Part shown: in pieces, positions 1 to 64,000 of the stretch | Layout: the number at the start of each line of letters is the position of its first letter | Numbering within the stretch: position 1 is the stretch's first letter | Source of the DNA: an uncultured Peptostreptococcaceae bacterium | GTDB taxonomy: Bacteria; Bacillota; Clostridia; Peptostreptococcales; Anaerovoracaceae | Assembly (NCBI GenBank): GCA_910588185.1 | Contig: CAJUQR010000004.1 | Span: forward strand, 146,248-210,247 | DNA length: 64,000 nucleotides | Direction of reading: 5' to 3' | Made by a program: the position numbers and the translations under genes | The notes under the pieces: generated by a model | The model's input: the letters and a program-made list of their open reading frames with translations, nothing else | What the model was told of the DNA's origin: nothing | Database searches by the model: none

Positions 1-876
1 GAGAAGCTTTCTAAAATGGGAATTAAACTTTCTTCTGCAAATTCCATAAATATAGGAAGATTGGTGCCACAGGTGGCATATTATGTGTACAGCTATGTTA
101 GCCTAGTGGAAAAAGGTGTCTTAAATGACGGCGATGCTATGAACGTCGTAGTTCCTACAGGAAATTTCGGAAATATACTGGCTGCTTATATGGCAGGAAA
201 GATGGGAATTAACATAGGTAAGCTGATATGTGCTTCAAATGAAAATAAAGTTCTTACGGATTTTTTAAACACAGGTGTTTACGACGCTCGCAGAGATTTT
301 CATTTGACCAATTCTCCGTCTATGGATATATTGATTTCCAGTAATCTTGAAAGACTTCTTTATTTATTAAGTGATAGAGACGGCGGGGCTGTATCAGAGT
401 GGATGCAGCAGCTTGACAGTCAAAAAGTCTATGAAGTTTCAGAAAAGGTGAAAGATGGGCTCAAAGATTTCTATGGCGGATTTTGTACTGAAAGTGAGAC
501 TTTGGATGCTATCGGCAAGATGTGGAAGCAAGAAGGATATCTGATGGATACCCATACGGCGGTAGCGTATAAAGTATATGAAGATTACTTGGCAGCTACA
601 GGTGATGATACACCTACAGTTATAGCTTCAACAGCCAGCGCATATAAATTTGCAGAGAGTGTTGCAAGTGCATTAGGACTTGATGAAAATAAAGTACGTG
701 TATTGTCAGGTGTTTCAGATGGTGTGACAGGCTTCGATTACGTAAAAGCGCTGGAAAAAGAAACTTCTGTAAGAGTGCCTTCAGGTCTTAAAAATTTGGA
801 GGAAAAGCCGGTTCTTCATAAAGGCGTTTGTACTAAAGAAAACATGAGTGATGTGGTACTGGAGGCATTAAAATAA
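1..876 (+). CDS. thrC: Threonine synthase, C-terminal portion (5' end lies upstream of the window)
   Basis: The frame is open from base 1, so the listed ATG at 16 is internal. The translation has the PLP-enzyme loop PTGNFGNILAAY and a threonine synthase C-terminal layout. Confidence 0.8.
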   Translation, partial: EKLSKMGIKLSSANSINIGRLVPQVAYYVYSYVSLVEKGVLNDGDAMNVVVPTGNFGNILAAYMAGKMGINIGKLICASNENKVLTDFLNTGVYDARRDFHLTNSPSMDILISSNLERLLYLLSDRDGGAVSEWMQQLDSQKVYEVSEKVKDGLKDFYGGFCTESETLDAIGKMWKQEGYLMDTHTAVAYKVYEDYLAATGDDTPTVIASTASAYKFAESVASALGLDENKVRVLSGVSDGVTGFDYVKALEKETSVRVPSGLKNLEEKPVLHKGVCTKENMSDVVLEALK

Positions 877-1494
877 ATGTCAAGAAAGATAGAATGTGCA
901 GGCAAGAGTACGGCTTTTGCCTGCGAAGTTCTTCCGGAAAGCTATGAGCTTTATGATAGATTAGATTTGGCTAGAGATCGTAAAGCTATAAAGTTGATTG
1001 TCATATGGACACTTTTAATTATAGCAGGTATGGTTGTGCCTATGCTGTTTGTTCATCCTGTATCACATGCTTTTGATATGCCTGCAAGCAAGCTATTGTT
1101 TTGTGTAGTTGCCATGATTGTGGGAATCATTGTTTATACATTGCTTCACGAGGGCGTTCATGGAATGTTCATAAAGCTGTTTACAGGTGAAAATCCCACT
1201 TTCGGAATGGAAATCAAAAAAGGCATGGCTTATGCGGGAAGCAGATGGCTTTTCAAAAAAGTGCCTTATATAATAGTAGCGTTAGCTCCTTTAACAATAT
1301 GGGGAATTGTGCTGGCATTGTTTTTAAAAGATGTAGATGAGAGTTACTTTTGGTTTTTATACGCAGTACAGATTTTTAATGTAACAGGTTCAGCCGGAGA
1401 TATATATGTATCTTGTATGATTGCCGGAATGCCAAAGGAAGTATTGGTGTGTGATTCGGGCATTGCTATGGATTTTTACAGGCCAGTGAAATAA
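877..1494 (+). CDS. DUF3267-like polytopic membrane protein with HExxH motif (putative zincin)
   Basis: ATG directly follows the thrC stop. There are several hydrophobic segments and the motif LHEGVHG. Confidence 0.6.
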   Translation: MSRKIECAGKSTAFACEVLPESYELYDRLDLARDRKAIKLIVIWTLLIIAGMVVPMLFVHPVSHAFDMPASKLLFCVVAMIVGIIVYTLLHEGVHGMFIKLFTGENPTFGMEIKKGMAYAGSRWLFKKVPYIIVALAPLTIWGIVLALFLKDVDESYFWFLYAVQIFNVTGSAGDIYVSCMIAGMPKEVLVCDSGIAMDFYRPVK

Positions 1495-1536
1495 ATTTTG
1501 TCATAGTTTTGCTTTTAATGATTTGGTCAAAATAGC

Positions 1537-1565
1537 TTGCCAAAAGTGAGCTTTTGTGGTAAATT
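1537..1565 (+). promoter_or_regulatory. Candidate sigma-A promoter for tRNA-Ser
   Basis: TTGCCA-N17-TAAATT with TGg extended -10, about 35 nt upstream of the tRNA 5' end. Confidence 0.35.
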
Positions 1566-1598
1566 AATTAAGGTATCAGATTAAGATATATAAGATTT

Positions 1599-1686
1599 GG
1601 AGGATTGACCGAGTGGCTAAGGAGCTTGATTGGAAATCAAGTAAGGTGTAACAGCCCCGTGGGTTCGAGTCCCATGTCCTCCGCCA
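1599..1686 (+). tRNA. tRNA-Ser (anticodon GGA), CCA encoded
   Basis: 88-nt cloverleaf with acceptor GGAGGAT/GTCCTCC. The anticodon stem CTTGA/TCAAG carries loop TTGGAAA. It has a long variable arm, a T-arm GGGTTCGAGTCCC and a terminal GCCA. Confidence 0.9.
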
Positions 1687-1689
1687 TAA
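1675..1689 (+). repeat. att-like core, copy 1 (native tRNA-Ser 3' end, TGTCCTCCGCCATAA)
   Basis: The same 12-15 nt recur at 1867-1878 and 2642-2656. Confidence 0.7.
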
Positions 1690-1695
1690 CAAAAA

Positions 1696-1722
1696 AGACA
1701 GGCAACTGGCCTGTCTTTTTTG
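1696..1722 (+). terminator. Rho-independent terminator after tRNA-Ser
   Basis: 8-bp stem AGACAGGC/GCCTGTCT with a 5-nt loop and a T-run. An A-run precedes it, so it may work in both directions. Confidence 0.8.
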
Positions 1723-1737
1723 TTATTTTAGAAAATT

Positions 1738-1777
1738 TGGGACGAGAACCCACGGAGTGGGTGAGGAAGTCGCATGC
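1738..1777 (+). repeat. 40-nt box, copy 1 (TGGGACGAGAACCCACGGAGTGGGTGAGGAAGTCGCATGC)
   Basis: 37/40 identical to 2706-2745. Both copies lie about 50 nt downstream of a tRNA-3'-end copy plus terminator. Confidence 0.7.
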
Positions 1778-1859
1778 CTGATTTACCCGGCTTTAGCCGG
1801 AATGCAAATCAGGACAGCGAAGCGAGACGGAAGGCGAGCGGAGGAGCAAGCGCAAAGCG

Positions 1860-1878
1860 TGAGCGTTGTCCTCCGCCA
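1860..1878 (+). repeat. att-like copy 2 (TGAGCGTTGTCCTCCGCCA)
   Basis: 19 nt identical to 2635-2653. The last 12 nt equal the tRNA-Ser 3' end. Confidence 0.7.
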
Positions 1879-1883
1879 AATTT

Positions 1884-1919
1884 AACGGAAGTGATTTTTC
1901 ACTTCCGTTTTGCTTTTTT
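1884..1919 (+). terminator. Rho-independent terminator
   Basis: 11-bp stem AACGGAAGTGA/TCACTTCCGTT with a 4-nt loop, followed by TTTGCTTTTTT. Confidence 0.7.
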
Positions 1920-2032
1920 GTTGAAATTTCAGTTACGATAAAACTCATCTTCTCGTGTTTACCATTTAGTAAACCTTTTAATTTTTGAAAGCACCCACTC
2001 GACATGCTCATACTTTTAGTCGAATTATGATG

Positions 2033-2329
2033 TTATAAAAGAAATGCATCATAATATTTAATCAGCATTTCCTCCGTGGTCTGATACTGATTGTTCCCGA
2101 GGAAATAATCTTCCAATTCCTCAATGCAGGATTCTATTTCCCCTATTCTATATTTATTCTTGGGATCCTGCTTCATAATGTCAAGAAACTCAACGGCTTT
2201 CTTGCAAAAGGCGGCCTCACGCTGCTTATTTCCACGTTTTTTCCACTGAAGTGCGCGGTGAACTTCGCTTCCGACATTGGAAATTTGAACGCCAATTGGC
2301 ATATCAAACCAATTTACAGTTGTATCCAT
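2033..2329 (-). CDS. Hypothetical 98-aa protein (island gene)
   Basis: ATG is preceded by GGAGG at 10-nt spacing. I recognise no family. Confidence 0.5.
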   Translation of the reverse strand: MDTTVNWFDMPIGVQISNVGSEVHRALQWKKRGNKQREAAFCKKAVEFLDIMKQDPKNKYRIGEIESCIEELEDYFLGNNQYQTTEEMLIKYYDAFLL

Positions 2330-2634
2330 TTTTTTACAACCTCCTCGATTTTTTCTCTTGCTGCGGGATCTGCAACATACCTTCCCACTCTAGGATATCC
2401 TGCTATAATTCGATGAACGTTTTCTTACAGTAACACTGCAATATTATCGTGCGTTTAATGTTCTCTCAAACGCCAAAATCTTTGATTTTGCCAGCGTCGT
2501 GAGGTTATTATACCACAATTCGGACTTTATGATAACTTTTTTCCATGGCATTTTCAGGAGGAATAATATAATTACAGCGTTCTCCCTGTGCAATGATTAC
2601 ACTTTTCGGCGGTGTGGCTACAACCACTTTTCTA

Positions 2635-2656
2635 TGAGCGTTGTCCTCCGCCATAA
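2635..2656 (+). repeat. att-like copy 3 (TGAGCGTTGTCCTCCGCCATAA)
   Basis: It shares 15 nt with the tRNA-Ser 3' end and flank, and 19 nt with copy 2. Confidence 0.7.
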
Positions 2657-2693
2657 AATAAAACACGCCTTAGGGTGTGTTTTTTATTTTTAA
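2655..2693 (+). repeat. Direct repeat DR-A containing a terminator hairpin (AACACGCC-ttag-GGTGTGTT + T-run)
   Basis: About 40 nt nearly identical to 4239-4278, with 3 substitutions and 1 indel by eye. Confidence 0.7.
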
Positions 2694-2705
2694 AATGTGA
2701 TAGAA

Positions 2706-2745
2706 TGGGACGAGAAACCACAGACTGGGTGAGGAAGTCGCATGC
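2706..2745 (+). repeat. 40-nt box, copy 2
   Basis: 37/40 identical to 1738-1777. Confidence 0.7.
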
Positions 2746-2789
2746 ACATTTTATGTAGATTTTAGATATGGCAACTTTGCGGTGCTTTT

Positions 2790-3239
2790 ATGGAGGTGAC
2801 TATGAACGAATTAAATTTTCTTTTTTTAGAGGAATTTAAAAATTTAGAAAAAATATGTGGGGAGATTTATGAAGTCTCAACTGGAGGCGTTACAGAATAT
2901 ATTAACGATATGAAAAATGTTTCAATAAGGGAATACAAAGATATACCAAATTGGAAAGAAGATTTAAACGACTTAAAGAGAGTTCGTCATATTAGGAACC
3001 GGTTAGCACATGAACAAGGAGCGTTTGATGAAATTACATGTAAGCAAGATGATATAGATTGGATTAAGATGTTTCATGATCGGCTTTCAAGACAATCTGA
3101 TCCTATGGCTATGTTAAATAAAAAGAAAAGTTCAGAAGAAAGGGTTGATTTTTCATGGAAGAAAGTTGTACTTGCTGTGGTATTATTTGCAGTATTAACT
3201 GTGATTGGAAATATGATTATTGCATATAGTTTAAGTTGA
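2790..3239 (+). CDS. Membrane-anchored protein with HEPN-type Rx4H motif
   Basis: The motif VRHIRNRLAHEQG (R-x4-H, as in DUF86/HepT-type HEPN domains) lies in a soluble N-terminal domain. There is a single C-terminal TM helix, VVLAVVLFAVLTVIGNMIIAY. An alternative start at 2802 lies 5 nt after GGAGG. Confidence 0.6.
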   Translation: MEVTMNELNFLFLEEFKNLEKICGEIYEVSTGGVTEYINDMKNVSIREYKDIPNWKEDLNDLKRVRHIRNRLAHEQGAFDEITCKQDDIDWIKMFHDRLSRQSDPMAMLNKKKSSEERVDFSWKKVVLAVVLFAVLTVIGNMIIAYSLS

Positions 3240-3338
3240 GTACATGTAAAATAGTCGTACATAATCATATAAACCAAGAAATTTGTATGATATAGTCATC
3301 TTTATAACAATTATTATTTTTATGTAAAGAGTGAAGAA

Positions 3339-4217
3339 ATGAACAAAAAAGATTACCTATTGTCTGCATTTAATAATTTAAATACGATATACGAAATTGG
3401 GAAAAAGATTACGCCGATAAGTCAGCCATATACAAAAAAGGCTGGGGCGCTTAGAACGTTGCAATTGGAAAATATGGTCGAGAAAGTTTTATTGCATGAT
3501 AAGTCAATGATTCATTGCTTTCAAATAGTAAATGAAAATTTGAATGAATTAGATACGTCTATTATAGCAAGTGCTGCCAGAAACATTATGGAAATATCCA
3601 ATATATATTTTCATATTAGCGAGAGAAAAATTGGTGAAGACGAAATTCAATTGCGTTATGACACAATGTATTTAAATGCAATGATAAATTTACAGGATAT
3701 ATATAAAAAATTAGATTTTTCAAGCGAATGTTTCCATGCGCGCATAGAGAAGGATAGTTTGATTTCAACAAGAGAAGAAGTAAAGCATAATCATGCATTT
3801 CAGCAAAAAGAAAAAATTGTGCAGGATCAAATTTTATCAGGCAGGAAAATTATCGTTAAAGCAAATCCGCATAATATCCTGGAGAAATCTATGGAGTCAG
3901 CTATTTATAACCTGCTGTCTAACAGTGTACATAGCCTATTTATCGGATTAGGAAGTAATTCTTTAAATAATAATTTTTTTTACAGCAATTTTTTTACTGC
4001 TACTCGTTTACTGACTATATCGTTGCAAGTAGCCGTTATTTATACTGCTTATATTATTAAAGATTATTTAGAATTAAGAAAGCAGCTATATAAGGAACTT
4101 AATGATGAAGAAAAATCTATAATAAAAAATTTAAAATCTGATGTTGATTTAAAACTATTTTTGAATGATTTAAAAAAAGAATTTGAGAATTCTTTTTTTG
4201 ACAATCCTTTAGGATAA
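3339..4217 (+). CDS. Hypothetical 292-aa protein, very AT-rich
   Basis: Long ORF in the same orientation as the HEPN-motif gene. Predicted helical, with no recognisable motif. Confidence 0.55.
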   Translation: MNKKDYLLSAFNNLNTIYEIGKKITPISQPYTKKAGALRTLQLENMVEKVLLHDKSMIHCFQIVNENLNELDTSIIASAARNIMEISNIYFHISERKIGEDEIQLRYDTMYLNAMINLQDIYKKLDFSSECFHARIEKDSLISTREEVKHNHAFQQKEKIVQDQILSGRKIIVKANPHNILEKSMESAIYNLLSNSVHSLFIGLGSNSLNNNFFYSNFFTATRLLTISLQVAVIYTAYIIKDYLELRKQLYKELNDEEKSIIKNLKSDVDLKLFLNDLKKEFENSFFDNPLG

Positions 4218-4238
4218 GTTGGAATTTTGATTTGTCAG

Positions 4239-4278
4239 AAAATAAAAACACGCCATAGGGTGTGTTTTTTCTTTTTAA
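4239..4278 (+). repeat. Direct repeat DR-B containing a terminator hairpin (AACACGCC-atag-GGTGTGTT + T-run)
   Basis: Near-identical to 2655-2693. It also serves as the terminator for the 3339-4217 gene. Confidence 0.7.
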
Positions 4279-4316
4279 GATATAAAAAATCTAAATGATA
4301 AAAGGAGTAAGGAAAA

Positions 4317-5189
4317 ATGAACAATAAACAGGGAAATGTACATATTATCAGCGAAGATATGATTTTTGCTTATGAAAAATGGATGATTGAAGAAGAAAAA
4401 AGTCCAAATACGCAGTATAAATATTTGCAGGATATAAAAACATTTATGTTTTTTCTATCAGGCAGAGATATAGAACAACAAGTTGTTTCTAAAAGGACAG
4501 TTATAGAATACAAAGAATATTTACAAAAAAGATATGTAGTAAGTAGTATAAATTCTATGTTAGTAGCGCTTAATAGTTTTTTGAAATATGTAGGTTGGAA
4601 TGAGTGCTGTGTAAAATTAATTAAATGTCAGCGAAAAATGTTTCGAGAGGAAAGGCGAGAACTGAGCAAAAAAGAGTATCTTCGTTTAGTATCTGTAGCT
4701 AAAAAAAATCATAAAAAACGTTTGAGTTTAGTGATGGAGACCATTTGCTCTACTGGTATAAGAGTATCAGAACTTAAGTATGTAACAGCTGAGGCAGCAA
4801 AACAGGGATGGGCTGAAATTACCTGTAAAGGAAAACAACGCAGTATATTTCTTCCCAAAGATTTATGTCTAAAATTAGTAAGGTATGCAAAACAAAATAA
4901 TATTGCGTCGGGATGTATTTTTCAAACAAAGACAGGACGTCCTTTAGATCGTTCAAATATTTGGCATGATATGAAAGCATTATGCCAGGAAGCAGGTATA
5001 GAAAAAACAAAAGTTTTTCCACATAATCTGAGGCATCTTTTTGCAAAGACATTTTATGAAATAGAAAAAGACATTGTACGTTTATCAGACATTCTTGGGC
5101 ACAGTAATATTAATACCACTCGTATTTATATAATTTTCAGCCAGGCAGAGCATTCACGTAAGATGGATTCTCTTGGTCTGATTATTTGA
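4317..5189 (+). CDS. Small tyrosine site-specific recombinase (XerC/D-like, 290 aa)
   Basis: Catalytic signature TGIRVSEL (Arg), HNLRHLF (HxxR) and LGHSNINTTRIY (His plus Tyr nucleophile). An N-terminal SAM-like domain is present. RBS is AAGGAG. Confidence 0.85.
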   Translation: MNNKQGNVHIISEDMIFAYEKWMIEEEKSPNTQYKYLQDIKTFMFFLSGRDIEQQVVSKRTVIEYKEYLQKRYVVSSINSMLVALNSFLKYVGWNECCVKLIKCQRKMFREERRELSKKEYLRLVSVAKKNHKKRLSLVMETICSTGIRVSELKYVTAEAAKQGWAEITCKGKQRSIFLPKDLCLKLVRYAKQNNIASGCIFQTKTGRPLDRSNIWHDMKALCQEAGIEKTKVFPHNLRHLFAKTFYEIEKDIVRLSDILGHSNINTTRIYIIFSQAEHSRKMDSLGLII

Positions 5190-5197
5190 ATAAAAAA

Positions 5198-5225
5198 TAC
5201 AACATAATCTACATTATGTTGTATT
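5198..5225. repeat. Recombinase-type site L: 12-bp palindromic arms around an asymmetric core (ATACAACATAAT-CTAC-ATTATGTTGTAT)
   Basis: Read directly from the sequence. It starts 9 bp after the recombinase stop. Confidence 0.8.
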
Positions 5226-5255
5226 AATAAAATTATATTTAACAAATCTTGTATA

Positions 5256-5284
5256 TTTTATAATAAAAACAGTGAAAAAATCAA
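5256..5284 (-). promoter_or_regulatory. Sigma-A-like promoter inside the invertible segment, currently facing away from the surface-protein gene
   Basis: TTGATT-N17-TAAAAT on the minus strand. The context is AT-rich, so a chance match is possible. Confidence 0.3.
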
Positions 5285-5336
5285 TATTATTTGTAAAAAA
5301 TTTTTAAAATTTTACATTTTTTTGTACTAAAAATAA

Positions 5337-5372
5337 GCCGACACTACCTGCTTTCCTAGCTCGGCCTTTTTT
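5337..5372 (+). terminator. Terminator-like hairpin inside the invertible segment
   Basis: GCCGA..CTA / TAG.TCGGC stem followed by CTTTTTT. The stem is weak and the loop large. Confidence 0.3.
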
Positions 5373-5446
5373 GCATGTATTTTTTTAAAAAAATTTGTTC
5401 TTTTATAACGATTAGGAAATCAGTTTTAGCATAAAAGAAATTTTCA

Positions 5447-5474
5447 CTACAACATAATGTAGATTATGTTATAT
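5447..5474. repeat. Recombinase-type site R (CTACAACATAAT-GTAG-ATTATGTTATAT)
   Basis: Reverse complement of site L with 2 mismatches. It ends 26 nt before the TTG start of the surface-protein gene. Confidence 0.8.
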
Positions 5475-5500
5475 GTAAAGAAAGAGAGGATGTTATTATT

Positions 5501-7039
5501 TTGAATGTAACAAAAAAATTTAGAGATAATCGATTTATATTTGTTTTTATATGCATTTTAATTTGTATTGGGATGATTCCAACATCGGCGATGGCGTTAA
5601 CAGATGACGATATAGATGAGAGCGCGTCATCTCAGTTTGTAACAGTAGAGCAACTAAAGCTTTTTAACACTAATGATGAAACCGGTCAAAATTCGGCAAA
5701 GGTTTATTTTGGAAACAATAATCAGAAGTGGTGGATTGTAGGAAGTGAGGATGACAATCTTGTTCTGTTTGCAGCAGGTGGAATCTCAAGAGGCACATTT
5801 GCAAGATATAGTCCTAGAAAACAATATGACAGCGCTTGGAATTGTGAGTATGAAACTGTGCCTGTGGATGTTTATGGTAATCATTATGGTGGAAGTATAT
5901 TGAGAAAGACTTTGCAAGAACTGGAAACATCTTATTTTACCGGTGCGGAGCAAAAACTTATGAATGATACGACGGTATATACTCATGATCTAAAAAATAA
6001 TAGCGTTTATTCGACCACAGATAAGTTGTACATTCCTTATGGAAAGATAGCTGAAGGATATGATAATAAGTACGATTATATAACGGTCGGCGCAAACAGT
6101 TCAGAAAATTTAGATGAGGGGCTGCGTATATATAGTGCTTATTGGCAGGCTTTGCAGCCAATGCAGAAATTTTGGCTTCGTGAACCATATGACAACGGTA
6201 GGCAAGCTTATTATGATATATTGGTTGCGTTTAAAAAGGAAAATGATCCTTCAAATACGGACTATATTGCAAGCGACAGTAACATATCTATAAATCCGGC
6301 TTTTGAGCTGAAAACATCTTCTATATCTTTTGCATCCTCTGCACCGGCGGTATCATCAGATGGTAAGCTTGCGATGAATGATGCAATGACATTGCGATAT
6401 ACCGCTGACAATCTTGGTTTTGCGGAGGTGTCGCCTGACAAAACAAAGGTTTATTTGAAAAATGTTCCTAAAGGAACCTATTTGGTCGTACAAAACGGTG
6501 AAGGCGCATGGGCAAAAGTAATTACGAACGAAATTTCTGTTTCCGCTGGTGATATGGGAATAGATACTTTTGACAAATGTGAGGTATGGCTGGAAACAAC
6601 TGATGACGCTGAAAGAATGACATATGCGGCAATGGCAACATATAAAGATGAATATATCGTTTCATATGTATTTAAAAATAAATCTGATGAAACGATGTTG
6701 CCGAAGGAAGTAAATAAGCTGCTTCCGGATGAAAAGAGATATAAACCTGGTACAAATGTGAAAGCAGAGATGTTGGCTGTCACAGAAGTAAAAGTAAGTA
6801 ATGGAGTATGGAAGTTTTTAGGGTGGAATAAGGAAAGCGTAGATAATATAGCAGAGGATATAGCTTTTACAGGCGAATGGGAATTTAACCCTGATACAGA
6901 ACCAGGCCGTGATACATCTGTGAATGTTGCTGAAAATGATATACCAAAAACAGGTGATCAAACAAATATCGGTATTTACTTGTTGATAATAATGTTAAGC
7001 GGATTTTTTTCAGCACTTGGTGTGGCAATAAAAAAATAA
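5501..7039 (+). CDS. Sortase-anchored cell-surface protein (DUF6273-like N-terminal region, SHIRT-like C-terminal repeat, IPKTG sorting signal)
   Basis: TTG start lies 10 nt after AGAGAGGA. A signal peptide is present. The C-terminus is IPKTGD, then a hydrophobic stretch, then KK. The SHIRT-type pattern reads LPKEVNKLLP...GVWKFLGW...FTGEWEF. Confidence 0.8.
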   Translation: MNVTKKFRDNRFIFVFICILICIGMIPTSAMALTDDDIDESASSQFVTVEQLKLFNTNDETGQNSAKVYFGNNNQKWWIVGSEDDNLVLFAAGGISRGTFARYSPRKQYDSAWNCEYETVPVDVYGNHYGGSILRKTLQELETSYFTGAEQKLMNDTTVYTHDLKNNSVYSTTDKLYIPYGKIAEGYDNKYDYITVGANSSENLDEGLRIYSAYWQALQPMQKFWLREPYDNGRQAYYDILVAFKKENDPSNTDYIASDSNISINPAFELKTSSISFASSAPAVSSDGKLAMNDAMTLRYTADNLGFAEVSPDKTKVYLKNVPKGTYLVVQNGEGAWAKVITNEISVSAGDMGIDTFDKCEVWLETTDDAERMTYAAMATYKDEYIVSYVFKNKSDETMLPKEVNKLLPDEKRYKPGTNVKAEMLAVTEVKVSNGVWKFLGWNKESVDNIAEDIAFTGEWEFNPDTEPGRDTSVNVAENDIPKTGDQTNIGIYLLIIMLSGFFSALGVAIKK

Positions 7040-7189
7040 ATTATTGGAAATAAAGATGAAACTCTATTTCCTGTGTTGACAAAAATATTGATTTCATATG
7101 TTTTTTTACAACATTTTGATAGTTTTGTTGACTTTTTGACATTGTTTTTCTCATCTTCGTCAATTTATATGATTGATGTAATAAATTTT

Positions 7190-7295
7190 GGTACAATCTT
7201 GCCTCTTTTGTTGTAAAAATCGTCAGAAATTTAAGATTTTGGCAACATAGCTATTTTGATACAGCAGAAAGAGGTGATTGTACCATATTTTTTTA
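7190..7295 (+). terminator. Long-range inverted repeat with T-tail (possible terminator or structured element)
   Basis: GGTACAATC-ttg-CCTCTTT (7190-7208) pairs with AAAGAGG-t-GATTGTACC (7268-7284). The loop is about 59 nt and is followed by ATATTTTTTTA. Confidence 0.3.
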
Positions 7296-7333
7296 CTTTT
7301 AAAGTATAGACTAAACCGTAGTGCTTTCTTATA

Positions 7334-9325
7334 CTATAACCCCAGTTCCCTAAACTTGGTGGTAGGAGCGTGGCAAGCTCCGTTTTCACATATATACCAG
7401 AGAGTAATATCGTTTATAGGATAGGATGAGGTGAAAGGTGCAATTTGTGACAGTGCTTTCTGATTTTGACCAGACTTATGAATTGCGCTTAGGTTTTGCG
7501 CAGGATGCTGGCTGAGATAAGTCAGTATTTCAGCAGGAAGCTCTTCACCGGTAAAGATTAGTTCTTTGTGCGGAAAGATTGATATCATCATTGCCGATAG
7601 ACCAAAACAATGAGCAGGAGGATATTCAGCTGCTTGACCTGCAATAAAATTATTCTGTCTGTTTGATGCTTCACGAAACGAAGATTCTCCTGTAAGCGCT
7701 GCAAGTTTAGCAAGAACCATGGCTGCTGCTGAGTTTCCTGATGGAATAGCGCCGTCATAAGTATCTTTAGGACGGTGAATTAAGCTTTCCGCATCGTGAG
7801 CAGTAAGGTAATAGCCGCCGTTTTCTTTATCTTCAAACAAGTCAATCATCTGTTTTGTTCTTGATACCGCTTCTTCAAGATAATCAATTTTAAATGTAAC
7901 GTTATATAGTTCCAGCAGAGATAGTGCATAAACTGCGTAGTCGTCAAGCTGACCGGCGTTTGCAGCTTCACCGCCGCAATAACGAAGAAAGAGTCGATTA
8001 TTGCTGCCTGTCATCTTTTCATTGATAAAATTTTGTGCTTTAATAGCGGCTTTGATATATATATCATCTTTGAGTATTAGACCTGCTCTTGCCATTGCCA
8101 TTATAGTCCATGAGTTCCATGATAGTAAAATCTTGTTATCAAGATGGAGGTTGGTTCTTGATTTTCTGTATTCAAAAAGGCTCTTTAGGCGAGGGTCATA
8201 ATGGTGCTGTTCTTTGTCTGTAAGACCTATGCGGTTTGGAATATTTTTCCCTTCGAAGTTTCCTCTTTCTGTAATGTTATATTCATTGCAAAATTCTTTG
8301 CCGTCTTTTTCTCCTAGAACCTTGATTATTTCTTCCATAGTAAATACATAGTATTTGCCTTCTATACCATCGCTGTCGGCGTCCTGTCCGCAGTAAAATC
8401 CGCCGTCAGAGCTTGTTAGTTCTTTTAGAATATAGTCGGCAGTTTGTCTTGCAACAGAAGCGTAAAAAGGGTTTTTTGTGATTTGAAAAGCTTCAAGATA
8501 TGCCAGTAAGAGAAGAGCGTTATCATAAAGCATTTTTTCAAAATGAGGAACAAGCCATTTTTCATCTGTTGAATACCTGGAAAAACCTCCGCCGATATGG
8601 TCAAATATGCCGCCTCTTGCCATGGATTTCAAAGTAGTTTCAACCATGTTCAGTGCGTCAGCGTTTTGTTCATATTCGTAAAGATGCATTAGAAAAAGTA
8701 GATTATGAGGTGCAGGGAATTTGGGCGCAGAGCCGAATCCTCCCCATTTGCTGTCAAAGGATTTTAGGAGAAGTTCATATGCCTTGTGTATGAAAGATTT
8801 GTCTGCTTGACCAAGGCCGTTTTTGCTGTATTGTTTTAGCGCTGACGTAATCTTTTCGCCGGAACTGATAAGTTTTTCGCGTTCTGTATGCCAAAGATAT
8901 GAAATTTGATTGAGCAAGTCTTTAAGACCGATGTGACCATACTGACTTTCTTTCGGGAAATAAGTTCCTGCAAAAAATGGCTTTTGTTCCGGCGTCATGA
9001 ATATGGTAAGAGGCCAGCCGCCTGATCCTGTCATAGCTTGGCAGACTGACATGTAAACTGAGTCAATATCAGGTCTTTCTTCACGGTCTACTTTTATACA
9101 TACATAATCATCTAAAAGCCTTGCAATCTGAGTATCTTCAAAGGATTCGTGGGCCATCACATGGCACCAGTGGCAAGTGGAGTATCCGATACTTAAAAAG
9201 ATAGGCTTGTCTTCTTCTTTTGCCTTTTGAAATGCTTCCTCGCCCCATGGATACCAATCTACAGGATTGTCCTTATGCTGTGAGAGATAAGGAGATTTTT
9301 CATATTTAAGTTTGTTTGACATCAA
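7334..9325 (-). CDS. Thioredoxin-domain protein, YyaL/DUF255 family (N-acylglucosamine-2-epimerase-like fold)
   Basis: N-terminus reads [38 protein letters not shown], followed by a long alpha/alpha-barrel-like region. Confidence 0.85.
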
Positions 9326-9384
9326 AACACCTCATTTCTTTATATGAAGTATATTATGTCCGAAAGAATAGTATTTAATATGCT

Positions 9385-9420
9385 AAAAAACAGAAACATG
9401 TCCCAATATGGGACATGTTT
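9385..9420 (-). terminator. Rho-independent terminator of the SDR gene
   Basis: 11-bp stem AAACATGTCCC/GGGACATGTTT, with a T-run on the minus strand. Confidence 0.8.
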
Positions 9421-9421
9421 A

Positions 9422-10213
9422 TTACTTTGCATACAACTGATAGACCAGCCAGTTAAGCGCCCGGACCGGTAAGAATCTTGATAACATAACAAAGAAACGA
9501 TAATCAAGTCTGACAGAATATAACGGCTTTACAGATTTTTTGTGTATCAGTCTGACTATGAATTTGGCGATGGCTTCAGGCTCCATGCCGCCTTTTTCAT
9601 CTCTTTCCATTTTTTCCACAGAACGCAGCAGCCTGCCTCCGTATTCAAAATCTCCGATAATTTCTTTTTCGCGGGCAGCAGTGAAACCCGTGCGTATATC
9701 TCCCGGCATCACTGCACATACAGATATACCGTAAGGTCTGACTTCGTTTGCAAAAGCCATTGTATAAGAATTTATTGATGCTTTGGAGGCTGAATAAAAT
9801 GTCTGAAACGGAATAGGAATTGAGCCTGCGACAGAACTGACGTTGATAATTCTGCCTTTGCCGGCTTTTCTCATATATGGAATTACGGCATGACATGTTC
9901 TAACTAAGCCGAAGAAGTTGACGTCAAATTGTCTTTGCGCCGAGGCAATATCGGTGAATTCTATAGCGCCTGAAATGCCAAATCCCGCATTATTGATTAA
10001 GACATCTATGTGGCCTTCTTGTTCAATAACATAATTTACAGCATCTTGTACAGAGCTGTCAGAAGTAATATCACCTGATATATGTATGATTCCGGGATGC
10101 TTAACATCTCTTCTGCTGATTTCATATACTTTGTATCCGGCTTGATTGAGTGCAGCAGAGGTTTTTAGCCCTATACCTGAGCTGCCGCCTGTAATTAAAA
10201 CTATTTTTTCCAT
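9422..10213 (-). CDS. Short-chain dehydrogenase/reductase (SDR)
   Basis: Cofactor motif TGGSSGIG, NNAG, and the catalytic YSASK motif. Confidence 0.85.
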   Translation of the reverse strand: MEKIVLITGGSSGIGLKTSAALNQAGYKVYEISRRDVKHPGIIHISGDITSDSSVQDAVNYVIEQEGHIDVLINNAGFGISGAIEFTDIASAQRQFDVNFFGLVRTCHAVIPYMRKAGKGRIINVSSVAGSIPIPFQTFYSASKASINSYTMAFANEVRPYGISVCAVMPGDIRTGFTAAREKEIIGDFEYGGRLLRSVEKMERDEKGGMEPEAIAKFIVRLIHKKSVKPLYSVRLDYRFFVMLSRFLPVRALNWLVYQLYAK

Positions 10214-10287
10214 GATTTAAAATCATCCCCTTATGGTGAAATTTTCTATAATAATGTATCATAATTTGAATATTTTTTCAATCTGTG

Positions 10288-10332
10288 TGGCGAAAATTAG
10301 TCATCGACCATATGATGGCGAAAATTAGTCAT
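10288..10332 (+). promoter_or_regulatory. Two 17-bp direct repeats TGGCGAAAATTAGTCAT (28-bp period), candidate enhancer/UAS
   Basis: Exact copies at 10288-10304 and 10316-10332, about 105-150 bp upstream of the -24/-12 element. Confidence 0.4.
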
Positions 10333-10437
10333 GGATGATTTGAGTTTCTTCAGTAAACAACATAAATATTTTATAAAAAATTCACATAAACATTGAAATT
10401 TACAGTACGGTTTTTTTATAATAAATTATAAACACGT

Positions 10438-10452
10438 TGGCATATTTATTGC
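10438..10452 (+). promoter_or_regulatory. Sigma-54 (-24/-12) promoter TGGCAT-N5-TTGC
   Basis: TGGCATATTTATTGC with consensus GG/GC spacing, 42 nt upstream of the ATG at 10494. A sigma-54 activator is encoded in the same cluster. Confidence 0.7.
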
Positions 10453-10493
10453 TATTAATAATTACATGAAATAAGAATGCGAAAGGAGCAGCA

Positions 10494-11921
10494 ATGACAG
10501 TTATAGACAAAAGTGCAGAAGAATTCTATCCATCAATTTTTAATGATGTTTTGGCGCCTGCAACACAGGGACCTTCCAGTTCTAACACAGTAGGTGTTTA
10601 TCGTATTACATCTATTGCTAGGGCTATTTTGGATGGAGAGCCTATATCATTGCAGGTTGAAATGAGTACTAAAGGGGGATTTTATGATACATTCTTTGGT
10701 ATGGATAGTGACAAAGCTTGTCTAGCAGGTATTTTGGGTGAGGATTTGATTAAGTCCGACTTAGGTAAAATATACGATGTGGCTAAAGAAAGAGGATTAA
10801 AGTACGAGTTCTTCTTTACTGACAGAATAGAGAAAATACCTACAGAAATGGGTGAGTTTACTATAAAGTCAGAAAAAGAGACCATAGTACTTACAGGTAT
10901 AACCATGGGAGGAGGAGAAATCCTAATACGTGATATCAACGGTCAGCCGTGTGAAATTAAAGGAATGCATCCTGAGGAAATAATGATTAAAGGTTCTGAT
11001 AAACCTAGAACAGTTCCGTCGGTTTATCCGCTGCAAACCATAAAGGGAGCAGTTCCTCCGTTTACAACAAGTGTAGGAATGCTGGAGTATGCAAATAAAA
11101 ATAATAAACCTTTATGGCAGGTGGCACTGGATTATGAGTGCAGCTTGACAGGCCTTAGTCATGAAGAAGTTTGGAAAGTAGCCGAAGAGACTCTTGATAT
11201 TTCTTATGCTTCTATCGAATCAGGACATAAAGACGGAGTGAAATTCGATGGAATTACTGTAGCGAAGACTCCTGAGATGCGTGAAAAGATGAAAAACGTA
11301 AAGCTTATACCTACAGGCGCAGCAGATCAGGGTACCCTTGATGCTCTGGCAGTAATGGAATACAGTAATGCCCACGGAATAATTATTTGTATGCCTACAG
11401 GAGGAGCTTCGGGAATCATTCCTGCAACTATTAAGAATACTTCAAAGACTTTAGGAAAAACAAAAGAAGATGAAGTTAAAGCATTACTTGTATCGGGACT
11501 TATAGGAGTGTTCTATTTCCCTACTCATTACCATGGAGCGTTAGGATGTCAGGCAGAAGTGGGAATTGCCACATCCATGGTAGCTGCTGGTCTGGTTTCG
11601 TTCTTAGACGATGATCCTGATACAGCAGAAAGAGCGGCGGTTTTAGCAATGCAGTACATAATAGGACAGGTCTGTGACCCTGTTGCAGGATATCCTCAAA
11701 TTCCTTGTTTTATAAGAAATGTAGCATCTGTGCCTGTTGCTATGACATGCGCTAACTATGCTATATTGGGACTTGATACAGCAGTAACTTTAGACGGTAT
11801 GGTTCAGGCAACTTTGCGCGTAGGAGAGAAACTCAGAGCCGGAAGAATAAACGATTTGGGTACTTGTATGAATGAATACACTGCAAATCCGTGCAGTGCA
11901 TGCGGAAAATGTGCAAAATAA
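10494..11921 (+). CDS. L-serine dehydratase family protein (fused beta+alpha, 4Fe-4S type) with an extra C-terminal CxxCxxC
   Basis: N-terminal GPSSSNTVG motif. Cluster-ligand region GCQAEVG ... CDPVAGYPQIPC. The tail reads CSACGKCAK. Confidence 0.8.
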   Translation: MTVIDKSAEEFYPSIFNDVLAPATQGPSSSNTVGVYRITSIARAILDGEPISLQVEMSTKGGFYDTFFGMDSDKACLAGILGEDLIKSDLGKIYDVAKERGLKYEFFFTDRIEKIPTEMGEFTIKSEKETIVLTGITMGGGEILIRDINGQPCEIKGMHPEEIMIKGSDKPRTVPSVYPLQTIKGAVPPFTTSVGMLEYANKNNKPLWQVALDYECSLTGLSHEEVWKVAEETLDISYASIESGHKDGVKFDGITVAKTPEMREKMKNVKLIPTGAADQGTLDALAVMEYSNAHGIIICMPTGGASGIIPATIKNTSKTLGKTKEDEVKALLVSGLIGVFYFPTHYHGALGCQAEVGIATSMVAAGLVSFLDDDPDTAERAAVLAMQYIIGQVCDPVAGYPQIPCFIRNVASVPVAMTCANYAILGLDTAVTLDGMVQATLRVGEKLRAGRINDLGTCMNEYTANPCSACGKCAK

Positions 11922-11953
11922 ATTTAATTAATATATAAAGGAGACATTTAGAG

Positions 11954-12805
11954 ATGAGAAAGACAATTTTAGATTTTCAGAAAATGGTAGAAAACAAAGA
12001 GAAGATTACATTTTTAACAGCCTATGAGTATCTTACAGCAAAATATGAAGAGAGAGCTGGCATAGATATGATTCTTGTAGGAGATTCCCTCGGAATGGTT
12101 TGCCTTGGATATGATAAGACATTCCCTGTTACCATGGATGAAATGATTAGTCACAGCAAAGCTGTAAGAAGAGGAGCTCCGAATACTTATGTAGTAGGAG
12201 ATATGCCATATATGTCATATCAGATTTCTGATGAAGAAGCTATTAAAAATGCAGGACGCTTCATACAGGAAGCAGATTGTGACTGCGTGAAACTTGAAGT
12301 TGCAGGACCTGGAACTGTTAAGCGTATTAAGGCTATAGTAGATGCAGGAATCCCTGTAATGGGACACGTAGGTCTTACTCCTCAGTTTGCAGGAATGCTT
12401 GGCGGATACAAGGCACAGGGAAAGTCAGCAGCAGCAGCAGAAAAGATTTTGAATCTGGCAAAATCAGTAGAAGAAGCAGGCGCTTCAAGCATATTAGTTG
12501 AAGGAGTTCCTGCAATCGTAGGTAAACTGATAAAAGAAAACTTAAGCATTCCGGTACTTGGAATCGGAGCAGGTTCATATGTTGACGGACAGCTTCTGAT
12601 ATATGCAGATATGCTTGGATTCTATGATGACTTTACACCTAAGTTTGTAAAGAAATATGCAGAAATCGGAAAGCAGATGCAGGGTGCGTTTGAAGAGTAC
12701 GTTAAAGAAGTTCGTGAAGGCGTTTTCCCTGAAGATGGTGTTCATGCATATAAGATTTCTGATGAAGAAGCAGAAAAGATTAAGAAGGATTTCAATCTTA
12801 AATAA
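11954..12805 (+). CDS. panB: 3-methyl-2-oxobutanoate hydroxymethyltransferase (PanB) family enzyme
   Basis: VGDSLGMV...VTMDEM..H..AV.RG and VVGDMPYMSY match PanB. No panC/panD/panE is nearby, so the physiological substrate is uncertain. Confidence 0.75.
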   Translation: MRKTILDFQKMVENKEKITFLTAYEYLTAKYEERAGIDMILVGDSLGMVCLGYDKTFPVTMDEMISHSKAVRRGAPNTYVVGDMPYMSYQISDEEAIKNAGRFIQEADCDCVKLEVAGPGTVKRIKAIVDAGIPVMGHVGLTPQFAGMLGGYKAQGKSAAAAEKILNLAKSVEEAGASSILVEGVPAIVGKLIKENLSIPVLGIGAGSYVDGQLLIYADMLGFYDDFTPKFVKKYAEIGKQMQGAFEEYVKEVREGVFPEDGVHAYKISDEEAEKIKKDFNLK

Positions 12806-12837
12806 TGAATATATTAAGCAGTGAGGAATATTATTGT

Positions 12838-12866
12838 TTGACAACTTATCCCCTGTATCTTAAGAT
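12838..12866 (+). promoter_or_regulatory. Candidate sigma-A promoter for the activator gene
   Basis: TTGACA-N17-TAAGAT. Confidence 0.35.
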
Positions 12867-12884
12867 AATAGAGGGGGAGAGAAT

Positions 12885-14300
12885 ATGCTTAACATAGGAA
12901 GCCTGCTTATTGACAGCCTTGACTATATCATGATTGTCGATAAGGATTACAATATAATATACAATACAAGATATGATTTGACTTTAGGCGATGATTCGGC
13001 AGAATCTAAGAAGAATGAATATCTGTATAAAAACTTCTTTGAAGTGTATCCCAACATAAAAAAAGAAGAGAGCAATATTGTTCGGTGTATAGAGACGGGA
13101 GAGGTAATCATACGTAAGAATCAAAGGTATGAAGATTATCTCGGACAGATATATATTACAAACAATGTGACTCTTCCTTTAAAAAGAAAAGGCGAGCTGA
13201 TTGCTGCTGTTGAGATTACTCTCGACATGGACTTTAAGGAAAAAGATAAACAGCTTGCTGAAATAAGATTTGATGAATTTGTTAAACGCATTAAGGAAGC
13301 TTCCGGGCAGATAACTTTTGATACCATAATCACTGAAGATGCCGATATGAAGAGGAACATAGAGAAAGCTAAGGTTTTATCCACAATGCCTAATCCCACT
13401 CTTATATACGGAGAAACAGGTACAGGAAAAGAGGTTTTTGCTCAGGCAATGATTAATTACAGCGGCGTACCTAAAAATAATGTGGTTATCCAAAACTGTG
13501 CGGCAGTGCCGGAATCATTGATAGAGTCCATTTTATTTGGCACAGTCAAAGGTGCGTATACAGGAGCTGAAAATCACAAGGGCCTTTTTGAGGTGGCTGA
13601 CGGCGGTATAATATTTCTTGATGAGCTCAATTCAATTCCTTTCCATGTTCAGGCTAAACTTTTGCGCGTGCTTCAGGATGGCACGTTTAAACCCCTTGGA
13701 AGTAATGTTGACAAGAGGGTAAAAGTTAAAGTAATTGCGGCAATGAATGTGGATCCGATGGTTGCAATTGAAAAGAATATTATAAGGAAAGACTTGTTCT
13801 ATAGATTTTCCAGTGGATTGATAACACTGGCGCCGCTTAGGGAAAGGCAGGAAGATATAAGATTGTTTACACATTATTACATCAAGTATTTTTCTGATAT
13901 ATATGACAAGGATATTCTTGATATCAAAGAAAACTTGATGATCGCTTTTCTAAAATATAAATGGGAAGGCAATGTAAGAGAACTTATGAATACCATAGAG
14001 TTTATGGTTACATCAGCATCTGCAGGTGAGAATGTTCTTACAGCTGAAATGCTGCCGGTTTATCTTAAAGATAGGATAATACCCGAGATGCCATACTTGC
14101 AAAGGCCAAGAAACAAAGGCGTATATAATAACTTTGAATTTGAGCCCGGAGCATACCATAAGCTTATGGATGATTTTGAAAAAAATATGATTGAAGAAGC
14201 TCTCTGGCAATCAGGCGGAAACAAAAGTGAAGCAGCACGAATTTTGGGTATTCCGCGTCAAACTTTAAAGTATCGTATGAAGATACTTCAAATAAAATAA
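12885..14300 (+). CDS. Sigma-54-dependent transcriptional activator (PAS-like sensor + AAA+ + Fis-type HTH)
   Basis: Walker A GETGTGKE, a GAYTGA loop (GAFTGA variant), and C-terminal AARILGIPRQTLKYRMK. Confidence 0.85.
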   Translation: MLNIGSLLIDSLDYIMIVDKDYNIIYNTRYDLTLGDDSAESKKNEYLYKNFFEVYPNIKKEESNIVRCIETGEVIIRKNQRYEDYLGQIYITNNVTLPLKRKGELIAAVEITLDMDFKEKDKQLAEIRFDEFVKRIKEASGQITFDTIITEDADMKRNIEKAKVLSTMPNPTLIYGETGTGKEVFAQAMINYSGVPKNNVVIQNCAAVPESLIESILFGTVKGAYTGAENHKGLFEVADGGIIFLDELNSIPFHVQAKLLRVLQDGTFKPLGSNVDKRVKVKVIAAMNVDPMVAIEKNIIRKDLFYRFSSGLITLAPLRERQEDIRLFTHYYIKYFSDIYDKDILDIKENLMIAFLKYKWEGNVRELMNTIEFMVTSASAGENVLTAEMLPVYLKDRIIPEMPYLQRPRNKGVYNNFEFEPGAYHKLMDDFEKNMIEEALWQSGGNKSEAARILGIPRQTLKYRMKILQIK

Positions 14301-14343
14301 TAAAAATTTACTAGAAAATTAAAATCACAGGAGGTACTGATTT

Positions 14344-15471
14344 ATGAAAGTCGGAATCGTAAAAGAAATCAAAAATAACGAAAACAGAGTAGCTATTATT
14401 CCTTCTTCTGTTAAAGAGTTTATAAGAAATGGTCACGAAGTTCTTATTGAATGTGGCGCAGGTCTTGGAAGCGGATTTTCAGATGAAGAATACAAAGCAG
14501 CAGGAGCTACTATGGTAGAAAAAGCAGAGGATGTTTGGAATAATATAGATCTGCTTTATAAAGTAAAAGAAATTCTTCCTTCAGAATACAAGTATGTAAG
14601 AGAAGATTTGATAATCATGACATATCTGCATTCAAATGCACATAGAGATGAAACTCAGGTTCTTCTCGATGCAAAATGTACAAGTATTGCATTGGAAGAT
14701 ATCACTTCCGACAATCCTCACCGTAAATTCCCATTAGTTGCAAACATGGGTGAATTAGCAGGTAAGGGCGGTTTCTTGGCTGCTTGCTACTATGCACAGT
14801 CAGTTCACGGTGGTCCTGGACTTTTACTTAATAACGTATGTGGATCAGATTCTCCTATTATTTCAATCATCGGTTGCGGATATACAGGAATGGGAGCTGC
14901 TGAATTAGCATCTTCATTGGGCAACACAGTAAAGATGATGGATATAAATTATGAAGCAATGGAAAGAGCTAAGGGTCTGCTTCCTGGCAATGTTTCATTT
15001 ATGTATTCATCAAGAGGAGCTATTGAAGAATGTCTTAAGATGTCAGATGTTATTATTAACTGTGTTCTGTGGCCTAAGACAAGAAAAGATCATCTGATCA
15101 ACAGAGAAGACCTTAAGATGATGAAACCTGGCGCAATGATCATCGACGTAGCTTGCGATGACGGTGGTGCAGTTGAAACTTGCAGAAGCACAACTCACGA
15201 CGATCCTGTTTATTATGAAGAAGGAATTCTTCACTATGCAGTAGACAACATTCCTTCTGCATTCTCAAAGAGTGCATCCATAAGATTCTCCAACGACAGC
15301 TTACCATATGCTTTGGCAATTGCAAACAAGGGAGTTAAGCAGGCTCTCAAAGATGACAAGCATATAAGAGACGGATGGACTACTTATGACGGTCAGATGG
15401 TATTAAAAGAAACAGCTGAAAAATTTGAACTTCCTTGGGCAAACCCAGAAGAATTAGTTAAAGAGTGGTAA
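14344..15471 (+). CDS. Alanine dehydrogenase / PNT-family NAD(P)-dependent amino-acid dehydrogenase
   Basis: N-terminus KEIKNNENRVAIIPSSV and overall colinearity with Ald. Substrate is unknown. Confidence 0.8.
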   Translation: MKVGIVKEIKNNENRVAIIPSSVKEFIRNGHEVLIECGAGLGSGFSDEEYKAAGATMVEKAEDVWNNIDLLYKVKEILPSEYKYVREDLIIMTYLHSNAHRDETQVLLDAKCTSIALEDITSDNPHRKFPLVANMGELAGKGGFLAACYYAQSVHGGPGLLLNNVCGSDSPIISIIGCGYTGMGAAELASSLGNTVKMMDINYEAMERAKGLLPGNVSFMYSSRGAIEECLKMSDVIINCVLWPKTRKDHLINREDLKMMKPGAMIIDVACDDGGAVETCRSTTHDDPVYYEEGILHYAVDNIPSAFSKSASIRFSNDSLPYALAIANKGVKQALKDDKHIRDGWTTYDGQMVLKETAEKFELPWANPEELVKEW

Positions 15472-15490
15472 ATCCTGTTTAGCTATATAT

Positions 15491-15527
15491 CGCCTCACTT
15501 CAAAAGATGAAATGAGGCGTTTTTTTA
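15491..15527 (+). terminator. Rho-independent terminator
   Basis: Stem CGCCTCA/TGAGGCG followed by T7. Confidence 0.8.
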
Positions 15528-15606
15528 TGCTGTGTAATTGACGTAGCTTCAAAAAGTAGATAGAAAAGTAAGGTATAATATATTAACCGAAAGTGAATAT
15601 TTTACA

Positions 15607-15852
15607 CAAACCCCGAACAAAACGTAATTTTGAAGTAATTTGCAGGGTCAGACCCCGAAAAACACGTCCAAAACATCGACTTTGCAGGGCTATATTCTCT
15701 GTGATTTTTAAAAATGCGTGCCATATGAGACGTACGACAAGGAAAAAGGCAATTTTATCGAATTTCATACCCTGTAAACTTAACGAAAAATCAAAACTTT
15801 TCGGGGTTTAGCCCTGGGTAATGCCGCAAAAAAGATAATTATTCGGGGTTTT
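15607..15852 (+). repeat. Complex palindromic intergenic repeat, copy 1 (about 246 bp)
   Basis: Nested complementary modules: CAAACCCCGAA/TTCGGGGTTTG, CAGGG/CCCTG, ACCCCGAAAA/TTTTCGGGGT and TTTGCAGGG/CCCTGTAAA. Homologous to 50459-50710. Confidence 0.75.
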
Positions 15853-16007
15853 GATCAGACGCTTTGGGAAAAAATTCGTTATTAATACTACGCAATTAGC
15901 TAAAGATTAATTTTTAATTGCTTTTAGGCTCTAATTTTTGGATTACACATCAGTGTGCATCATATTGTCATAATCAGATTAGGCACATACGCAAAGCTTT
16001 ATAATGA

Positions 16008-16589
16008 TCACATGCAAGCAGATACAAATTTGGCAAATTCCACAGCCCTTATGGCTTTTTCATCATCCATGAACTCGGTATCATATCCCATGTGACGTTC
16101 TGCAAGCATACCTATGTAGTTGAGATTAGAATGTTTGCAGTATCTCTTTATACCTTGTTCCCACAGATCAGCGCCCTTGTCGGGACTGTAGCCGCATGTT
16201 GTTATCAGTGCAACATGTTTTCCGCTCCAAAGCGAAGGACCTTTTGATTCACCATAAAATTTGTTCATTCCATATACCATTCTGTCTAGAACTGCTTTCA
16301 TAGGCGGGGTACAGTACCATGAATATATGGGACTTGCAAGGACTATTAGATCAGAATCGAGAATCAAATCAAAGATTATTTGCATATCGTCTTTTTGACT
16401 GCATCCGAAAATATTAAAATCCTTTTGACACTGTCGGCAAGCTATACATGGATTTAAGGCTTTTTCGTACAACCAAATGCATTTACATTCAAATCCGTCT
16501 TTTTCAAGTTGTGTTATAAAAGGCTTGACGATTGAGTTTGTGTTGCCGTTTTTCCTTGGACTTCCCATAAGAATAAATGCTTTTTTCAT
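16008..16589 (-). CDS. Flavodoxin-like fold NAD(P)H-dependent FMN reductase / iron-sulfur flavoprotein-like
   Basis: N-terminus MGSPRKNGNT and a Cys cluster CIACRQC. Confidence 0.7.
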   Translation of the reverse strand: MKKAFILMGSPRKNGNTNSIVKPFITQLEKDGFECKCIWLYEKALNPCIACRQCQKDFNIFGCSQKDDMQIIFDLILDSDLIVLASPIYSWYCTPPMKAVLDRMVYGMNKFYGESKGPSLWSGKHVALITTCGYSPDKGADLWEQGIKRYCKHSNLNYIGMLAERHMGYDTEFMDDEKAIRAVEFAKFVSACM

Positions 16590-16672
16590 AAGGTACCTCT
16601 TTGTAAAAAATCTGTTTGTACTATAATAACATAATATGATAAAATTGTGTAAACAAAGAGGATACGAGTAAT

Positions 16673-17845
16673 ATGAACAATGTTTGGCAATTAAAGATAT
16701 GCAGTTTTGGAGTTATAGCGTTAAAGATATTTTTGATAACAGTAACGATACTTACTGTAGGGGGAATAATAAGTGCTTTTTTAATGATTCCTGATAGGTG
16801 GCTTACTTGGCTTTTATGGATATTATGTCTTTCGCTAGCGGAATTTGTGCTGTTTTGGATAGGAATAATATCGGTTTATTGTACTTCTGTGCAGCTTGGC
16901 ATAAAGATAAGAGTGCTTGGAGCAGTTTTGGGTATGATTCCCATACTAAACTTGATATTTTTAATCAAGATTATAAGAACTACATCGATGGAAGTTGAGT
17001 TCGAGAAGAAAAAAATTCAAGTCAATGCTGCAAGAAAAGAAGAAAAAATATGTGAGACAAAGTACCCTGTTTTATTGGTACATGGCGTGTTCTTTAGAGA
17101 TTATAAGTTCCCAAACTATTGGGGAAGGATTCCAAAAGAGCTTGAACTCAACGGAGCTGAAGTTTATTTTGGCAATCAGCAGTCTGCGGCTTCAGTAGAG
17201 GACAGCGGAAAGGAACTTGTCTCGCGTATAAAAGAGATAGTGAAGGCTTGTGGCTGCCAAAAAGTTAATGTTATAGCACATTCTAAAGGTGGACTGGATA
17301 TTAGGTGTGCAGTAAACCAAAGTGATATTGGCAGATATATTGCGTCAATAACTACAATAAATACTCCGCATAGGGGATGTGAATTTGCTCAGTATCTTCT
17401 TGAAAAGATTCCTGTTAAAATGCAAGAAAAGATTGCAGGTACATATAACTCAGCCATGAGAAAGCTGGGTGATAAAAATCCGGATTTTATGGCAGCTGTA
17501 AATGACCTTACAGCTGATACATGCAAAAAAATGGATTCAGGGTTTGGAATTCCTGAGGGGATATTTTGCCAAAGCGTAGGTTCTAAACTTAACAAAGCAA
17601 CCAATGGAAAATTTCCGCTTAATTTTACCTATAATTTAGTGAAGTATTTTGACGGACCAAATGATGGTTTGGTATCGGAAACATCTTTTGAGTGGGGAGA
17701 AAAATATACTTTTATAACAACTGATGGCAAAAGAGGAGTTTCCCACGGAGATATGATAGATTTAAACAGAGAAAATATAGATGGATTTGACGTAAGAGAG
17801 TTCTATGTCAGCTTAGTAGCAGATTTAAAAAACAGAGGTTTGTAA
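16673..17845 (+). CDS. Membrane-anchored alpha/beta-hydrolase (lipase/esterase)
   Basis: Three to four N-terminal TM helices, then YPVLLVHG and the nucleophile elbow AHSKGG. Confidence 0.75.
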   Translation: MNNVWQLKICSFGVIALKIFLITVTILTVGGIISAFLMIPDRWLTWLLWILCLSLAEFVLFWIGIISVYCTSVQLGIKIRVLGAVLGMIPILNLIFLIKIIRTTSMEVEFEKKKIQVNAARKEEKICETKYPVLLVHGVFFRDYKFPNYWGRIPKELELNGAEVYFGNQQSAASVEDSGKELVSRIKEIVKACGCQKVNVIAHSKGGLDIRCAVNQSDIGRYIASITTINTPHRGCEFAQYLLEKIPVKMQEKIAGTYNSAMRKLGDKNPDFMAAVNDLTADTCKKMDSGFGIPEGIFCQSVGSKLNKATNGKFPLNFTYNLVKYFDGPNDGLVSETSFEWGEKYTFITTDGKRGVSHGDMIDLNRENIDGFDVREFYVSLVADLKNRGL

Positions 17846-17889
17846 CTGTATGCCTTCCCTGAACATATTTTATTAGGGGAGGTTTTGTA

Positions 17890-18471
17890 ATGAGTAAAAG
17901 TATTGTATTAAATTGTAGAGTTAAAGGTTACATGGCAACATATGCCTGTATATTAAAAGATATGATTTGCGGCATGATAGAGGCAGAATGCGACGACAGC
18001 ATTTCCGGTAATTTTATTAGGCAGATGATACCTCATCACGTTGCTGCTATAGAAATGTCAGAAAATTTGTTAAAGTACACTGATAATGAAAAGCTGGCCT
18101 GCATTGCTCAGAATATTATAGCTGAAAAGACAGAGAGTATCAGAGATATGCGCAGAGCATTATGTTGCTGCTGCAATTCAATTAATTCTTGCAGAGACTT
18201 ATGTGAGTATAAGTGCAGAATAAATTGCATAATTAAGGAAATGTTCGAAGAAATGAAGTGTGCATACATTGATAACAGCATAGAATGTAATTTTATAAGG
18301 ACAATGATACCTCACCATAAAGGTGCTATAAGGATGGCTAAAACTGCGCTGTGCTATTGCATTTGTGATGAACTTAAGCCTATTTTAGAGTCTATAATAG
18401 ATAGCCAAGAAAAAGGCATTGCAGAAATGGAGTGCATAGCAGAGTGTCTTAATTGCAGATGCATGAGATAG
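17890..18471 (+). CDS. DUF305-family protein, unusually Cys-rich, no signal peptide
   Basis: Two copies of the F-I-R-x-M-I-P-H-H-x-x-A-I-x-M motif. About 22 Cys in 193 aa, including CCCC. RBS is GGGGAGG. Confidence 0.6.
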   Translation: MSKSIVLNCRVKGYMATYACILKDMICGMIEAECDDSISGNFIRQMIPHHVAAIEMSENLLKYTDNEKLACIAQNIIAEKTESIRDMRRALCCCCNSINSCRDLCEYKCRINCIIKEMFEEMKCAYIDNSIECNFIRTMIPHHKGAIRMAKTALCYCICDELKPILESIIDSQEKGIAEMECIAECLNCRCMR

Positions 18472-18503
18472 AATTTATTGTATTAACAATAATTTTTTCT
18501 TTG

Positions 18504-18535
18504 AAATCCCGCCAAATTAAAAATGGCGGGATTTT
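18504..18535 (+). terminator. Rho-independent terminator
   Basis: Stem AAATCCCGCC/GGCGGGATTT followed by a short T-run. Confidence 0.6.
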
Positions 18536-18613
18536 AATTGAAATATGTGGACTGATTCAAAGCTTTGATTTATAATTGTTTTATTGAGAAAGATAATAAG
18601 ATGAGGTGAATAT

Positions 18614-19105
18614 ATGTTCAGAGAAATGCGCAGAAAAAAACAGCAGCTTCCGCAAAGCGAGACTGTACAAATAGTTAACGAAGCAACTTGTGCAATAGTA
18701 GGAGTTATAGGTGATGAGGGTTATCCGTATACGTTTCCGATAAGTCATGTTTTTGATGAAGCTAATAATAAACTATATTTTCACTCAGCTAAATCGGGAC
18801 ATAAAATAGACGCTATCAAGGCCAATTCAAAAGTATCTTTTAGTATAGTGGGTAGGGATGATGTGGCTCCGACTGAATATACCACTTATTTTAAAAGTGT
18901 TCATGGATTTGGAAGTGCATACATAGTTGAAGACGATGAGGAAAGGGCTAAAGCGTTCACTCTTTTGGCAGAAAAGTTCTGTCAGGAGGGTATGTATAGG
19001 TTTGATAAGATTATGACTGATGAAGCGCCTGCTGCAATGGTGGTTGCTATAGATATTGAACACATGACAGGCAAAGAAGCCATAGAGCTTACAAGAATGA
19101 GATAA
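18614..19105 (+). CDS. Pyridoxamine-5'-phosphate-oxidase-fold protein of the Nim (5-nitroimidazole reductase) family
   Basis: N-terminus MFREMRRKKQ and GYPYTFPISHV...LYFHSAKSGHKIDAI resemble Nim proteins. Confidence 0.75.
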   Translation: MFREMRRKKQQLPQSETVQIVNEATCAIVGVIGDEGYPYTFPISHVFDEANNKLYFHSAKSGHKIDAIKANSKVSFSIVGRDDVAPTEYTTYFKSVHGFGSAYIVEDDEERAKAFTLLAEKFCQEGMYRFDKIMTDEAPAAMVVAIDIEHMTGKEAIELTRMR

Positions 19106-19109
19106 TGAT

Positions 19110-20750
19110 ATGAAAAATAGAATACTTGAAATTTTTGAAGAGCTGATGGTGATGAAAAGTGTCACTTATTCAGAAAAAGAAAATGAAATAGCAGAGTATT
19201 TTGGGCAGTTTTTTAGGAAACTGCCCTATTTTCAAATTAATCCGGAATATACCGGCGTATATCAAATCACAGGAGATCCTTTTGGAAGAACAATTCCGTA
19301 TGGATTTTTAAAAGGAAAGAGTAATGAAACAGTAATACTCAGCGGTCATTTTGACGTAGTTTCCACTGAAGAGTATGGAAGCGCCCGTAATTTTGCACAT
19401 TCTCCAGGAGAGGGGCTTGAGAAGAAACTCGCTTTGATGGATTTAAATGAAAGAGCAAGAAAAGATTTGGAATCGAGAGAATGGATTTGGGGAAGAGGCA
19501 GCTGTGACATGAAAGGCGGACTTGCGATACACGCTTCACTTTTTGAAGAATATGCCAATATGGCATTGGAAGGTAATCTTGAGGGAAGCATAATCTTTAT
19601 GCTTGTACCTGATGAAGAGTCCTATTCAGCAGGTATGAGAAGCGGAGCACATTTGCTTAAAGAGCTTAAAGATAAATATGGGCTGAGATATAAACTCATG
19701 ATAGATCCGGAACCTACTGCTCTTGCTGGACAAAATCAAGTCATGTCAATAGGTTCAGTTGGCAAATGTATGCCGGCTGTTTTGGTTCAGGGGAAAAAAG
19801 GACATGCGGGACATTTCTTTGAAGGATTGTCTGCAATTAGTGTTTTAAGCTCTATTTTTAGTAAGATAAACGGTTCTTTAGAGTTTTGTGATGTGTATGA
19901 AAAAGAAATGACTGTGCCGCCGACATGGTTTAAGATGAGGGATATGAAGGAGGTTTATGACGTATCCATACCTCATAGAGCTTTCGGATATTTTACAGTT
20001 TTTAGTTTAATTACTACTCCTGAGGACATAATAGATAAGGTTAAAAAAATAAGCAAAGAAGCTTTTTTAGAAGAATCAGCTAAAATAGATGCGGCGTATA
20101 ATAAGTTTAAAGAAGTTACGAGAACCATAGATGGCGGAGTTTCGTATGAGCCTATGGTAATTACTTTTTCACAGCTTAGACGAAAACTTCAAGATGAGAG
20201 AGGAGATGAATTCGAAAACTTCTACAGTGAAGCTAAACAAAAAATTGTGAGCAAAATAAATCAAGGTACTCTCAATTATCCGGATGCAACAATTAAACTT
20301 ATGGAAAAAGTTTTGGATTTTTCGGCTATAAGCAGGCCTGTTGTGCTGATAGGGTTTGCGCCTCCGTATTATATGCCTGTTCACGGTGATAAAGTTAAGC
20401 ATAAAGAAAACTACGGAACTAAGGCCTTTGAATTTGTAAGCAAAATTTCCAAGGAATATTTTAATCAAACTGTTATAAAAGAAAATTATTTTATGGGAAT
20501 TTCAGATTTAAGCTATAGTGCAGTCACGTCGCCTTTTGACTATGAGAGTTACGTTCATAATACAGTTTTGTGGGGCAGCAGTTACAGCATAGACTTTGAT
20601 TGTATTGAAGATATTGCAGTGCCAAGTGTTATATACGGACCTGTAGGACTTGAATACCATCAATTTACAGAACGTGTAAACAAAAAAAGTATGCTTGAAG
20701 TTGTTCCTTATGTAACTAAAAAATTAGTTGAATATATGTGGAGACTGTAG
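19110..20750 (+). CDS. M20-family peptidase, RocB-like (arginine utilisation)
   Basis: Metal-binding region SGHFDVV...GRGSCDMKGG...DEE. Adjacent to arginine deiminase genes. Confidence 0.7.
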   Translation: MKNRILEIFEELMVMKSVTYSEKENEIAEYFGQFFRKLPYFQINPEYTGVYQITGDPFGRTIPYGFLKGKSNETVILSGHFDVVSTEEYGSARNFAHSPGEGLEKKLALMDLNERARKDLESREWIWGRGSCDMKGGLAIHASLFEEYANMALEGNLEGSIIFMLVPDEESYSAGMRSGAHLLKELKDKYGLRYKLMIDPEPTALAGQNQVMSIGSVGKCMPAVLVQGKKGHAGHFFEGLSAISVLSSIFSKINGSLEFCDVYEKEMTVPPTWFKMRDMKEVYDVSIPHRAFGYFTVFSLITTPEDIIDKVKKISKEAFLEESAKIDAAYNKFKEVTRTIDGGVSYEPMVITFSQLRRKLQDERGDEFENFYSEAKQKIVSKINQGTLNYPDATIKLMEKVLDFSAISRPVVLIGFAPPYYMPVHGDKVKHKENYGTKAFEFVSKISKEYFNQTVIKENYFMGISDLSYSAVTSPFDYESYVHNTVLWGSSYSIDFDCIEDIAVPSVIYGPVGLEYHQFTERVNKKSMLEVVPYVTKKLVEYMWRL

Positions 20751-20817
20751 GAGATAATATTTATAAAGAGGAAATAACTGGCACATGAAAAATAATGTAT
20801 GCTGGTACTTTCATTTT

Positions 20818-20846
20818 TTCTACTATAAAGTAAAATTTTAGTAGAA
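20818..20846. promoter_or_regulatory. Inverted repeat TTCTACTA-N13-TAGTAGAA upstream of the OTCase gene (candidate operator)
   Basis: 8-bp perfect arms read directly from the sequence. The regulator is unknown. Confidence 0.25.
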
Positions 20847-20891
20847 TATTTTAATCACTTGTAAATGAAATTATAAAAAAGGAGAGAAAAA

Positions 20892-21887
20892 ATGGCAGTA
20901 AATTTAAAAGGCAGAAGTTTTTTAACACTTATGGATTTCACACCAGAGGAAATCAGATACATGCTTGATTTAGCCCACGATCTTAAGGCAAAGAAGAGAG
21001 CAGGAATTTATAACAACGTATTGTCTGGCAAAAATATTTGTCTGTTGTTTGAAAAGACATCAACAAGGACAAGATGTGCTTTTGAAGTAGCAGCTTTGGA
21101 AGAGGGTGCACATGTAACTTTCTTGGACAGCAAGAGTTCACAGATGGGTAAGAAAGAGTCTTTGGAAGATACAGCTAAAGTTCTTGGAAGATTCTATGAT
21201 GGTATTGAATACAGAGGATATGAGCAGAAAGTAGTTGAAGATTTAGCTAAGTATGCTGGAGTACCTGTATGGAACGGATTGACAGACGTTGATCATCCAA
21301 CTCAGATTTTGGCTGACCTGCTTACTATTGAAGAACATATCGCTAAGCCTTTGAACAAAGTTAAAGTGGTATTCGTAGGCGATGTTAGAAATAATATGTC
21401 TTATGCTTGGATGTATGGATGCGCTAAGATGGGTATGCATTTTGTAGCTTATGGACCTGCTGAGTTGGCTGAACAAGTTGATTCTGCAGTAGTTGAAAAA
21501 GTAAGAGAAGTTGCAAAAGAAACAGGCGCTATAATTGAAATCAGTTCAGACGCTGCTTGCCTTAAAGGTGCAGATGTTATTTATACAGATATTTGGGCTT
21601 CAATGGGAGAAGAAGACCAGATCCCTGAAAGAGTAAGAATGCTTACTCCGTTCAGAGTAACTAAGGAAATGCTTGATGCAACAGAAAACAGTGATGTTAT
21701 CTTTATGCACTGCCTGCCTTCATTCCATGATTTTGAAACTACTATGGCGCAGAGCCAGAAAGAACTGGGATATGACATTCGTGAAGTAACCGATGAAGTA
21801 TTTAAGTCAAGACATTCAAAAGTATTTGATGAAGCAGAAAACAGAATGCATACAATAAAAGCTGTTATAGTAGCAACTATTGCATAG
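20892..21887 (+). CDS. arcB: Ornithine carbamoyltransferase (catabolic context)
   Basis: STRTR carbamoyl-phosphate motif, HPTQ and HCLP motifs. Clustered with arcA and arcC. Confidence 0.9.
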   Translation: MAVNLKGRSFLTLMDFTPEEIRYMLDLAHDLKAKKRAGIYNNVLSGKNICLLFEKTSTRTRCAFEVAALEEGAHVTFLDSKSSQMGKKESLEDTAKVLGRFYDGIEYRGYEQKVVEDLAKYAGVPVWNGLTDVDHPTQILADLLTIEEHIAKPLNKVKVVFVGDVRNNMSYAWMYGCAKMGMHFVAYGPAELAEQVDSAVVEKVREVAKETGAIIEISSDAACLKGADVIYTDIWASMGEEDQIPERVRMLTPFRVTKEMLDATENSDVIFMHCLPSFHDFETTMAQSQKELGYDIREVTDEVFKSRHSKVFDEAENRMHTIKAVIVATIA

Positions 21888-21989
21888 CGAAAGTGTAGGT
21901 ATTTAGAGTATGGAAGGGGAAGTAAGCTTTCTCTTCCATACGGTGAAATTGAACGTTGGTGTTCATTTCGTGAAAGGAGGACATAAACG

Positions 21990-23213
21990 ATGTATCCTGG
22001 AATTCATAATTTTTCAGAAATAGGTAAGTTAAATAAAGTGCTGCTGCACAGACCTGGCTTAGAATTGGAGGCTTTAACTCCGGCAACGATGGAAAGATTG
22101 CTCTTTGACGATATTCCTTTCTTAAAAATTGCACAAGAAGAGCATGATATCTTTTCAAGGATTCTTACAGAGAATGGAGCTGAAGTAATTTATTATGTAG
22201 ATGAAACTGCAAAAGCACTTGCAGATATAAAAGTAAGAACACAGTTTATTAACGAATTTTTGGATTTAAGTGATATTAAGGCGGAAGGTCTCAGGGATTC
22301 TATAATTGAATTTCTTTTATCTATGGAGCCTGATAAAATGGTTTCAAAATTAATCGCCGGAGTTAAGAAAACTGATTTGAGACATCATGATAAGATAACT
22401 TCTTTGTATGATATGATCGAAAACGATTATCCTTTTGTTTCAGACCCTATGCCTAACTTGTATTTTACAAGAGACCCTGGTGCATGTGTAGGAGACGGAC
22501 TTAATCTTCATCATATGAGTACGCCGGCGAGAAGAAGAGAAGCTTTGTTTCTCAAATACATGTTCAATTATGACAGAGATTTTGCAGTAGAAGGAAATAA
22601 ACTTTGGTATGATGTTTATGAAGACTATTCAATAGAAGGTGGAGATGTTCTCGTACTTTCAAAAGATGTAGTTGCAATTGGCTTATCACAGAGAACTACT
22701 GTCGATGGTATTGAAAGATTTGCTAAAAATCTTTTGCCGAACTCAGACTATAAAAAGATATTGGTATTCGATATTCCTAAGAGCAGAGCATTTATGCACT
22801 TGGATACCGTATTTACAATGATTGATTACGATAAATTTACTATTCACCCTGAGATTGAAGGTCCGCTCAGCGTTTATGAAATTACTTTAGGTGATAACAA
22901 TGAGTTGAAATTCAATGCTGTGAAAGAAGAACTTAGAAAGATTTTGGCAAAAGAGCTTGGAATTCCTTCTGTTGATCTGATAAGGTGCGGCGGCGGAGAT
23001 TTGATGTCGGCGCAGCGAGAACAATGGAACGATGGTTCTAATACATTGTGCATAGCTCCGGGAGCAGTTGTAACTTACGAAAGAAACTATGTTTCCAATG
23101 AACTTATGGATAAAAAAGGAATAAAAGTCCTTACTATGCCTTCATCTGAGCTGTCCAGAGGAAGAGGCGGCCCTAGATGCATGTCATGTCCTGTTAACAG
23201 AGATGATTTATAA
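21990..23213 (+). CDS. arcA: Arginine deiminase
   Basis: 407 aa, conserved FTRDP and a C-terminal catalytic-Cys region GGPRCMSCP. Confidence 0.9.
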   Translation: MYPGIHNFSEIGKLNKVLLHRPGLELEALTPATMERLLFDDIPFLKIAQEEHDIFSRILTENGAEVIYYVDETAKALADIKVRTQFINEFLDLSDIKAEGLRDSIIEFLLSMEPDKMVSKLIAGVKKTDLRHHDKITSLYDMIENDYPFVSDPMPNLYFTRDPGACVGDGLNLHHMSTPARRREALFLKYMFNYDRDFAVEGNKLWYDVYEDYSIEGGDVLVLSKDVVAIGLSQRTTVDGIERFAKNLLPNSDYKKILVFDIPKSRAFMHLDTVFTMIDYDKFTIHPEIEGPLSVYEITLGDNNELKFNAVKEELRKILAKELGIPSVDLIRCGGGDLMSAQREQWNDGSNTLCIAPGAVVTYERNYVSNELMDKKGIKVLTMPSSELSRGRGGPRCMSCPVNRDDL

Positions 23214-23263
23214 AGAGTTATCCCTCATAATAGCAAGATATAATTAAGGAGAAAAATAAAACC

Positions 23264-24205
23264 ATGCAGAAAATTGTTGTTGCATTGGGCGGAAACGCCT
23301 TGCAGTCAGGAAACGGTCCTGCAACTGCAGAAGCTCAATTAGAAGTAGTTAAGAAGACTTGCGAGCATATTGCTGAGATAAGCGGAAGAGGCTATGAACT
23401 GGCTGTAGTTCATGGAAACGGACCTCAGGTTGGAAGAATACTTTTAGCTTCAGAGACCGCAAAAGATGTGACTCCAGCAATGCCTTTTGACGTATGCGGA
23501 GCAATGTCACAAGGATATATTGGATATCATCTTCAGCAAGCTCTAAAGTTTGCCCTCAAGGAAAGAAACAGAAACGTTCCTGTAGTTACCCTTGCTACTC
23601 AGGTAGTAGTAGACCGTGATGACCCTGGATTCAAGAATCCTACAAAGCCTATAGGTCCTTTTTATTCAGAAGGGGAAGCTAAAGCTATGGTAGAAGAAAA
23701 GGGTTATGCTGTAAAAGAAGATGCAGGAAGAGGATGGAGAAGAGTAGTTGCTTCGCCTATTCCTAAAAAGATTGTAGAAATCGATTCTGTAAGAAAACTT
23801 TGGGAGAGTACCATAGTTATCACTTGCGGAGGCGGCGGAATCCCTGTAATTGAAAATGAGGATGGCTCTCTTGAGGGTGTAGCTGCCGTTATAGATAAAG
23901 ATTTTGCAGCAGAGCTTTTGGCTGAAGAAGTCGGTGCAGATGCACTTATGATTCTTACAGAAGTTGAAAAAGTAGCTGTAAATTTCAATAAGCCAAATCA
24001 GGAGGATATTGCACATATGACTTATGCAGAAGCTGAAAAGCACTGCGAGGATGGTCAGTTTGCACCTGGAAGCATGCTTCCTAAGGTTCAGGCGGCAATG
24101 AAATTTGTCAAAGCAAATCCTGATAAGAAGGCTATTATTACTTCTCTTGATAAAGCTGTAGATGCTTTAGAAGGAAAGACTGGTACAGTAATTACATTTG
24201 CATAG
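23264..24205 (+). CDS. arcC: Carbamate kinase
   Basis: N-terminus VVALGGNAL and HGNGPQVG. Confidence 0.9.
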   Translation: MQKIVVALGGNALQSGNGPATAEAQLEVVKKTCEHIAEISGRGYELAVVHGNGPQVGRILLASETAKDVTPAMPFDVCGAMSQGYIGYHLQQALKFALKERNRNVPVVTLATQVVVDRDDPGFKNPTKPIGPFYSEGEAKAMVEEKGYAVKEDAGRGWRRVVASPIPKKIVEIDSVRKLWESTIVITCGGGGIPVIENEDGSLEGVAAVIDKDFAAELLAEEVGADALMILTEVEKVAVNFNKPNQEDIAHMTYAEAEKHCEDGQFAPGSMLPKVQAAMKFVKANPDKKAIITSLDKAVDALEGKTGTVITFA

Positions 24206-24226
24206 TGATTCCAAATAACAAAGAGC

Positions 24227-24255
24227 AAAAGGGCTGTTTTTAAAGCAGCCCTTTT
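24227..24255 (+). terminator. Rho-independent terminator of the arc genes
   Basis: Stem AAAAGGGCTG/CAGCCCTTTT. Confidence 0.7.
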
Positions 24256-24281
24256 GACATTGATAACTATAAAAGGTGTGT

Positions 24282-24845
24282 ATGATGAATAGATCAGAAC
24301 TTAGAAAATCAAAAATTGCAGCAAGAAATAGCCTTTCTCAGGCTCAGAGGGAAGAATATTCCGGCAAAATAGTATCTAGGATTATAGAATCTGAGGAGTT
24401 TAAAAGAGCAAAGACGATTTTAATTTATAGGGCTATAAAAGGTGAGGTCAACATAGATGCTGTTTTGGATATGATAGATACAAAAGATAAGAAATTTGCA
24501 TTTCCTTTGTGTATAAGCGACAGTGAGATGATAGCGCTTGTTCCGCATGATCAAGATTCCTGGAAACCCGGTTATTTTGGAATCATGGAGCCTATACCTG
24601 AAAAGTCTGTTCAGGTTATGCCTGAAGATATAGATATGGTTATATGTCCCTGTACGGTTTTTGATGGAAAATGCTTAAGAATGGGCATGGGAGCAGGATT
24701 CTATGATCGTTATCTTGAAAAGTGCACAAAAGCATACGTCACAGCGGCTTGCTTTGAAGTGCAAAAAACAGATTCTGTTCCTGCCGAGTCATGGGACAAG
24801 CCGATGGATGCAGTTTTTACTGAAAAACAAACATATAGAAGATGA
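24282..24845 (+). CDS. 5-formyltetrahydrofolate cyclo-ligase
   Basis: Family layout with a GMGAGFYDR motif. The start is ambiguous (GTG 24276, ATG 24282 or 24285). Confidence 0.8.
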   Translation: MMNRSELRKSKIAARNSLSQAQREEYSGKIVSRIIESEEFKRAKTILIYRAIKGEVNIDAVLDMIDTKDKKFAFPLCISDSEMIALVPHDQDSWKPGYFGIMEPIPEKSVQVMPEDIDMVICPCTVFDGKCLRMGMGAGFYDRYLEKCTKAYVTAACFEVQKTDSVPAESWDKPMDAVFTEKQTYRR

Positions 24846-24851
24846 TTTAGA

Positions 24852-25469
24852 CTAGTTTATTATTAGCTGAATAAAGTTCCATAAAAGTTTGAACCCATAA
24901 AAGATTATTATGGCGCCGCATATGATGTTTATTATACGTAGAGTTTTGTCGGTGAATTTGGCACTGAACAGTGATATTACAGTTGATACTGTTAAAAACC
25001 ATAATATAGATGCAGATGCAAAACCGCCTACAAAGAGAAAGTCTGTTCCTGCAGGGAGAGTTGCTTTAAATGCACCAAGCATCATACTGCCGTCTATCAG
25101 AGCCTGAGGATTAAACCAAGTAACTACACATGCTGTAGTTATTACTTTTATTATGGGGACGTTGACATCTTTTCCGCCTTCCAAAGTATCGTCTTTAGAA
25201 CGAACAAGTCCGAGACCTATCCAAATTACGATTAAGCTTCCTATGGCAAGTATGATCATTTCCAGCCATTTTGACGATGACATTATAGCCCCTATTCCAA
25301 AAAAACATGCAAGACCTAAAGTCACATCGAAAAATATAACTATAAAAGCTGTAGCATATACTCTTCTTTTTGGCTGAGTGAGCGCCGTATTTATGACAAA
25401 TAGATTTTGAAGTCCTATAGGTGCAACATACGCCAATCCCATAGTCAGACCTTGAAGGTAGATATCCAT
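24852..25469 (-). CDS. LysE/ArgO-family amino-acid exporter
   Basis: About 205 aa with six TM segments and N-terminus GLAYVAPIGLQN. Confidence 0.8.
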   Translation of the reverse strand: MDIYLQGLTMGLAYVAPIGLQNLFVINTALTQPKRRVYATAFIVIFFDVTLGLACFFGIGAIMSSSKWLEMIILAIGSLIVIWIGLGLVRSKDDTLEGGKDVNVPIIKVITTACVVTWFNPQALIDGSMMLGAFKATLPAGTDFLFVGGFASASILWFLTVSTVISLFSAKFTDKTLRIINIICGAIIIFYGFKLLWNFIQLIIN

Positions 25470-25587
25470 TAATAGTCCTCCTAAAAATATATTTACTCCG
25501 TTTTTATTACCTGATATAATTATATTATTGATTAATAATTATTGCAATAAGGCAAAAAAATAATTACCAAGTAAGGAGAACCTTATC

Positions 25588-25938
25588 ATGACAGAAACTC
25601 ACTACGATTGTCCATGTCTTGAAAAATGTCCGCTTAATTACGCTATGTCAATAATAGGCGGCAAATGGAAAATGCAGATTATATGCGCACTTAATAATAA
25701 AGGAACTTTGCGATATAATGAATTGCGTAAAAAATTAGGAGGTATTTCCAATACAGTATTGGCAGCATGTTTGAGAGAATTGGAGGAAAAGGGACTTGTT
25801 CAGAGAAAAGAATATTTAGAAGTTCCTGTAAGGGTAGAGTATTCTACTACTGAGATTTGTGACAGACTTATGCCTATACTTGAAGATTTGAGCAATTGGG
25901 GTGAAGATATGATGAGTGCCAGGAAGGTGATAGAATGA
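25588..25938 (+). CDS. HxlR-family winged-helix transcriptional regulator
   Basis: CP...IGGKWK...L....LRYNEL motif pattern. Confidence 0.8.
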
Positions 25939-26687
25939 AATTGATATCATGGAACGTCAATGGAATAAGAGCCGTTATGAATAAAGGCTTTATGGACTTT
26001 TTTAATAAAATTGATGCAGATATTTTTTGTTTGCAGGAGACTAAGCTGCAGCCGGGACAGATAGAGCTTGAACTGCCGGGATATCATCAATATTGGAATT
26101 ATGCAGAAAAGAAAGGATACTCCGGTACAGCAGTATTTTCAAAGAAAGAACCAATTTCAATAACTTATGGAATCGGAGTTTTGCAACATGATAATGAGGG
26201 ACGTGTAATCACTTTGGAGTTTGAAGATTTTTATTTTGTGACCGTATATACTCCAAACTCCCAAGAGGAACTTAAACGTCTCAGGTACAGAATGGAATGG
26301 GAAGATGATTTTCTCAAATATATAAAAGAGCTTGATGATAAAAAACCTGTAATATATGCAGGGGACTTAAATGTTGCAAGGCTTGATATAGACCTTAAAA
26401 ATCCTAAGGCAAACCGCAAAAATGCCGGTTTTACCGATGAAGAACGTGAAAAAATAGAAAGAGTTTTAGATGAAGGATTTATAGATACTTTTAGATATTT
26501 TTATCCTGAAAAAGAAGAGGCATATTCGTGGTGGTCGTATAGATTCAAAGCTCGTGAAAGAAATGCAGGGTGGCGTATAGATTATTTTATAGCATCTGTC
26601 AAGTTAAAGGAGAGGCTCAAAGATAGCAAGATTCACAGTGATGTGATGGGTTCGGATCATTGTCCGGTAGAGCTTGATATAGAATGA
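25935..26687 (+). CDS. xth: Exodeoxyribonuclease III
   Basis: N-terminus [13 protein letters not shown] and C-terminus SDHCPV. Confidence 0.9.
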
Positions 26688-26698
26688 GGAGGTAAGAT

Positions 26699-27475
26699 AT
26701 GAAAATAGGATTTGTAGGAATGGGTAATATGGCAAAGGCTCTTGCTATCGGGTTCATAAAATCGGGATATTTAGATTGCAAAGATGTGTTTGCTTATGCA
26801 CCTAATCAGGAAAAGCTGAGAAAGAACTCTCAAAAAATCGGTTTTATACCTTGCAGCAGTGCCGGTGAGCTATCACAGTCTTGCGATGTAGTGTTTGCTG
26901 CTTGTAAACCTTATCAGATGGAAAAGGTTTTCGGAGCAATAAAAGATGAACTAAAGGGCAAGACTGTAGTATCTGTGGCAGCGGGCTGGGATTTCGAAAA
27001 GCTGAGCTGTCTGCTTGGAGATGAAGTAAAAGTTCAATACATATTGCCTAATACTCCTGTAGAAATATGTAATGGTGTAATAGTCATGGAGAATGTCAGC
27101 AACATGGGTCAAGATGAGAGATTAAAAGTTAAAAAGCTTCTTGAGAGTGTGGGCAAAGTAGTAGAGTTGCCCGGAAATATTATGGGCGCCGCATCGTCGG
27201 TTTCCGGCTGTGGTCCGGCATTTATCGCTATGGTTATAGAAGGACTGGCAGATGGAGCTGTAAAGAATGGAGTGCCTAGAGCACAAGCATATGAGCTGGT
27301 ATGCAGTATGATGATAGGAACCGCTAAGCTTCAGCTTGAAACAGGAACTCATCCCGGAGAAATGAAGGATAATGTATGTTCGCCTGGAGGTTCAACTATA
27401 CGAGGCGTTTCCGCTTTAGAAGAAGCAGGACTGCGCAATGCTTTGATAAAGGCTGTAGATGCGTCAATTAACTGA
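26699..27475 (+). CDS. proC: Pyrroline-5-carboxylate reductase
   Basis: N-terminal GFVGMGNMA Rossmann motif and C-terminal SPGGSTI. Confidence 0.9.
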   Translation: MKIGFVGMGNMAKALAIGFIKSGYLDCKDVFAYAPNQEKLRKNSQKIGFIPCSSAGELSQSCDVVFAACKPYQMEKVFGAIKDELKGKTVVSVAAGWDFEKLSCLLGDEVKVQYILPNTPVEICNGVIVMENVSNMGQDERLKVKKLLESVGKVVELPGNIMGAASSVSGCGPAFIAMVIEGLADGAVKNGVPRAQAYELVCSMMIGTAKLQLETGTHPGEMKDNVCSPGGSTIRGVSALEEAGLRNALIKAVDASIN

Positions 27476-27556
27476 TATTATATCCTTTATTTAGAATAGT
27501 TTTCTGTTAAATGGGAAAAGTATCCTAGAGGAAAACTATTATAGAGGAGGATTATT

Positions 27557-28090
27557 ATGGAATTAAAAGGTTCAAAAACTGAAGCTAATCTGATGGCAGC
27601 TTTCGCCGGTGAGTCGCAAGCAAGAAATAAATATACTTTTTATGCGAGTACTGCTAAAAATGAGGGGTTTGAACAGATAGCAGCTTTTTTTCAAAAGACC
27701 GCTGACAATGAAAAAGAACATGCTGAGATTTGGTTTAAAGCCCTTTCAGGAATAGGTGATACGCCGGCTAATCTGCTTGCAGGTGTTGCAGGGGAGAATT
27801 ATGAGTGGACCATAATGTATGACCAGTTTGCTAAAGATGCAGAGGAAGAAGGATTTACTGAATTGGCAGCTAAGTTCAGAATGGTCGGAGCGGTAGAAAA
27901 GTCTCATGAGGAAAGATATCAGAAGCTTTTGGAAAATGTGAGAGCCGGCAAGGTGTTTAACAAAGACGGAGAGGTTATGTGGGAATGCCGCAACTGCGGA
28001 CATCTTCATTTTGGCAAGAGTGCGCCGCAGATTTGTCCAGTATGCGAACATCTTCAGTCTTTCTTCCAGGTTAAAGAAGAAAATTATTAA
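27557..28090 (+). CDS. rbr: Rubrerythrin
   Basis: Ferritin-like diiron domain (ExxH motifs) plus a C-terminal rubredoxin CxxC...CPVC. Confidence 0.9.
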
Positions 28091-28101
28091 TTTAGATTAT
28101 A

Positions 28102-28122
28102 GGGTCCGGCTATGCCGGGCCT
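28102..28122 (+). terminator. Terminator-like hairpin after rbr
   Basis: GGTCCGGC/GCCGGGCC stem with a weak T-tail. Confidence 0.4.
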
Positions 28123-28152
28123 GTTAATTGAGTTTTTACAAAGGAATAAAAT

Positions 28153-28848
28153 ATGGAACAGATAACAAAACGTCTAATGGAACTGCAAGATTTAAAATAC
28201 AGGGACTTTCACAGCAAACTTATGCCTGGCATAGATAAAGAGCTTGTTATAGGGGTGAGAAGCCCTGATATAAAAAAACTTGCTAAAAATTTACTTAAAG
28301 AAGACAAAGATATGGTATTAGAGTTTATGCACAAGCTTCCGCATCGTTACTATGAAGAAAATAACCTTCACGGTGCGTTTATAGGTTTGATTGCAAAAAC
28401 GCCCTGCGAAGCTCTAAAAATGATAGATGAATTTTTGCCTTATGTGGATAATTGGGCAACTTGTGACACTCTTCCGCCAAAGATATTTAAGAAAGATTTA
28501 AACCTTATTAGGGCGCATGTGATGCCTTGGCTTTACAGCAGCGAAACATATAGAGTGAGATTTGCCATAGTTACAATGCTCGGATATCTGCTTGAAGATG
28601 AGTTTGATGCCTGCGACCTTTATATCCTTGCAAAAATAAATACTGAGGAGTATTATATCAACATGGCTATAGCGTGGTACTATAGTTTTGCTTTGATTAA
28701 ACAGTATGAAGATACCATAAAAGTATTTGAAGAAAAGATACTAGGTACATGGGTACATAACAAAGCTATTCAAAAAGCAATAGAAAGTTATAGAATTACA
28801 TCAGAGCAAAAGGAATATTTGAGAACATTAAAAATAAAAAAATGTTAG
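28153..28848 (+). CDS. DNA alkylation repair protein (AlkD-like HEAT-repeat family)
   Basis: Family-typical length, helical repeats and the WATCD motif. Confidence 0.7.
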   Translation: MEQITKRLMELQDLKYRDFHSKLMPGIDKELVIGVRSPDIKKLAKNLLKEDKDMVLEFMHKLPHRYYEENNLHGAFIGLIAKTPCEALKMIDEFLPYVDNWATCDTLPPKIFKKDLNLIRAHVMPWLYSSETYRVRFAIVTMLGYLLEDEFDACDLYILAKINTEEYYINMAIAWYYSFALIKQYEDTIKVFEEKILGTWVHNKAIQKAIESYRITSEQKEYLRTLKIKKC

Positions 28849-28864
28849 AGCAAAGGAGATTAAA

Positions 28865-29605
28865 ATGAAAAATAAATATATTTGTGATTTTGAACTCAAT
28901 ACATATTGCTGTGACAGCAACAAGATTTTAAAGCCGTCTGGGGCGTTGCAGGCTTTGCAGGAAGCAGGACGCAAGCAGATGGCGGCTCAAAAACCTTCAT
29001 ATGAAGATATACTTGAAGATGGCAAAGCCCTTATGCTCAGCCGCCTTGATATGAAGATATATGATGAGGTTTATACGGGCGAAAATACTACGGTGAGTTC
29101 TTGGCCTTGTGAAAGCAGCAGGGCTACTTTTCTGAGAATGTATCAGATGATTAGAGATGATAAGATAGTTGCCGAAATTTCAAGTCAATGGGTTCTCGTA
29201 GAGTTTGAGACGAGACGTATACTTAAGGTTGAGGAAATAGATTTTTCTAATTATTATATGGGAGAGTACAGGGAACTAATACCTGAGAAATTTAGAATTT
29301 CTAAAGACATGCTATTTGAGAAAGTAGCAGAATTTGAAGTAATGTACAGCAATCTTGATTCCAATAAACATATGAATAACACTTATTATTTGGACATGTT
29401 GTGCAACTATATTCCTGAGCTTGCTGATGGAACTCACAGGGTGGAAACGGTACGCACTCATTATTCAAAGGAAGCTCCGCTGGGTGATAGATTGGCCATA
29501 ATGAGGGTTAAAGAAGATAATGATAAATATATATTCAAAACTATTAAAGCCAATGGAGAAGTTAATATAGAAGCTGAAATAGGAGTTGTACCTATTAAGG
29601 GTTAA
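28865..29605 (+). CDS. Acyl-ACP thioesterase
   Basis: Double hot-dog layout with NKHMNNTYY in the second half. Confidence 0.7.
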   Translation: MKNKYICDFELNTYCCDSNKILKPSGALQALQEAGRKQMAAQKPSYEDILEDGKALMLSRLDMKIYDEVYTGENTTVSSWPCESSRATFLRMYQMIRDDKIVAEISSQWVLVEFETRRILKVEEIDFSNYYMGEYRELIPEKFRISKDMLFEKVAEFEVMYSNLDSNKHMNNTYYLDMLCNYIPELADGTHRVETVRTHYSKEAPLGDRLAIMRVKEDNDKYIFKTIKANGEVNIEAEIGVVPIKG

Positions 29606-29640
29606 CGTTAAAAAAGGCTATGAAAAAAAGTTATTAACAA

Positions 29641-29672
29641 AATAAGGGATGTGATATATCACATCCCTTATT
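29641..29672. terminator. Bidirectional terminator between convergent genes
   Basis: Near-perfect 15-bp palindrome AATAAGGGATGTGAT/ATCACATCCCTTATT. Confidence 0.7.
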
Positions 29673-29698
29673 GAATATCGATTATTTGCTGTTTTTAT

Positions 29699-30544
29699 TT
29701 AATCATCATATTCATAATCAAATTCAAGAATTTTTCCTGATACTGCATGGATAGTATATTCATATTCTATATTATCTTTAATGAACTCTATTTCATATAC
29801 CATTATATCATCATCGTTTTCAAACTTAGCCTTTGATAAATATACCTCGTTAGCTGAAAAACCCGCATGGCTCAGTGCGAGACTCTTTGCTTTTTCAATG
29901 TTGATATATGAGTTGTTGTTTTCTTTCTGAGGATGCTGAGAAGCTTGCAGGGGTTCTATGCGCTTCTCATGAATAGCTCCAGTGTTTGCATTAATCTCAT
30001 AATCATATTCGTTGTCAGCGGTATAAAAATCGATTTCATATACAGCTATACCGTCATCGGTATCTAATTTTTGTTCTGTAAATGTTGCATTACTAGTTTT
30101 TACTTTAGCATCATCAAGCGCTTTGGATTTTGCAGCATCTATGCCAATATATTTATCTGTCTGTGTTGATGCTGAAGGTTGACTTTGCGTATTTTCTTGT
30201 GAGATATAATTGTTCACAATTGTTGCTTTACGTGAAAGAACAGTTCCGTTAGATGCTTTGATTATATAATCATATTCAATGCCGTCAGATGTAAATTCTA
30301 CCTCATATACAAAACTTCCTTTTTCAAACTCAAATTCTGTAGTAGTAAATGTAGCATTTTCTTTGGATACGCCAGCATCGGACAAAGCTTTTTCCTGAGC
30401 AGAAACTGTTCCTATAGAATTGCTTTTAGCTATTTCTTCTGCCGCAAACGTAGTCATTGTTCCGGCAACTGCTAAACCGGCAGTAATGCAGACAATAGTT
30501 AATATTGTTTTTTTTGGTGTCGAAAATAAAGATTTCAGTTTCAT
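29699..30544 (-). CDS. Secreted PepSY-domain repeat protein
   Basis: Signal peptide and three tandem modules with the pattern F..E.E..DG..VYE.EF. The start is moved to the ATG at 30544 (AGGAG 9 nt upstream) because the listed GTG overlaps the RBS. Confidence 0.75.
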   Translation of the reverse strand: MKLKSLFSTPKKTILTIVCITAGLAVAGTMTTFAAEEIAKSNSIGTVSAQEKALSDAGVSKENATFTTTEFEFEKGSFVYEVEFTSDGIEYDYIIKASNGTVLSRKATIVNNYISQENTQSQPSASTQTDKYIGIDAAKSKALDDAKVKTSNATFTEQKLDTDDGIAVYEIDFYTADNEYDYEINANTGAIHEKRIEPLQASQHPQKENNNSYINIEKAKSLALSHAGFSANEVYLSKAKFENDDDIMVYEIEFIKDNIEYEYTIHAVSGKILEFDYEYDD

Positions 30545-30611
30545 AAAAAATACTCCTTTCACCTAGTGTATTTTTATTATAAGATACAAAGATGAAAGGA
30601 ATATTAAAGCA

Positions 30612-32024
30612 TTAAATTTTTTCATGAATTTTAAAAATAAATTTGCTCCCTTTACCAAGCTCACTTTCGACTGTGATATTACTTTTGTGTAATTGGGCAA
30701 TTTCTTTTGCCATTGATAGTCCAAGACCAGTTCCTTGGATATTACGTGAAGAATCTGCTTGATAAAAGCGATTAAATATCTTATCTATCTGCTCCTGTGT
30801 CATCCCAATTCCATCATCAGATACAATAAGCAATGCCATTTTATCATGTCGCTTGAGTTTTACATTTATATGTCCATTTTCATTGCCATATCTATAAGCG
30901 TTGCTTATAAGATTGATAATTAAGCGACTTAGCAATTCTTGATTACCGTTGACAATGATATCGTTTTCTACTTCACAGATAAGTGTAATGTTCTTTTCAT
31001 GGAGCATTGCAAGATCTTCGCATATTGACGCAGTAAGAGTGGAAAAGTTTAATGGTTCTATTTGGTAAAATTCAGCCTTTGTTTCAAGGCGAGTAAAATT
31101 CAGCATATCTTCTATTATCTTGGACATTTTTTTACTTTGGCGTGAAATTACTCCCAGTGCTTCCTTATATTCTTCTAAACTTTTGTTTCCGTCTAACGTA
31201 TATTCACACTGAGCTCGTATAACACTTATAGGGGTACGCAGTTCATGGGAGACATCCGAAGTAAACTGTGCTTCTGTTTCAAAGGACTGTTCAAGTCTGT
31301 CAAACATTTCATCAAATGTGTTGGCCAGCATGTGGAGTTCATCATTTCCAGATTCTATAGCAATTCGTTTTTTTAGGTCTCGCCCGCTGTAAATTTTTGT
31401 GGCTGTTTCAGTAATATATTTGATAGGTCTTAAAACACGACCAGCAATTATATATCCTCCTAAAACAGCAAAAATTAATAATAGAGGCATTCCAATTAAA
31501 GAAAGAACTGCAACAGAAGATAGCTTGTCATCTTCTTGATGCTTAGGAACTGTCCCACGCAGCCATAATCCATCAAGACCTTTATTTGTAAGTTTTCGGT
31601 CAAAAACAAAGTATTCTATTCCTTTTACAGATATCGACTGAAGATGTCCGTCTGTTAATTGCATATAGGAAGATAGGGCAGGGACCGGGCTTTTTCCATA
31701 GAGAAGCTCTCCTTTATCAGTATAAAGTGCTGTAGCAATTCCATTTACTTCATCTAAAAAATCATCGTCTATTTCTAGAGCCCCTTCATTATAAGGTATA
31801 TATAGGTCGGTGTCGTCGTCATTCATAACTTCATCGATTGTATTGAAATATTCCACCTCATCAACATTATCTTCTACAAGTTTTATTAAATTATCACTTA
31901 CCATTCGATGTACGACCGTGCTGCTTACATATAGAATAACCAAAAATGTCAGTACTACCATAATAGACAGTGCAGCTGAAAACCAAAGGGTGATTTTCGT
32001 GCGAACAGATAATCCTTTTTTCAT
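30612..32024 (-). CDS. Sensor histidine kinase (two TM, HAMP, HisKA, HATPase_c)
   Basis: H-box SHELRTP and G-boxes DDGIGM / GTGLGLS. Start ATG 32024 forms an ATGA overlap with the response-regulator stop. Confidence 0.85.
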   Translation of the reverse strand: MKKGLSVRTKITLWFSAALSIMVVLTFLVILYVSSTVVHRMVSDNLIKLVEDNVDEVEYFNTIDEVMNDDDTDLYIPYNEGALEIDDDFLDEVNGIATALYTDKGELLYGKSPVPALSSYMQLTDGHLQSISVKGIEYFVFDRKLTNKGLDGLWLRGTVPKHQEDDKLSSVAVLSLIGMPLLLIFAVLGGYIIAGRVLRPIKYITETATKIYSGRDLKKRIAIESGNDELHMLANTFDEMFDRLEQSFETEAQFTSDVSHELRTPISVIRAQCEYTLDGNKSLEEYKEALGVISRQSKKMSKIIEDMLNFTRLETKAEFYQIEPLNFSTLTASICEDLAMLHEKNITLICEVENDIIVNGNQELLSRLIINLISNAYRYGNENGHINVKLKRHDKMALLIVSDDGIGMTQEQIDKIFNRFYQADSSRNIQGTGLGLSMAKEIAQLHKSNITVESELGKGSKFIFKIHEKI

Positions 32025-32695
32025 ATATTCTCCCGAAGTACGTATCCACAACCCCTTATAGTATGTATAAGTTTATTATCATAGTTGTCATCAATTTTTT
32101 TTCTCAGATATCTAATATATACATCGACAACATTAGTGCCGCCTTCGTATTCAAAATTCCATATATGATTTTCTATTTTTTCTCTGGATAAGACAATACC
32201 TTTGTTGTGCATTAGATATTCCAAAATTGCATATTCTTTGGCAGACAGTTTAATAATTTGACTGCCACGCTGTACAGTATGGGCAGCACAGTCCATTGTT
32301 AAATCAGCTATAGATAATATACTGTTTGTTATTTTAAACGTATTACGTGTTATTGCACGTAATCGTGCTGTTAACTCATCAAAAGAAAAAGGCTTAATAA
32401 GATAATCGTTAGCACCGCTATCAAGACCTTTCACTCGATCGGTTACCGAATCTCGTGCTGTAAGAAATATTACAGGAAAATCTTTTCCGGATTGCCGCAG
32501 CTGGCGCAAAACTTCAAATCCGTCTATTTTTGGCATCATTACATCTAGAATTACAGCATCATAGTCTGCAGTAAAGAGAAAATCCAAGGCCTCCTCACCA
32601 TTGAAACAACTGTCTACACTATATCCGTCAGAAGTGAGTTTTTTTGTTATAATGTTATTGAGATCATGTTCATCTTCTGCCAGTAAAATACGCAT
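32021..32695 (-). CDS. OmpR-family response regulator
   Basis: Receiver domain (ILLAEDE, DVMMP) plus a winged-helix output. The start is moved to ATG 32695, downstream of AGGAGG. Confidence 0.9.
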   Translation of the reverse strand: MRILLAEDEHDLNNIITKKLTSDGYSVDSCFNGEEALDFLFTADYDAVILDVMMPKIDGFEVLRQLRQSGKDFPVIFLTARDSVTDRVKGLDSGANDYLIKPFSFDELTARLRAITRNTFKITNSILSIADLTMDCAAHTVQRGSQIIKLSAKEYAILEYLMHNKGIVLSREKIENHIWNFEYEGGTNVVDVYIRYLRKKIDDNYDNKLIHTIRGCGYVLRENI

Positions 32696-32766
32696 TGTAT
32701 GCACCTCCTTTTATCTAAGGATAACAGGCAAAGATTAAATTTATATTAAATCTATTTTATTTGTGA

Positions 32767-35706
32767 TTATTCTATTGATTTAAGAGATTCCGTCATGCTG
32801 ATTTTATTTATCTTGTAGTACATGACAAAGTTTACAATTGCGGCGAACGCAAATGTGCCTAAAACACCGATTATATAGCTTGAAGGTTCAATATGAACAT
32901 CAAAACTGAGCAAATCTATTTTGACTCTGCTCATCACAAAAGCATGAAGGGCAGTGCCCAGAGGTAGCCCTACAAGGGCAGAAATAGCTGTTAGAACGAT
33001 GTTTTCACGGAAAACGTATGAAGATGTCTCCGAAGGATAAAATCCAAGAACTTTGATTGTAGCGATTTCTCTGATTCTTTCAGTAATATTTATATTGGTC
33101 AGGTTATATAAAACTATGAAAGCAAGAGCACCGGCGCATAATACTATGAGAGCCACTATATAGTCAAGACTTGTCATCATATTATCTATGCGGTCTTTAA
33201 AATCTTGAGTTACAGATACCGAGGACACATGTTTTGCATCCATGAGTTTTGAACCTATTTCGTGGGCAGTGCCTGGCTGTTCTGATTTGCCATAGTCTGC
33301 CAGAACATAGGCAGAGTTAATTTCCGTGTATCCGTATATATCATTGTATGTTTCATCGTTTATATATAGATAGTTATAGACATAATTATCACAGAGACCT
33401 GTTATTTTGACAGTTATTTCTTTTTGATTGCTGTCATAAACAGATAGTGAATCACCTGGCTTTATATTTAAGGTTTCAGCCAGATTTGTGTTTATAATGC
33501 CTTCACCTTTTTTTGGATATTCAAGTTTTCCTTCATCATTATGAAAATCAATAAAATCTGATATATCATTGTCTTTATCACATACGACAAGGTTTACGGA
33601 TTTAATTGTGCCATTGCTACGGGCGTCTACGGTGCCTGTATATAAGAATAATGCTGAGTCTATTATATCTTTGTTTTCTTCTTCAAATTCTTTTATATCT
33701 TGAGACGACATTGATTTGTTAAATGTGACAGAGTAGTCTACATGATATATTTCGTCGTATTGAATTGATACAACATTTTCTATGGAATCTTTAACGCCAA
33801 GGCCTGTGACAAGCAATGCAGTGCAGCCGCATATGCCAATGACCATCATAAAAAATCTTTTCTTATATCTAAAAATATTTCTTGCAGATACCTTATGCAA
33901 AAATTTCAATTTATCCCAAATGAAAGGCAATCTTTCAAGAAAAATCCTTTTTCCGGCAGCCGGAGCCTTTGGTCTTATAAGCTCTGCCGGAACTTGTGAA
34001 AGTTCGTGATAACATGAATAAATGGTGGTACCCACTGCACAAAGTATGGCTGCTAACAGTGCAAGCCCTCCTGTAAGCCAATCAAATACAAATATTACGT
34101 CAGAAAAACCGTATAACATACCATAAGCTTCCCATATGACATATGTGAATAAGTATGTTCCTCCGAAAAAGCCGCCTATACCGCCTATTATCGCTGAGCT
34201 TGATGAGTAAAATATATATTTTGAAAGAATTTGGCTTCTGCTGTATCCGAGAGCTTTAAGCACGCCTATTTGCGTACGTTGTTCATCTATCATGCGGCTC
34301 ATGGTGGTCATGCATACTAAAGCGGCAACTAAGAAGAAAAATACAGGAAACACTTTGGCGATTCCTTCTACAATGCTGGTATCGTTTTCAAAACACACAT
34401 ATCCTATATTGGTATTCCTGTCAAGAACATAGTCATCCGGATGCTCTATTTTGTCTATTTCGATTTGAGCATCGTTGAGTTTTGTTTTTGCTTTTTCTAT
34501 TTCTGTACGGCCTTTTTCAACCTCTATATAGCCGTTCTGAAGCTTTACTTCTCCGTCTTCAACTTGTTTTAAACCTGAGTTTATATCTGCTTGGCTTGTT
34601 GTTAGCTGGATTTTGGAACGTTCAAGTTCTTGCCATGCTGTTTCAAACTCAGCATCAGCCTGTCTTTTTTGATATTCATATTGTTCAGGAGTTATTAGTT
34701 GTAGTTGATAGGCAGTTTCAAGCTGGCTGTAGACCTCCGCTTTTTTTGATTCGTATTGACTGACGCCTATTTCGTAATCTTTAAACCCTTGATCAATTTT
34801 TGCCTGTGCGTCTGAGAGCTCTTTTCTTGTGTTTTCTAATTTTGTTTTAGAATCAATGAGGTTTTTTTCTGCTTTTGCAAGATCTGATTCGGAGTTTTTA
34901 AGTTTTAATGCTGCTTCATCAACTTCTGATTGAGCTTCATCTATTATCTTGTTATATCTTCTTTCGGAGCATTTTGCCAATGCTTCTTCTAACGGTAATT
35001 TACTGTCTTCACAGGATTCCTTATATTCATCACTGAATATAAATGCAGAAGTGTTAAGCTTTACATATATTTCTGTGTAGATTTCAGAATCCCATCCGTT
35101 TTCAGGAATGAGCAAAAAACAGTCTATTTTGCCGTTCCCTATTGAGGAAGAACCACGCTCAAAATTCATATACAGGGGGCTGTCTGCAATACCGGTTATA
35201 GTGTATGTGTCATAGACAAGCATATCTGAAGCTTCTTTTTTATTAGAAGAGCTGATTTTGATTTTTTTACCTATATCTTCTTTAGTAAAATATTGAGCGT
35301 CTGCGAGACATTCATCAGCTGAAACAGGCATTTTACCGGACTTTAAAGAGGGTGTATTGATGTTTTTAGATATGGTATGGAATTTCGATACGATTTCGCC
35401 GGAATTTTCTTCGTCTATGCTTACCAGCAAATCTGCCGAATATGAGCCCTCAGCTGTCTTTACATTGTTTACCTTTTGGATTTCTGATACGTCTTCGGAT
35501 TCCAGACCAAGAGTTGACATCAGCTGGAAATCAAATAAATTGTGTTCAGCAAGATAGGTGTTACCTGTCTCAAGGAAAGCAGCTTTGCAGACTTTCAGGC
35601 CTGAAAAAAAGCCTACTCCCAAAGCTACGATGGCTAAAATGGCAAACCATCTGCCAAAACTGCCTTTTATTTCTCTAAAGGTGGATTTAATCATTGTGTT
35701 TTTCAT
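32767..35706 (-). CDS. FtsX/MacB-type ABC permease, 979 aa, two FtsX modules and a long extracytoplasmic coiled-coil
   Basis: TM clusters at both ends and in the centre. Heptad-rich segment of about 170 aa (SEVDEAALKLKNSESDLAKAEKNL...). Confidence 0.85.
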   Translation of the reverse strand: MKNTMIKSTFREIKGSFGRWFAILAIVALGVGFFSGLKVCKAAFLETGNTYLAEHNLFDFQLMSTLGLESEDVSEIQKVNNVKTAEGSYSADLLVSIDEENSGEIVSKFHTISKNINTPSLKSGKMPVSADECLADAQYFTKEDIGKKIKISSSNKKEASDMLVYDTYTITGIADSPLYMNFERGSSSIGNGKIDCFLLIPENGWDSEIYTEIYVKLNTSAFIFSDEYKESCEDSKLPLEEALAKCSERRYNKIIDEAQSEVDEAALKLKNSESDLAKAEKNLIDSKTKLENTRKELSDAQAKIDQGFKDYEIGVSQYESKKAEVYSQLETAYQLQLITPEQYEYQKRQADAEFETAWQELERSKIQLTTSQADINSGLKQVEDGEVKLQNGYIEVEKGRTEIEKAKTKLNDAQIEIDKIEHPDDYVLDRNTNIGYVCFENDTSIVEGIAKVFPVFFFLVAALVCMTTMSRMIDEQRTQIGVLKALGYSRSQILSKYIFYSSSSAIIGGIGGFFGGTYLFTYVIWEAYGMLYGFSDVIFVFDWLTGGLALLAAILCAVGTTIYSCYHELSQVPAELIRPKAPAAGKRIFLERLPFIWDKLKFLHKVSARNIFRYKKRFFMMVIGICGCTALLVTGLGVKDSIENVVSIQYDEIYHVDYSVTFNKSMSSQDIKEFEEENKDIIDSALFLYTGTVDARSNGTIKSVNLVVCDKDNDISDFIDFHNDEGKLEYPKKGEGIINTNLAETLNIKPGDSLSVYDSNQKEITVKITGLCDNYVYNYLYINDETYNDIYGYTEINSAYVLADYGKSEQPGTAHEIGSKLMDAKHVSSVSVTQDFKDRIDNMMTSLDYIVALIVLCAGALAFIVLYNLTNINITERIREIATIKVLGFYPSETSSYVFRENIVLTAISALVGLPLGTALHAFVMSRVKIDLLSFDVHIEPSSYIIGVLGTFAFAAIVNFVMYYKINKISMTESLKSIE

Positions 35707-35721
35707 TGACCCTGCCTCCCT

Positions 35722-36426
35722 TTACCATTCAATTTGATCTATAGGAAGAGGTGTCTTATTTATTTCTACTGAATCAACAGTACCGTTTTTTACATGAATG
35801 ATTCTATCAGCCATAGGTGCAATAGCAAGATTGTGAGTTATTATTATTACTGTCATGTTTGTTTGACGTGCTGTATCTTGAAGAAGCTTTAGAATTGCTT
35901 TGCCTGTGTTATAGTCCAGAGCTCCTGTAGGTTCGTCGCAAAGAAGTAATTTAGGATTTTTGGCCAGGGCTCTGGCTATAGCAACCCTTTGCTGTTCTCC
36001 GCCTGAAAGTTGAGAAGGAAAGTTGTTCAACCTATGTTCAAGGCCTACTTGCTTTAGGGCTTCCTTGGAATCCATAGGAGTTTTACATATCTGAGTAGCC
36101 AAAGATACATTTTCAACAGCAGTGAGGTTTTGAACCAAGTTGTAAAATTGGAATACAAAGCCTATGTCGTACCTTCTGTAAGAAGTAAGCTGTTTTTGAG
36201 TGTAGCTGGATATTTCATTGTCGTCGAGCCATACTTTACCTGATGTAAGAGTATCCATACCTCCAAGTATATTAAGAAGTGTTGTTTTTCCTGCGCCTGA
36301 AGGTCCAACTATTACGCATATTTCACCTTTGTTTATTTCAAAGGTAGCATCTCTAAGTGCCTCAATATCAACCTCTCCCATATGATAGACTTTTTTTACA
36401 TTTTCAAATTTCACAAAAGATTCCAT
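35722..36426 (-). CDS. ABC transporter ATP-binding protein (MacB/LolD-like)
   Basis: Walker [10 protein letters not shown], signature LSGGEQQR and Walker B LLLCDEP. The start is moved to ATG 36426 after AGGAGG. Confidence 0.9.
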
Positions 36427-36584
36427 TAGCTGCCTCCTCGTTTTCACTTATATAAAGTATAACATACTTATAATCGTTAAAAAAAGAGTAAAGGTCGTCC
36501 AAAAAGTGAAAAAATTACAATGATACTTTGCTTTTTTTATAAAATATGATAAAATTGACAATAATGTAGCAAGAGGTCAAGCTT

Positions 36585-36800
36585 ATGAAGCAGTTTTTAG
36601 AAGAAAAATTAAACATAGTACATGATGGAGTAGTTCATGTAAACGAGCTTATTGCGATGGCTATAGTAGTGGTCTTACTGCTGCTTATTGTTTTAGCCAT
36701 CCGAGATTCAGTTAAAAAGCGAAAAAATAAAGAGACAACTATATTTAGTCATAGAAAGAACAAGTATAAGAGCAGATTAGGTAAAAAAAATAAATATTAA
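36585..36800 (+). CDS. Possible small membrane protein (71 aa, one TM, basic tail)
   Basis: RBS AGAGG and TM segment AMAIVVVLLLLIVLAI. No homology evidence. Confidence 0.3.
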   Translation: MKQFLEEKLNIVHDGVVHVNELIAMAIVVVLLLLIVLAIRDSVKKRKNKETTIFSHRKNKYKSRLGKKNKY

Positions 36801-37001
36801 AAAGTATAGAGTTTGAGATTAAGACCAAATCCTGTGTTAACAGGGTTTGGTTTTTTAGTAGTCGAAAGTTTGTTTTTAAAGCACTTGATTGAAAAATTTT
36901 TAAAATTTTTTGTAAAAAGTCAACAAAACGTGTTTTTTGATACAATTTTTGTATTATGATAAGCGATATGTTGAAAAAGGTGGAAGATTTCATTATATTT
37001 T

Positions 37002-37027
37002 GTCAACAATATGGAAGATTTGTTGAC
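37002..37027. promoter_or_regulatory. Perfect inverted repeat GTCAACAA-N10-TTGTTGAC (operator-like)
   Basis: Read directly from the sequence. The same 8-mer also occurs at 36919-36926 (minus) and 7125-7132 (plus). Confidence 0.3.
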
Positions 37028-37053
37028 TTTTTTATTGTGTTTAATCATAAAAT

Positions 37054-37086
37054 GTCAAAGAGGCTGCTAACGGCAGCCTCTTTGAC
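37054..37086 (-). terminator. Terminator hairpin, likely for the Cys-rich gene
   Basis: 14-bp stem GTCAAAGAGGCTGC/GCAGCCTCTTTGAC, with a T-rich tail on the minus strand. Confidence 0.55.
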
Positions 37087-37094
37087 AAATATGT

Positions 37095-37122
37095 AACCCC
37101 GCGTATGCGGGGTTTGTTTTTA
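37095..37122 (+). terminator. Plus-strand rho-independent terminator abutting the stop codon of the minus-strand gene
   Basis: Stem AACCCCGC/GCGGGGTT followed by TGTTTTTATTT. Confidence 0.55.
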
Positions 37123-37123
37123 T

Positions 37124-38581
37124 TTAAAAACTGTATCCATTGGTGTCGCAACATTGACATGCGATACTAAAGGTATTTGTTTGTCTTGCGTTATTGTTGC
37201 AACCACAGTTGTCGTGACATCCGCAACCGCAGTCGTTATTACGTCCGCATTCGTATCCATCATTGCATCCGCAGTTGTCATTGCAACCGCATCCATCGTT
37301 ACATCCACAGCCACAGTTGTCGTGACATCCGCAACCGCAGTCGTTGTTACGTCCGCAACCACATCCATCGTGACATCCGCAACCGCAGTCGTTATTACGT
37401 CCGCAACCACATCCGTCGTTACATCCGCATCCGCAGTTGTCATTGCATCCGCATCCATCGTTACATCCACAGCCACAGTTGTCGTGACATCCGCAACCGC
37501 AGTCGTTGTTACATCCGCATCCGCAGTTGTCATTGCAACCACATCCACAGTTGTCGTTTCCAGTCATGGTAAGAAGTTCTCCCACTCTGTTTGGCGTATC
37601 ATGACCACAGCAGCAGTTATCTACTTTGCCTAAGCATGGTCTTTCTGCCGGGTTGCAAGCGCTGCACTGACCTACGTCATCACAAGGAAGATTTATTTCC
37701 TTAGCATCAAGGTTAAACAGTGATAATCTTGTTACTCTGAGACGAAGCTGAGGAGTAACTACGAGTGAACCTGTTAGAGTTATTGTGCCGTCGGCGGCCG
37801 CAGTCAAAGTAGGATTTAATATGGAAGCACATGCATCAAAATCAAGAAGGAGAGAAGGCGATACTCCGTTGATTTGACAAGGAATTTCTACTCCGCAAAG
37901 TGCAAATGCGGAAGCTCCTGTAACAGCAAATGGGGTACCATCTACCGTTGAATAGCATAATCTAAATTGACAGGCAGAACCGCCGTCGTAAACTGTACCC
38001 TCTAAAACGATAGTGGCAACCAGACTCCAAGGACCAGCAGCAGAAGCCATAACAAAGTTACCCGGACAGTTATTTAAACATGATGAAGAACAAGCACACT
38101 TTGTTATTTCAGGCATTATACCGCTGATGTCTCCTACATATTGACCACCTGATGCAGTAATTCCTGTGATTGCAGTTCCATCCACAGTTACGGCAAGATC
38201 AGCCGGAAGGGTAGGTTCTGTCAGATCAAAGGAGTGAGTTACAACATAAGCATTAGTTACATCAAATGTCGTAGCTGCAGTAACGGTAATGTTGCAGCAG
38301 TCATTACAGCAACAGCAGCAGTTACAACCGCAGCCGCAGTTATTATTGCAGCCACAATTATTGTTACAACCGCAGCCACAGTTGTCATGACAACCGCAGC
38401 CACAGTTATTATTACATACACTGCCTCCTATACTGAGCTGTTGAGTAAATGTAGCTGGTGTAGTAGTCAGTGCAGTCATTATAGGTGAGGCGTTTTCCTG
38501 TCCATCATAAAATACTTTATTAAGATAAACGAGGTTGCCTCTTTGATTTGCACATGAACAATTATTTTGTAAACAATTCAT
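37124..38581 (-). CDS. Hyper-cysteine repeat protein of unknown family (485 aa, about 17% Cys)
   Basis: Longest ORF of the region. ATG 38581 lies 8 nt after GAGAGGA. A non-repetitive core is flanked by CGCGC-[NH][ND][NDG] arrays. Confidence 0.75.
   Translation of the reverse strand: MNCLQNNCSCANQRGNLVYLNKVFYDGQENASPIMTALTTTPATFTQQLSIGGSVCNNNCGCGCHDNCGCGCNNNCGCNNNCGCGCNCCCCCNDCCNITVTAATTFDVTNAYVVTHSFDLTEPTLPADLAVTVDGTAITGITASGGQYVGDISGIMPEITKCACSSSCLNNCPGNFVMASAAGPWSLVATIVLEGTVYDGGSACQFRLCYSTVDGTPFAVTGASAFALCGVEIPCQINGVSPSLLLDFDACASILNPTLTAAADGTITLTGSLVVTPQLRLRVTRLSLFNLDAKEINLPCDDVGQCSACNPAERPCLGKVDNCCCGHDTPNRVGELLTMTGNDNCGCGCNDNCGCGCNNDCGCGCHDNCGCGCNDGCGCNDNCGCGCNDGCGCGRNNDCGCGCHDGCGCGRNNDCGCGCHDNCGCGCNDGCGCNDNCGCNDGYECGRNNDCGCGCHDNCGCNNNARQTNTFSIACQCCDTNGYSF
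37190..37558 (-). repeat. Degenerate 24-bp (8-codon) tandem repeats encoding the C-terminal CGCGC-xxx array
   Basis: About 16 units. The higher-order unit starting RNNDCGCGCHD occurs three times. Confidence 0.85.
38294..38416 (-). repeat. Tandem repeats encoding the N-terminal CGCGC-xxx array and a CCCCC run
   Basis: CNNNCGCGCHDNCGCGCNNNCGCNNNCGCGCNCCCCCNDCC. Confidence 0.85.
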
Positions 38582-38620
38582 TTTTAACAATCCTCTCTTT
38601 ATAAATAAACTGAGATGATA

Positions 38621-38648
38621 TAGTATATGCTTTCCTTAAATTGGTGGT
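38621..38648 (-). promoter_or_regulatory. Sigma-K-type promoter match upstream of the Cys-rich gene
   Basis: AC-N17-CATAtacTA on the minus strand, about 45 nt upstream of the ATG. The motif is short, so chance cannot be excluded. Confidence 0.3.
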
Positions 38649-38677
38649 GAAAAAATATCAAAAATAGATAAAAACTA

Positions 38678-38706
38678 TTGCTAAGTGTAATAAAGTGGTG
38701 TATAGT
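38678..38706 (+). promoter_or_regulatory. Candidate sigma-A promoter of the dcw operon (Pmra)
   Basis: TTGCTA-N17-TATAGT, about 60 nt upstream of the mraZ ATG. Confidence 0.5.
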
Positions 38707-38709
38707 GGT
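38685..38709 (+). promoter_or_regulatory. Three direct GTG[GT][TA] pentamers at 10-bp period (MraZ-box-like operator)
   Basis: GTGTA 38685, GTGGT 38695 and GTGGT 38705 overlap the promoter spacer and -10. The layout matches the known MraZ operator of three repeats with 5-nt spacers. Confidence 0.45.
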
Positions 38710-38765
38710 AGATAATAAAAATAATTATTGTGGAGACGTGTCTAAAGGAAGGAGGAACATCCAAA

Positions 38766-39197
38766 ATGTTCATGGGAACAACATACAATTCCATAGATGA
38801 AAAAAACAGGATGATTGTTCCTTCTAAACTAAGGGCGGGTCTTGGCAGCAGATGTATCCTTACTAAGGGACTGGATCATTGTCTCTATATTTATACAACA
38901 GAAGCCTGGGATAAACAGATGGATAAAATATCAAAGCTTCCAGAGTCTGATCCTAAGGTAAGAGCATTTATCAGACATTTTTGTGCAAATGCTGCTGAAT
39001 GTGAATTTGATAAACAAGGAAGAATTGTAATTCCGCAAGAACTTAAAAATTATGCCAAGATTGAAAAAGAATTGGTGACTATGGGCGCTATGTCTAAAAT
39101 AGAAGTTTGGAGCAAAGATGTATGGGATGCTCCAGACAATGAAAATAAAATGGATGCAGATGATTTTGCCAACGCTTTGGCAGAGTACAACTTCTAG
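38766..39197 (+). CDS. mraZ: Transcriptional regulator MraZ
   Basis: MFMGTTYNSIDEKNRMIVPSKLR and a second SpoVT/AbrB-like half. The start is moved to ATG 38766 after GGAAGGAGG. Confidence 0.9.
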   Translation: MFMGTTYNSIDEKNRMIVPSKLRAGLGSRCILTKGLDHCLYIYTTEAWDKQMDKISKLPESDPKVRAFIRHFCANAAECEFDKQGRIVIPQELKNYAKIEKELVTMGAMSKIEVWSKDVWDAPDNENKMDADDFANALAEYNF

Positions 39198-39212
39198 CAG
39201 GAGGCATCAGTT

Positions 39213-40148
39213 ATGGATTTTAAACATGAACCCGTGCTGTTTGACCAATGCATTAAAGGTCTTGAGATAAAGCCTGATGGAGTATATGTGGACGGAACCC
39301 TTGGTGGGGGAGGCCATAGTACAGGTATTTGCAGTGCTTTGAATGAAAACGGAACGCTTATTGGTATAGATAGAGATAAAGATGCTCTTGCGGCGGCCTC
39401 AAAAAGACTTGAAAAATTTAATTGCCGCAAACTGTTTGTTCAGAGCAATTATTCAGATATAAAAGATATTTTACACCAGGTTGGCATAGATAAAATAGAC
39501 GGAGCGCTTCTTGATCTAGGTGTTTCATCATTCCAGCTTGATAATCCTGAAAGAGGATTTTCATATATGAATCAGGCTACGCTCGATATGAGGATGAGCC
39601 AAGAAGATAGTTTTACTGCTTTTGATGTAGTTAATGAATATGATAAAAACCACCTTACAAATATAATTTCAAAATACGGCGAAGAAAGATGGGCGTCAAG
39701 AATTGCTGATTTTATAGTTAAAGCTCGAAAGGACAAGCCTATAGAGACTACCTTTGAATTAGTAGATGTGATAAAGGCGGCAATTCCGGCATCAGCCAGG
39801 AGAACGGGACCACATCCGGCAAAAAGGACGTTTCAAGCTATAAGAATTGAAGTGAACGATGAGCTTTCACAGCTTGAAAAAGCTGTAGAAGAGTTCTGTG
39901 ACGTACTCAATGTTAATGGCAGGTTGTGTATAATAACTTTCCATTCGCTGGAGGATAGGATAGTTAAAGATATATTTAATAAGAGAGCTAATCCTTGCAC
40001 ATGTCCTAAAGAATTTCCTGTGTGTGTGTGCGGAAAAAGAGCAGATGTTAAAAAAATTACAGGCAAACCTATTCAGCCTGTTGAACAAGAAAAAGAGGAC
40101 AACCCTAGATCAAGAAGCGCCAAGCTGCGCATTATAGAAAAAATCTAG
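39213..40148 (+). CDS. rsmH: 16S rRNA (cytosine1402-N4)-methyltransferase
   Basis: HEPVL, DGTLGGGGH, FHSLEDR. Confidence 0.9.
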   Translation: MDFKHEPVLFDQCIKGLEIKPDGVYVDGTLGGGGHSTGICSALNENGTLIGIDRDKDALAAASKRLEKFNCRKLFVQSNYSDIKDILHQVGIDKIDGALLDLGVSSFQLDNPERGFSYMNQATLDMRMSQEDSFTAFDVVNEYDKNHLTNIISKYGEERWASRIADFIVKARKDKPIETTFELVDVIKAAIPASARRTGPHPAKRTFQAIRIEVNDELSQLEKAVEEFCDVLNVNGRLCIITFHSLEDRIVKDIFNKRANPCTCPKEFPVCVCGKRADVKKITGKPIQPVEQEKEDNPRSRSAKLRIIEKI

Positions 40149-40190
40149 AGGAAACATTTAAACAAGTGATTAATTTATAAGAGGGATAAG

Positions 40191-40652
40191 ATGGCTACAG
40201 CGAGAAGAGCCTATACGTCTGAATATCAATATGGCTTTGCGCCTGAAGTAAGGCCTGAGAGAGTAAGACGTACAAGGCAGAGACCTGAAGTAAATAATAA
40301 GCCTAAGCAGGAACAGGAAGTAATACTGACTCCTGCCAATTTGCGTATCCTCATAATGGCAGTGGTTCTCATAGGAGCATTGTTTATAGGTATGGTTGTG
40401 GTCAATGCACAAGCTGCAAAATATCAGTACAATATCAATCAGCTCAGGAATCAAAACAATATACTTGAAAATGATATAAATGTATTGAATATGAAGATAG
40501 AGAGGGAAACCGGAATAGGTAACCTTGAGCAGTATGCTACAGAGGAACTTGGAATGATTTATCCAAAAGGAGATCAATGTATACATGTTTCCTCACTGGA
40601 ATCTGGCGAGGGAAGCTTGGCAGATTTGATAAAACAAAAGGCATATGAATAA
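40191..40652 (+). CDS. ftsL: Cell division protein FtsL-like (single TM plus coiled coil)
   Basis: Position between rsmH and the PBP gene. One TM helix followed by heptad repeats. Confidence 0.65.
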   Translation: MATARRAYTSEYQYGFAPEVRPERVRRTRQRPEVNNKPKQEQEVILTPANLRILIMAVVLIGALFIGMVVVNAQAAKYQYNINQLRNQNNILENDINVLNMKIERETGIGNLEQYATEELGMIYPKGDQCIHVSSLESGEGSLADLIKQKAYE

Positions 40653-40701
40653 TTCGATTTTCAATACAGTATAAATATAAAAAGATAATTTCATAGATAA
40701 G

Positions 40702-40752
40702 AAAGCCAGACAACTTAATATAAAGAATATGTCTGGCTTTATATATTTTTAT
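40702..40752 (+). terminator. Hairpin with T-rich tail inside the dcw cluster
   Basis: AAAGCCAGAC/GTCTGGCTTT stem with a 19-nt loop, then ATATATTTTTATT. Confidence 0.35.
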
Positions 40753-40768
40753 TAGGAGCTTAAAAGAT

Positions 40769-42751
40769 ATGGCAAGAACGTCAGTTAGTGTAAAAAACAA
40801 AAGAAGAATTGCGATAGGTTTTTTGGTTATAGCAGTGCTTATGTTGCTATTGATTTTTAGAGTGGCATGGATTCAGGTTGTTCAAGCTGATGAACTTACA
40901 GAAAAGGCCATACAGCAGCAGACCAGTGATATACCTATTGCAGCTAAAAGAGGTATAATATATGACAGAAACGGCAAAGAACTTGCAACAAGTCTTACTT
41001 GTTATTCCCTTTGGGTAAGACCTGCTCAGCTTGCAGAAAATTTGGATGAAGAAAAAATCAATAAGCTTGCAGATGATTTATCGGCTATAGTTGAAATGAA
41101 ACCAAATAAGATCAAGGAAAGGTTGACTAAGAAGCAAGCTCTTGTTAAGGTCGCGAAAGAACTTGAAAAGACTCAGGCAGATAAGATAAGAGAACTTGGA
41201 ATAAGTGGTCTTGAGCTTTCCGAAGATACAAAAAGGCATTATCCGCTTGGCAATTTTGCATCTCAGCTTCTCGGAAGTGTGACAGATGACGGAACAGGAC
41301 GAACAGGTATAGAGCTTGAGTACGATCAATATCTCAGCGGAGTTGCCGGTAGATGGGTTAAAAATACTGATGTTACAGGTAATCAATTAGTTGATGGCTC
41401 AGAGGAATACCATGAGGCACAAAATGGTCTCAATGTAGTACTTAGTATCGATGAGGCAATTCAATATTATGCTGAAAAGGCCCTTGAAGAAGGTATGGAA
41501 AAGACCGGAGCTGACAGGATTATGTGTCTTGTTATGGATCCTGAGACAGGAGAAATTTTGGCAAGTGCCATTACACCGGGATTTGATCCAAACAATGCAA
41601 CAGAACCTGATGATAAAGAAGAAGCTAAAAAATTTGAAAAGCTTTCCGAAAAAGACCAGACGAATTATCTTTTCAAGCTTTGGAGAAATCCTGTAGTCAG
41701 CGATACATACGAACCGGGATCTACGTTTAAGCTTATAACATCGTCTTCTGCACTTGAAGAAGGAGCTATAACCACAACAGATACTTTTAACTGTAATACT
41801 AAGATAAATGTTGCAGGTGTTACTTTGCACTGCTGGAGCACCAGAGATCACGGTACGCAAACTATCAAACAGGCTATAGCAAACTCTTGTAATCCTGTGC
41901 ATGCACAGGTAGCGGCTAAACTTGGCAAAGAGAATTTTTATAAATACCTTGATTTATATGGAATAACTTCTAAAACAGGTGTCGATTATCCAGGAGAGAC
42001 CAGCTCTATAACTTACGCTTTGGAAGATGTGGGCCCTGTTGAACTTGCTACCATAGGCTATGGACAGAGTATATCCGTTACACCTATACAACTTTTGACA
42101 GCAGTATGTTCCATAGGAAATGATGGGGTTTTACTTCAGCCACACTATATAAAAGCTTTGACGGATGAAAATGGCAAGGTAGTAAAAAAATATGATAAGA
42201 CAGAGGTGCGAAGAGTAATTTCTTCTGATACAGCTAAAGAAATGAGAGAAATGATGGAGTATGCTGTTACTGACGGGGGAGCTGGCGGTGCAAAACTTGC
42301 AGGATATCGTGTAGGAGGAAAAACAGGTACAGCCAATAAAGTAGAAGATGGAAAATACGGAAAGAATTATTACAGTTCGTTCATAGGTATGGCACCTATG
42401 GATGATCCTAAAGTTGCAATACTGGTAGTAGTAGACAGCCCGAAGGGATCGTACTATGGATCACTTGTAGCGTGTCCTATAGCTAAAAGCATACTTACAG
42501 ATACACTTAGATATATGAATGTGGAACCTCAGTATACTGACGAAGAAAAAGCTATGATGGAGAGTAAATATACTACTGTTCCTAACATAGTGGGTCACGA
42601 ATATAGTGAGGCAGCAGGAATACTTGCAGGTAAAAACCTTAACTGCAAATCTCCTGAAGGCGCAGGTGAAAATTATATAGTAAGCGCCCAATACCCTGCG
42701 GCAGGAACAAAAGTTAAAGTGGGCAGTGATGTATACGCATATAATAAATAA
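40769..42751 (+). CDS. Class B penicillin-binding protein (FtsI/SpoVD type) with a C-terminal PASTA domain
   Basis: N-terminal TM, PBP dimerisation domain, and transpeptidase motifs STFK, SxN-type (ANSCN) and KTGT. Confidence 0.85.
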   Translation: MARTSVSVKNKRRIAIGFLVIAVLMLLLIFRVAWIQVVQADELTEKAIQQQTSDIPIAAKRGIIYDRNGKELATSLTCYSLWVRPAQLAENLDEEKINKLADDLSAIVEMKPNKIKERLTKKQALVKVAKELEKTQADKIRELGISGLELSEDTKRHYPLGNFASQLLGSVTDDGTGRTGIELEYDQYLSGVAGRWVKNTDVTGNQLVDGSEEYHEAQNGLNVVLSIDEAIQYYAEKALEEGMEKTGADRIMCLVMDPETGEILASAITPGFDPNNATEPDDKEEAKKFEKLSEKDQTNYLFKLWRNPVVSDTYEPGSTFKLITSSSALEEGAITTTDTFNCNTKINVAGVTLHCWSTRDHGTQTIKQAIANSCNPVHAQVAAKLGKENFYKYLDLYGITSKTGVDYPGETSSITYALEDVGPVELATIGYGQSISVTPIQLLTAVCSIGNDGVLLQPHYIKALTDENGKVVKKYDKTEVRRVISSDTAKEMREMMEYAVTDGGAGGAKLAGYRVGGKTGTANKVEDGKYGKNYYSSFIGMAPMDDPKVAILVVVDSPKGSYYGSLVACPIAKSILTDTLRYMNVEPQYTDEEKAMMESKYTTVPNIVGHEYSEAAGILAGKNLNCKSPEGAGENYIVSAQYPAAGTKVKVGSDVYAYNK

Positions 42752-42774
42752 TTAAATAAATCTTAGGAGCAAGC

Positions 42775-44274
42775 ATGAATCTTACGACTTTGTTAAACTC
42801 TATGGATTATCAATCAATTGGAGAAACAAAGGATAAAGAAATAGAATCACTTGTATACCATTCAGATGATGCAAAATCTAAAAGCGTTTTTTTCGCTATA
42901 GAAGGACGCAATACAGATGGAGAAAAATATATATCAGATGTCATATCAAAAGGCTGTAAAGCAATAGTAGTGTCTGAAGAATATGATACTAAAGCTGTGC
43001 AAAATGACTATCAAAAAGATGTCGCTTTTATAAAAGTAAAAGACGTGCGAAGAAGCATGGCTCAAATGGCAGCCAAGTTTTTCCAAAACCCGTCAAAAGA
43101 TTTGTTTACTATAGGAATTACAGGAACTAAAGGCAAGAGCAGCACATCTTATATGATATGGAGAATATTAGAAGAAGCCGGCATTAATACAGGCATAATA
43201 GGTACTATGTTTACAGGATATTCGGGGAATTTGGAGGAAGCTAAGAACACTACACCTCAATCTGTAGACATACAAAAGATGTTAAAATCCATGAAGGATG
43301 CAGGATGCAAAGCTGCGGTCATAGAAGTTTCATCACAAGGTTTGATGCAAGAAAGAACTGATTTTGTGAATTTTGATATAGGCGTTTTTACTAATATGAG
43401 CCCTGATCATATAGGAGAAGGTGAACATAAAAATTATGAAGAATATAAGTACTGGAAAAGCTGTTTATTTAAACAATGCAAAAGAGCAGTTATGAATTTA
43501 GACGACGAGGAATATAAATTCATGCTTGAGGATTCCAGCGTTGAAAGAACCGTATTCTATGGAAAAGATAAAAGAGCAGATTTTATCATAAAAGATATGG
43601 AATTATGGAGTGAAAACGGCTGCTTAGGAGTAAAATATCAGTTAGAAACAAAAAAACCATATGAAGATGGTTTGATTCATGACATAACCTTAGAGCTCCC
43701 GGGAGATTTTAATTCTTATAATGGGACTGCTGCAATTGCAGTTACAAGAATGCTGGGAGTTCCATGGAATATAATAAAAAATACGTTAAAAAATATAAAA
43801 ATACCCGGAAGAGCTGAAACCGTTGATGTATCAAAAGATTTTACAGCGATGGTAGATTATGCTCATAATGGAAAGGCGCTTGAAAGTCTTTTGTCTAACT
43901 TAAAAAAATATAAACCGTCAAGACTTATAGTGGTGTTTGGATGCGGAGGAAACAGAGATAAAAATAGACGCGTTGAGATGGGAAAGGCAGCCTCTGAACT
44001 TTCGGATGTTATAATAGTCACATCTGATAATCCCAGAAATGAAAATCCAAATGTAATTATAGAAGATATTAAAGATAATATAAAGAATATTGACAAAGTA
44101 CTTACCGTTCCTGACAGACGTGAGGCCATAGGTACGGCCATCAAAGTCGCACATGAAGGAGACATTGTAATAATAGCCGGTAAGGGACATGAAACATATC
44201 AGATAATAGGTGATAATATAATTCATTTTGACGACAGAGAAGAATTATTATCATTTAGAAAGGAAAGTGAATGA
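42775..44274 (+). CDS. murE: UDP-MurNAc-L-Ala-D-Glu:meso-diaminopimelate ligase
   Basis: GITGTKGKSS P-loop. The DNPR motif (TSDNPRNE) is typical of mDAP-adding enzymes. Confidence 0.9.
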   Translation: MNLTTLLNSMDYQSIGETKDKEIESLVYHSDDAKSKSVFFAIEGRNTDGEKYISDVISKGCKAIVVSEEYDTKAVQNDYQKDVAFIKVKDVRRSMAQMAAKFFQNPSKDLFTIGITGTKGKSSTSYMIWRILEEAGINTGIIGTMFTGYSGNLEEAKNTTPQSVDIQKMLKSMKDAGCKAAVIEVSSQGLMQERTDFVNFDIGVFTNMSPDHIGEGEHKNYEEYKYWKSCLFKQCKRAVMNLDDEEYKFMLEDSSVERTVFYGKDKRADFIIKDMELWSENGCLGVKYQLETKKPYEDGLIHDITLELPGDFNSYNGTAAIAVTRMLGVPWNIIKNTLKNIKIPGRAETVDVSKDFTAMVDYAHNGKALESLLSNLKKYKPSRLIVVFGCGGNRDKNRRVEMGKAASELSDVIIVTSDNPRNENPNVIIEDIKDNIKNIDKVLTVPDRREAIGTAIKVAHEGDIVIIAGKGHETYQIIGDNIIHFDDREELLSFRKESE

Positions 44275-45662
44275 AAACATTTACCATAGGTGAAATTGTA
44301 AAAGCTACAAACGGTCAGTTGATATGCGGAACAGATGATTATAAGGTTATGAGGTTTTCTATAGATTCTAGAGATATAGAAGACGGGGATATTTTTTGGC
44401 CTACTATAGGAGCAAGAAACGACGCTCATGACTTTATAAAACAGGTAATAGATAAGGGCTGCAAATCTTTTGTGGTATCTGATCTTGAGAAGGTTCCGCA
44501 AGGCAGCAGGGAAGGTCTTAATATAATCTTAGTCGAAGATACTGTTAAAGCTCTCCAAGCTTTGTCTGCATATTATATCAAGACTCTGCCTTTGAAGAAA
44601 AAAATAGGTGTCACAGGAAGTGTTGGCAAAACCAGTACAAGAGATATGATATATTATGTAGCATCGGCAAAGTACAAGACAGGAAGAAACAAAAAAAATT
44701 ATAACAGCGGCATAGGACTGCCTTTGTCTATCCTGGAGCTTGATACTGATACAGAAGTTGCGGTACTTGAGATGGCTATGGATACGTATGGTGAAATAAG
44801 GCTTTTAGCCGACATAGTGAGACCTGATATAGCTGTGATTACTCATATAACGTCAGTAAATTTGCTTAGCATGGGTAATCTTGAAAATATATTGAAAGCT
44901 AAGATGGAGATTACTTCGTTTTTTGATAAAGATTCAACTCTCGTAGTTAACAGCTCATGTTCTATGCTTAAACCTGAAAAGGTAGCAGGTGAATATAAGT
45001 TAATTACAGTTGATACAGAAAAAGACAGCGACTATCAAGTTTCAGATATTTGTGATTTTGGTGACAGAGGTATAAAATACACTTTGAGCCGCAAAGATAA
45101 ACAATATGAGGTTAATCTTCCTACAGCTGGAGGACATAATGCAATAAACGCTTCCCTTGCAATTGCAGTAGGAGAACTTTTGGGAGTAGATCCAAAAGAG
45201 GCGATAGAAGGTCTGAAAAATGCTCAGCTTACAGGGAAAAGACTGAATATACGCCGGAATAATAATATTAAAGTGATAGATGATACGTACAATGCTTGTG
45301 AAGATTCAATAAAATCTGCAATTAATACGTTGATATCTACAGACGGAAAGAGAAAAGTTGCTATTTTAGGCGATATAATAGGGCTTGCCCATAAATCAGA
45401 AGAAGGACATCGCTTGGTAGGCAGATATGCAGCAGAAAAAAGTGTTGATTTGCTCATAGCGATCGGAGATGATGCCAGATATTATGCAGAAGGCGCCGCA
45501 GAAATTATGAATAAAGACAAAGTTATGTATTTTTCACATAAAAAGGACTTTATCCAAGTGAAAGATAAGCTGATTAAAAGCGGTGATGTGGTGCTGGTTA
45601 AAGCGTCACGAGGAATGGAACTTGAGGAAATCGTAGAAGAAATATTAAAGGACAAAAAGTAA
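44271..45662 (+). CDS. murF: UDP-MurNAc-tripeptide:D-Ala-D-Ala ligase
   Basis: GVTGSVGKTST P-loop. ATGA overlap with murE. Confidence 0.9.
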   Translation: MKTFTIGEIVKATNGQLICGTDDYKVMRFSIDSRDIEDGDIFWPTIGARNDAHDFIKQVIDKGCKSFVVSDLEKVPQGSREGLNIILVEDTVKALQALSAYYIKTLPLKKKIGVTGSVGKTSTRDMIYYVASAKYKTGRNKKNYNSGIGLPLSILELDTDTEVAVLEMAMDTYGEIRLLADIVRPDIAVITHITSVNLLSMGNLENILKAKMEITSFFDKDSTLVVNSSCSMLKPEKVAGEYKLITVDTEKDSDYQVSDICDFGDRGIKYTLSRKDKQYEVNLPTAGGHNAINASLAIAVGELLGVDPKEAIEGLKNAQLTGKRLNIRRNNNIKVIDDTYNACEDSIKSAINTLISTDGKRKVAILGDIIGLAHKSEEGHRLVGRYAAEKSVDLLIAIGDDARYYAEGAAEIMNKDKVMYFSHKKDFIQVKDKLIKSGDVVLVKASRGMELEEIVEEILKDKK

Positions 45663-45674
45663 GGAGATTAAAGA

Positions 45675-46664
45675 ATGGAACCACTGATATTCCCTATTAT
45701 AGCACTAATCTCAGCATGGATATTAGGCGCACTTTTTACAAAAGTGCTGATTCCTTTTATGGAAAAGAAACAGTTTAGGCAGTTTGTAAGAGAGGAAGGT
45801 CCAAAGTCACACTTAAAAAAGACAGGTACGCCCAGTATGGGAGGTACAGCTATAATATCAGCGACTTGTATAGTCGCTTTGATTGTAGCGGCTTTTGCAG
45901 GAAGACTGAACATTCAGGTTATCGGAGTCTTGGCTGCAATGGTATTGTTTGGGATTATAGGATTTATAGATGATTATGAAAAAGCCATAAAGAAGAATAA
46001 TCTGGGTCTCAGTCCTAAGCAGAAAATTGTGATGCAATTTGTTTTCTCTGCTGCATTTGGCATATTTGCCATGTTTTTCTCTGGTGGGGATATGATAAAG
46101 GGTACAGAAATCTGGATACCGGTATTTAATGTGACTTTTGATATCGGAGTATTTTATGTACCGTTTGTTATGTTTGTGATGATTGCTTTCAGTAATTCTG
46201 TCAATCTTACGGATGGCCTTGACGGATTGGCATCAGGCATAACTGCGATGGTCTCTTTCTTTGTGCTTATAGCCGGCTGTACTTTTGGATATTTAAGCAT
46301 TCCTATAGTATTCGGCGCAGTTGCGGGAGGATGCCTTGGATTTTTAATGTTTAACAAGAATCCTGCAAAAATATTCATGGGTGATACGGGTTCTATGGCT
46401 CTCGGAGGTGTGCTTGCTGCCGGAGCTCTGATGATGAAAATAGAGTTTTTGCTTGCAGTTGCAGGAATAGTATATGTTGCAGAAGCTCTTTCCGTAATAA
46501 TACAAGTAACTTATTTTAAGAAGACTAAGAAGAGAATCTTTAAGATGGCGCCGCTTCATCATCATTTTGAACTCTGCGGAATGAATGAAAAAAAGGTGGT
46601 TCTGATGTTTTGGGCAGCGGCATTCGTCTGCTGTGTAGTTGCAATACTACTTATGAATATATGA
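45675..46664 (+). CDS. mraY: Phospho-MurNAc-pentapeptide translocase
   Basis: GTPSMGG, NLTDGLDGLA, MGDTGS and APLHHHFE motifs. Confidence 0.95.
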   Translation: MEPLIFPIIALISAWILGALFTKVLIPFMEKKQFRQFVREEGPKSHLKKTGTPSMGGTAIISATCIVALIVAAFAGRLNIQVIGVLAAMVLFGIIGFIDDYEKAIKKNNLGLSPKQKIVMQFVFSAAFGIFAMFFSGGDMIKGTEIWIPVFNVTFDIGVFYVPFVMFVMIAFSNSVNLTDGLDGLASGITAMVSFFVLIAGCTFGYLSIPIVFGAVAGGCLGFLMFNKNPAKIFMGDTGSMALGGVLAAGALMMKIEFLLAVAGIVYVAEALSVIIQVTYFKKTKKRIFKMAPLHHHFELCGMNEKKVVLMFWAAAFVCCVVAILLMNI

Positions 46665-46693
46665 TTTTATTTTAGGAATCGAGGTGGCAGTCA

Positions 46694-48073
46694 ATGGAAA
46701 ACATAAATCTTAATAATATTAAAAACAAGAAAGTACTTGTAGTTGGCCTAGGTAAGTCAGGAATTGCGGCAGTTCAAGCTATGGTAAAGCTCGGAGCCAA
46801 TGTTACTGTACAGGATTCAAAGAATGTCAATGAGATAGATAGCCAGCTTGTGACATTTTTACAAGGCAAAGGCGTTGAATTTTGCCTTGGAGAGATACCT
46901 GAAAATGTGGATAAGTTTGATATGCTTATTTTAAGCCCAGGGGTAGATCCGGAGCTTCCTTTTGTTGATGTTGCTGCCAAATCGGGAGCAGAGATAATAG
47001 GAGAGCTGGAAATTGCTTTTCGTATAGCGAGAGGTCACTTTGTTGCCATAACTGGCACTAATGGAAAAACTACTACTACAACACTTACAGGTGAAATTTT
47101 CAAAAAGTCAGGTAAGAAGACTCATGTTGTAGGAAATATTGGAGTTGCAGTTATATCAAAGGCTCTTGACACGGTGGAAGAAGATTGGCTCATAACTGAA
47201 ACCAGCAGTTTTCAGCTACAGACTACAAAATATTTTAAGCCTGTGATTTCAGCTATCCTCAATTTGACGCCTGATCATCTTAATAGACATCACACTATGG
47301 AGAATTATGGACTTGCAAAGGGAAAAGTTTTTGAGAATCAAGATGAAAGTGGATATTGCATAATAAATGCAGATGATGAAGCTTGCTGTAAACTTGCTGA
47401 AAGCTGTAAAGCAAGAGTGGTTTATTTTTCATCGTCAAAAGAACTTGATAAAGGGGCTTTCTTAAAAGGTGACGATCTGGTAATAGTAAATGACAAAGGC
47501 GAAACTATAGAACTTGTAAATCGCAGAGATCTTAAGATAATAGGAAATCACAATGTGGAAAATGCCCTTGCTGCATCAGCAATATGCTATTATGCAGGTA
47601 TTGAGCCTTCTATAATAAGCAATGTTTTGAAATCTTTCTCAGGAGTAGAGCATAGAATAGAGTATTGCGGCAGTATGGAAGGTGTTAAATTTTATAATGA
47701 TTCTAAGGGAACTAATGTAGATGCCGCGTTGACAGCTATAAGAGCTATAGAAAAAAATATAATACTTATTGCAGGCGGTGATGGAAAATCACAAGATTTT
47801 AAGCCTCTTGCTTCAAATCTCAAAGGAAGCGTCAAGCATATGGTTCTTATAGGAAGGGATGGTCCGAAGATAGCTGAAGCAGCTGAAAAAGCAGGATTTA
47901 AAGATTATACTTATGGCTCGGATATGGGTGATTGTGTGAAAAAGGCTTTTGAAGTTGCTGAAGAGGGAGATACAGTCTTATTGTCACCGGCATGTGCAAG
48001 CTGGGATATGTATGACAATTTTGAACAGAGAGGTAATCATTTTAAAGAGATGGTTGCAAAATTGGGAGTATAG
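46694..48073 (+). CDS. murD: UDP-MurNAc-L-Ala:D-Glu ligase
   Basis: VVGLGKSG, ITGTNGKTTT. Confidence 0.9.
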   Translation: MENINLNNIKNKKVLVVGLGKSGIAAVQAMVKLGANVTVQDSKNVNEIDSQLVTFLQGKGVEFCLGEIPENVDKFDMLILSPGVDPELPFVDVAAKSGAEIIGELEIAFRIARGHFVAITGTNGKTTTTTLTGEIFKKSGKKTHVVGNIGVAVISKALDTVEEDWLITETSSFQLQTTKYFKPVISAILNLTPDHLNRHHTMENYGLAKGKVFENQDESGYCIINADDEACCKLAESCKARVVYFSSSKELDKGAFLKGDDLVIVNDKGETIELVNRRDLKIIGNHNVENALAASAICYYAGIEPSIISNVLKSFSGVEHRIEYCGSMEGVKFYNDSKGTNVDAALTAIRAIEKNIILIAGGDGKSQDFKPLASNLKGSVKHMVLIGRDGPKIAEAAEKAGFKDYTYGSDMGDCVKKAFEVAEEGDTVLLSPACASWDMYDNFEQRGNHFKEMVAKLGV

Positions 48074-48084
48074 GTATTTTATCT

Positions 48085-49245
48085 ATGAAAAAGCATAAAG
48101 TTAGCACAACTGAATCAGAAAGAATTACGACGGATGCAAAGCCTGTTAAAAAGGCAAGAACGGGAGATTTATCACTGGTGCTGCTTACTGTTATACTTGT
48201 AATGTTTGGTACAGTCATGATTTTTAGTGCCAGCTATTATAAGTCCATAAGCGATGTTGGAGATCCTTATGTTTATTTGAAACGTCAAGGAATGTGGGCG
48301 ATTACCGGATTTATAGGAATGTGGGTACTGTCAAAGATTGATTATCACATTTGGGGCAGACTGTTTAAGGTAATACCTATCGTATGTATAGGACTTCTGG
48401 GCTTGTTGTTTACACCTCTTGGAATAGAAGCGGGAGGTGCAATAAGATGGATAGGATTTGGTCCTATAACTATCATGCCGGGAGAAATAGCAAAGCTTGG
48501 GCTTATCATATTTGTAGCGGGATATTTTGATAAATATCCTAGGAGAGCATTTGATTTCTGGAAAGGCGTAGTACCTGTAGTTCTGCTTACAGGAATATAT
48601 GCGGGAATGATAATGCTGCAGCCTAATATGTCTACAGCATTTACAATTGTATTCATTGCAGGTGGAATGCTGCTTGTATCCGGAGCCAAATGGTCACACC
48701 TTGGGATTTTGGCAGGCGGAGCAGGAGTTGCAGGAGTTGCATTTATATTCACTGATCCTGATGGATATAGATTTGCTCGTTTTACCAGCTTCCTTGATCC
48801 ATTTGCAGATACTCTTGGAAGTGGATGGCAGGTTGTTCAGTCATTGCTTGCCATGGGTACAGGAGGACTTACGGGACTTGGACTTGGCAACAGTATTCAA
48901 AAAAATCTATATTTGCCAGAGCCTCAGAATGACTTTATTCTAGCCATAATAGGCGAGGAGCTTGGTTTCTTTGGTATATTGGGGCTTATAATAGTTTATA
49001 TGATTCTAATATGGAGAGGCTGCCATGTGGCCATGAATGCAGCAGATTATATGGGTATGATGATGGCATCAGGCATAACCATAATGATAGGTATACAGGT
49101 AGTTATCAATATCGCAGTAGTTACATCTTCGTTCCCGCCTACAGGAGTAATTCTTCCTCTTGTAAGTTACGGCGGAAATGCGTTGTTAATATTTATGGGT
49201 GCGATGGGAATATTAGTAAATATTTCAAAATCAGCGAAATTGTAG
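48085..49245 (+). CDS. ftsW: SEDS-family peptidoglycan polymerase FtsW/SpoVE
   Basis: Ten-TM SEDS layout with NDFI and PPTGV.LPLVSYGG motifs. Confidence 0.85.
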   Translation: MKKHKVSTTESERITTDAKPVKKARTGDLSLVLLTVILVMFGTVMIFSASYYKSISDVGDPYVYLKRQGMWAITGFIGMWVLSKIDYHIWGRLFKVIPIVCIGLLGLLFTPLGIEAGGAIRWIGFGPITIMPGEIAKLGLIIFVAGYFDKYPRRAFDFWKGVVPVVLLTGIYAGMIMLQPNMSTAFTIVFIAGGMLLVSGAKWSHLGILAGGAGVAGVAFIFTDPDGYRFARFTSFLDPFADTLGSGWQVVQSLLAMGTGGLTGLGLGNSIQKNLYLPEPQNDFILAIIGEELGFFGILGLIIVYMILIWRGCHVAMNAADYMGMMMASGITIMIGIQVVINIAVVTSSFPPTGVILPLVSYGGNALLIFMGAMGILVNISKSAKL

Positions 49246-49253
49246 GTGAAAAT

Positions 49254-50378
49254 ATGAGACTTATTGTTACAGGCGGCGGAACAGGCGGACATATATATCC
49301 GGCTTTGGCCATTGCAGACAAGTTCAAAGAGATGGATCCCGAGACTGAGATACTCTATATAGGAAATGTGGAAGGCATTGAGAAAGATGTAGTGCCTAAA
49401 AGCGGCTATCCTCTTAAATTAGTAGACGCAAGATGGCTTGACCATGTTACTCCTAAACAAGTTGTATGGACGGGAGCGAGAGTAACCCATGGAATTGGGC
49501 AGTCATTAAAAGTACTTAGACAGTTTAAGCCGGATGCAATAATAGGAACAGGAGGGTATGTATGTTTTCCTGTTTTACTTGCATCAAGATTTATAAAGTG
49601 CAGGAAGTATCTTCATGAGCAGAATGCTTATCCCGGCCTAGCAAACAGGACTCTTGAAAAGTATGTAGACAACATATTTTTGGGATTTGCAGATGCAGGT
49701 CAATATTTTAAATATCCTGATAAACATATAGAAGCGGGAAACCCTGTAAGAAAAAGCTTTTTCACTATGAGCAAACGTGAGGCCAGGGAAAGACTTGGCA
49801 TACCTCAGGACGACTTTGTGGTATTTACGTTTGGTGGCAGTTTAGGAGCTGCCAAAATTAACGGAGTTGCATGTGAATTGCTGGAACTTTTTAACGGACA
49901 TCCAGGTGTCAGCATGATCATGGGAACAGGCAAGCTTTACTATGATGAGATTATGAAAGACATAAAATCACGCAGTATAAATGTTAAAGAGAATATACGA
50001 ATCAAAGATTATATAGATAATATGGATCTTCATCTAATGGCATGTGACCTTGTTATAAGCCGTGCAGGAGCCTTGTCTGTAGCAGAAACCACCGTATGCG
50101 GAAAGGCGGCGATACTGGTTCCTTCTCCTAATGTAACAGGTAATCATCAATATTATAACGCTAAAGCTGTTGCTGATAGAGGAGGTGCGCTTCTCATTGA
50201 AGAAAAAGATCTTGTAATCGAGGATGTGGTGCAAGATGTTCTTTCTCTCAGAAATAATCCTGACAAACTTAAGGGAATGTCAAAAGCCAGCAGAGAAAGT
50301 GCCCCTGACAAAGCTCTTGATATAATATACAATAAAGTTTATTCTAACTATATTGCTGATCGTAATAAGAAAAAATAG
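49254..50378 (+). CDS. murG: UDP-GlcNAc:lipid I GlcNAc transferase
   Basis: MRLIVTGGGTGGHIYPALA. The listed ORF start 49011 overlaps ftsW and is rejected. ATG 49254 follows AGGTGA. Confidence 0.9.
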   Translation: MRLIVTGGGTGGHIYPALAIADKFKEMDPETEILYIGNVEGIEKDVVPKSGYPLKLVDARWLDHVTPKQVVWTGARVTHGIGQSLKVLRQFKPDAIIGTGGYVCFPVLLASRFIKCRKYLHEQNAYPGLANRTLEKYVDNIFLGFADAGQYFKYPDKHIEAGNPVRKSFFTMSKREARERLGIPQDDFVVFTFGGSLGAAKINGVACELLELFNGHPGVSMIMGTGKLYYDEIMKDIKSRSINVKENIRIKDYIDNMDLHLMACDLVISRAGALSVAETTVCGKAAILVPSPNVTGNHQYYNAKAVADRGGALLIEEKDLVIEDVVQDVLSLRNNPDKLKGMSKASRESAPDKALDIIYNKVYSNYIADRNKKK

Positions 50379-50408
50379 GGTAGGTTCTGGTTTTAACTTG
50401 AGAATTTT

Positions 50409-50435
50409 GCAGAGACAGAAAGTCTCTGCTTTTTT
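50409..50435 (+). terminator. Rho-independent terminator after murG
   Basis: Stem GCAGAGAC/GTCTCTGC followed by T6. Confidence 0.8.
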
Positions 50436-50458
50436 ATTGGATCGAAGCGAATTCTTTT

Positions 50459-50710
50459 AAAACCCTGGGGAATTGAGATTTTTAAGCAATTCGCAGGGTT
50501 AGACCCCGAAAAATGTGGTCAAATAACATATCTTGCAGGGTTAGATATTTAAAAATCTTTTAAGATATGTGCCGTATGAGTCATATGACAGGTGAAAAAG
50601 ACGATTTGACCGGATTTCTTACCCTGCAAATTTAAAGAAAAAGCAAAGCTTTTCGGGGTCAACCCCTGGGCAATACTAGAAAAAAGATAAAATTTCGGGG
50701 GGGGGGTTGG
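50459..50710 (+). repeat. Complex palindromic intergenic repeat, copy 2 (about 252 bp) with a G10 tract
   Basis: Same conserved blocks and spacing as 15607-15852. The G-run is at 50697-50706. Confidence 0.75.
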
Positions 50711-50886
50711 CCTGCTTCCCTGTAAAATAAAATGTACTATAAATAATTAGAGTGGTGTCTTATAAAGACATTAATTTTTTAGATAAAATCAGTAGGTAAA
50801 TGCACGGTAAAAAGGGACTTGATGTAAGGTTACCTAAAACACTCCTAAGGCATACTATGAAAATAGAAAATTGGGAGGTGTTTTTG

Positions 50887-52164
50887 TTGGAAAGCTATGA
50901 AATTGAAGGAGGCATTCCTCTGCGAGGAGAGTATAGAGTCAAAGGAGCTAAAAATTCAGCTCTTCCTATATTAGCGGCAACAGTATGCAGAGGAGCAGTT
51001 TATGAAATATATGACTGTCCTAGAATAGGTGATGTTTTTGCAATGGAAGAAATATTACATTCTATGGGTGCAAAAACCAGGTGGGAGAAAGATTGCATAG
51101 TTGTGGACAGCAGAGGCATAACGAAGACATCTGTTCCCAAAGAATTGATGGCAGAAATGCGTTCATCTGTATTTTTGATGGGTAGCTTGCTTGCAAGGAG
51201 CGGTGAAGCTGTAATATATAGACCTGGTGGATGCAATATAGGCAAGCGTCCCATAGATATACATATATCAGGACTTGAACAGTTAGGCTTTGAGGTAACT
51301 GTAAAAGATGAAGAGGTCAGCTGCAAAGGTTCATGTCAAGGCGGCAAGGTGACACTTCCGTATCCAAGCGTTGGGGCAACTGAGAATCTTATGATGGCAG
51401 CTTTAGCAGGCAAGGGAGATACTATAATTGAAAACTGTGCCGTTGAACCTGAAATAGAGGATTTACAAGGATTTTTGCGAACATGTGGATTTCAGGTGTA
51501 TGGTGCAGGAACAGATACCATATTTATAAAGGGCGCTAGGGGAACACAGCTTTGCGAAAGGCCAGGTGAAATAATGTATTTTATCCTGGAGGACAGAATT
51601 GAAGCGGCTACTTATATGGCAGCGGTTTTGGGAACAGGAGGCCGTGCTGTTTTTAGGAATATAAGGGCGGAATATATTTCTGAGATTTTAAAATGCTTCG
51701 AACGTATGGGAGCGATAGTACGCACTTATGAGAGTACCATAGAGATTTGGTCACGTACCGGTCTTAAGAGTCCGGGAATGATTATTACCCAGCCTTATCC
51801 GGGATTCCCTACTGATTTTCAGCCTCAGTTGCTTACATTGTCTACGGTGGCAAAGGGACTTACGACTATAAGAGAAGAAGTTTTTGAAAGTCGATTTACC
51901 CATAAAAATGATTTGCTTAATATGGGTGCAGATATTGAAATTTGCGGAAAAAATGCTATAATAAAAGGCGTGAGCCATCTGCATGGCAAAGAAGTAAGGG
52001 CAAGAGATTTAAGAGGAGGAGCCGCTTTAGTTTTGGCAGGGCTCATTGCAGAGGGAAAAACTGTTGTAAATGATACATATCATATACAAAGAGGCTATGA
52101 AGACTTCGAAAAAGGGATAAAAGAATTAGGTGGCATGATTGAAAAAAAGAGAGAAGAGAGATAA
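50887..52164 (+). CDS. murA: UDP-GlcNAc 1-carboxyvinyltransferase
   Basis: IEGGIPLRGEYRVKGAKNSALPIL and the catalytic loop RPGGCNIGKRPID. The likely start is TTG 50887 (or 50884) after GGAGG. ATG 50857 is possible. The listed start 50800 is unlikely. Confidence 0.85.
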   Translation: MESYEIEGGIPLRGEYRVKGAKNSALPILAATVCRGAVYEIYDCPRIGDVFAMEEILHSMGAKTRWEKDCIVVDSRGITKTSVPKELMAEMRSSVFLMGSLLARSGEAVIYRPGGCNIGKRPIDIHISGLEQLGFEVTVKDEEVSCKGSCQGGKVTLPYPSVGATENLMMAALAGKGDTIIENCAVEPEIEDLQGFLRTCGFQVYGAGTDTIFIKGARGTQLCERPGEIMYFILEDRIEAATYMAAVLGTGGRAVFRNIRAEYISEILKCFERMGAIVRTYESTIEIWSRTGLKSPGMIITQPYPGFPTDFQPQLLTLSTVAKGLTTIREEVFESRFTHKNDLLNMGADIEICGKNAIIKGVSHLHGKEVRARDLRGGAALVLAGLIAEGKTVVNDTYHIQRGYEDFEKGIKELGGMIEKKREER

Positions 52165-52894
52165 AAAGAGAAAAAAGAGAAAAGTTAGTTTATTGGTAAA
52201 GTTACTGCTGACTGCGGCAATTTGTACGGGCGTTTACTTTTTTGCATCTTCGTCGTTTTTTAATGTAACTTCTTTTGAAGTTAGCGGGAACTCTTATTAC
52301 TCTGAGGACGAAATTCTTACGATGGGTAACTGTAAGACAGGCGGCAATATATTTTGGGGCAGCGGATGTAAGGAGATAAAGTCCAGGCTGGAAAAAGATG
52401 CTTATATGGAGAAAGTAAAGGTTAAGCGTATTCTGCCAGATAAAATTAAAATTGAGTTAACAGAGAGGAGGCAGACCGCTGCAGTAGTATATGGGGATCA
52501 TTATGCGATAATAGATAATAATAGCCGTGTTCTCAGAAAAAGCAGTGTTGAACCTAAGATACCTTTGGTTCAAGGCCTTACCATAAGTAAGCTTGAGGTT
52601 GGTCAAACCATTGAAATAGAAGAAAAAGTGAAGTTTAGACAGGTTATGGAAATATTGAAAACCATGGAGCAGTATGATATGTATTTTAAGAAAATAGTCA
52701 TTTCTGAGTCCGATGTGAAAGCTTATATATTCGATTATCTTGTCTGTCAAGGGGCTCCGGCAGATATAATGGAGGCTATGGAAAATGAGGAATTGCAAAA
52801 AGTTATAAGGGAACTTTTTGAGATGAAAATAGAAAGAGGAACCATTAAAGTAAGTGGCGAGAGTTACATTTCTTTCAGCCCTGAAATAGCTTGA
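52139..52894 (+). CDS. ftsQ: Cell division protein FtsQ/DivIB (basic N-terminus, one TM, POTRA)
   Basis: Position and architecture. TTG start overlaps the murA 3' end. Confidence 0.7.
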   Translation: MKKREKRDKKRKKRKVSLLVKLLLTAAICTGVYFFASSSFFNVTSFEVSGNSYYSEDEILTMGNCKTGGNIFWGSGCKEIKSRLEKDAYMEKVKVKRILPDKIKIELTERRQTAAVVYGDHYAIIDNNSRVLRKSSVEPKIPLVQGLTISKLEVGQTIEIEEKVKFRQVMEILKTMEQYDMYFKKIVISESDVKAYIFDYLVCQGAPADIMEAMENEELQKVIRELFEMKIERGTIKVSGESYISFSPEIA

Positions 52895-52992
52895 AAAAAG
52901 CAGAAAAAATGCTTAAAAAAAGGTGCATTATCGATGAATGTATGGTACAATAGAGAAGATAATTGGTAAATACTTAGGAGGTTGGATTTACG

Positions 52993-54162
52993 ATGCTGCA
53001 AATTGAGACAGATATGGAAAAAGCTGCGGTTATTAAAGTCATAGGTGTTGGCGGTGGTGGCTGCAATGCGGTTAACCGCATGGTTGAAGCCGGACTTAAG
53101 GGCGTTGACTTTATAGCAGTTAATACAGATAGACAAGCTTTAAGCAGATGCTTGGCAGAAACAAAGATTCAGATAGGTGAAAAGCTTACAAGAGGTTTAG
53201 GGGCAGGAGCTAACCCTGAAGTGGGTCAAAAAGCTGCTGAAGAAACATTGGACGATATCACCGCTCTTATGGACGGTGCTGATATGATATTTATTACTGC
53301 AGGAATGGGAGGAGGCACTGGAACAGGTGCAGCGCCTATAATTGCCAAGGCAGCCAGAGACATGGGGATTCTGACTGTAGGAGTTGTTACTAAGCCGTTT
53401 TCTTTTGAAGGGGCTAAGAGAAAGAAACAGGCTGAACTGGGAATAGGATTTCTCAAGAGATATGTGGATTCTCTTGTAATAGTTCCTAATGACAAGTTAC
53501 TTACAAATTGTGAAAGGAATACATCAATGCTGGATGCTTTCCGTATGGCGGATGATGTTTTGAGACAAGGTGTTCAGGGTATATCAGATCTTATTTCTGA
53601 TTTTGCACTTATCAACGTTGACTTTGCTGATGTTAAGTCAGTTATGACTGATAGAGGTGTGGCACATATGGGTACAGGCTATGGCACAGGAGAGAAACGT
53701 GCTCAGGATGCTGTAAAGGCGGCTATGGAAAGTCCGCTTTTAGAAACAAGCATTGCAGGCGCCAAGGCTATACTTCTTTATGTTTCCGGCGGATATGACC
53801 TTGGTATGCTTGAAGTCAGCGAGATAGCAGGAATGGTTGAGGAACAGGCGGATAGAGATTGTATTTTGATATTTGGTGCAGCAGTTAACGAAGACATGGA
53901 AGATGAAATAGCAATTACCGTAATTGCAACAGGATTTGATGAAGGTCTTGAAACAGCTGCGCAGTCAAAGGAAAACATGCAAGGCTTATCAGGAACAGCA
54001 GAAAGACAGGAAAATGCACCGGCAAATATTCAAAATGACGACGAGCTGGTTTTTGGAAGAGTTGAGGGATTAAGCGGTACAGAGCGTACCTTACAAGACA
54101 TTCTTAGCAATGAACAAGAAGGTACTACAAAGTTCGAGATTCCGGATTTTCTTAAACAATAA
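52993..54162 (+). CDS. ftsZ: Cell division GTPase FtsZ
   Basis: [23 protein letters not shown] tubulin signature, and a C-terminal peptide IPDFLK. Confidence 0.95.
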
Positions 54163-54167
54163 TATTT

Positions 54168-54190
54168 GAGCCGGTTTAAAACCGGCTCTT
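54168..54190 (+). terminator. Terminator hairpin after ftsZ
   Basis: GAGCCGGT/ACCGGCTC stem with a short T-tail. Confidence 0.5.
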
Positions 54191-54224
54191 GTGATAAATA
54201 ATAAGTTGATATTTTATATTGGTT

Positions 54225-55007
54225 ATGAGAGAGATTACTTCAAAAAATAATCAGATTTATAGGCTTTTTCAAAAGCTTACTGTTAAAAAATATAGAGATA
54301 GGTTTGGACTTTATCTGATTGAAGGAGAGAATCTGATCGAGGAAGCATTAAAAAACAAAATTGATGTTGAGCATATATTGGTCAGGTCGGGAGAAGAACA
54401 AATAATTCAGCCTTATATGAATTTGGATAAAGTCTTTATCACAGACAAAAAACTGTTTGCTGATATTGCGCAGACAAAGACGAGTCAAGGAATTGTTGCA
54501 TCAGTGAGAAAACCGGAGCTTTCCCTGGAGGATTTTCTTAAACGTAAATCATCGGGGAATTTTGTCGTTTTAGATAGACTGCAGGATCCGGGTAATATAG
54601 GGACGATAATAAGGACTGCTGATGCTGCCGGATATAGTCTTGTTATAGCTATGAAAGGGACCGGCGATGTATTTTCTCCTAAGGTGGCAAGAGCGGCGGC
54701 AGGTTCGCTTTTTAGAATGCCGATAGTGACGGCAGATTCACCAAAAGAGCTGGCTAGGCTTGTAAAAGATGCAGGTAAAAAACTGGCAGCTTCGTGCCTT
54801 GATGGGAATACATTTTATTATGAAGAAGATTTAAAAAGCAATATCGCGTTAATCGTTGGCAATGAGGGCAACGGCATATGTGATGAGCTTATAAGCGCAG
54901 CGGATTTAAAGATTAAGATTCCAATGTGCGGTAATATAGAATCGCTAAATGCATCTGTAGCGGCAGCTATAATTATGTACGAAGCAGTGAGAAAAGATAA
55001 AGATTGA
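54225..55007 (+). CDS. TrmH/SpoU-family RNA 2'-O-methyltransferase
   Basis: Motifs LDRLQDPGNIGTIIRTA, VGNEGNGI and IPMCGNIESLNASVAAAI. Start taken at ATG 54225. Confidence 0.8.
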   Translation: MREITSKNNQIYRLFQKLTVKKYRDRFGLYLIEGENLIEEALKNKIDVEHILVRSGEEQIIQPYMNLDKVFITDKKLFADIAQTKTSQGIVASVRKPELSLEDFLKRKSSGNFVVLDRLQDPGNIGTIIRTADAAGYSLVIAMKGTGDVFSPKVARAAAGSLFRMPIVTADSPKELARLVKDAGKKLAASCLDGNTFYYEEDLKSNIALIVGNEGNGICDELISAADLKIKIPMCGNIESLNASVAAAIIMYEAVRKDKD

Positions 55008-55045
55008 TAAGATAATAAATTATTATAGTAGCGAGAGGTTAAAAA

Positions 55046-56068
55046 ATGCAGGAAAGATTAAAGACTATTTTAGAAGAATCCAAGAAGCAGCTTGGAAATG
55101 CAGTGTCGTTGCAAGACACAGAAGAGACCAGAATTAAAGTTTTGGGTAAAAAAGGTCAGCTGACCGAGATTCTTAGATCTATGGGAAGCCTTACACCTGA
55201 AGAAAGAAAAGAACTGGGACAGGCGGCAAATCAGGTCAGAGCTGAGATAGAAAAAATGCTGGCTGATACGGTTTCACAAATTAAGGAAAAGGCAAAGGAT
55301 GCCAAGTTTAGAGCGGAAGCTATTGACGTTACTGAACCCGGCAAATTTAATAAGCTTGGAACAAAGCACCCTATAACCATAACCATGGAAGAAATAGCAA
55401 AAGTCTTTAAATCTATGGGATTTTCACTTGCAGAAGGTCCCGAAGTAGAAACGGTATTTAATAACTTTGATGCTCTTAATGCAGGACCATATCATCCTTC
55501 AAGGGATTTATCAGATACATTCTATATTAATGATAATGTACTTTTGAGGACACAGACTTCATCAGTGCAGGTGAGAACTCTGCTGAGTCAAAAACCTCCT
55601 ATAAAGGTATTTGCACCTGGAAGATGTTTCAGATGTGATACGCCTGATGCTACCCATTCGCCTATGTTCCACCAAGTAGAGGGCCTTGTAGTAGATGAGG
55701 GAATAACCATGGCAGACCTTAAGGGAGTACTTGATAGTTTTGCTAAACAGATGTTTGGATCGAATACGAGAACTAAGTTCAGACCTCACCATTTCCCATT
55801 TACAGAGCCGTCGGCAGAGATGGATGTATCCTGCTTTAAGTGCGGAGGCAAGGGATGCAGAGTTTGTAAGGGAAGCGGATGGATAGAAATTTTAGGCTGC
55901 GGCATGGTACATCCTAACGTACTTAAAGTAGGCGGCATAGATACAGAAAAATATACCGGCTTTGCTTTTGGTATGGGAGTAGAAAGAATCGCAATGCTTA
56001 AATACGGAATTGATGATATCAGGCTGCTTTATGAAAACGACATGCGTTTCATAGAGCAATTCAAGTAG
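55046..56068 (+). CDS. pheS: Phenylalanine-tRNA ligase alpha subunit
   Basis: HP......FY...LLRTQTS and class II motifs FRPHHFPFTEPS / GFAFGMGVERI. Confidence 0.95.
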   Translation: MQERLKTILEESKKQLGNAVSLQDTEETRIKVLGKKGQLTEILRSMGSLTPEERKELGQAANQVRAEIEKMLADTVSQIKEKAKDAKFRAEAIDVTEPGKFNKLGTKHPITITMEEIAKVFKSMGFSLAEGPEVETVFNNFDALNAGPYHPSRDLSDTFYINDNVLLRTQTSSVQVRTLLSQKPPIKVFAPGRCFRCDTPDATHSPMFHQVEGLVVDEGITMADLKGVLDSFAKQMFGSNTRTKFRPHHFPFTEPSAEMDVSCFKCGGKGCRVCKGSGWIEILGCGMVHPNVLKVGGIDTEKYTGFAFGMGVERIAMLKYGIDDIRLLYENDMRFIEQFK

Positions 56069-56082
56069 GAGGTACCAAAATT

Positions 56083-58545
56083 ATGATAGTTTCATTAGAA
56101 TGGCTAAAAGATTATACAGATGTAAATGTTTACCCTAAAGAATTCTGTGACAGAATGATAATGTCCGGTTCTAACCTTGAAACCATGGAGCACGTTGGAT
56201 GCGATATGGAAAATGTAGTAGTAGGAAAGATAGTAAAGATAGATAAACATCCTGATGCCGATAAGCTGGTAGTATGTCAGCTTGAAGTAGGAGGCAGCAG
56301 TCTTGTGCAGATAGTCACAGGCGCTCCTAACGTATTTGAAGGAGCATATGTTCCCGTAGCTCTTGATGGCAGCAGAATACCGGGACCTCTACACGGACAG
56401 CCAAAAAAAGAGGGAGGAGTTAAGATTAAAGCAGGTAAGCTAAGAGGCGTTGATTCATTTGGTATGCTTTGTTCCTTTGGAGAATTGGGATTTCAAGATA
56501 AAGTAGTTCCTGTAAATCAGAGAGACGGAATATGGATATTAAATGGCGAATATCCTGTAGGAATGGATTTTGCCAAAGCTCTCGAACTTGAAGATTATAT
56601 AATTGACTTTGAGATTACACCAAACAGACCTGACTGCCTTTCTATGGTAGGTATGGCAAGAGAAGCGGCAGCAACTTTTGACACTAAAGTCAAACATCCT
56701 GAAACTAAGTGCAAAAATGAAACGGGAAATGCCGCTGATTATGTCAGCGTAGAAGTAAAGTCGGATCTTTGCAAGAGATATGTGGCTAGGATTGTAAAAA
56801 ATGTCAAAGTACAGGATTCGCCTTGGTGGCTTCAGAGAAGACTCATACATGCAGGCATGAGACCTATCAATAATATAGTAGACGTTACTAACTTTGTAAT
56901 GCTTGAATACGGCCAGCCTATACATGCATTTGATATAAATAGTGTTGCAGGACGTAAAATTGTTGTAGATACAGCTTATGAAGGAGAAAAATTCACTACT
57001 CTTGACGGCAGCGAAAGGACATTGGACGATAAAATGCTCATGATTCATGATGCAGAAAAGTCTATTGCCGTTGCGGGAGTTATGGGTGGACTTAACTCAG
57101 AAATTGAAAATGATACTGATACAATAATAATTGAATCGGCTAATTTCTTAGGAAACAGCGTGAGAACCACGGCTAAAAGGCTGGGACTTAGGACAGAGGC
57201 GTCTTCCAGATATGAAAAAGGAATAGATTATAATATATGCCAGGATGCGGCAGACAGAGTATGTTACCTCATAGAGATGATAGGTGCAGGAACTGTTGTC
57301 GGCGGACGAGTAGATGTCTATAATACTGAGAAAGAAGACAATACGGTTCATGGCAGAGTAAGCAGAATCAATAAAGTTCTTGGAGTTGAAATACCAAGAG
57401 AACAGATGGTTAAATATTTTGAAAGCTTAGAGATGAAAGTCACAGGAGACGGAGATGATTTATATGTAACTCCTCCTACTGTAAGGCAGGATATTGAGAT
57501 TGAAGAGGATTTAATCGAAGAGGTTGCAAGACTTTATGGATATGATAAGCTTCCTGTAACTATTCCTAAAGGAAATAATGAAGCTTCTCAGCCATATGAA
57601 AGAGATGTAAAAGATTTGGCAAGAGAAGCGATGTGTGGTCTTGGTGCTAACGAAATTCAGACATATTCATTTGTAAGCCCTAAGGGAGTAGATAACATCA
57701 GAATAGATGAGGATTCATGGGAAAGGGCTTTCGTCAGACTTATAAATCCTCTCGGTGAGGATACTTCTGTTATGAGAACTGTGCTTACTCCTGAGATGCT
57801 CGAAGTTTTGGGAAGAAACTATTCAAGAAATATTGAATCCGTAAGAGCTTTTGAAATAGGTAATACATTCATGGTTAATCTTTTAGATGAAAAAGATTTG
57901 CCTACAGAAAGCGACGCTATGTCCATAGGACTTTACGGCAAGGAAGAAGATTTCTTTACTTTAAAGGGAATTATAGTTGAAATGCTTGGCAAACTTGGAA
58001 TCAAGGATTTAGAATTCATACCTGAGAAAGAATACGGATGTTATCATCCGGGCAGGTGTGCAAGAATATTGATTAAGGAGATTCATTACGGTTCAAACGG
58101 GCCTGAAGAAGAACTTGTTGAACTTGGAATAATGGGAGAAGTACATCCTGATGTAGCTGAAAAATATGGCATAGGAGTTCGTTGCTATACTGCGGAACTT
58201 ATGTTTAACGTAGTTACAGAGATGGCTAACCTTGAAAAATCTTATTCTCAGCTGCCTAAATATCCTTCAACATCAAGAGATATAGCCCTTGTCGTTGGTG
58301 AAGATATGGCAGTTGGAGATATAGAGAAAGTTATAAAAGGTGCAGGAGGAAAGCTCCTAAGAGATATTAAATTGTTTGATGTTTATAGAGGACCACAGGT
58401 AGGTGAAGATAAGAAGAGCGTTGCTTTTGCACTTACTTACAGGCATGATGAAAAGACATTGACTGATGATGATGTTAACAAAGTTCACGGCAAAATATTA
58501 AAAGCCCTTAAAGAAAAATTAGATGTAACTCTTAGAGATATTTAA
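56083..58545 (+). CDS. pheT: Phenylalanine-tRNA ligase beta subunit
   Basis: N-terminal tRNA-binding domain (HPDADKL), B3/4, B5 and C-terminal FDX-ACB domain. Confidence 0.95.
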   Translation: MIVSLEWLKDYTDVNVYPKEFCDRMIMSGSNLETMEHVGCDMENVVVGKIVKIDKHPDADKLVVCQLEVGGSSLVQIVTGAPNVFEGAYVPVALDGSRIPGPLHGQPKKEGGVKIKAGKLRGVDSFGMLCSFGELGFQDKVVPVNQRDGIWILNGEYPVGMDFAKALELEDYIIDFEITPNRPDCLSMVGMAREAAATFDTKVKHPETKCKNETGNAADYVSVEVKSDLCKRYVARIVKNVKVQDSPWWLQRRLIHAGMRPINNIVDVTNFVMLEYGQPIHAFDINSVAGRKIVVDTAYEGEKFTTLDGSERTLDDKMLMIHDAEKSIAVAGVMGGLNSEIENDTDTIIIESANFLGNSVRTTAKRLGLRTEASSRYEKGIDYNICQDAADRVCYLIEMIGAGTVVGGRVDVYNTEKEDNTVHGRVSRINKVLGVEIPREQMVKYFESLEMKVTGDGDDLYVTPPTVRQDIEIEEDLIEEVARLYGYDKLPVTIPKGNNEASQPYERDVKDLAREAMCGLGANEIQTYSFVSPKGVDNIRIDEDSWERAFVRLINPLGEDTSVMRTVLTPEMLEVLGRNYSRNIESVRAFEIGNTFMVNLLDEKDLPTESDAMSIGLYGKEEDFFTLKGIIVEMLGKLGIKDLEFIPEKEYGCYHPGRCARILIKEIHYGSNGPEEELVELGIMGEVHPDVAEKYGIGVRCYTAELMFNVVTEMANLEKSYSQLPKYPSTSRDIALVVGEDMAVGDIEKVIKGAGGKLLRDIKLFDVYRGPQVGEDKKSVAFALTYRHDEKTLTDDDVNKVHGKILKALKEKLDVTLRDI

Positions 58546-58556
58546 GGAGAACAAGT

Positions 58557-59030
58557 ATGGAGAACAACAGGGTAAAAGTAAGGATTTATGGACAGGAATA
58601 CACTATAGCAGGTGAAAGAGATGAAGAAACCATAAGAAAAATTGCAGACCATGTCAATGAAAGGATGCGGCAGCTGGGACGCAGCTATTCGACAAGTGGT
58701 CAGGTAACCCTCGCTGTTTTAACTGCTATAAATATAGCTGATGAATATTTTGATGCTTTAGAATTGATAGATGAACTTAAGGAGTCTAAGGTTCAGCTTG
58801 AAAAAGATACTAAACATTATTTGAAAATGTGGGACGAAGCTAAAAAAAGCTTCGCCCTTTATAAAGAAAATGCAGCAAAAGCTGCTGAAGAAAAGAAGGA
58901 GAGCGACGACAAGTATAAGGAACTACAAGCACGCTGCAGCGAGTTTGAAAATTCCTTCTTTGATCTTCAAATGGAGAATTTACAGTTGAAGAACGAACTT
59001 GACAAATACAAAAAGTCTAATGGAATCTAA
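58557..59030 (+). CDS. zapA: Cell division protein ZapA
   Basis: VKVRIYGQEYTIAG N-terminal domain plus a coiled-coil tail. Confidence 0.8.
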   Translation: MENNRVKVRIYGQEYTIAGERDEETIRKIADHVNERMRQLGRSYSTSGQVTLAVLTAINIADEYFDALELIDELKESKVQLEKDTKHYLKMWDEAKKSFALYKENAAKAAEEKKESDDKYKELQARCSEFENSFFDLQMENLQLKNELDKYKKSNGI

Positions 59031-61392
59031 GACGTTTAATACTCTTGAGTACAACAAAATAATAGAACTGTTATCGGAGCAGGCAAGCTGCGATATGGCA
59101 AAAAAAATACTCCGCAGTATTAAGCCTATGACTTGTGCAGCGGAGATTTGTGATGCTATTTCAGAGACTACAGAGGCTCAGACTGTCATAATCAAAAAAG
59201 GTATGGTACCTCTTGGACAAATTTATGATATATCAGGAAGCCTGAGCTTTGCACGCAAGGGTGGAAGCCTTAATATGAAACAGCTTCTACAAGTTTTATA
59301 TAATTTGAAAGTTGCGAGCAATGTTATTACTTTTTTGAAAAGTGATTTACCTGAATTGCCTATTATAGATTCTATAAGGGAGGTTTTGGTGACTTTTCCA
59401 AGGCTTGCAGAAAACATAGACAGATGTATATTGTCAGAAGATGAAATGGCAGATAATGCATCTAGCGAACTTAAAAATATAAGGCGCAGTATAACAAGAC
59501 AAAATGATGCTATCAAGAACAGGATTAACAATATATTGAATTCTGCCGATAATAGGACATATCTGCAAGACTCCATAGTTACTATTAGAGATGGCAGATA
59601 TGTAATACCTGTTAAGGCTGAACACAGAGGAAGATTTCAAGGGATTATACATGACCAGTCTTCAACAGGAGCGACTCTCTTTATTGAACCTCAGGTTATA
59701 GTAAATATGAATAATGAGCTCAGGGAACTTGAACTTGCAGAAAAAGTGGAAGTTGAGAGAATTTTATTAGAGCTTTCTTCTGCTGTCGCAGAACATTTTC
59801 ATGAGATAATGAATAATCAAAAGCTTCTCATAGACTTAGATGTTATATTTGCGAAAGGAAAGCTGTCTATGTTGATGGGCGGTGAAGCTCCGGAGATTGC
59901 AGAGGATGGCATGCTCCATCTTAAGTCTGCGAGGCACCCTCTCATAGATAAGAAAAAAGTTATTCCTATTGATGTAAAATTGGGTGATGATTATAAGACT
60001 CTTGTTGTAACAGGTCCTAATACAGGAGGAAAAACTGTTACTCTTAAAACAGTAGGATTGTTGGTATTGATGGCTCAGAGCGGACTTCATATACCTGCGG
60101 CGATGACTAGCAGGATACCGGTTTTTGAAAGAGTATTTGCGGATATAGGAGATGAACAGAGCATTGAGCAGAGTCTGTCCACTTTTTCTTCCCATATGAA
60201 AAATATAGTTTATATATTAGGTGAAGTTAATAATAACTCTCTTGTGCTTCTTGATGAGCTTGGAGCAGGCACAGACCCTACGGAAGGAGCGGCGCTGGCA
60301 ATTTCAATATTGGAAAATCTTAAGAATTGGGGAGCATGTACCATAGCAACTACCCATTATAATGAGCTTAAAAAATATGCACTTTCTACAGATGGTGTAG
60401 AAAATGGATCTATGGAGTTTAATATAAATACACTTAGTCCTACTTATAGACTTATGACAGGAATACCTGGCAAATCCAATGCTTTTGAGATTTCAAGAAA
60501 GCTGGGGCTTTCAGAAGAATTGATAAATAGGGCTTCTGAACTTCTTGAGCGTAAAGATATAGAGTTTGAAGATGTGATTCAGAGCATAGAAAAGGACAAG
60601 AAAAGGGCTGAGGAAGAACGAGATGAGGCTACTATGCTTAACATCTCAATGAAAAAGCAGAAAGAAGAACTTGAAAAGCAAGCGGTTCGTATCAAAGAGC
60701 AGGAAAGAGATATAATTCAAAAAGCTAAGGAAGAGGCTAGAAGCATTCTCAAGGAAGCTAAGGATACTGCCGGCGATGTGAGCAAGGAACTGCGAAGACT
60801 AAGTAAAATTGATAGTCTAGGAGAAAGAAACAGACGATTTGATGAGACCAAGAAGAGACTTAAAGAGGCAGAGGATAAGTTTGCAGAGAGAATGGTAAGA
60901 AGAGTTAACCAGAGCCCTGTAAACGTGGATAAACTTAAAGTTGGAGACAAAGTCAGAGTTCTTACTTTAGACCAGGCCGGTGAGATATTATCGCTACCTG
61001 ACAGTAAGGGCGATTTGGTTGTAAAGATAGGAATAATGAAAGTTAACATAAATGTTGATGATCTGATGTTTCTCGAGAATGATATAAAAAAGGAAGACAA
61101 GGCGAAGGGCAGATATGGCAGTCTTTACAAGAGTAAAGCGCAGAGTATATCTGTATCTGTGAATGTTCAAGGTGAAAACTTAGACGATGCGGTGATGGAT
61201 GTTGATAAATACCTTGACGATGCCTTTATGGCAGGTCTAAAGGAGGTTACTGTAATCCATGGAAGAGGAGAGGGAATCCTCAAAGAAGGTTTAAGGAAAC
61301 TTTTTAGAAGACATAAACATGTGGCATCATACAGAAAAGGCGGTTATAATGAAGGCGGCGACGGAGTCACTATAGTGACGCTGAAGGAGTAG
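59020..61392 (+). CDS. mutS2: Endonuclease MutS2 (MutS domain V ATPase plus a C-terminal Smr domain)
   Basis: Walker A GPNTGGKT, DELGAGTDP, and Smr motif VIHGRGEGILK. Start ATG 59020 is preferred over TTG 58999. Confidence 0.9.
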   Translation: MESKTFNTLEYNKIIELLSEQASCDMAKKILRSIKPMTCAAEICDAISETTEAQTVIIKKGMVPLGQIYDISGSLSFARKGGSLNMKQLLQVLYNLKVASNVITFLKSDLPELPIIDSIREVLVTFPRLAENIDRCILSEDEMADNASSELKNIRRSITRQNDAIKNRINNILNSADNRTYLQDSIVTIRDGRYVIPVKAEHRGRFQGIIHDQSSTGATLFIEPQVIVNMNNELRELELAEKVEVERILLELSSAVAEHFHEIMNNQKLLIDLDVIFAKGKLSMLMGGEAPEIAEDGMLHLKSARHPLIDKKKVIPIDVKLGDDYKTLVVTGPNTGGKTVTLKTVGLLVLMAQSGLHIPAAMTSRIPVFERVFADIGDEQSIEQSLSTFSSHMKNIVYILGEVNNNSLVLLDELGAGTDPTEGAALAISILENLKNWGACTIATTHYNELKKYALSTDGVENGSMEFNINTLSPTYRLMTGIPGKSNAFEISRKLGLSEELINRASELLERKDIEFEDVIQSIEKDKKRAEEERDEATMLNISMKKQKEELEKQAVRIKEQERDIIQKAKEEARSILKEAKDTAGDVSKELRRLSKIDSLGERNRRFDETKKRLKEAEDKFAERMVRRVNQSPVNVDKLKVGDKVRVLTLDQAGEILSLPDSKGDLVVKIGIMKVNINVDDLMFLENDIKKEDKAKGRYGSLYKSKAQSISVSVNVQGENLDDAVMDVDKYLDDAFMAGLKEVTVIHGRGEGILKEGLRKLFRRHKHVASYRKGGYNEGGDGVTIVTLKE

Positions 61393-61396
61393 ATAC

Positions 61397-61837
61397 ATGT
61401 ATATAATAAGCAAATGTCTCCTTGGGCATAATTGTAAATATAATGGCGGCAATAATAAAAACGAAAATGTAATAGAATTTTGCAATAAGCATAAATATAT
61501 TGCAGTATGTCCTGAATCTCTGGGAAACTTGCCTTGCCCAAGGCCTCCGGCAGAGATAACAGAGGGATGTGTAATTGACAAAAATGGAAGAGATGTGACG
61601 CAAAGTTTTGCAGATGGAGCCAAAGCTGCCATGAATATCTGTATAAAAGTTTCTGAAGAGCTAGGAGAAAGACTGGAAGGCGCCATATTAAAAGCTAACA
61701 GTCCTTCATGTGGGCATGGCAAGGTCTATGACGGAACTTTTTCAGGAGTGCTAACTGATGGTAACGGCATTTTTGCAAGGTTGCTTAAGGAGAACGGAAT
61801 AGATATAATTACAGAAAAGGAGAAGATAAAATGGTAA
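61397..61837 (+). CDS. DUF523-family protein
   Basis: N-terminus SKCLLGHNCKYNGG and a later PSCG motif. Confidence 0.7.
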   Translation: MYIISKCLLGHNCKYNGGNNKNENVIEFCNKHKYIAVCPESLGNLPCPRPPAEITEGCVIDKNGRDVTQSFADGAKAAMNICIKVSEELGERLEGAILKANSPSCGHGKVYDGTFSGVLTDGNGIFARLLKENGIDIITEKEKIKW

Positions 61838-63549
61838 ATTTCAAGGAAGAAATTGCAAAGATTATATCGGGACATATCGATGGTCTTTCTGAGCAGGATA
61901 TATATAATATGATTGAAATCCCACAGGATTCAAAGATGGGAGATTATGCATTTCCATGCTTTAAGCTGGCAAAAACTCTGAGAAAAGCTCCTCCTATGAT
62001 AGCTTCAGATATTGCTGCAAAAATAGGAGATAATTCAATATTTGAAAAAGTTGAGCAGGTAAATGCTTATGTGAATATGTTTATATCCAAAGAAGAATTG
62101 GTCAAGGACGTAATTGTGGAGGTCCTTAAAGAGGGAGAAGATTATGGCAAGACAGATATAGGCGGAGGAAAAACTGTAATTGTAGAGTTTTCATCCCCTA
62201 ACATAGCTAAGCCGTTCCACATAGGTCATATAAGAAGTACTGTGATAGGAAACTCTATAAATAAGATATATAAAGCTATGGGATATAATGTGGTTCGTAT
62301 TAATCACCTTGGAGATTACGGAACACAGTTCGGAAAGATGATCTGCGCTTACAGACATTGGGGAAATAAAGAAGATGTAATCAAAGAACCTATAAAGACT
62401 CTTCTTCATTATTATACTAAATTCCATGAAGAGGTAGATAATCATCCTGAGCTTGATGATGAAGCAAGACAAATATTTACAAAGCTTGAGCATGGTGAAA
62501 AGGAAGAGACAGAGCTCTGGCAGTGGTTTAGAGATGAGAGCTTAAAAGAATTCAACAGAGTATATAAAATGCTTGGTATAGAATTTGATTCTTATGCAGG
62601 AGAAAGCTTTTATTCTGACAAGATGCCACAAGTGGTTCAAATGTTAAAGGATAATAATCTCATAGAAAAATCACAGGGCGCCGAAATAGTGGATCTTGAA
62701 CCTTATGGCCTTACGCCTGCACTGATCACTAAGTCAGATGGTTCATCTCTGTATATTACAAGAGATATAGCAGCTTCTGTTTATAGAAAAAATACTTATG
62801 ATTTCTATAAAAATATATATGTTGTAGCATCTCAGCAAAATCTTCACTTCCAACAGTGGATAAAGATTATAGAGCTTTTGGGCTTTGATTGGGCAAGAGA
62901 CAATATTCACGTTCCTTTTGGTCTTGTAAGCCTTGAGGAGGGAACTATGTCCACTCGTCACGGAAGAGTAGTGTTCCTTGAAGATGTACTAAACAGAGCA
63001 GTTGAGCAGACGAAAGAAATCATAAAAGAAAAAGGCGTAAATACGGATAATATAGAAGAGACAGCTAAACAGGTAGGAATAGGCGCAGTAGTATTCCAAG
63101 AACTGTCTAACAATAGAATAAAGGATTATGTTTTCTCATGGAACAAAGTTCTTGACTTTAACGGAGAAACAGGTCCTTATGTTCAGTACACTTATGCCAG
63201 AGCGGCCAGTGTTCTTCGTAATGCAGGGCAGGAGGCGTGTGCTAAAGCATTGGATGCACACAACATCAATCCTGAATATATTACAGGTGATAGTGCATAT
63301 GAGCTTGCGAAACTTATTTATGCATTGCCGCAGACTATTGTTGATGCAGGTGAAAAATATGAGCCATCGGTCGTTACAAGACATATCGTAAATTTGGCTC
63401 AAGCATTTAATCGTTTTTATCATGATGAACACATCTTGGTAGATAATGAAGAAGAAAAGATTACTAAGTTAGCCATGGTTGCAGCAGCTAAAACTGCAAT
63501 AAAGAACGGTCTTGCGCTGCTTGGAATGGAAGCGCCGGAGCGTATGTAG
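61831..63549 (+). CDS. argS: Arginine-tRNA ligase
   Basis: Class I HIGH-type motif PNIAKPFHIGH, a KMSK-equivalent MSTR, and a DALR anticodon-binding domain. Confidence 0.95.
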   Translation: MVNFKEEIAKIISGHIDGLSEQDIYNMIEIPQDSKMGDYAFPCFKLAKTLRKAPPMIASDIAAKIGDNSIFEKVEQVNAYVNMFISKEELVKDVIVEVLKEGEDYGKTDIGGGKTVIVEFSSPNIAKPFHIGHIRSTVIGNSINKIYKAMGYNVVRINHLGDYGTQFGKMICAYRHWGNKEDVIKEPIKTLLHYYTKFHEEVDNHPELDDEARQIFTKLEHGEKEETELWQWFRDESLKEFNRVYKMLGIEFDSYAGESFYSDKMPQVVQMLKDNNLIEKSQGAEIVDLEPYGLTPALITKSDGSSLYITRDIAASVYRKNTYDFYKNIYVVASQQNLHFQQWIKIIELLGFDWARDNIHVPFGLVSLEEGTMSTRHGRVVFLEDVLNRAVEQTKEIIKEKGVNTDNIEETAKQVGIGAVVFQELSNNRIKDYVFSWNKVLDFNGETGPYVQYTYARAASVLRNAGQEACAKALDAHNINPEYITGDSAYELAKLIYALPQTIVDAGEKYEPSVVTRHIVNLAQAFNRFYHDEHILVDNEEEKITKLAMVAAAKTAIKNGLALLGMEAPERM

Positions 63550-63583
63550 TTTTTGATTATCATATTCTCGTTAAGCCTGATTT

Positions 63584-63701
63584 AAATTTATACTTCCTTG
63601 TCAGTGCTGCTTTCTGTTTTGCAAATCAAGTCGGCTGGAACTCGCTCATAGGAGCTCAGACAGCCATCCGCCTTGAGCAAAAAAGAGAAAGCGCACTTTG
63701 G
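63584..63701 (+). repeat. 118-bp structured direct repeat, copy 1
   Basis: 114/118 identical to 63883-64000. It folds as a long interrupted hairpin. Confidence 0.8.
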
Positions 63702-63882
63702 AAGCATGGAAATTTTAATCAAAGCTTCCTCGAATATGATAATCAAATTAGAGAAGCTGGGGTGTTTAGCCAATTTGGGCAAAACTTGCGAAATTTAATT
63801 TAAGGAGTACGAGAATTTTGTTCAAAGTCGCAAAAATATGATAATCTCCAGTTGGAGATCTATAAAGAATGGTTTCTTATTA

Positions 63883-64000
63883 AAATTTATACTTCCTTGT
63901 CAGTGTGGCTTTCTGTTTTGCAAATCAAGTCGGCTGGAACTCGCTCATAGGAACTCAGACAGCCATCCGCCTTGAGCAAAAAAGAGAAAGCGTACTTTGG
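63883..64000 (+). repeat. 118-bp structured direct repeat, copy 2 (runs to the window end)
   Basis: Offset 299 bp from copy 1. Confidence 0.8.

Follow-up and report, generated by a model that had tools for sequence, protein, structure and literature searches.

The DNA analysed here is a single stretch of 64,000 nucleotides, referred to as the window in the following, with a GC content of 37.5% from an uncultured low-GC gut bacterium of the Bacillota. At the locus under study a gene for a small tyrosine recombinase is followed by a short segment that is bounded by two inverted sites, and then by the gene of a secreted protein with a sorting signal near its C-terminus. The segment itself contains a promoter-like element as well as a hairpin that resembles a transcription terminator. 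The positions of these features are collected in Table 1.

Table 1. Features of the recombinase gene, the segment between the inverted sites and the surface protein gene (window coordinates; a slash marks the junction point)
Feature	Position	Strand	Details and basis
Xer-like tyrosine recombinase, 290 aa, presumed to invert the segment next to it	4317..5189	+	Pfam, alignment
Leftward terminator-like element	5190..5224	-	IRL palindrome hairpin, then UUUUUUAUUC
Left recombination site (IRL)	5197-5224	.	arm ATACAACATAAT, core CTAC 5209-5212, arm ATTATGTTGTAT
Sigma-A-type promoter-like element TTGATT-N18-TAAAAT	5255..5284	-	9/12 consensus match; faces the recombinase gene as sequenced
Central hairpin, bidirectional, terminator-like	5337..5372	.	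U-runs on both strands
Right recombination site (IRR)	5447-5474	.	arm CTACAACATAAT, core GTAG 5459-5462, arm ATTATGTTATAT
Ribosome-binding site of the surface protein gene	5483..5490	+	AGAGAGGA, read from the sequence; 11 nt before the TTG
Surface protein (cargo) gene, 512-aa secreted protein, SHIRT domain at aa 384-462	5501..7039	+	ORF, domain search
Predicted flipped junctions			...ATTATGTTGTAG / TGAAAATTTC and AAATATAATTTTATTA / ATACAACATAATGTAG; also written AATACAACATAATCTACATTATGTTGTAG / TGAAAATTTCTTTTATGC and AAATATAATTTTATTA / ATACAACATAATGTAGATTATGTTATATG

The recombinase gene

The recombinase matches the Pfam family Phage_integrase (PF00589) with an E-value of 3.9e-24 and a score of 85.8 bits, compared to a cut-off of 27.1, and it possesses N-terminal SAM-like domains. 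In an alignment with four homologues the catalytic residues R149, K171/K173, H236, R239, H262 and Y271 were invariant. The protein thus contains the R-K-H-R-H/W-Y catalytic domain of the tyrosine recombinase superfamily. An earlier note on this DNA had placed a small tyrosine recombinase beside the sites, and the PF00589 match together with the complete catalytic set bears this out.

Within the superfamily the protein scored below the cut-offs of all NCBIfam models that we compared. For XerA it reached 135 of the required 220 bits, for XerD 121 of 330, for XerC 110 of 335 and for XerS 58 of 267. The models for invertases of the FimB/FimE type gave 26.5 and 24.8 bits, with cut-offs of 221 and 222. 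The closest solved structures in a PDB search were an archaeal XerC-like protein, XerD, XerA and XerH, and Cre had no sequence match among the PDB matches of the recombinase. Between the window and a sister strain (see below) the recombinase gene differs by 13 synonymous and 4 non-synonymous codon changes, the latter being conservative, which indicates purifying selection on the recombinase. Around the start of the gene, at 4237-4354, we obtained a sub-threshold Rfam match to the ylbH leader (25.4 bits compared to a gathering score of 50). It overlaps a terminator at 4244-4269 as well as the gene start and is probably due to chance.

Two inverted sites flank a short segment

The left site starts 7 nt past the TGA stop codon of the recombinase gene (5187-5189), and the right site ends 26 nt before the TTG start codon of the surface protein gene (5501). 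Between them lie 222 bp, corresponding to 250 bp from core centre to core centre. When the whole 64 kb were searched with ACAACATAATNNNNATTATGTTGT, allowing up to 3 mismatches, the two sites were the only matches, with 0.00 matches expected by chance from dinucleotide-preserving shuffles of the window. In a repeat search the pair was the top-ranked and longest inverted repeat of the region (34 nt, 88% complementary, 210 nt apart). Each site is a near-perfect palindrome that can fold as a hairpin. The left site fits the family consensus tRCaACATAAT-NNNN-ATTATGTtGYa, and in the right site the outer arm carries one mismatch, a G-to-A change. With a short segment between 28-bp inverted repeats, located upstream of a candidate regulated gene, the locus has the layout of an inverton.

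The relative orientation of the two sites follows from direct comparison. The reverse complement of the left site agrees with the right site at 26 of 28 positions, compared to 24 of 28 for the two sites read in the same direction, and the cores, CTAC on the left and GTAG on the right, are reverse complements of each other. The cores are thus oppositely oriented. This orientation, the position and the 26/28 match of the right site and its distance of 26 nt from the TTG start had all been described in the earlier note and were reproduced here. For the left site, which had been said to start at 5198 and 9 nt past the stop, the existence of the site holds and both values shift to those given above.

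The sites had furthermore been termed lox-like with 12-bp arms. Symmetric arms and an asymmetric core are indeed present; the dimensions are nearer to those of dif than to those of loxP. Cre/loxP shares with the window the symmetric arms and the asymmetric and thereby directional spacer, and its inverted sites lead to inversion, as predicted for the window. However, loxP is built as 13-8-13, whereas in the window arms of about 11-12 bp surround a 4-nt variable centre, such that the sites are not of the loxP type. In dif-type sites the arms measure about 11 bp and the central region about 6 bp. By analogy, the variable 4 nt of the window sites would form, together with the flanking T/A, a 6-bp central region as in dif.

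Promoter-like and terminator-like elements of the segment

The promoter-like element of the segment is weaker than that of most relatives, with a spacer of 18 nt, no TGn motif (extended -10) and 9 of 12 consensus positions, and the local promoter scan was not enriched over shuffles. Its -10 box ends 35 nt from the left site, which is inside the family range of 26-60 nt, and reads TAGAAT in the sister strain. Neither within the segment nor within the 26 nt that precede the start codon did a sigma-A scan detect a comparable plus-strand promoter, and an Rfam scan gave no match inside the segment. A sigma-A-like promoter pointing away from the surface protein gene had been proposed before, with a 17-nt spacer and at 5256-5284. 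The minus strand and the hexamers TTGATT and TAAAAT stand, while the spacer is 18 nt and the element extends from 5284 to 5255.

The central hairpin was skipped by the automatic terminator scan because its loop exceeds 8 nt, and was folded directly. On the plus strand it has a folding energy of -8.6 kcal/mol and is followed by CUUUUUUG; on the minus strand the energy is -12.4 kcal/mol and the hairpin is followed by UUAUUUUUAG. It had previously been described as pointing toward the surface protein gene. The coordinates of that description are correct, and the hairpin is not one-way, given the U-runs on both strands. As judged from this structure, it may stop transcripts that run on from the recombinase gene, whichever way the segment lies. 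In relatives with the ON orientation a hairpin is found upstream of the promoter.

A further terminator-like element is formed by the left site itself, whose minus-strand hairpin has a folding energy of -13.1 kcal/mol (z = -4.95), with U6 behind it. An A-run and a GC hairpin lie between the recombinase stop codon and the left site in about 45 of 60 related loci, taken from the best 80 of at least 594 (see below). No T-run follows this stop-proximal hairpin, such that it is able to terminate minus-strand transcripts only. In the remaining loci the A-run abuts the palindrome of the site, as is the case in the window (5190-5196). We infer that the leftward terminator acts as an insulator, which in the OFF orientation would keep antisense transcription from the promoter out of the recombinase gene.

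The surface protein gene

The N-terminus of the encoded protein, MNVTKKFRDNRFIFVFICILICIGMIPTSAMA..., is a signal peptide, and the C-terminus reads ...IPKTGDQTNIGIYLLIIMLSGFFSALGVAIKK. The SHIRT domain was matched with an E-value of 3.3e-20. At nt 6941-6955 an IPKTG sorting signal is encoded, the sole one found within the window, and it is followed by a hydrophobic stretch and KK. The protein thus combines the signal peptide, LPXTG-like motif, hydrophobic stretch and basic tail of LPXTG-type surface proteins. Public gene calls use the same TTG start, and the 512-aa IPKTG-anchored protein with a TTG start that had been predicted earlier was recovered in both its ORF and its sorting signal. Anchoring by a sortase appears probable from these signals; a sortase gene, searched for by its TLxTC motif, was not found within the 64-kb window. 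A four-codon mini-ORF at 5491-5505 (ATG TTA TTA TTT TGA) overlaps the TTG start and could couple or dampen translation initiation of the surface protein gene.

Related loci across Clostridia

A protein search with the recombinase returned at least about 8000 clusters at E<=1e-30. Among the matches listed, the nearest non-self recombinases are about 62-63% identical, and homologues with 42-63% identity make up thousands of clusters across Clostridia. Of at least 594 loci in Clostridia that were returned by a genome scan with one genome per species and the recombinase alignment as query, we kept the best 80. In addition, a metagenome scan with ACAACATAATSTASATTATGTT provided 120 loci. About 100 of these (within the range L009-L128, e.g. 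L052:3226-10851) represent one abundant human-gut lineage, the '377' family, in which a 286-aa recombinase (45% identical) is followed by a GTAG site, a 355-nt segment, a CTAC site and a 2101-aa surface protein. The promoter of this lineage is directed to the recombinase gene in each of the approximately 100 metagenome assemblies, which are independent of each other. In other lineages (L016, L028 and L106) recombinases of 49-53% identity are followed by the same site pair.

Within the best 80 of the at least 594 loci, a site of the form xACATAAT-NNNN-ATTATGTx is located 0-100 nt past the recombinase stop codon and a second copy 220-400 nt further on. Each arm comprises 7 invariant positions (ACATAAT) and about 4 semi-conserved ones in these 80 loci. 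The 4-nt core behaves differently from the arms: in 57 pairs from the same 80 loci we counted 33 distinct kinds, none of which was palindromic. For those of the 80 loci that have at least two sites, the second core was the reverse complement of the first in approximately 57 of 59 cases, where chance would give 1/256 per locus. A core that varies between loci and is reverse-complementary within a locus has the hallmark of a crossover region, which must match between the two sites and be asymmetric. This excludes readings in which the sites are operators or terminators only.

Homologous loci were moreover found in both orientations. For L153 and L207, which come from different species, the recombinase gene (81% identity) and the downstream DNA (71%) align in plus orientation, whereas the 284-nt segment between the sites aligns in minus orientation with 84% identity. 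Two loci with three sites, L132 and L145, have the arrangements [S1]A[S2']B[S3'] and [S1]rc(B)[S2]A[S3'], respectively, with part A being 98.9% identical, which corresponds to two nested inversions. In an all-against-all comparison of 67 interiors from the best 80 of the at least 594 loci, 9 of the 37 alignable pairs were oppositely oriented with respect to the recombinase gene, and these pairs belong to at least two separate clades.

In 63 loci, again from the best 80 of at least 594, simple sigma-A scoring found one strong promoter per segment (TTGnnn-17-TGnTAnAAT), with the -10 box at 26-60 nt from one of the sites. It was directed to the downstream gene in 20 loci and to the recombinase gene in 31, and 12 loci were ambiguous by their score margin. 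The two classes of promoter direction are mirror images of each other, and the window fits the class that faces the recombinase gene.

Proposed switching mechanism

We consider it likely that the locus is a self-contained phase-variation cassette, i.e. an invertible promoter switch for the surface protein. At the level of the family this reading is supported by the comparisons above. Inversion rather than excision had been proposed from the site geometry, and the inverted cores, their covariation in about 57 of 59 loci and the segments flipped in place among relatives all agree with it. For this particular copy, the flipping as such, the exact cleavage positions, the activity of promoter and terminators and the identity of the ON state are predictions from sequence.

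In the predicted scheme the 290-aa recombinase would bind to the two dif/lox-like sites with their arms of about 11 bp (xACATAAT), and strand exchange would occur across the short asymmetric central region CTAC / GTAG. Given the inverted cores, the 222-bp segment would flip. In the OFF state the minus-strand promoter (5284..5255) would be aimed at the recombinase gene, and its transcript would stop at the hairpin and U-run of the left site. The surface protein gene would have no promoter of its own in this state, and the central hairpin would shield it from read-through out of the recombinase gene. After inversion to the ON state the promoter would be located about 35 nt upstream of the right site and would read through the site into the TTG-initiated gene. 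The resulting leader of about 80 nt would include the palindrome of the right site. The promoter pointing away, the terminator at the left site and the block by the central hairpin together suggest that the sequenced orientation is OFF. The OFF assignment made previously from the promoter geometry is thus a reasonable reading.

As a consequence of such a switch, the presumably sortase-anchored, adhesin-like SHIRT-domain protein is predicted to be phase-variable and mostly silent in the sampled gut populations. Phase variation of surface proteins bears on colonisation, immune evasion and the exposure of phage receptors.

Orientation in the species and in a sister strain

Contigs from ENA, NCBI, JGI and Logan were collected by exact-protein look-ups with the recombinase, its 99% variant and the surface protein. 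Contigs L001, L002 and L005-L008 belong to the strain of the window, and L209-L224 to a sister strain. Over 1 kb, comprising the 3' end of the recombinase gene, the switch and the start of the surface protein gene, the two strains are about 97% identical in nucleotide sequence. Both sites are conserved in the two strains. The sister strain reads GTAGTGA at the inner flank of its left site, a perfect reverse complement of the corresponding flank at the right site, which extends the inverted repeat to 31 nt there. All of the approximately 12 independent contigs of the species and the sister strain are in the OFF-like orientation of the window. Neither the look-ups nor the metagenome scan with the site motif provided a flipped orientation among the segment-spanning contigs of the species, the sister strain or the '377' family. 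An assembly gives the majority orientation only, and uniform assemblies are compatible with a flipped minority.

Logan contigs derive from a graph with k=31 and are expected to break at branch points. Three of them, L003, L217 and L227, end at the exact last base that is common to both predicted orientations. The ends read ...GTTGTA for L003, ...GTAGTGA for L217 and ...ATTATGTGGT for L227, which is from a relative with 58% identity. Such ends are no more than suggestive of mixed orientation, and they are the sole direct hint of flipping at this locus. For L003 a T/G strain polymorphism at 5224 provides an alternative explanation, and L004, L215 and L216, which end near the site, as well as L008, L223 and L224 end off the predicted base. 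Contigs from SPAdes or MEGAHIT break just past the recombinase gene in many MAGs; this is explained equally well by the repeat itself and was not counted.

The surroundings of the locus differ between strains. Between a tRNA gene at 1599-1683 (Rfam, 43.3 bits) and a conserved thioredoxin-domain gene (7334-9325) the window carries small ORFs of unknown kind and the genes of a DUF6548 protein, the recombinase and the surface protein. The upstream ORF in this stretch has either 292 aa or 317 aa depending on the strain, and a DUF5674 is present in the sister strain. The stretch may be a variable island.

Alternative explanations

The uniform orientation could also mean that the switch is locked or decaying, i.e. 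that it descended from a working inverton and shows no appreciable flipping now, with the protein being either constitutively silent or expressed in another way. Apart from the approximately 12 assemblies with one orientation, a promoter that is weaker than in the relatives and has no extended -10, as well as the mismatch in the outer arm of the right site, would agree with such a decay. We nevertheless regard it as rather unlikely, since the recombinase is intact and under purifying selection, since the sites are conserved in both strains up to the 31-nt inverted repeat of the sister strain, and since two Logan contigs of the species end exactly at the base where the orientations diverge. The majority orientation reported by assemblies leaves room for a flipped minority as well. 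A different mechanism is represented by the cwpV switch, in which the promoter lies outside the segment (here, for example, read-through from the recombinase gene could take this role) and the orientation determines whether a terminator forms in the leader. Among Clostridia it comes nearest as a precedent for phase variation of a cell-wall protein (PMC2784873), and a terminator-like hairpin within the segment and an internal promoter of only moderate consensus match would suit it. With U-runs on both strands, however, this hairpin should terminate in both orientations. The segments of the relatives hold a strong promoter at mirror-image positions, and the conserved leftward terminator makes sense only if a promoter within the segment fires leftward. 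We give this mechanism a slim chance for the window.

The palindromes could finally have a function other than inversion, be it as operators, as plain terminator hairpins or as attL/attR of an excising mobile element. Each site is indeed a near-perfect palindrome that folds as a hairpin, and the closest relatives reside on DNA resembling conjugative elements. Operators or terminators, however, give no reason for a 4-nt centre that is free and yet reverse-complementary in about 57 of 59 loci. Inverted cores cause inversion and not excision, and among the relatives the segment occurs flipped in place between collinear flanks. Readings of this kind are very unlikely, with hardly any chance of being correct. 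Based on the core covariation and the in-place inversions we rejected the operator, terminator-only, att-site and dif readings.

Comparison with known inversion systems

Taken as an invertible promoter switch, the locus can be compared with a number of described systems. The accessible part of a study on the hCom2 community describes an 'inverton group 139' with 33 invertons of about 254-257 bp in 17 strains, 32 of the 33 being in Clostridia (Microbiome 2025, PMC11892184). Nearly every copy adjoins a tyrosine-type recombinase/integrase of 'invertase group 35', and read-level orientation shifts were observed according to the same part of the text (PMC11892184). Group 139 and the family of the window are alike in size, taxon and adjacency to the recombinase and were matched by these three properties alone; with this reservation the two are probably the same family. 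The accessible text of the study contains no description of core covariation, of a leftward terminator or of three-site variants (PMC11892184).

The fimS switch of E. coli is, like the segment of the window, a short promoter-bearing invertible segment (about 300 bp) beside one or more tyrosine recombinase genes and turns a surface structure ON and OFF. It has 9-bp inverted repeats and requires IHF/Lrp as well as two recombinases (FimB/FimE). The recombinase of the window falls outside the FimB/E family, with scores far below the cut-offs of both invertase models. In C. difficile the cwpV (Cdi1) and flagellar switches invert regions of about 200 bp by means of the tyrosine recombinase RecV, cwpV encoding a cell-wall protein (PMC2784873; PMC5903667). 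The promoter of cwpV is external and control is exerted through terminator formation, whereas in the window the promoter-like element is inside the segment (PMC2784873). RecV is encoded remotely and serves several unrelated repeats, whereas the recombinase of the window is adjacent to its presumed sites, such that the two are set apart by their architecture (PMC5903667; PMC2784873).

The Xer systems, namely XerC/D-dif, XerS-difSL, XerH-difH and XerA, are similar to the window in that they provide the best sequence matches of the recombinase and in their site dimensions. XerS/difSL furthermore has its site directly beside the recombinase gene, as in the window. Xer resolvases, however, use one dif site per replicon, located at the terminus, for dimer resolution, whereas the window has two inverted sites 250 bp apart that flank a promoter-like element and would support inversion.

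A possibly portable cassette

The locus is an ordinary member of a very large switch family in gut Clostridia, and phase variation by inversion is already well established. Three of its details may so far be undescribed, namely the site grammar, the terminator that would act as insulator and the variants with three sites.

The genes downstream of the switch are diverse. Among 46 first downstream genes from the best 80 of the at least 594 loci, 7 encode SPFH/zinc-ribbon proteins and 5 TetR regulators. Other cargo includes surface proteins with BspA-LRR, SLH, collagen, cohesin or beta-helix domains, a GGDEF protein and AMP-ligases. The cassettes of the closest relatives of the recombinase (L225, L228 and L229, 58-60% identity) lie beside genes for a relaxase, a TraG/VirD4-type coupling protein (T4SS) or Toprim proteins. 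Downstream of them come Rrf2-family regulators and, behind these, a LytTR regulator or a 1409-aa SpaA-domain protein. Diverse cargo and neighbours of conjugative-element type indicate that the cassette is portable and also travels on conjugative elements, the copy in the window being one with a probable sortase substrate as cargo. One MAG contributed two loci (L175 and L208), which shows that a genome can contain more than one copy.

These observations lead to a broader reading, for which we see about even chances: the locus would represent a portable, self-insulated cassette that spread through Clostridia to thousands of positions, among them positions on conjugative elements, with copies that are orthogonal by their core and in part nested and multi-state. 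Its parts in this broader reading would be an Xer-like invertase, a leftward-only terminator, a dif-like site, a segment with promoter and terminator, and an inverted copy of the site. Through the conserved arms recombinases could be interchangeable, and the free 4-nt core could keep copies orthogonal, without recombination between different switches of one genome. As far as we found in the literature consulted, these design rules have no earlier description. The rules of the family that can be read from sequence (arms, covarying core, promoter geometry, insulating terminator) would allow ON/OFF calls from metagenome data directly, and the family could be a source of compact orthogonal inversion modules for the engineering of Firmicutes.

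Atypical members of the family

A few loci depart from the common layout. L135:3828-4267 continues past the second site and then re-enters the 3' end of the recombinase gene as its reverse complement, in the manner of a fold-back, and at L027:6552-6615 two sites with the same core are separated by just 42 nt. In both cases the assembly probably went wrong at the inverted repeat. At L072:4341-4531 there is a CTAC/GTAG pair with a distance of 167 nt, and the flanking genes encode a dockerin-like 822-aa protein on one side and a secreted 365-aa protein on the other. The locus as analysed, about 4 kb to each side of the pair, contains no recombinase homologue, and the pair is possibly an orphan switch that is served in trans. 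Finally, eight loci (L132:3828-4250, L145:3828-4250, L153, L207, L139, L159, L178 and L195) carry three sites with the same core, two of them pointing one way and one the other way, with the close pair being 33 or 63 nt apart. Rather than simple ON/OFF devices, these three-site members look like multi-state switches.

Follow-up and report, generated by a model that had tools for sequence, protein, structure and literature searches.

A sigma-54 operon pairing serine-dehydratase- and alanine-dehydrogenase-family genes with an accessory PanB paralogue in an uncultured Peptostreptococcaceae bacterium

One sigma-54 operon occupies positions 10288-15526 of the window, the whole 64-kb stretch of DNA that was analysed, and runs from paired repeats and a -24/-12 promoter through the genes for SdaL, PanB2, an enhancer-binding protein (EBP) and AlaDHL to a terminator (Table 1). 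We tentatively interpret it as an inducible serine/alanine operon at the pyruvate node that is joined by an accessory folate-dependent hydroxymethyltransferase, PanB2, and we hold this reading at slightly less than even confidence. PanB2 is a lineage-specific add-on. Sigma-54 operons are a main switch for amino-acid fermentation in gut Clostridia.

Table 1. Features of the operon and their coordinates in the window.
Feature	Position	Strand	Basis
Exact 17-bp direct repeat (TGGCGAAAATTAGTCAT), first copy, putative upstream activating site	10288..10304	+	Sequence reading, genome-wide scan
Putative upstream activating site, copy 2, 28-bp period	10316..10332	+	Sequence reading, genome-wide scan
Sigma-54 promoter TGGCAT-ATTTA-TTGCT (-24/-12)	10438..10453	+	Strict match TGGCAY-N5-TTGCW
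SdaL, fused beta-alpha 4Fe-4S serine-dehydratase-family enzyme, divergent subfamily	10494..11921	+	Profile search, alignment
PanB2, accessory ketopantoate-hydroxymethyltransferase paralogue, non-pantothenate clade	11954..12805	+	Profile search, alignment, tree
Candidate internal promoter of sigma-70 type, TTGACA-17-TAAGAT, immediately upstream of EBP gene	12838..12866	+	Consensus scan, 10/12 matches
Sigma-54 EBP, unclassified PAS/GAF-like sensor + AAA+ + HTH_8	12885..14300	+	Domain search
AlaDHL (AlaDHL2), alanine-dehydrogenase-family NAD(H) amino-acid dehydrogenase	14344..15471	+	Domain search, alignment
Intrinsic terminator, hairpin + U7, after AlaDHL	15491..15526	+	Fold

All four genes were found on the plus strand, at the coordinates given in the initial annotation. 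The strict pattern TGGCAY-N5-TTGCW yielded a single match across the 64-kb window (chance expectation, 0.17), located 41 nt before SdaL. The 17-bp direct repeats are situated 105-150 bp upstream, and a genome-wide scan found the exact word at two sites, both upstream of SdaL; the distance fits an activator site, and the EBP may bind there. The EBP contains Sigma54_activat (PF00158, 180 bits), the AAA+ sigma-54 interaction domain, with an AAA lid, HTH_8 (55.9 bits) and a GAYTGA loop of the GAFTGA type, and the genome encodes rpoN (C2:111878). With the promoter, rpoN and the EBP domains all present, the sigma-54 dependence of the operon is predicted to be real.

The EBP had been described as a PAS-AAA+-HTH activator. 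Its AAA+ and HTH_8 domains were recovered, while the PAS domain was not confirmed: the N-terminal 145 aa gave sub-threshold matches only, to PAS_4 (E 0.08) and GAF (E 0.027). The best NCBIfam match of the protein was PrdR, at 287 bits against a cut-off of 795. A second EBP, 57% identical over the full length, stands beside AlaDHL1 on contig 8, where the two genes form a paralogous unit with its own sigma-54 promoter and an upstream direct repeat, GCGGCGAATTTT(G/A)GCC x2, that resembles the 17-bp repeat of the window. Basal expression of the EBP gene could come from the candidate sigma-70 promoter, which is a pattern match only. The terminator folded at -14.5 kcal/mol (z -4.39), and 0 of 200 shuffles were as good.

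SdaL (475 aa) was first annotated as a fused 4Fe-4S L-serine-dehydratase homologue, and both expected domains were found, an SDH_beta-like N-terminal domain (TIGR00719, residues 14-177) and SDH_alpha (PF03313, residues 203-449, 142.9 bits). The GPSSSNT, GCQAE, CDP and PC motifs were invariant in the family alignment (A1), as were C352, C394 and C405, which align with the GCQ, CDP and PC motifs of the Legionella enzyme 4RQO, whose corresponding cysteines we take to be the cluster ligands. The CSACGKC tail is present as annotated but kept only in close relatives, and the invariant C-terminal feature of the family is a G-T-C at residue 458 rather than this tail. SdaL scored 127.9 bits against TIGR00720, under the equivalog cut-off of 345.1, and 117 bits against the sda_alpha model, for which the cut-off is 243; it reads GPSSSNT where 4RQO has GPSSSHT, and N31 is invariant in the subfamily. 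Because the scores fall far below the L-serine-dehydratase cut-offs and the motif is altered, the substrate may not be serine. A profile search of the contigs found no canonical sdaA; no protein other than SdaL had an Sda-beta-type domain, and SDH_alpha had one further match, a 429-aa open frame on contig 3. Distant relatives of SdaL adjoin Asp/Glu-racemase-like genes, others adjoin GrdE/GrdB-like reductase genes or 2-hydroxyacyl-CoA dehydratase genes, and one MAG carries two paralogues in differing contexts (L023 and L032). The varied neighbours and the two paralogues within one MAG suggest that the family has several specificities.

AlaDHL carries both AlaDh_PNT domains (N and C) and matched solved alanine dehydrogenases at ~292 bits, in agreement with its annotation as an alanine-dehydrogenase-family enzyme. 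It scored 352.7 bits against TIGR00518, under the cut-off of 391.85, and 0 of the 3 AlaDH-like paralogues in the genome reached the alaDH cut-off. Residues R15, K75, H96, E118 and D268 are conserved with respect to the solved enzymes, the Arg, Lys, His and Asp presumably having catalytic roles.

SdaL and AlaDHL make up the conserved unit, found in 15 of 21 related loci. Fourteen loci, all from different species-level genomes, have AlaDHL downstream of SdaL in the same operon, and L031 has it upstream. The unit is usually accompanied by a sigma-54 promoter, an EBP and an NhaC-type transporter: the promoter precedes SdaL in seven other loci (L016, L017, L021, L022, L023, L030 and L032) and the NhaC gene in L019 and L027, and an NhaC-family gene lies within the cluster in L019, L023, L027 and L031. 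The NhaC orthologue of this genome (76%) has TGGCAT-N5-ATGCA upstream. Co-conservation of all four genes was not borne out, as the related-locus survey found the full set only in the window, L017 and L023, which represent three species. The SdaL of L030 is 91% identical and the locus is without PanB-EBP, and on the SdaL tree the PanB-carrying L017 is sister to the PanB-less L030 (support 96/94). The PanB-EBP pair is patchy even in close relatives, and PanB2 appears to be readily lost. AlaDHL was 86-91% identical to the window copy both with and without PanB in the locus, which argues against specialisation of AlaDHL for PanB.

In the inducible serine/alanine operon that we favour, the EBP would sense an amino-acid signal through its PAS/GAF-like N-terminal sensor, and it would dock on the two direct repeats and activate the -24/-12 promoter. 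SdaL would convert L-serine, or a closely similar beta-hydroxy amino acid, to pyruvate and ammonia, and AlaDHL would interconvert L-alanine and pyruvate with NAD(H), so that either alanine feeds pyruvate or pyruvate, ammonia and NADH are drained into alanine. The NhaC-family transporter, which has a similar promoter elsewhere in the genome, is the probable substrate importer. PanB2 would catalyse hydroxymethyl transfer between a 2-oxo acid and 5,10-methylene-THF and would thereby tie the operon's pool of 2-oxo acids to that of folate C1 units, with GlyA connecting C1 back to serine. GlyA and FolD are encoded in this genome, and Fhs was not found in it. A role for PanB2 does not follow of necessity from a plain serine/alanine operon.

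PanB2 scored 311.3 bits against TIGR00222, above the panB equivalog cut-off of 207.55, as expected of the clear PanB homologue first described. Its GDSLG, GDMP, KLE, GHVGLTPQ and VEGVP motifs align with 1M3U and 1OY0, and we assume metal-binding and catalytic roles for these residues. Domain and equivalog searches likewise agreed with the annotation that no pan gene is adjacent. PanB2 is not the only panB of the genome: contig 6 carries a canonical panG-panB-panC-panD operon, whose PanB1 is 53% identical to PanB2. The role of pantothenate enzyme in this genome does not fall to PanB2. Phylogenetic placement, which the initial annotation had proposed, put PanB2 in a separate 27-row clade (support 100/96), outside the pan-operon clade of 18 rows (support 100/99). 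Between the two clades 19 positions are fixed differently, several of them beside catalytic motifs; from the pan-operon clade to the PanB2 clade the changes include YDYS to YEYL, RGAK to RGAP, TPQS to TPQF, GGFKV to GGYKA, LEC to VEG and YQD to YAD. No paper was found that describes a non-vitamin role for this clade.

An alternative that we consider rather unlikely is that PanB2, like the rest of its clade, acts as a folate-dependent hydroxymethyl-lyase on 4-hydroxy-2-oxo acids, with AlaDHL, PanB2, GlyA and SdaL acting as one route for the breakdown of gamma-hydroxy alpha-amino acids (for example homoserine or pantonine-type compounds). AlaDHL would oxidise the amino acid to a 4-hydroxy-2-oxo acid, and PanB2, operating in reverse with THF, would yield a 2-oxo acid (pyruvate from 4-hydroxy-2-oxobutanoate) and 5,10-methylene-THF. 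Where Fhs occurs, the C1 unit would give formate and ATP; since GlyA is present and Fhs was not found here, the logical outlet would be the formation of serine from C1 and glycine, which SdaL would convert to a second pyruvate. A pantonine or 4-hydroxy-2-oxo-acid route specifically, as first suggested, is conceivable.

Such a route is consistent with a clade whose paralogues never adjoin panC or panD, and two genomes of 99-100% completeness that carry one of them yielded no panC. Fhs, FchA, FolD or FocA lay within four genes of 12 of 35 non-canonical PanB loci compared with 1 of 18 canonical loci, and an amino-acid dehydrogenase or aminotransferase was a neighbour in 17 of 35 compared with 1 of 18; these counts are not independent, because the loci are mutually related and were picked by PanB similarity. 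Three loci (L096, L116 and L126) have the order IclR, then (aminotransferase)-PanB-Fhs-FchA-FolD-FocA, and in L023 Fhs-FchA-FolD lies immediately upstream of SdaL-PanB-EBP-AlaDHL. The PanB of P. putida partly replaced 4-hydroxy-2-oxobutanoate aldolase in vivo (bioRxiv 10.1101/2025.02.17.638773). Against the route, however, most loci keep SdaL-AlaDHL without PanB, the identity of AlaDHL to the window copy spans the same range regardless of PanB, PanB-EBP is patchy among close relatives, and PanB2 has lost none of the canonical catalytic motifs and scores above the panB cut-off; some PanB-paralogue clusters also include a dehydratase above the ilvD equivalog cut-off, which fits ordinary ketoisovalerate chemistry. 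The link of amino acid, 2-oxo acid and C1 unit proposed initially thus fits the PanB2 clade and its C1-folate and dehydrogenase neighbours, but not the conservation of the gene set.

It is also unlikely, in our judgement, that the operon serves as an electron sink in which SdaL and then AlaDHL take serine through pyruvate and ammonia to alanine with NADH, PanB2 being unrelated. This would be a reductive branch of Stickland type, in which NADH is re-oxidised and the ammonia retained. The two genes are adjacent and share one operon, related organisms ferment amino acids and have many Grd-type reductase genes close by, and the nitrogen stoichiometry would be closed; nevertheless, PanB2 is left without explanation, and no description of a serine-pyruvate-alanine electron sink was found in the literature.

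The chance that PanB2 is no more than a redundant ketopantoate hydroxymethyltransferase, gained by horizontal transfer and with no pathway tie to its neighbours, appears small. Its panB score and intact motifs would agree with this, as would its ready loss on the SdaL tree and its nearest relatives outside this operon type, which are 67-76% identical and some of which are source-assigned to Hominifimenecus and Oscillospiraceae. However, three species with up to 26% difference in SdaL preserve its slot between SdaL and EBP, a complete pan operon is already present in the genome, and the contexts are non-pan across the whole clade. Very improbable is that SdaL dehydrates a 2-substituted 3-hydroxy-carboxylate, as 2-(hydroxymethyl)glutarate dehydratase, a member of its family that acts in nicotinate fermentation, does, and that the operon handles a hydroxymethyl acid made or used by PanB2: the very low equivalog scores, the H-to-N change and the diverse contexts, 2-hydroxyacyl-CoA dehydratase genes among them, would fit, but most loci pair SdaL with an amino-acid dehydrogenase and are without PanB.

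The preferred serine/alanine reading would make SdaL-AlaDHL-NhaC an unlisted regulon, found in uncultured lineages of the human, ruminant and horse gut. The analysis also sets a substantial clade of PanB paralogues apart from vitamin B5 synthesis and links it to folate C1 enzymes and amino-acid dehydrogenases or transaminases, and the second PanB copy in this operon hints at a connection between amino-acid breakdown and folate one-carbon metabolism. If THF-dependent cleavage or synthesis of 4-hydroxy-2-oxo acids were true, anaerobic catabolism would gain a new C-C lyase reaction; a hydroxymethyl-lyase would allow anaerobes formaldehyde-free breakdown of gamma-hydroxy amino acids or hydroxy acids with harvest of C1, a natural counterpart to the engineered homoserine-cycle step. 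As a caution, panB matches in gut metagenomes do not all equal pantothenate prototrophy.

The nearest regulatory kin are the sigma-54/EBP operons of Clostridia (PrdR-prd, OrdR-ord...nhaC, CdsR and LeuR; Nie et al. 2019, PMC6615313). Like the operon described here, they combine a -24/-12 promoter and upstream repeats with amino-acid-converting enzymes, have the EBP gene within or next to the operon and count an NhaC-family transporter among the genes they control. They differ in having an inverted repeat as the upstream activating site where the window has a direct repeat, and the sensor domain of the window EBP is unclassified. A term search of that paper found no "serine", "panB" or "sdaA", and "alanine" solely as an end product of ornithine oxidation. 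Like E. coli SdaA and the Legionella LSD 4RQO (type 2), SdaL is a single chain with the beta domain before the alpha domain, and it shares with 4RQO the three aligned cluster cysteines, the PTGGA(S/A)GIIPA loop, which aligns at PTGGA(S/A)GI, and a conserved Cys near the C-terminus; unlike 4RQO, to which it scores just 100.9 bits, it has the altered GPSSSHT motif and, in close relatives only, the Cys-rich extra tail. AlaDHL resembles the L-alanine dehydrogenases 8HYE, 2VHW and 1PJB over its full length but differs from them by S97 and by two residues inserted after E118, and it is a below-cut-off member, one of three paralogues in a 2-Mb genome. PanB2 matches the E. coli (1M3U) and M. tuberculosis (1OY0) enzymes at full length with their metal-binding and catalytic motifs kept, whereas, unlike canonical PanB, it is the second copy in its genome, lies apart from the pan operon and belongs to a separate clade with its own fixed positions.

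The four-gene cluster is a genuine operon whose regulation is of a known kind. ORF listing and family scans gave four co-directional genes spaced 32-79 nt apart, and the -24/-12 promoter was the single strict match in the 64-kb window, compared with 0.17 expected by chance. A genome-wide scan found the exact 17-bp word TGGCGAAAATTAGTCAT at just two places, 10288 and 10316. Folding detected a terminator 3' of the gene for the alanine-dehydrogenase homologue AlaDHL (hairpin plus U7, -14.5 kcal/mol, z -4.4), which a simple terminator scan had missed because of its loop length. Sigma-54 is encoded in the genome. Together, the co-directional genes, promoter, repeats, terminator and sigma-54 gene confirmed the sigma-54-controlled cluster described in the initial annotation, except for its 'PAS' label: the enhancer-binding protein (EBP) has the AAA+ and HTH domains of a sigma-54 activator, whereas its proposed PAS sensor gave only sub-threshold PAS_4 and GAF matches. 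The PanB-EBP gap contains a sigma-70-like TTGACA-17-TAAGAT (pattern match only). Beyond the terminator, approximately 470 bp without an ORF (15530-16000) carried repeated CCCCGAA / TTCGGGG words. Elsewhere in the genome (C2:24148-24165), a perfect palindrome, TGACTAATATTAGTCA, was located ~125 bp upstream of folD and has ATTAGTCAT in common with the 17-bp repeat.

Features of the operon and of related loci in the same genome (window coordinates unless a locus is named)
Feature	Position	Location or orientation	Description	Source
Sigma-54 promoter	10438-10453	upstream of SdaL	-24/-12, TGGCAT-ATTTA-TTGCT	strict pattern match
SdaL	10494-11921	co-directional with other three	SDH_beta-like and SDH_alpha domains	ORF listing, family scans
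PanB2	11954-12805	co-directional with other three		ORF listing, family scans
EBP	12885-14300	co-directional with other three	Sigma54_activat, AAA lid, HTH_8	
AlaDHL	14344-15471	co-directional with other three	both AlaDh_PNT domains	
EBP'-AlaDHL1 unit	L009 7558-10318	contig 8, ~55.5-58.3 kb	second sigma-54 unit	
NhaC-family gene	L104 8024-10200	contig 8, ~136-138 kb	76% identity to NhaC of the L023 operon	
Canonical pan operon	L008 7334-11836	contig 6	DUF2520/PanG-like, PanB1, PanC, PanD in a row	

Species-representative genomes were scanned with an alignment of SdaL, the fused Fe-S serine-dehydratase homologue, yielding 79 loci (L numbers denote related loci). AlaDHL followed SdaL in the same operon at 14 of them (L016-L019, L021-L030) and preceded it in L031. 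The unusual four-gene set put forward earlier did not prove to be co-conserved: besides the window, PanB was restricted to L017 and L023 among these SdaL-AlaDHL loci, where its position was the same. In the SdaL tree the PanB-EBP architecture was scattered, with L017 (with PanB) sister to L030 (without; support 96/94), and AlaDHL shared 86-91% identity with the window copy in loci of either kind, indicating that the core can do without PanB-EBP. A sigma-54 promoter was usual for the core and an NhaC-family transporter frequent, and an EBP lay upstream of it in L026-L028 and L031. The SdaL-AlaDHL core is conserved and undescribed, and the PanB paralogue is a variable decoration.

An ancestral-looking locus is split in the window's own genome. 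Contig 8 displayed the order SelA-SelB-LysR-EBP'-AlaDHL1-EamA, in which the paralogues EBP' (57% identity with the window EBP) and AlaDHL1 had their own sigma-54 promoter, TGGCACATTTGTTGCT, together with a direct repeat, GCGGCGAATTTT(G/A)GCC x2, similar to that of the operon. This unit adjoins LysR, SelB and SelA and was syntenic with L027. The NhaC orthologue was found 80 kb from this unit, behind TGGCAT-N5-ATGCA (sigma-54-like TGGCATGTTTTATGCA), and adjoins a gene for a 165-aa hydrophobic protein; A(A/T)ATT(T)AGTC-like words were also seen upstream of it. The protein of 163-165 aa that accompanies SdaL or NhaC was rejected as an enzyme, since it had no Pfam match and its largely hydrophobic sequence looks like that of a small membrane protein.

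SdaL retained GPSSSNT, the PTGGASGIIPA loop and the GCQAE / CDP / PC cysteines, and these motifs and cysteines aligned with the Legionella L-serine dehydratase structure 4RQO. Its score was far under every serine-dehydratase equivalog cut-off, the curated threshold of the family model (127.9 vs 345 bits). The motifs noted initially were therefore present; in the family alignment the CSACGKC tail was restricted to close relatives, and a G-T-C near the C-terminus was invariant. Canonical sdaA is absent from the genome, where the sole other SDH_alpha match was an open frame of 429 aa (contig 3). Asking whether SdaL stands in for canonical SdaA throughout the taxonomic family was uninformative, with an sda_alpha-type match in only 18 of 61 genera. 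Distant relatives (41-61% identity) adjoin genes for Asp/Glu-racemase-like proteins, GrdE/GrdB-like proteins plus SelD, or 2-hydroxyacyl-CoA dehydratase, and in one MAG two SdaL paralogues occupied different contexts (L023, L032). The family probably spans several substrates. Homologues of 44-48% identity in L033, L034, L037 and L011 (Family XIII, Emergencia and Hominibacterium records) adjoin a sigma-54 EBP and GrdE/GrdB-like reductase genes, and L033 additionally has a SelD-like gene with AIR-synthase-related domains next to SdaL, where L034 has an equivalent 317-aa gene. L015, L032 and L049 represent a sister subclade with the order SdaL, 163-aa protein, Asp/Glu-racemase-like protein, EBP; the L015 cluster adjoins grdA, trxB, trx, grdC and grdD.

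AlaDHL matched solved alanine dehydrogenases at ~292 bits and kept R15, K75, H96, E118 and D268. It scored under the alaDH cut-off, as did the genome's two other paralogues (contigs 6 and 8), and all three lay at about the same distance from the solved enzymes. The direction of AlaDHL is not readable from sequence: it could oxidise alanine or serve as an NADH sink from serine to alanine. The contig 6 paralogue (39% identity to AlaDHL) directly precedes the pan operon, so that both PanB genes of this genome have an AlaDH-like gene close by.

PanB2, the window paralogue, scored over the panB cut-off and retained all metal-binding and catalytic motifs. It is not the pantothenate enzyme of its own genome: the canonical copy, PanB1 (53% identity), belongs to the contig 6 pan operon, and PanB2 falls in a separate clade. 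The sample comprised 56 PanB genes, taken together with the genes around them, from the window, related loci and genomes of the same order. In the maximum-likelihood tree, the pan-operon PanBs formed one clade (18 rows, support 100/99) and PanB2 another (27 rows, support 100/96) without any panC- or panD-linked copy. Nineteen positions were fixed for different residues in the pan-operon clade and the PanB2 subclade, several beside catalytic motifs, and many Clostridia proteins were 67-76% identical to PanB2. Fhs, FchA, FolD or FocA occurred within four genes at 12/35 non-canonical loci compared to 1/18 canonical ones, and an amino-acid dehydrogenase (GDH-like or AlaDH-like) or aminotransferase at 17/35 compared to 1/18, counts that describe a sample of mutually related loci picked by PanB similarity and carry no statistical test. 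Genomes G169 and G017 (99-100% complete), in which panC was not found, had only paralogue-type PanB. Our literature search turned up no paper describing a PanB clade outside pantothenate synthesis and none joining ketopantoate hydroxymethyltransferase with 4-hydroxy-2-oxobutanoate; the clade merits biochemical attention.

Three gene orders recurred around PanB paralogues in other genomes. The first was IclR | (class I/II aminotransferase)-PanB-Fhs-FchA-FolD-FocA (L096, L116, L126; partly L115), and in the three full examples PanB stands in the same gene run as a formate channel and the complete branch from methylene-THF to formate. The second was [Fhs-FchA-FolD]-PanB-U32-like-GDH-like-IclR-TRAP. 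Within the same taxonomic order it was conserved as [Fhs-FchA-FolD], PanB paralogue, 312-aa protein, GDH-like ELFV dehydrogenase, IclR, x, DctP in L103, L106, L107, L109-L111, L113, L114, L118 and L121. The dehydrogenase (~430 aa) was under the GdhA cut-offs; the 312-aa protein had no Pfam or NCBIfam match, and its Atlas look-alikes were weakly U32-peptidase-like. The third was TRAP-LarA-PanB-IlvD-PanB (L098, L100-L102), with a LarA-like racemase and two different PanB paralogues per cluster. The PanB-linked dehydratase of L100 was over the ilvD equivalog cut-off, and the neighbours in L098 were SerC (the 'class V aminotransferase') and a PRK06836-type aminotransferase. This dehydratase and SerC weaken the view that all such clusters serve sugar-acid catabolism, and some PanB contexts are not clearly catabolic.

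The simplest reading fitting the conservation pattern is most likely an inducible pyruvate-node module. SdaL would convert serine or a close analogue to pyruvate, AlaDHL would connect pyruvate and alanine, an NhaC-type carrier would import the substrate, and the sensor EBP would switch the module on. PanB2 may add a hydroxymethyl transfer that depends on THF and acts on a 2-oxo acid. GlyA, FolD and an FchA-like gene are present in the genome, and neither tblastn nor HMM found Fhs (formate-tetrahydrofolate ligase) in the 98% complete assembly. With GlyA and FolD present and Fhs not found, any methylene-THF that PanB2 makes or uses would connect via GlyA to serine, and thus to SdaL. The route initially proposed, from a gamma-hydroxy amino acid through a 4-hydroxy-2-oxo acid to a 2-oxo acid plus C1, also fits but is less likely: the contexts of the PanB paralogue clade are consistent with it, and P. 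putida PanB is reported to have partly replaced a 4-hydroxy-2-oxobutanoate aldolase in vivo (bioRxiv 10.1101/2025.02.17.638773), but the data do not require this unproven pathway, and the dispensability of PanB for the core weakens it. Oxidation of C1 to formate with ATP was rejected for this genome, as Fhs was not found; that outlet fits L023 and L096-type loci instead. A biosynthetic homoserine bypass replacing the aspartate pathway (pyruvate + C1 to 4-hydroxy-2-oxobutanoate to homoserine) is unnecessary because hom (homoserine dehydrogenase) and thrC are present.

Serine dehydratase is established in anaerobic amino-acid breakdown, and so is the link through GlyA and methylene-THF (PMC12674515). 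In a term search, the paper reconstructing sigma-54 amino-acid regulons for Clostridiales (PMC6615313) did not mention serine, sdaA or panB, and alanine figured there solely as a final product of ornithine oxidation. The regulatory design of the operon matches that of these regulons.

Follow-up and report, generated by a model that had tools for sequence, protein, structure and literature searches.

A gene that lies divergently beside mraZ in an uncultured member of the Anaerovoracaceae encodes a 485-residue protein in which about one residue in six is Cys. We consider it probable (roughly 0.6) that this protein is a late mother-cell structural component of the spore coat or exosporium, whose disordered Cys-rich arms would cross-link a self-assembled lattice. 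Because the gene carries a promoter of the type used late in spore formation and its product is one-sixth Cys, the most likely function is that of a cross-linking building block of the outer spore shell. Many strictly anaerobic bacteria of the gut rely on spores to withstand oxygen and to move from one host to the next. To our knowledge, the outer layers of spores have been described in molecular detail for only a few model species of Bacillus and Clostridium. The window discussed herein is the whole stretch of DNA that was analyzed (64,000 nucleotides), and its relevant features are collected in Table 1.

Table 1. Features of the Cys-rich gene, its product and its flanks (positions are those of the window).
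Feature	Position	Strand	Remarks
Cys-rich protein CDS	37124..38581	-	485 aa; ATG at 38581, stop codon 37124-37126
RBS GAGAGGA	38591..38597	-	9 nt 5' of ATG; read from sequence
Sigma-K-type promoter (putative)	38621..38648	-	-35 AC 38648-38647, 17-nt spacer, -10 CATATACTA 38629-38621
N-terminal segment, residues 1-55	38417..38581	-	conserved in alignment A1; MNCLQNNC..NLVYLNKVFYD..SPI..FTQQLSIG
Cys array 1, residues 56-96	38294..38416	-	46% Cys; CGCGC-xxx units; inserted loop, predicted disordered
All-beta core, residues 97-299	37685..38293	-	conserved; 10 strands; pLDDT mostly >90 (AF2)
Cys-rich junction, residues 300-344	37550..37684	-	conserved; CDDxGQCxxCNPxExxC...CCCG; short helix after
Cys array 2, residues 345-464	37190..37549	-	33% Cys; C-terminal arm, predicted disordered
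C-terminal tail, residues 465-485	37127..37189	-	conserved; ends IACQCCDTNGYSF
Two intrinsic-terminator-like hairpins	37053..37114	-	37114-37095 and 37087-37053; directly after stop codon
71-aa single-TM protein gene	36585..36800	+	convergent with the Cys-rich gene; basic tail IFSHRKNKYKSRLGKKNKY
mraZ promoter, sigma-A	38678..38706	+	TTGCTA-N17-TATAGT; divergent, intergenic region in common with the Cys-rich gene

All that a preliminary description had read directly from the letters of this DNA was reproduced, beginning with the minus-strand ORF and its RBS. An exact count gives 81 Cys among 485 residues (16.7%), in agreement with the earlier estimate of about 81 and 17%, and the mean for the 50 other ORFs of the window is 1.8%. 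Neither a signal peptide nor a TM segment was found in the protein, whose maximum Kyte-Doolittle score over a 19-residue window is 1.47. It had also been said to fit no recognizable family, and scans with the Pfam and NCBIfam models, in sets that include none for CsxA, returned no match, even at E<=10. The two arrays of CGCGC-xxx units, previously placed at residues of about 56 to 96 and 342 to 464, were recovered at 56-96 and 345-464, and the non-repetitive stretch between them (residues 97-344) holds the 16 further Cys attributed to it. Together the arrays carry 59 thiols and include no aromatic residues. The C-terminal end of array 1 is NCCCCCNDCC, and the string RNNDCGCGCHD occurs three times, both as described. 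Array 2 comprises the expected number of about 16 CGCGC-xxx or CGC-xxx units and bears a 54-aa higher-order duplication. Exact matches to CGCG[CR][NHR][ND][NDG] number 13, besides which there are extra 6-residue CGCNxx units. At the DNA level, the degenerate 24-bp tandem repeats of the preliminary description are detected by TRF with a period of 24 (11.2 copies, 71% matches), together with a 162-bp higher-order repeat at 37212-37519 (1.9 copies, 90%). By the same program, the DNA of array 1 has a period of 24/18, and that of array 2 has periods of 24, 48, 72 and 162.

Such repeats yield long ORFs in four frames, including the shadow ORFs over the arrays that had been pointed out before (142, 159, 131 and 84 aa), and one could therefore argue that the Cys-rich ORF is a by-product of noncoding tandem-repeat DNA and not a gene. 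The chance of this is practically nil. The annotated frame is the sole one that joins the conserved N-terminal, core and C-terminal segments, and a search for frameshifts or stops, which had been proposed as a way to recognize noncoding repeats, found the ORF intact in all 26 orthologous loci (recovered with the pattern CDDxGQC). Within the CGCGC units, variation occurs at third codon positions only (entropy by position 0.12, 0.00 and 0.89). Furthermore, the RBS (AGAGAGGA or AAGAGG in related loci), the promoter and the terminators are conserved, and the product has a confident AF2 fold. Thus, the noncoding interpretation is refuted by the intact orthologues, the codon-position pattern and the conserved signals. 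Given the existence of homologues, the intact ORFs with a retained tail in the 26 loci, and the third-position variation, the ORF is a real gene under purifying selection.

The label "orphan" that had been given to the protein proved to be wrong. A search with the core found 56 homologues at 38-81% identity (best E=1e-126), and an exhaustive profile search of 1.84 billion proteins returned 107 cluster representatives. Two weak matches in the exhaustive search, P0154 and P0156, were discarded as repetitive, unrelated proteins. The homologues all lack names, and their main source is uncultured Anaerovoracaceae of the gut. Among the matches inspected, every name was "hypothetical protein" and every source an uncultured MAG, with no C. 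difficile protein present, and precomputed annotation lists no Pfam domains for the 56 homologues. None of the databases consulted annotates the family, which is nevertheless frequent in gut metagenomes, where one species-level variant is present on 620 contigs. Cys accounts for 8-17% of residues across the family, which is restricted to one clostridial lineage and a Clostridium subgroup (A2) that is homologous to the core with an hhalign probability of 99.9.

The arrays are the most changeable part of these proteins. They are much shorter in most homologues and their sequence is not conserved; array 1 in particular differs in both length and sequence. In one homologue (L026), which has C(D/N)PC-type repeats, the counterpart of array 2 is built on a different unit, and the Cys periodicity is still kept. 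When variation in repeat number was sought in species-level clusters of relatives, the lengths were constant (384, 383, 372 and 444 aa); the exact window protein is absent from this collection. A pair of 398 and 432 aa was rejected as a repeat-number variant, because the two differ merely in the start call. Selection appears to preserve the Cys periodicity and the open frame but to leave the precise sequence of the arrays free, and this is why species differ in array length and unit. The version carried by the window species is extreme and recently duplicated.

Promoters recognized by sigma-K have a -35 element of AC and a CATATAAT-like -10 element (PMC3789822), and the AC-N17-CATAtacTA match proposed in the preliminary description is indeed present upstream of the gene, with 39 nt between the end of the -10 element and the ATG. 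The putative promoter thus has the AC, a spacer in the range of 16-17 nt, a CATA-type -10 element and a suitable distance to the start. Of 27 loci, 26 have the pattern cAC-N17-CATAT(A/T) upstream of the gene, and the remaining one carries AC-N17-CATAGTATA, a CATAG variant. When the upstream regions are shuffled, the pattern turns up in 2.8 loci on average and in 8 at most, so the sigma-K-type match is not due to chance. The invariant boxes are separated by at least four spacers of unrelated sequence, with spacer and flanks wholly diverged, and the distance to the start is 30-50 nt in most loci and about 190 nt in two. A control in which AC-N17-CATA was sought ahead of a csxA homologue from a different Anaerovoracaceae MAG, and ahead of the A2 genes, gave no clear match and was uninformative.

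Part of the DNA upstream of the Cys-rich gene would also pass for a weak sigma-A promoter (TTCACC-N18-TATACT, 9/12 matches), one that overlaps the sigma-K-type site. The gene is oriented divergently from mraZ-rsmH-ftsL-PBP in every locus that includes this flank (24 loci), even where the protein has fallen to 33-38% identity. Near the mraZ promoter are three AGTG(G/T) repeats with 10-bp spacing that could form a MraZ operator, and GGTGGTG is also among the putative MraZ-box repeats of the shared intergenic region. Perhaps, then, the protein is a vegetative division or envelope factor that is co-regulated with the dcw cluster from a sigma-A promoter, possibly under the control of MraZ, and the conserved small membrane protein encoded next to it could tether it to the membrane. 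We regard this as quite improbable. Invariant among the loci are the C of CATA and an AC at a spacing of exactly N17, both of them determinants for sigma-K/E, whereas the sigma-A -35 element is poor and variable. In addition, a cytoplasmic protein with 8-17% Cys and disordered arms has no precedent among division proteins, and the family is lineage-restricted, with its Clostridium subgroup in spore-surface-like clusters, whereas dcw genes are universal.

On its other side, the Cys-rich gene is followed by terminator-like hairpins and would form a monocistronic unit. In 23 loci, among them the most distant, tblastn places the gene for the small membrane protein directly downstream of the Cys-rich gene and in convergent orientation. 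No family assignment was found for the 71-aa product, which is a conserved neighbor and a possible partner of the Cys-rich protein. Farther downstream in the window, and in closer relatives, are genes for an ABC ATPase, a 979-aa FtsX-type permease and a two-component system. Gly-Cys repeats resemble the substrates of microcin B17-type heterocyclization. From these observations one might suppose that the protein is a RiPP/TOMM-like, thiazole-forming precursor from which a Cys-derived natural product is made, or another secreted Cys-rich peptide, with the ABC transporter serving as exporter or immunity factor. However, the ORFs of the window include no cyclodehydratase, dehydrogenase, radical-SAM or leader-peptidase gene nearby, the protein is 485 aa long and has a folded core and termini that are conserved, and distant loci retain the gene in the absence of the two-component and ABC neighbors, from which terminators separate it. 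A precursor function is accordingly very remote, and it was rejected because the modification enzymes are missing nearby and the ABC genes are not co-retained.

Structure prediction, which the preliminary description had recommended, yielded a confident beta core with arrays predicted to be disordered, and no match of the core in the PDB. The predicted fold spans about 240 residues and 13 strands, consisting of residues 97-299 and of three N-terminal strands that pack on them (17-30, 34-39 and 45-54), where residues 20-50 reach pLDDT values of 96-98 (AF2). Values below 50 are obtained for residues 60-93 of array 1 and for array 2. Neither the protein nor the family profile matched any sequence in the PDB, and Foldseek comparison of the model with the PDB and BFVD returned only noise (TM <=0.17). 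The beta fold is confidently predicted and without a solved relative. In alignment A1, the junction has invariant C300 and D301 and nearly invariant D302, G304, Q305 and C306, and a CxCx3Cx3C loop of the core (C162-C172) is conserved. The tail, ACQCC(D/E)TNG(Y/F)xF, is present 3' of the variable array in nearly all complete orthologues, with C475, Q476, C478 and N481 nearly invariant.

Taken as a spore-envelope protein, the product could act as follows. RNA polymerase with sigma-K would transcribe the monocistronic gene in the mother cell late in sporulation, as the conserved promoter suggests, and the protein would be retained in the mother-cell cytoplasm because it has no signal peptide. The all-beta core of about 240 residues, the fold of which is predicted, would assume it on the surface of the forespore and, by analogy, might oligomerize there. 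Two disordered arms, the loop at 56-96 and the C-terminal stretch at 345-464, would protrude from the core; nearly all of their length is made up of C-G-C-G-C-(N/H)-(N/D)-(N/D/G) units. Under oxidizing conditions these arms may knit adjacent subunits and partner proteins together through disulfides; under reducing conditions they might instead share metal-thiolate centers. The conserved termini, MNCxxNNC and ACQCCDTNGYSF, could provide fixed docking or cross-link points.

Metal binding could also be the main function. The protein might be a giant metallothionein-like metal-thiolate protein, on the spore or away from it, that serves in storage of Zn, Cu, Cd or Fe-S, in detoxification or in redox buffering. 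The arrays are 33-46% Cys with strict C-x-C spacing, Asn, Asp and His could serve them as additional ligands, the Cys periodicity is what is conserved in them, even in the L026 repeat, and the conserved core loop would fit as well. Moreover, Cys of the kind found in CdeC can coordinate Zn2+ when reduced (PMC7677010), and the producers are strict anaerobes in which disulfide formation is not assured. Against this, the protein matches no metallothionein or metal-binding family, the arrays are appendages of a large conserved beta-fold protein and are much shorter in most homologues and not conserved in sequence, and the gene has no consistent linkage to a metal-responsive regulator or transporter, with the two-component and ABC genes near closer relatives only. 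The conserved promoter is likewise of the sporulation type and is not a metal-sensor operator. We therefore judge a dedicated metal-binding function, one of the two readings offered in the preliminary description, unlikely.

A more far-reaching version of the spore-envelope reading, to which we would give a low probability, merges the two ideas. The family would then be a new fold family of spore-shell proteins among gut anaerobes that are abundant, and its very long arrays of Cys, Gly and Asn, Asp or His would be modules for metal-thiolate or metal-sulfide cross-linking and loading, not disulfide formers. If so, strictly anaerobic spores would gain an outer shell that is metal-stitched or that scavenges oxygen and electrophiles, and the conserved pairing with the membrane-protein gene and with the mraZ/dcw promoter region would represent a previously unknown coupling of the control of envelope synthesis to assembly of the spore shell. 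In a plain spore-coat role, the strict position beside mraZ and the small membrane-protein gene has no explanation.

Several observations bear on whether the host makes spores at all. Spores have been imaged for an uncultivated member of the Anaerovoracaceae (PMC12357932), and the dcw PBP and SEDS genes of the window score best against the SpoVD and SpoVE models, at values below the curated cut-offs. On the basis of these two points, the lineage is probably able to sporulate. We found no literature on sporulation in Fimisoma, one of the taxa with complete MAGs in which the gene is present; CAG:145 and CAG:238 are others. Annotation of 47 other ORFs of the window revealed no unambiguous sporulation gene within the 64 kb. 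The spoIIGA-sigE-sigG genes, which usually come after ftsZ in clostridia, are absent, and a gene for an RlmB-like methyltransferase (rRNA methylation) and pheS follow ftsZ. The neighborhood of the Cys-rich gene in the window is free of genes for collagen-like, glycosyltransferase or SPOCS proteins. Counted against the spore-envelope reading were the possible sigma-A reading of the promoter, the lack of an unambiguous sporulation gene in the window and of a SPOCS gene near the Cys-rich one, the strict position beside mraZ and the membrane-protein gene, and the failure of the protein to match CsxA or any coat or exosporium family of Pfam.

The more distant relatives have a different setting. The A2 genes reside in Clostridium clusters with DUF11-rich proteins of about 1300 aa, a DUF11+SPOCS protein, small SPOCS-like proteins, a glycosyltransferase and nonulosonic-acid-type genes. 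In gene content, these clusters resemble the F-ENA-3/F-Anchor-3/CsxA system of appendages and exosporium (PMC12357932), and they appear to be of a spore-surface type. A SPOCS profile gave no match to 10 distant relatives at E<=10, and relatives scanned with the Pfam and NCBIfam models likewise gave no family.

Should the protein be confirmed as a shell component, it would give initial access to the surface of Anaerovoracaceae spores. The motifs CDDxGQC and ACQCCDTNGYSF, together with the promoter signature, could then serve as markers for late sporulation genes in uncultured Clostridia. Moreover, the family would offer a natural series of array lengths, from 8% to 17% Cys, in which cross-link density could be related to the robustness of spores.

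How does the protein compare with known Cys-rich systems? Like metallothioneins, its arrays combine 33-46% Cys and C-x-C spacing with an absence of aromatics, but metallothioneins are small and free-standing, whereas these arrays are an insertion and an extension on a 485-aa protein with a beta core. With the Cys-rich proteins of spore envelopes it shares class features, namely 8-17% Cys in the family, the absence of a signal peptide or TM segment, and a beta core with disordered Cys segments. The idea of a spore-surface protein, which the preliminary description had raised by reference to CsxA, CdeC and ExsY/CotY, is accordingly favored by these class features and the conserved sigma-K-type promoter, but a sequence relationship with CsxA did not materialize.

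CsxA is a protein of the exosporium basal layer in Clostridium sporogenes and C. botulinum group I (PF27077; sequence from the supplement of PMC4942563) for which a SPOCS/DUF3794-like fold has been assigned by structure prediction. Both proteins are clostridial, Cys-rich (25 Cys in 299 aa for CsxA) and without a signal peptide, and both are predicted to be all-beta, with long strands broken by a disordered loop rich in Cys, Gly, Asn and Asp (DCGGGCNCGCTCPDDPNNGDN in CsxA). Both AF2 models also weakly match PDB proteins with long beta-hairpins, such as secretins, and the distant relatives of the window protein cluster with DUF11 and SPOCS proteins, as occurs in CsxA-linked appendage clusters. 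However, hhalign comparison with an alignment of 31 CsxA sequences gave probabilities of 0.04 for A1 and 0.08 for A2, and in precomputed annotation PF27077 is assigned to 87 of 87 CsxA homologues and is absent from all 56 that were found for the window protein. Other differences are the greater size of the window protein, its strand pattern (13 strands versus the 6-7 long strands of CsxA), its long tandem Cys arrays, its conserved C-terminal tail and its location, as it is encoded beside mraZ, whereas CsxA is encoded in a zapA/bclA cluster. Used as a positive control, the AF2 model of CsxA itself found no match in the PDB either, which indicates that this library holds no template of the CsxA fold. 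Similarly, the Pfam SPOCS model (PF12673) did not match the window protein at E<=10 in a search of low power, given that CsxA was also unmatched, and hhalign produced no alignment of either A1 or the CsxA alignment with a Pfam-positive SPOCS protein.

CdeC, like CdeM a Cys-rich protein of exosporium morphogenesis, comes from Clostridioides difficile, which presumably belongs to the same GTDB order as the window lineage, and is of similar size (405 aa, 37 Cys). It carries six NPC and two CCRQGKGK repeats, to which the C(D/N)PC-type repeats of L026 bear a likeness, has redox-sensitive disordered regions and self-assembles in a disulfide-dependent manner (PMC7677010). When the two are compared by described motifs, KKNKRR, HHH, the six NPC repeats, CCRQGKGK and CNECC are all missing in the window protein. 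CotY, CotZ and ExsY, which belong to the coat and exosporium of Bacillus, are mother-cell Cys-rich proteins that self-assemble by tiling into disulfide-cross-linked lattices (PMC7333573). They belong to an unrelated family of Bacilli, are much smaller, lack tandem Cys arrays and have models that do not match the window protein in Pfam or NCBIfam at E<=10, but they may share with it a common functional principle. The likeness of the window protein to CsxA, CdeC and ExsY/CotY thus appears to be one of functional analogy only.

The Cys-rich ORF begins with ATG, and exactly 81 (16.7%) of its 485 residues are Cys, as against a mean of 1.8% in 50 other ORFs of the window. Our recount of the ORF, its Cys residues, arrays and repeats agreed with the preliminary description in every countable detail. 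Exact matches to CGCG[CR][NHR][ND][NDG] number 13, the other units being 6-residue CGCNxx forms. Tandem Repeats Finder reports a period of 24 (11.2 copies, 71% matches), a 162-bp higher-order duplication of 90% identity in array 2, and a period of 24/18 in array 1. The protein has no hydrophobic segment (Kyte-Doolittle maximum of 1.47 over a 19-residue window). The window also encodes a second Cys-rich protein (11.4% Cys; CCCC and CxC motifs). It has a pair of CopM-family metallochaperone domains (NF049983, 102 bits), probably handles copper or another metal, and is unrelated to the first.

Locations of features in the window, in the Cys-rich protein (residues) and in related loci (L numbers)
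Feature	Location	Strand	Details
Cys-rich gene	37124-38581	-	485 aa
Ribosome-binding site	9 nt 5' of ATG	-	GAGAGGA
Two terminator-like hairpins	3' of stop codon	-	
N-terminal segment	residues 1-55		3 Cys
Array 1	residues 56-96		46% Cys; ends NCCCCCNDCC
Non-repetitive core	residues 97-299		9 Cys
Cys-rich junction	residues 300-344		7 Cys; CDDVGQCSACNPAERPC...CCCG
Array 2	residues 345-464		33% Cys
Tail	residues 465-485		3 Cys; ends IACQCCDTNGYSF
Sigma-K-type match, Cys-rich gene	38621-38648	-	AC-N17-CATAtacTA
Second strict match	36540-36567	-	~90 nt 5' of ABC-transporter ATPase gene
mraZ promoter, with overlapping repeats	38660-38710	+	TTGCTA-N17-TATAGT
Small TM protein gene	36585-36800	+	71 aa, single TM, basic C-terminal tail (IFSHRKNKYKSRLGKKNKY)
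Interval without multi-TM gene	36447-37124		
Multi-TM gene insert	L002 7300-9070; L004 7340-9720		370-394 aa
Second Cys-rich protein	17890-18471	+	193 aa
tRNA gene	1599-1683		
XerD-like recombinase gene	4317-5189		
ORFs without family matches	3339-9325		several
RlmB-like methyltransferase gene, pheS/pheT	52993-55007		
Orthologue with expanded array	L026 6001-7482		493 aa, 71 Cys
Clostridium sp. clusters with repeated DUF11/SPOCS-like module	L027 1796-7987; L029 3033-19108; L031 2783-11176		
CsxA homologue	L033 6001-6846		PF27077

The protein was initially regarded as an orphan, a label that no longer holds. A core-only search retrieved 56 homologues (300-415 aa, 38-81% identity, E down to 1e-126), all of them unnamed or 'hypothetical' and none with a Pfam domain. 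Of 1.84 billion cluster representatives screened exhaustively with a HMMER profile, 107 reached E<=1e-3, which indicates that the family is small and confined. Source names, where given, indicate uncultured Clostridia of the gut (Anaerovoracaceae bacterium, Candidatus Fimisoma, Firmicutes bacterium CAG:145 and CAG:238). Certain species-level variants turn up very often in metagenomes, one of them on 620 contigs; the window's exact protein is not in the public collection searched, and no other member seen is as rich in Cys or as regular. One architecture is common to all homologues. The N-terminus is conserved (MNCxxNNC..NLVYLxKVFYD..SPI..FTQQLSIG) and is followed by a Cys-rich insert that varies, then by the conserved core, the invariant junction CDDxGQC, another variable stretch rich in Cys, and a tail that is again conserved (ACQCC(D/E)TNG(Y/F)xF). 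These proteins make up a sequence family not described before, with unusually long, regular Cys arrays.

The preliminary description named frameshifts or stops in orthologues as a sign that the tract evolves as non-coding repeat DNA. The ORF is intact in 26/26 genomic loci retrieved (24 complete, 2 reaching a contig end), with Cys contents of 8-14% among the orthologues. Because the conserved tail lies 3' of the variable array, the reading frame of the array is under selection. Entropy by codon position in the window's CGCGC units is 0.12, 0.00 and 0.89, and this near restriction of variation to third positions argues for selection on the peptide rather than on the DNA repeat. The array repeats also give rise, in other frames, to shadow ORFs (84-159 aa). 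The Cys-rich ORF is a real gene, and its interpretation as non-coding sequence is effectively excluded, as is one as a RiPP precursor. Between species the arrays vary in length and even in unit; within species-level clusters their lengths are constant. In the L026 orthologue, the C-terminal array consists of C(G/D)C(Q/R)(S/T)(A/S)C(D/N)P units and has expanded independently, showing that Cys-periodic repeats expanded convergently among family members.

An AlphaFold2 model built with a 47-sequence family alignment has pLDDT >90 over 194 residues, comprising three N-terminal strands (17-54) and ten strands between residues 105 and 290, several of which are 15-24 residues long. Values below 50 at residues 60-93 and 339-485 span both arrays, which are therefore predicted to be disordered. 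Foldseek searches with the model gave no PDB match at E<=1e-3 (TM <=0.16) and nothing meaningful in BFVD, and PDB sequence and profile searches with the protein and family were empty. The family possibly represents a new fold.

The sigma-K-type promoter match noted earlier upstream of the gene is borne out by comparison with the upstream regions of 26 related loci. With the window included, cAC-N17-CATAT(A/T) occurs in 26 of the 27 regions, mostly 30-50 nt 5' of the start codon; shuffled regions yield 2.8 positive loci on average and 8 at most. The 27th region, from L011, carries AC-N17-CATAGTATA further upstream, and so does its relative L010. The two boxes and their spacing are unchanged while the 17-nt spacer takes at least four unrelated versions (e.g., CACCAAAATAAGGAAAG, GAAAGGTTTGTACGAAG, GCTTGCCCTTTGCTTGG, CCCACTGGATGTCCGAAG), and the arrangement is therefore a phylogenetic footprint. 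In C. difficile, a CATA-type -10 (CATATTAT, CATATAAT) is common to sigma-E and sigma-K promoters (Saujet et al., PMC3789822), and by its sequence the site reads as a sigma-K promoter. Read as a sigma-A promoter, the site is weak (TTCACC-N18-TATACT, 9/12 matches), and this leaves the invariant C of CATA and the invariant AC unexplained. Strict AC-N17-CATAnnnTA matches number 7 in the window versus 2.6 expected, and the one upstream of the ABC-transporter ATPase gene may well be due to chance.

The Cys-rich gene is divergent from mraZ-rsmH-ftsL-PBP in 24/24 loci holding that flank, across which MraZ identity is 75-91% and that of the Cys-rich protein falls to 33-38%. This synteny, and nothing else, keeps alive the proposal that the protein acts in vegetative cells in connection with the dcw cluster, a proposal that we consider very unlikely. 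On the other side, the small TM protein gene is convergent and directly downstream in 23 loci, the most distant included; its product belongs to no known family and may be a functional partner of the Cys-rich protein. ABC-transporter and two-component genes further downstream are neighbors in closer relatives only. Most related loci have a multi-TM protein gene between the small TM and ABC ATPase genes that is absent from the window, and in L004 the same interval also holds a small AbrB/SpoVT-like ORF. Three AGTG(G/T) direct repeats with 10-bp spacing (AAGTGTAATAAAGTGGTGTATAGTGGTAG) overlap the mraZ promoter and look like a putative MraZ operator; this block is conserved across loci, and a further GGTGGTG adjoins the -35 of the Cys-gene promoter. 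Elsewhere in the window, a tRNA gene precedes, by less than 3 kb, a XerD-like tyrosine recombinase gene and several ORFs without family matches, and this region may be an integrated element.

No unambiguous sporulation gene was found in the 64-kb window. Clostridia usually carry spoIIGA-sigE-sigG after ftsZ; here an RlmB-like methyltransferase gene and pheS/pheT follow ftsZ directly, so any sporulation sigma genes lie elsewhere. The dcw PBP and the SEDS protein score best against SpoVD (621 bits, below the cut-off of 688) and SpoVE (384 bits, below 449), respectively. The lineage is able to sporulate, since spores of an uncultivated Anaerovoracaceae member have been shown (Sleutel et al., PMC12357932). 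Another Anaerovoracaceae MAG holds a bona fide CsxA homologue, adjoining a DUF4489 protein, and thus members of this bacterial family can carry the classical exosporium protein.

In distant relatives from Clostridium sp. (subgroup A2; ~290-370 aa), the N-terminal region is rich in Cys and precedes the same core; their homology to the main family is clear (hhalign probability 99.9). Their gene clusters hold DUF11-rich proteins of ~1300 aa, pairs of 157/162-aa proteins with weak similarity to SPOCS (PF12673), a 400-aa DUF11+SPOCS protein, and glycosyltransferase and nonulosonic-acid-type genes. In three clusters a module recurs in which a ~1305-aa DUF11 protein precedes the 157-aa and 162-aa SPOCS-like proteins; a ParA-like ATPase and a CLB_0814-family protein are also encoded in these clusters. 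They look like uncharacterized spore-appendage or exosporium islands. Their make-up resembles the clostridial spore-appendage system of Sleutel et al. (PMC12357932), who propose that a DUF11-rich anchor with a CsxA-like domain inserts into the CsxA lattice of the exosporium.

We favor, with a probability of roughly 0.6, the view that the Cys-rich protein is a late mother-cell product that is incorporated into the coat or exosporium of the spore, with cross-links formed by its thiols. This view draws on the conserved sigma-K-type promoter, the lack of an export signal, the confidently predicted beta core, disordered Cys-dense arms that keep periodicity but not sequence, fixed and Cys-bearing termini, distant homologues in spore-surface-type clusters, and a lineage known to form spores. 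It does not account for the strict linkage of the gene to mraZ and to the small TM protein gene. Expression would then depend on sigma-K, and the protein would oligomerize on the spore. The cross-links might be disulfides or, plausibly in strict anaerobes, metal-thiolate bridges. A metallothionein-like role, which overlaps with the spore-envelope reading rather than excluding it, seems unlikely as the main function. Spore biologists would find the family useful and moderately surprising. It is not the orphan enigma it first appeared.

Cys-rich self-assembling spore-envelope proteins are well known as a functional kind. None of the CdeC motifs given in PMC7677010 occurs in the window protein. 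For CsxA (sequence from the supplement of PMC4942563), we collected 87 homologues, all tagged PF27077, and aligned 31. Profile-profile comparison of this alignment with the main family and with subgroup A2 gave no signal (probabilities 0.04 and 0.08), and PF27077 is on 0/56 family members; CsxA identity is therefore rejected at the sequence level. Whether the fold is SPOCS-like is a separate question, for which the PDB and SPOCS tests lack power because CsxA itself fails both: its own AlphaFold2 model has no PDB match, and it matches neither the Pfam SPOCS profile nor a Pfam-positive SPOCS protein. On the basis of predicted structures, a 2026 preprint places CsxA, CsxC and CdeC in the SPOCS/DUF3794 fold and proposes crystalline self-assembly with cooperative disulfide formation as their common principle (10.64898/2026.09.03.749163). 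CsxA (299 aa, 25 Cys) also has a loop, DCGGGCNCGCTCPDDPNNGDN, of the same flavor as the arrays of the window protein.
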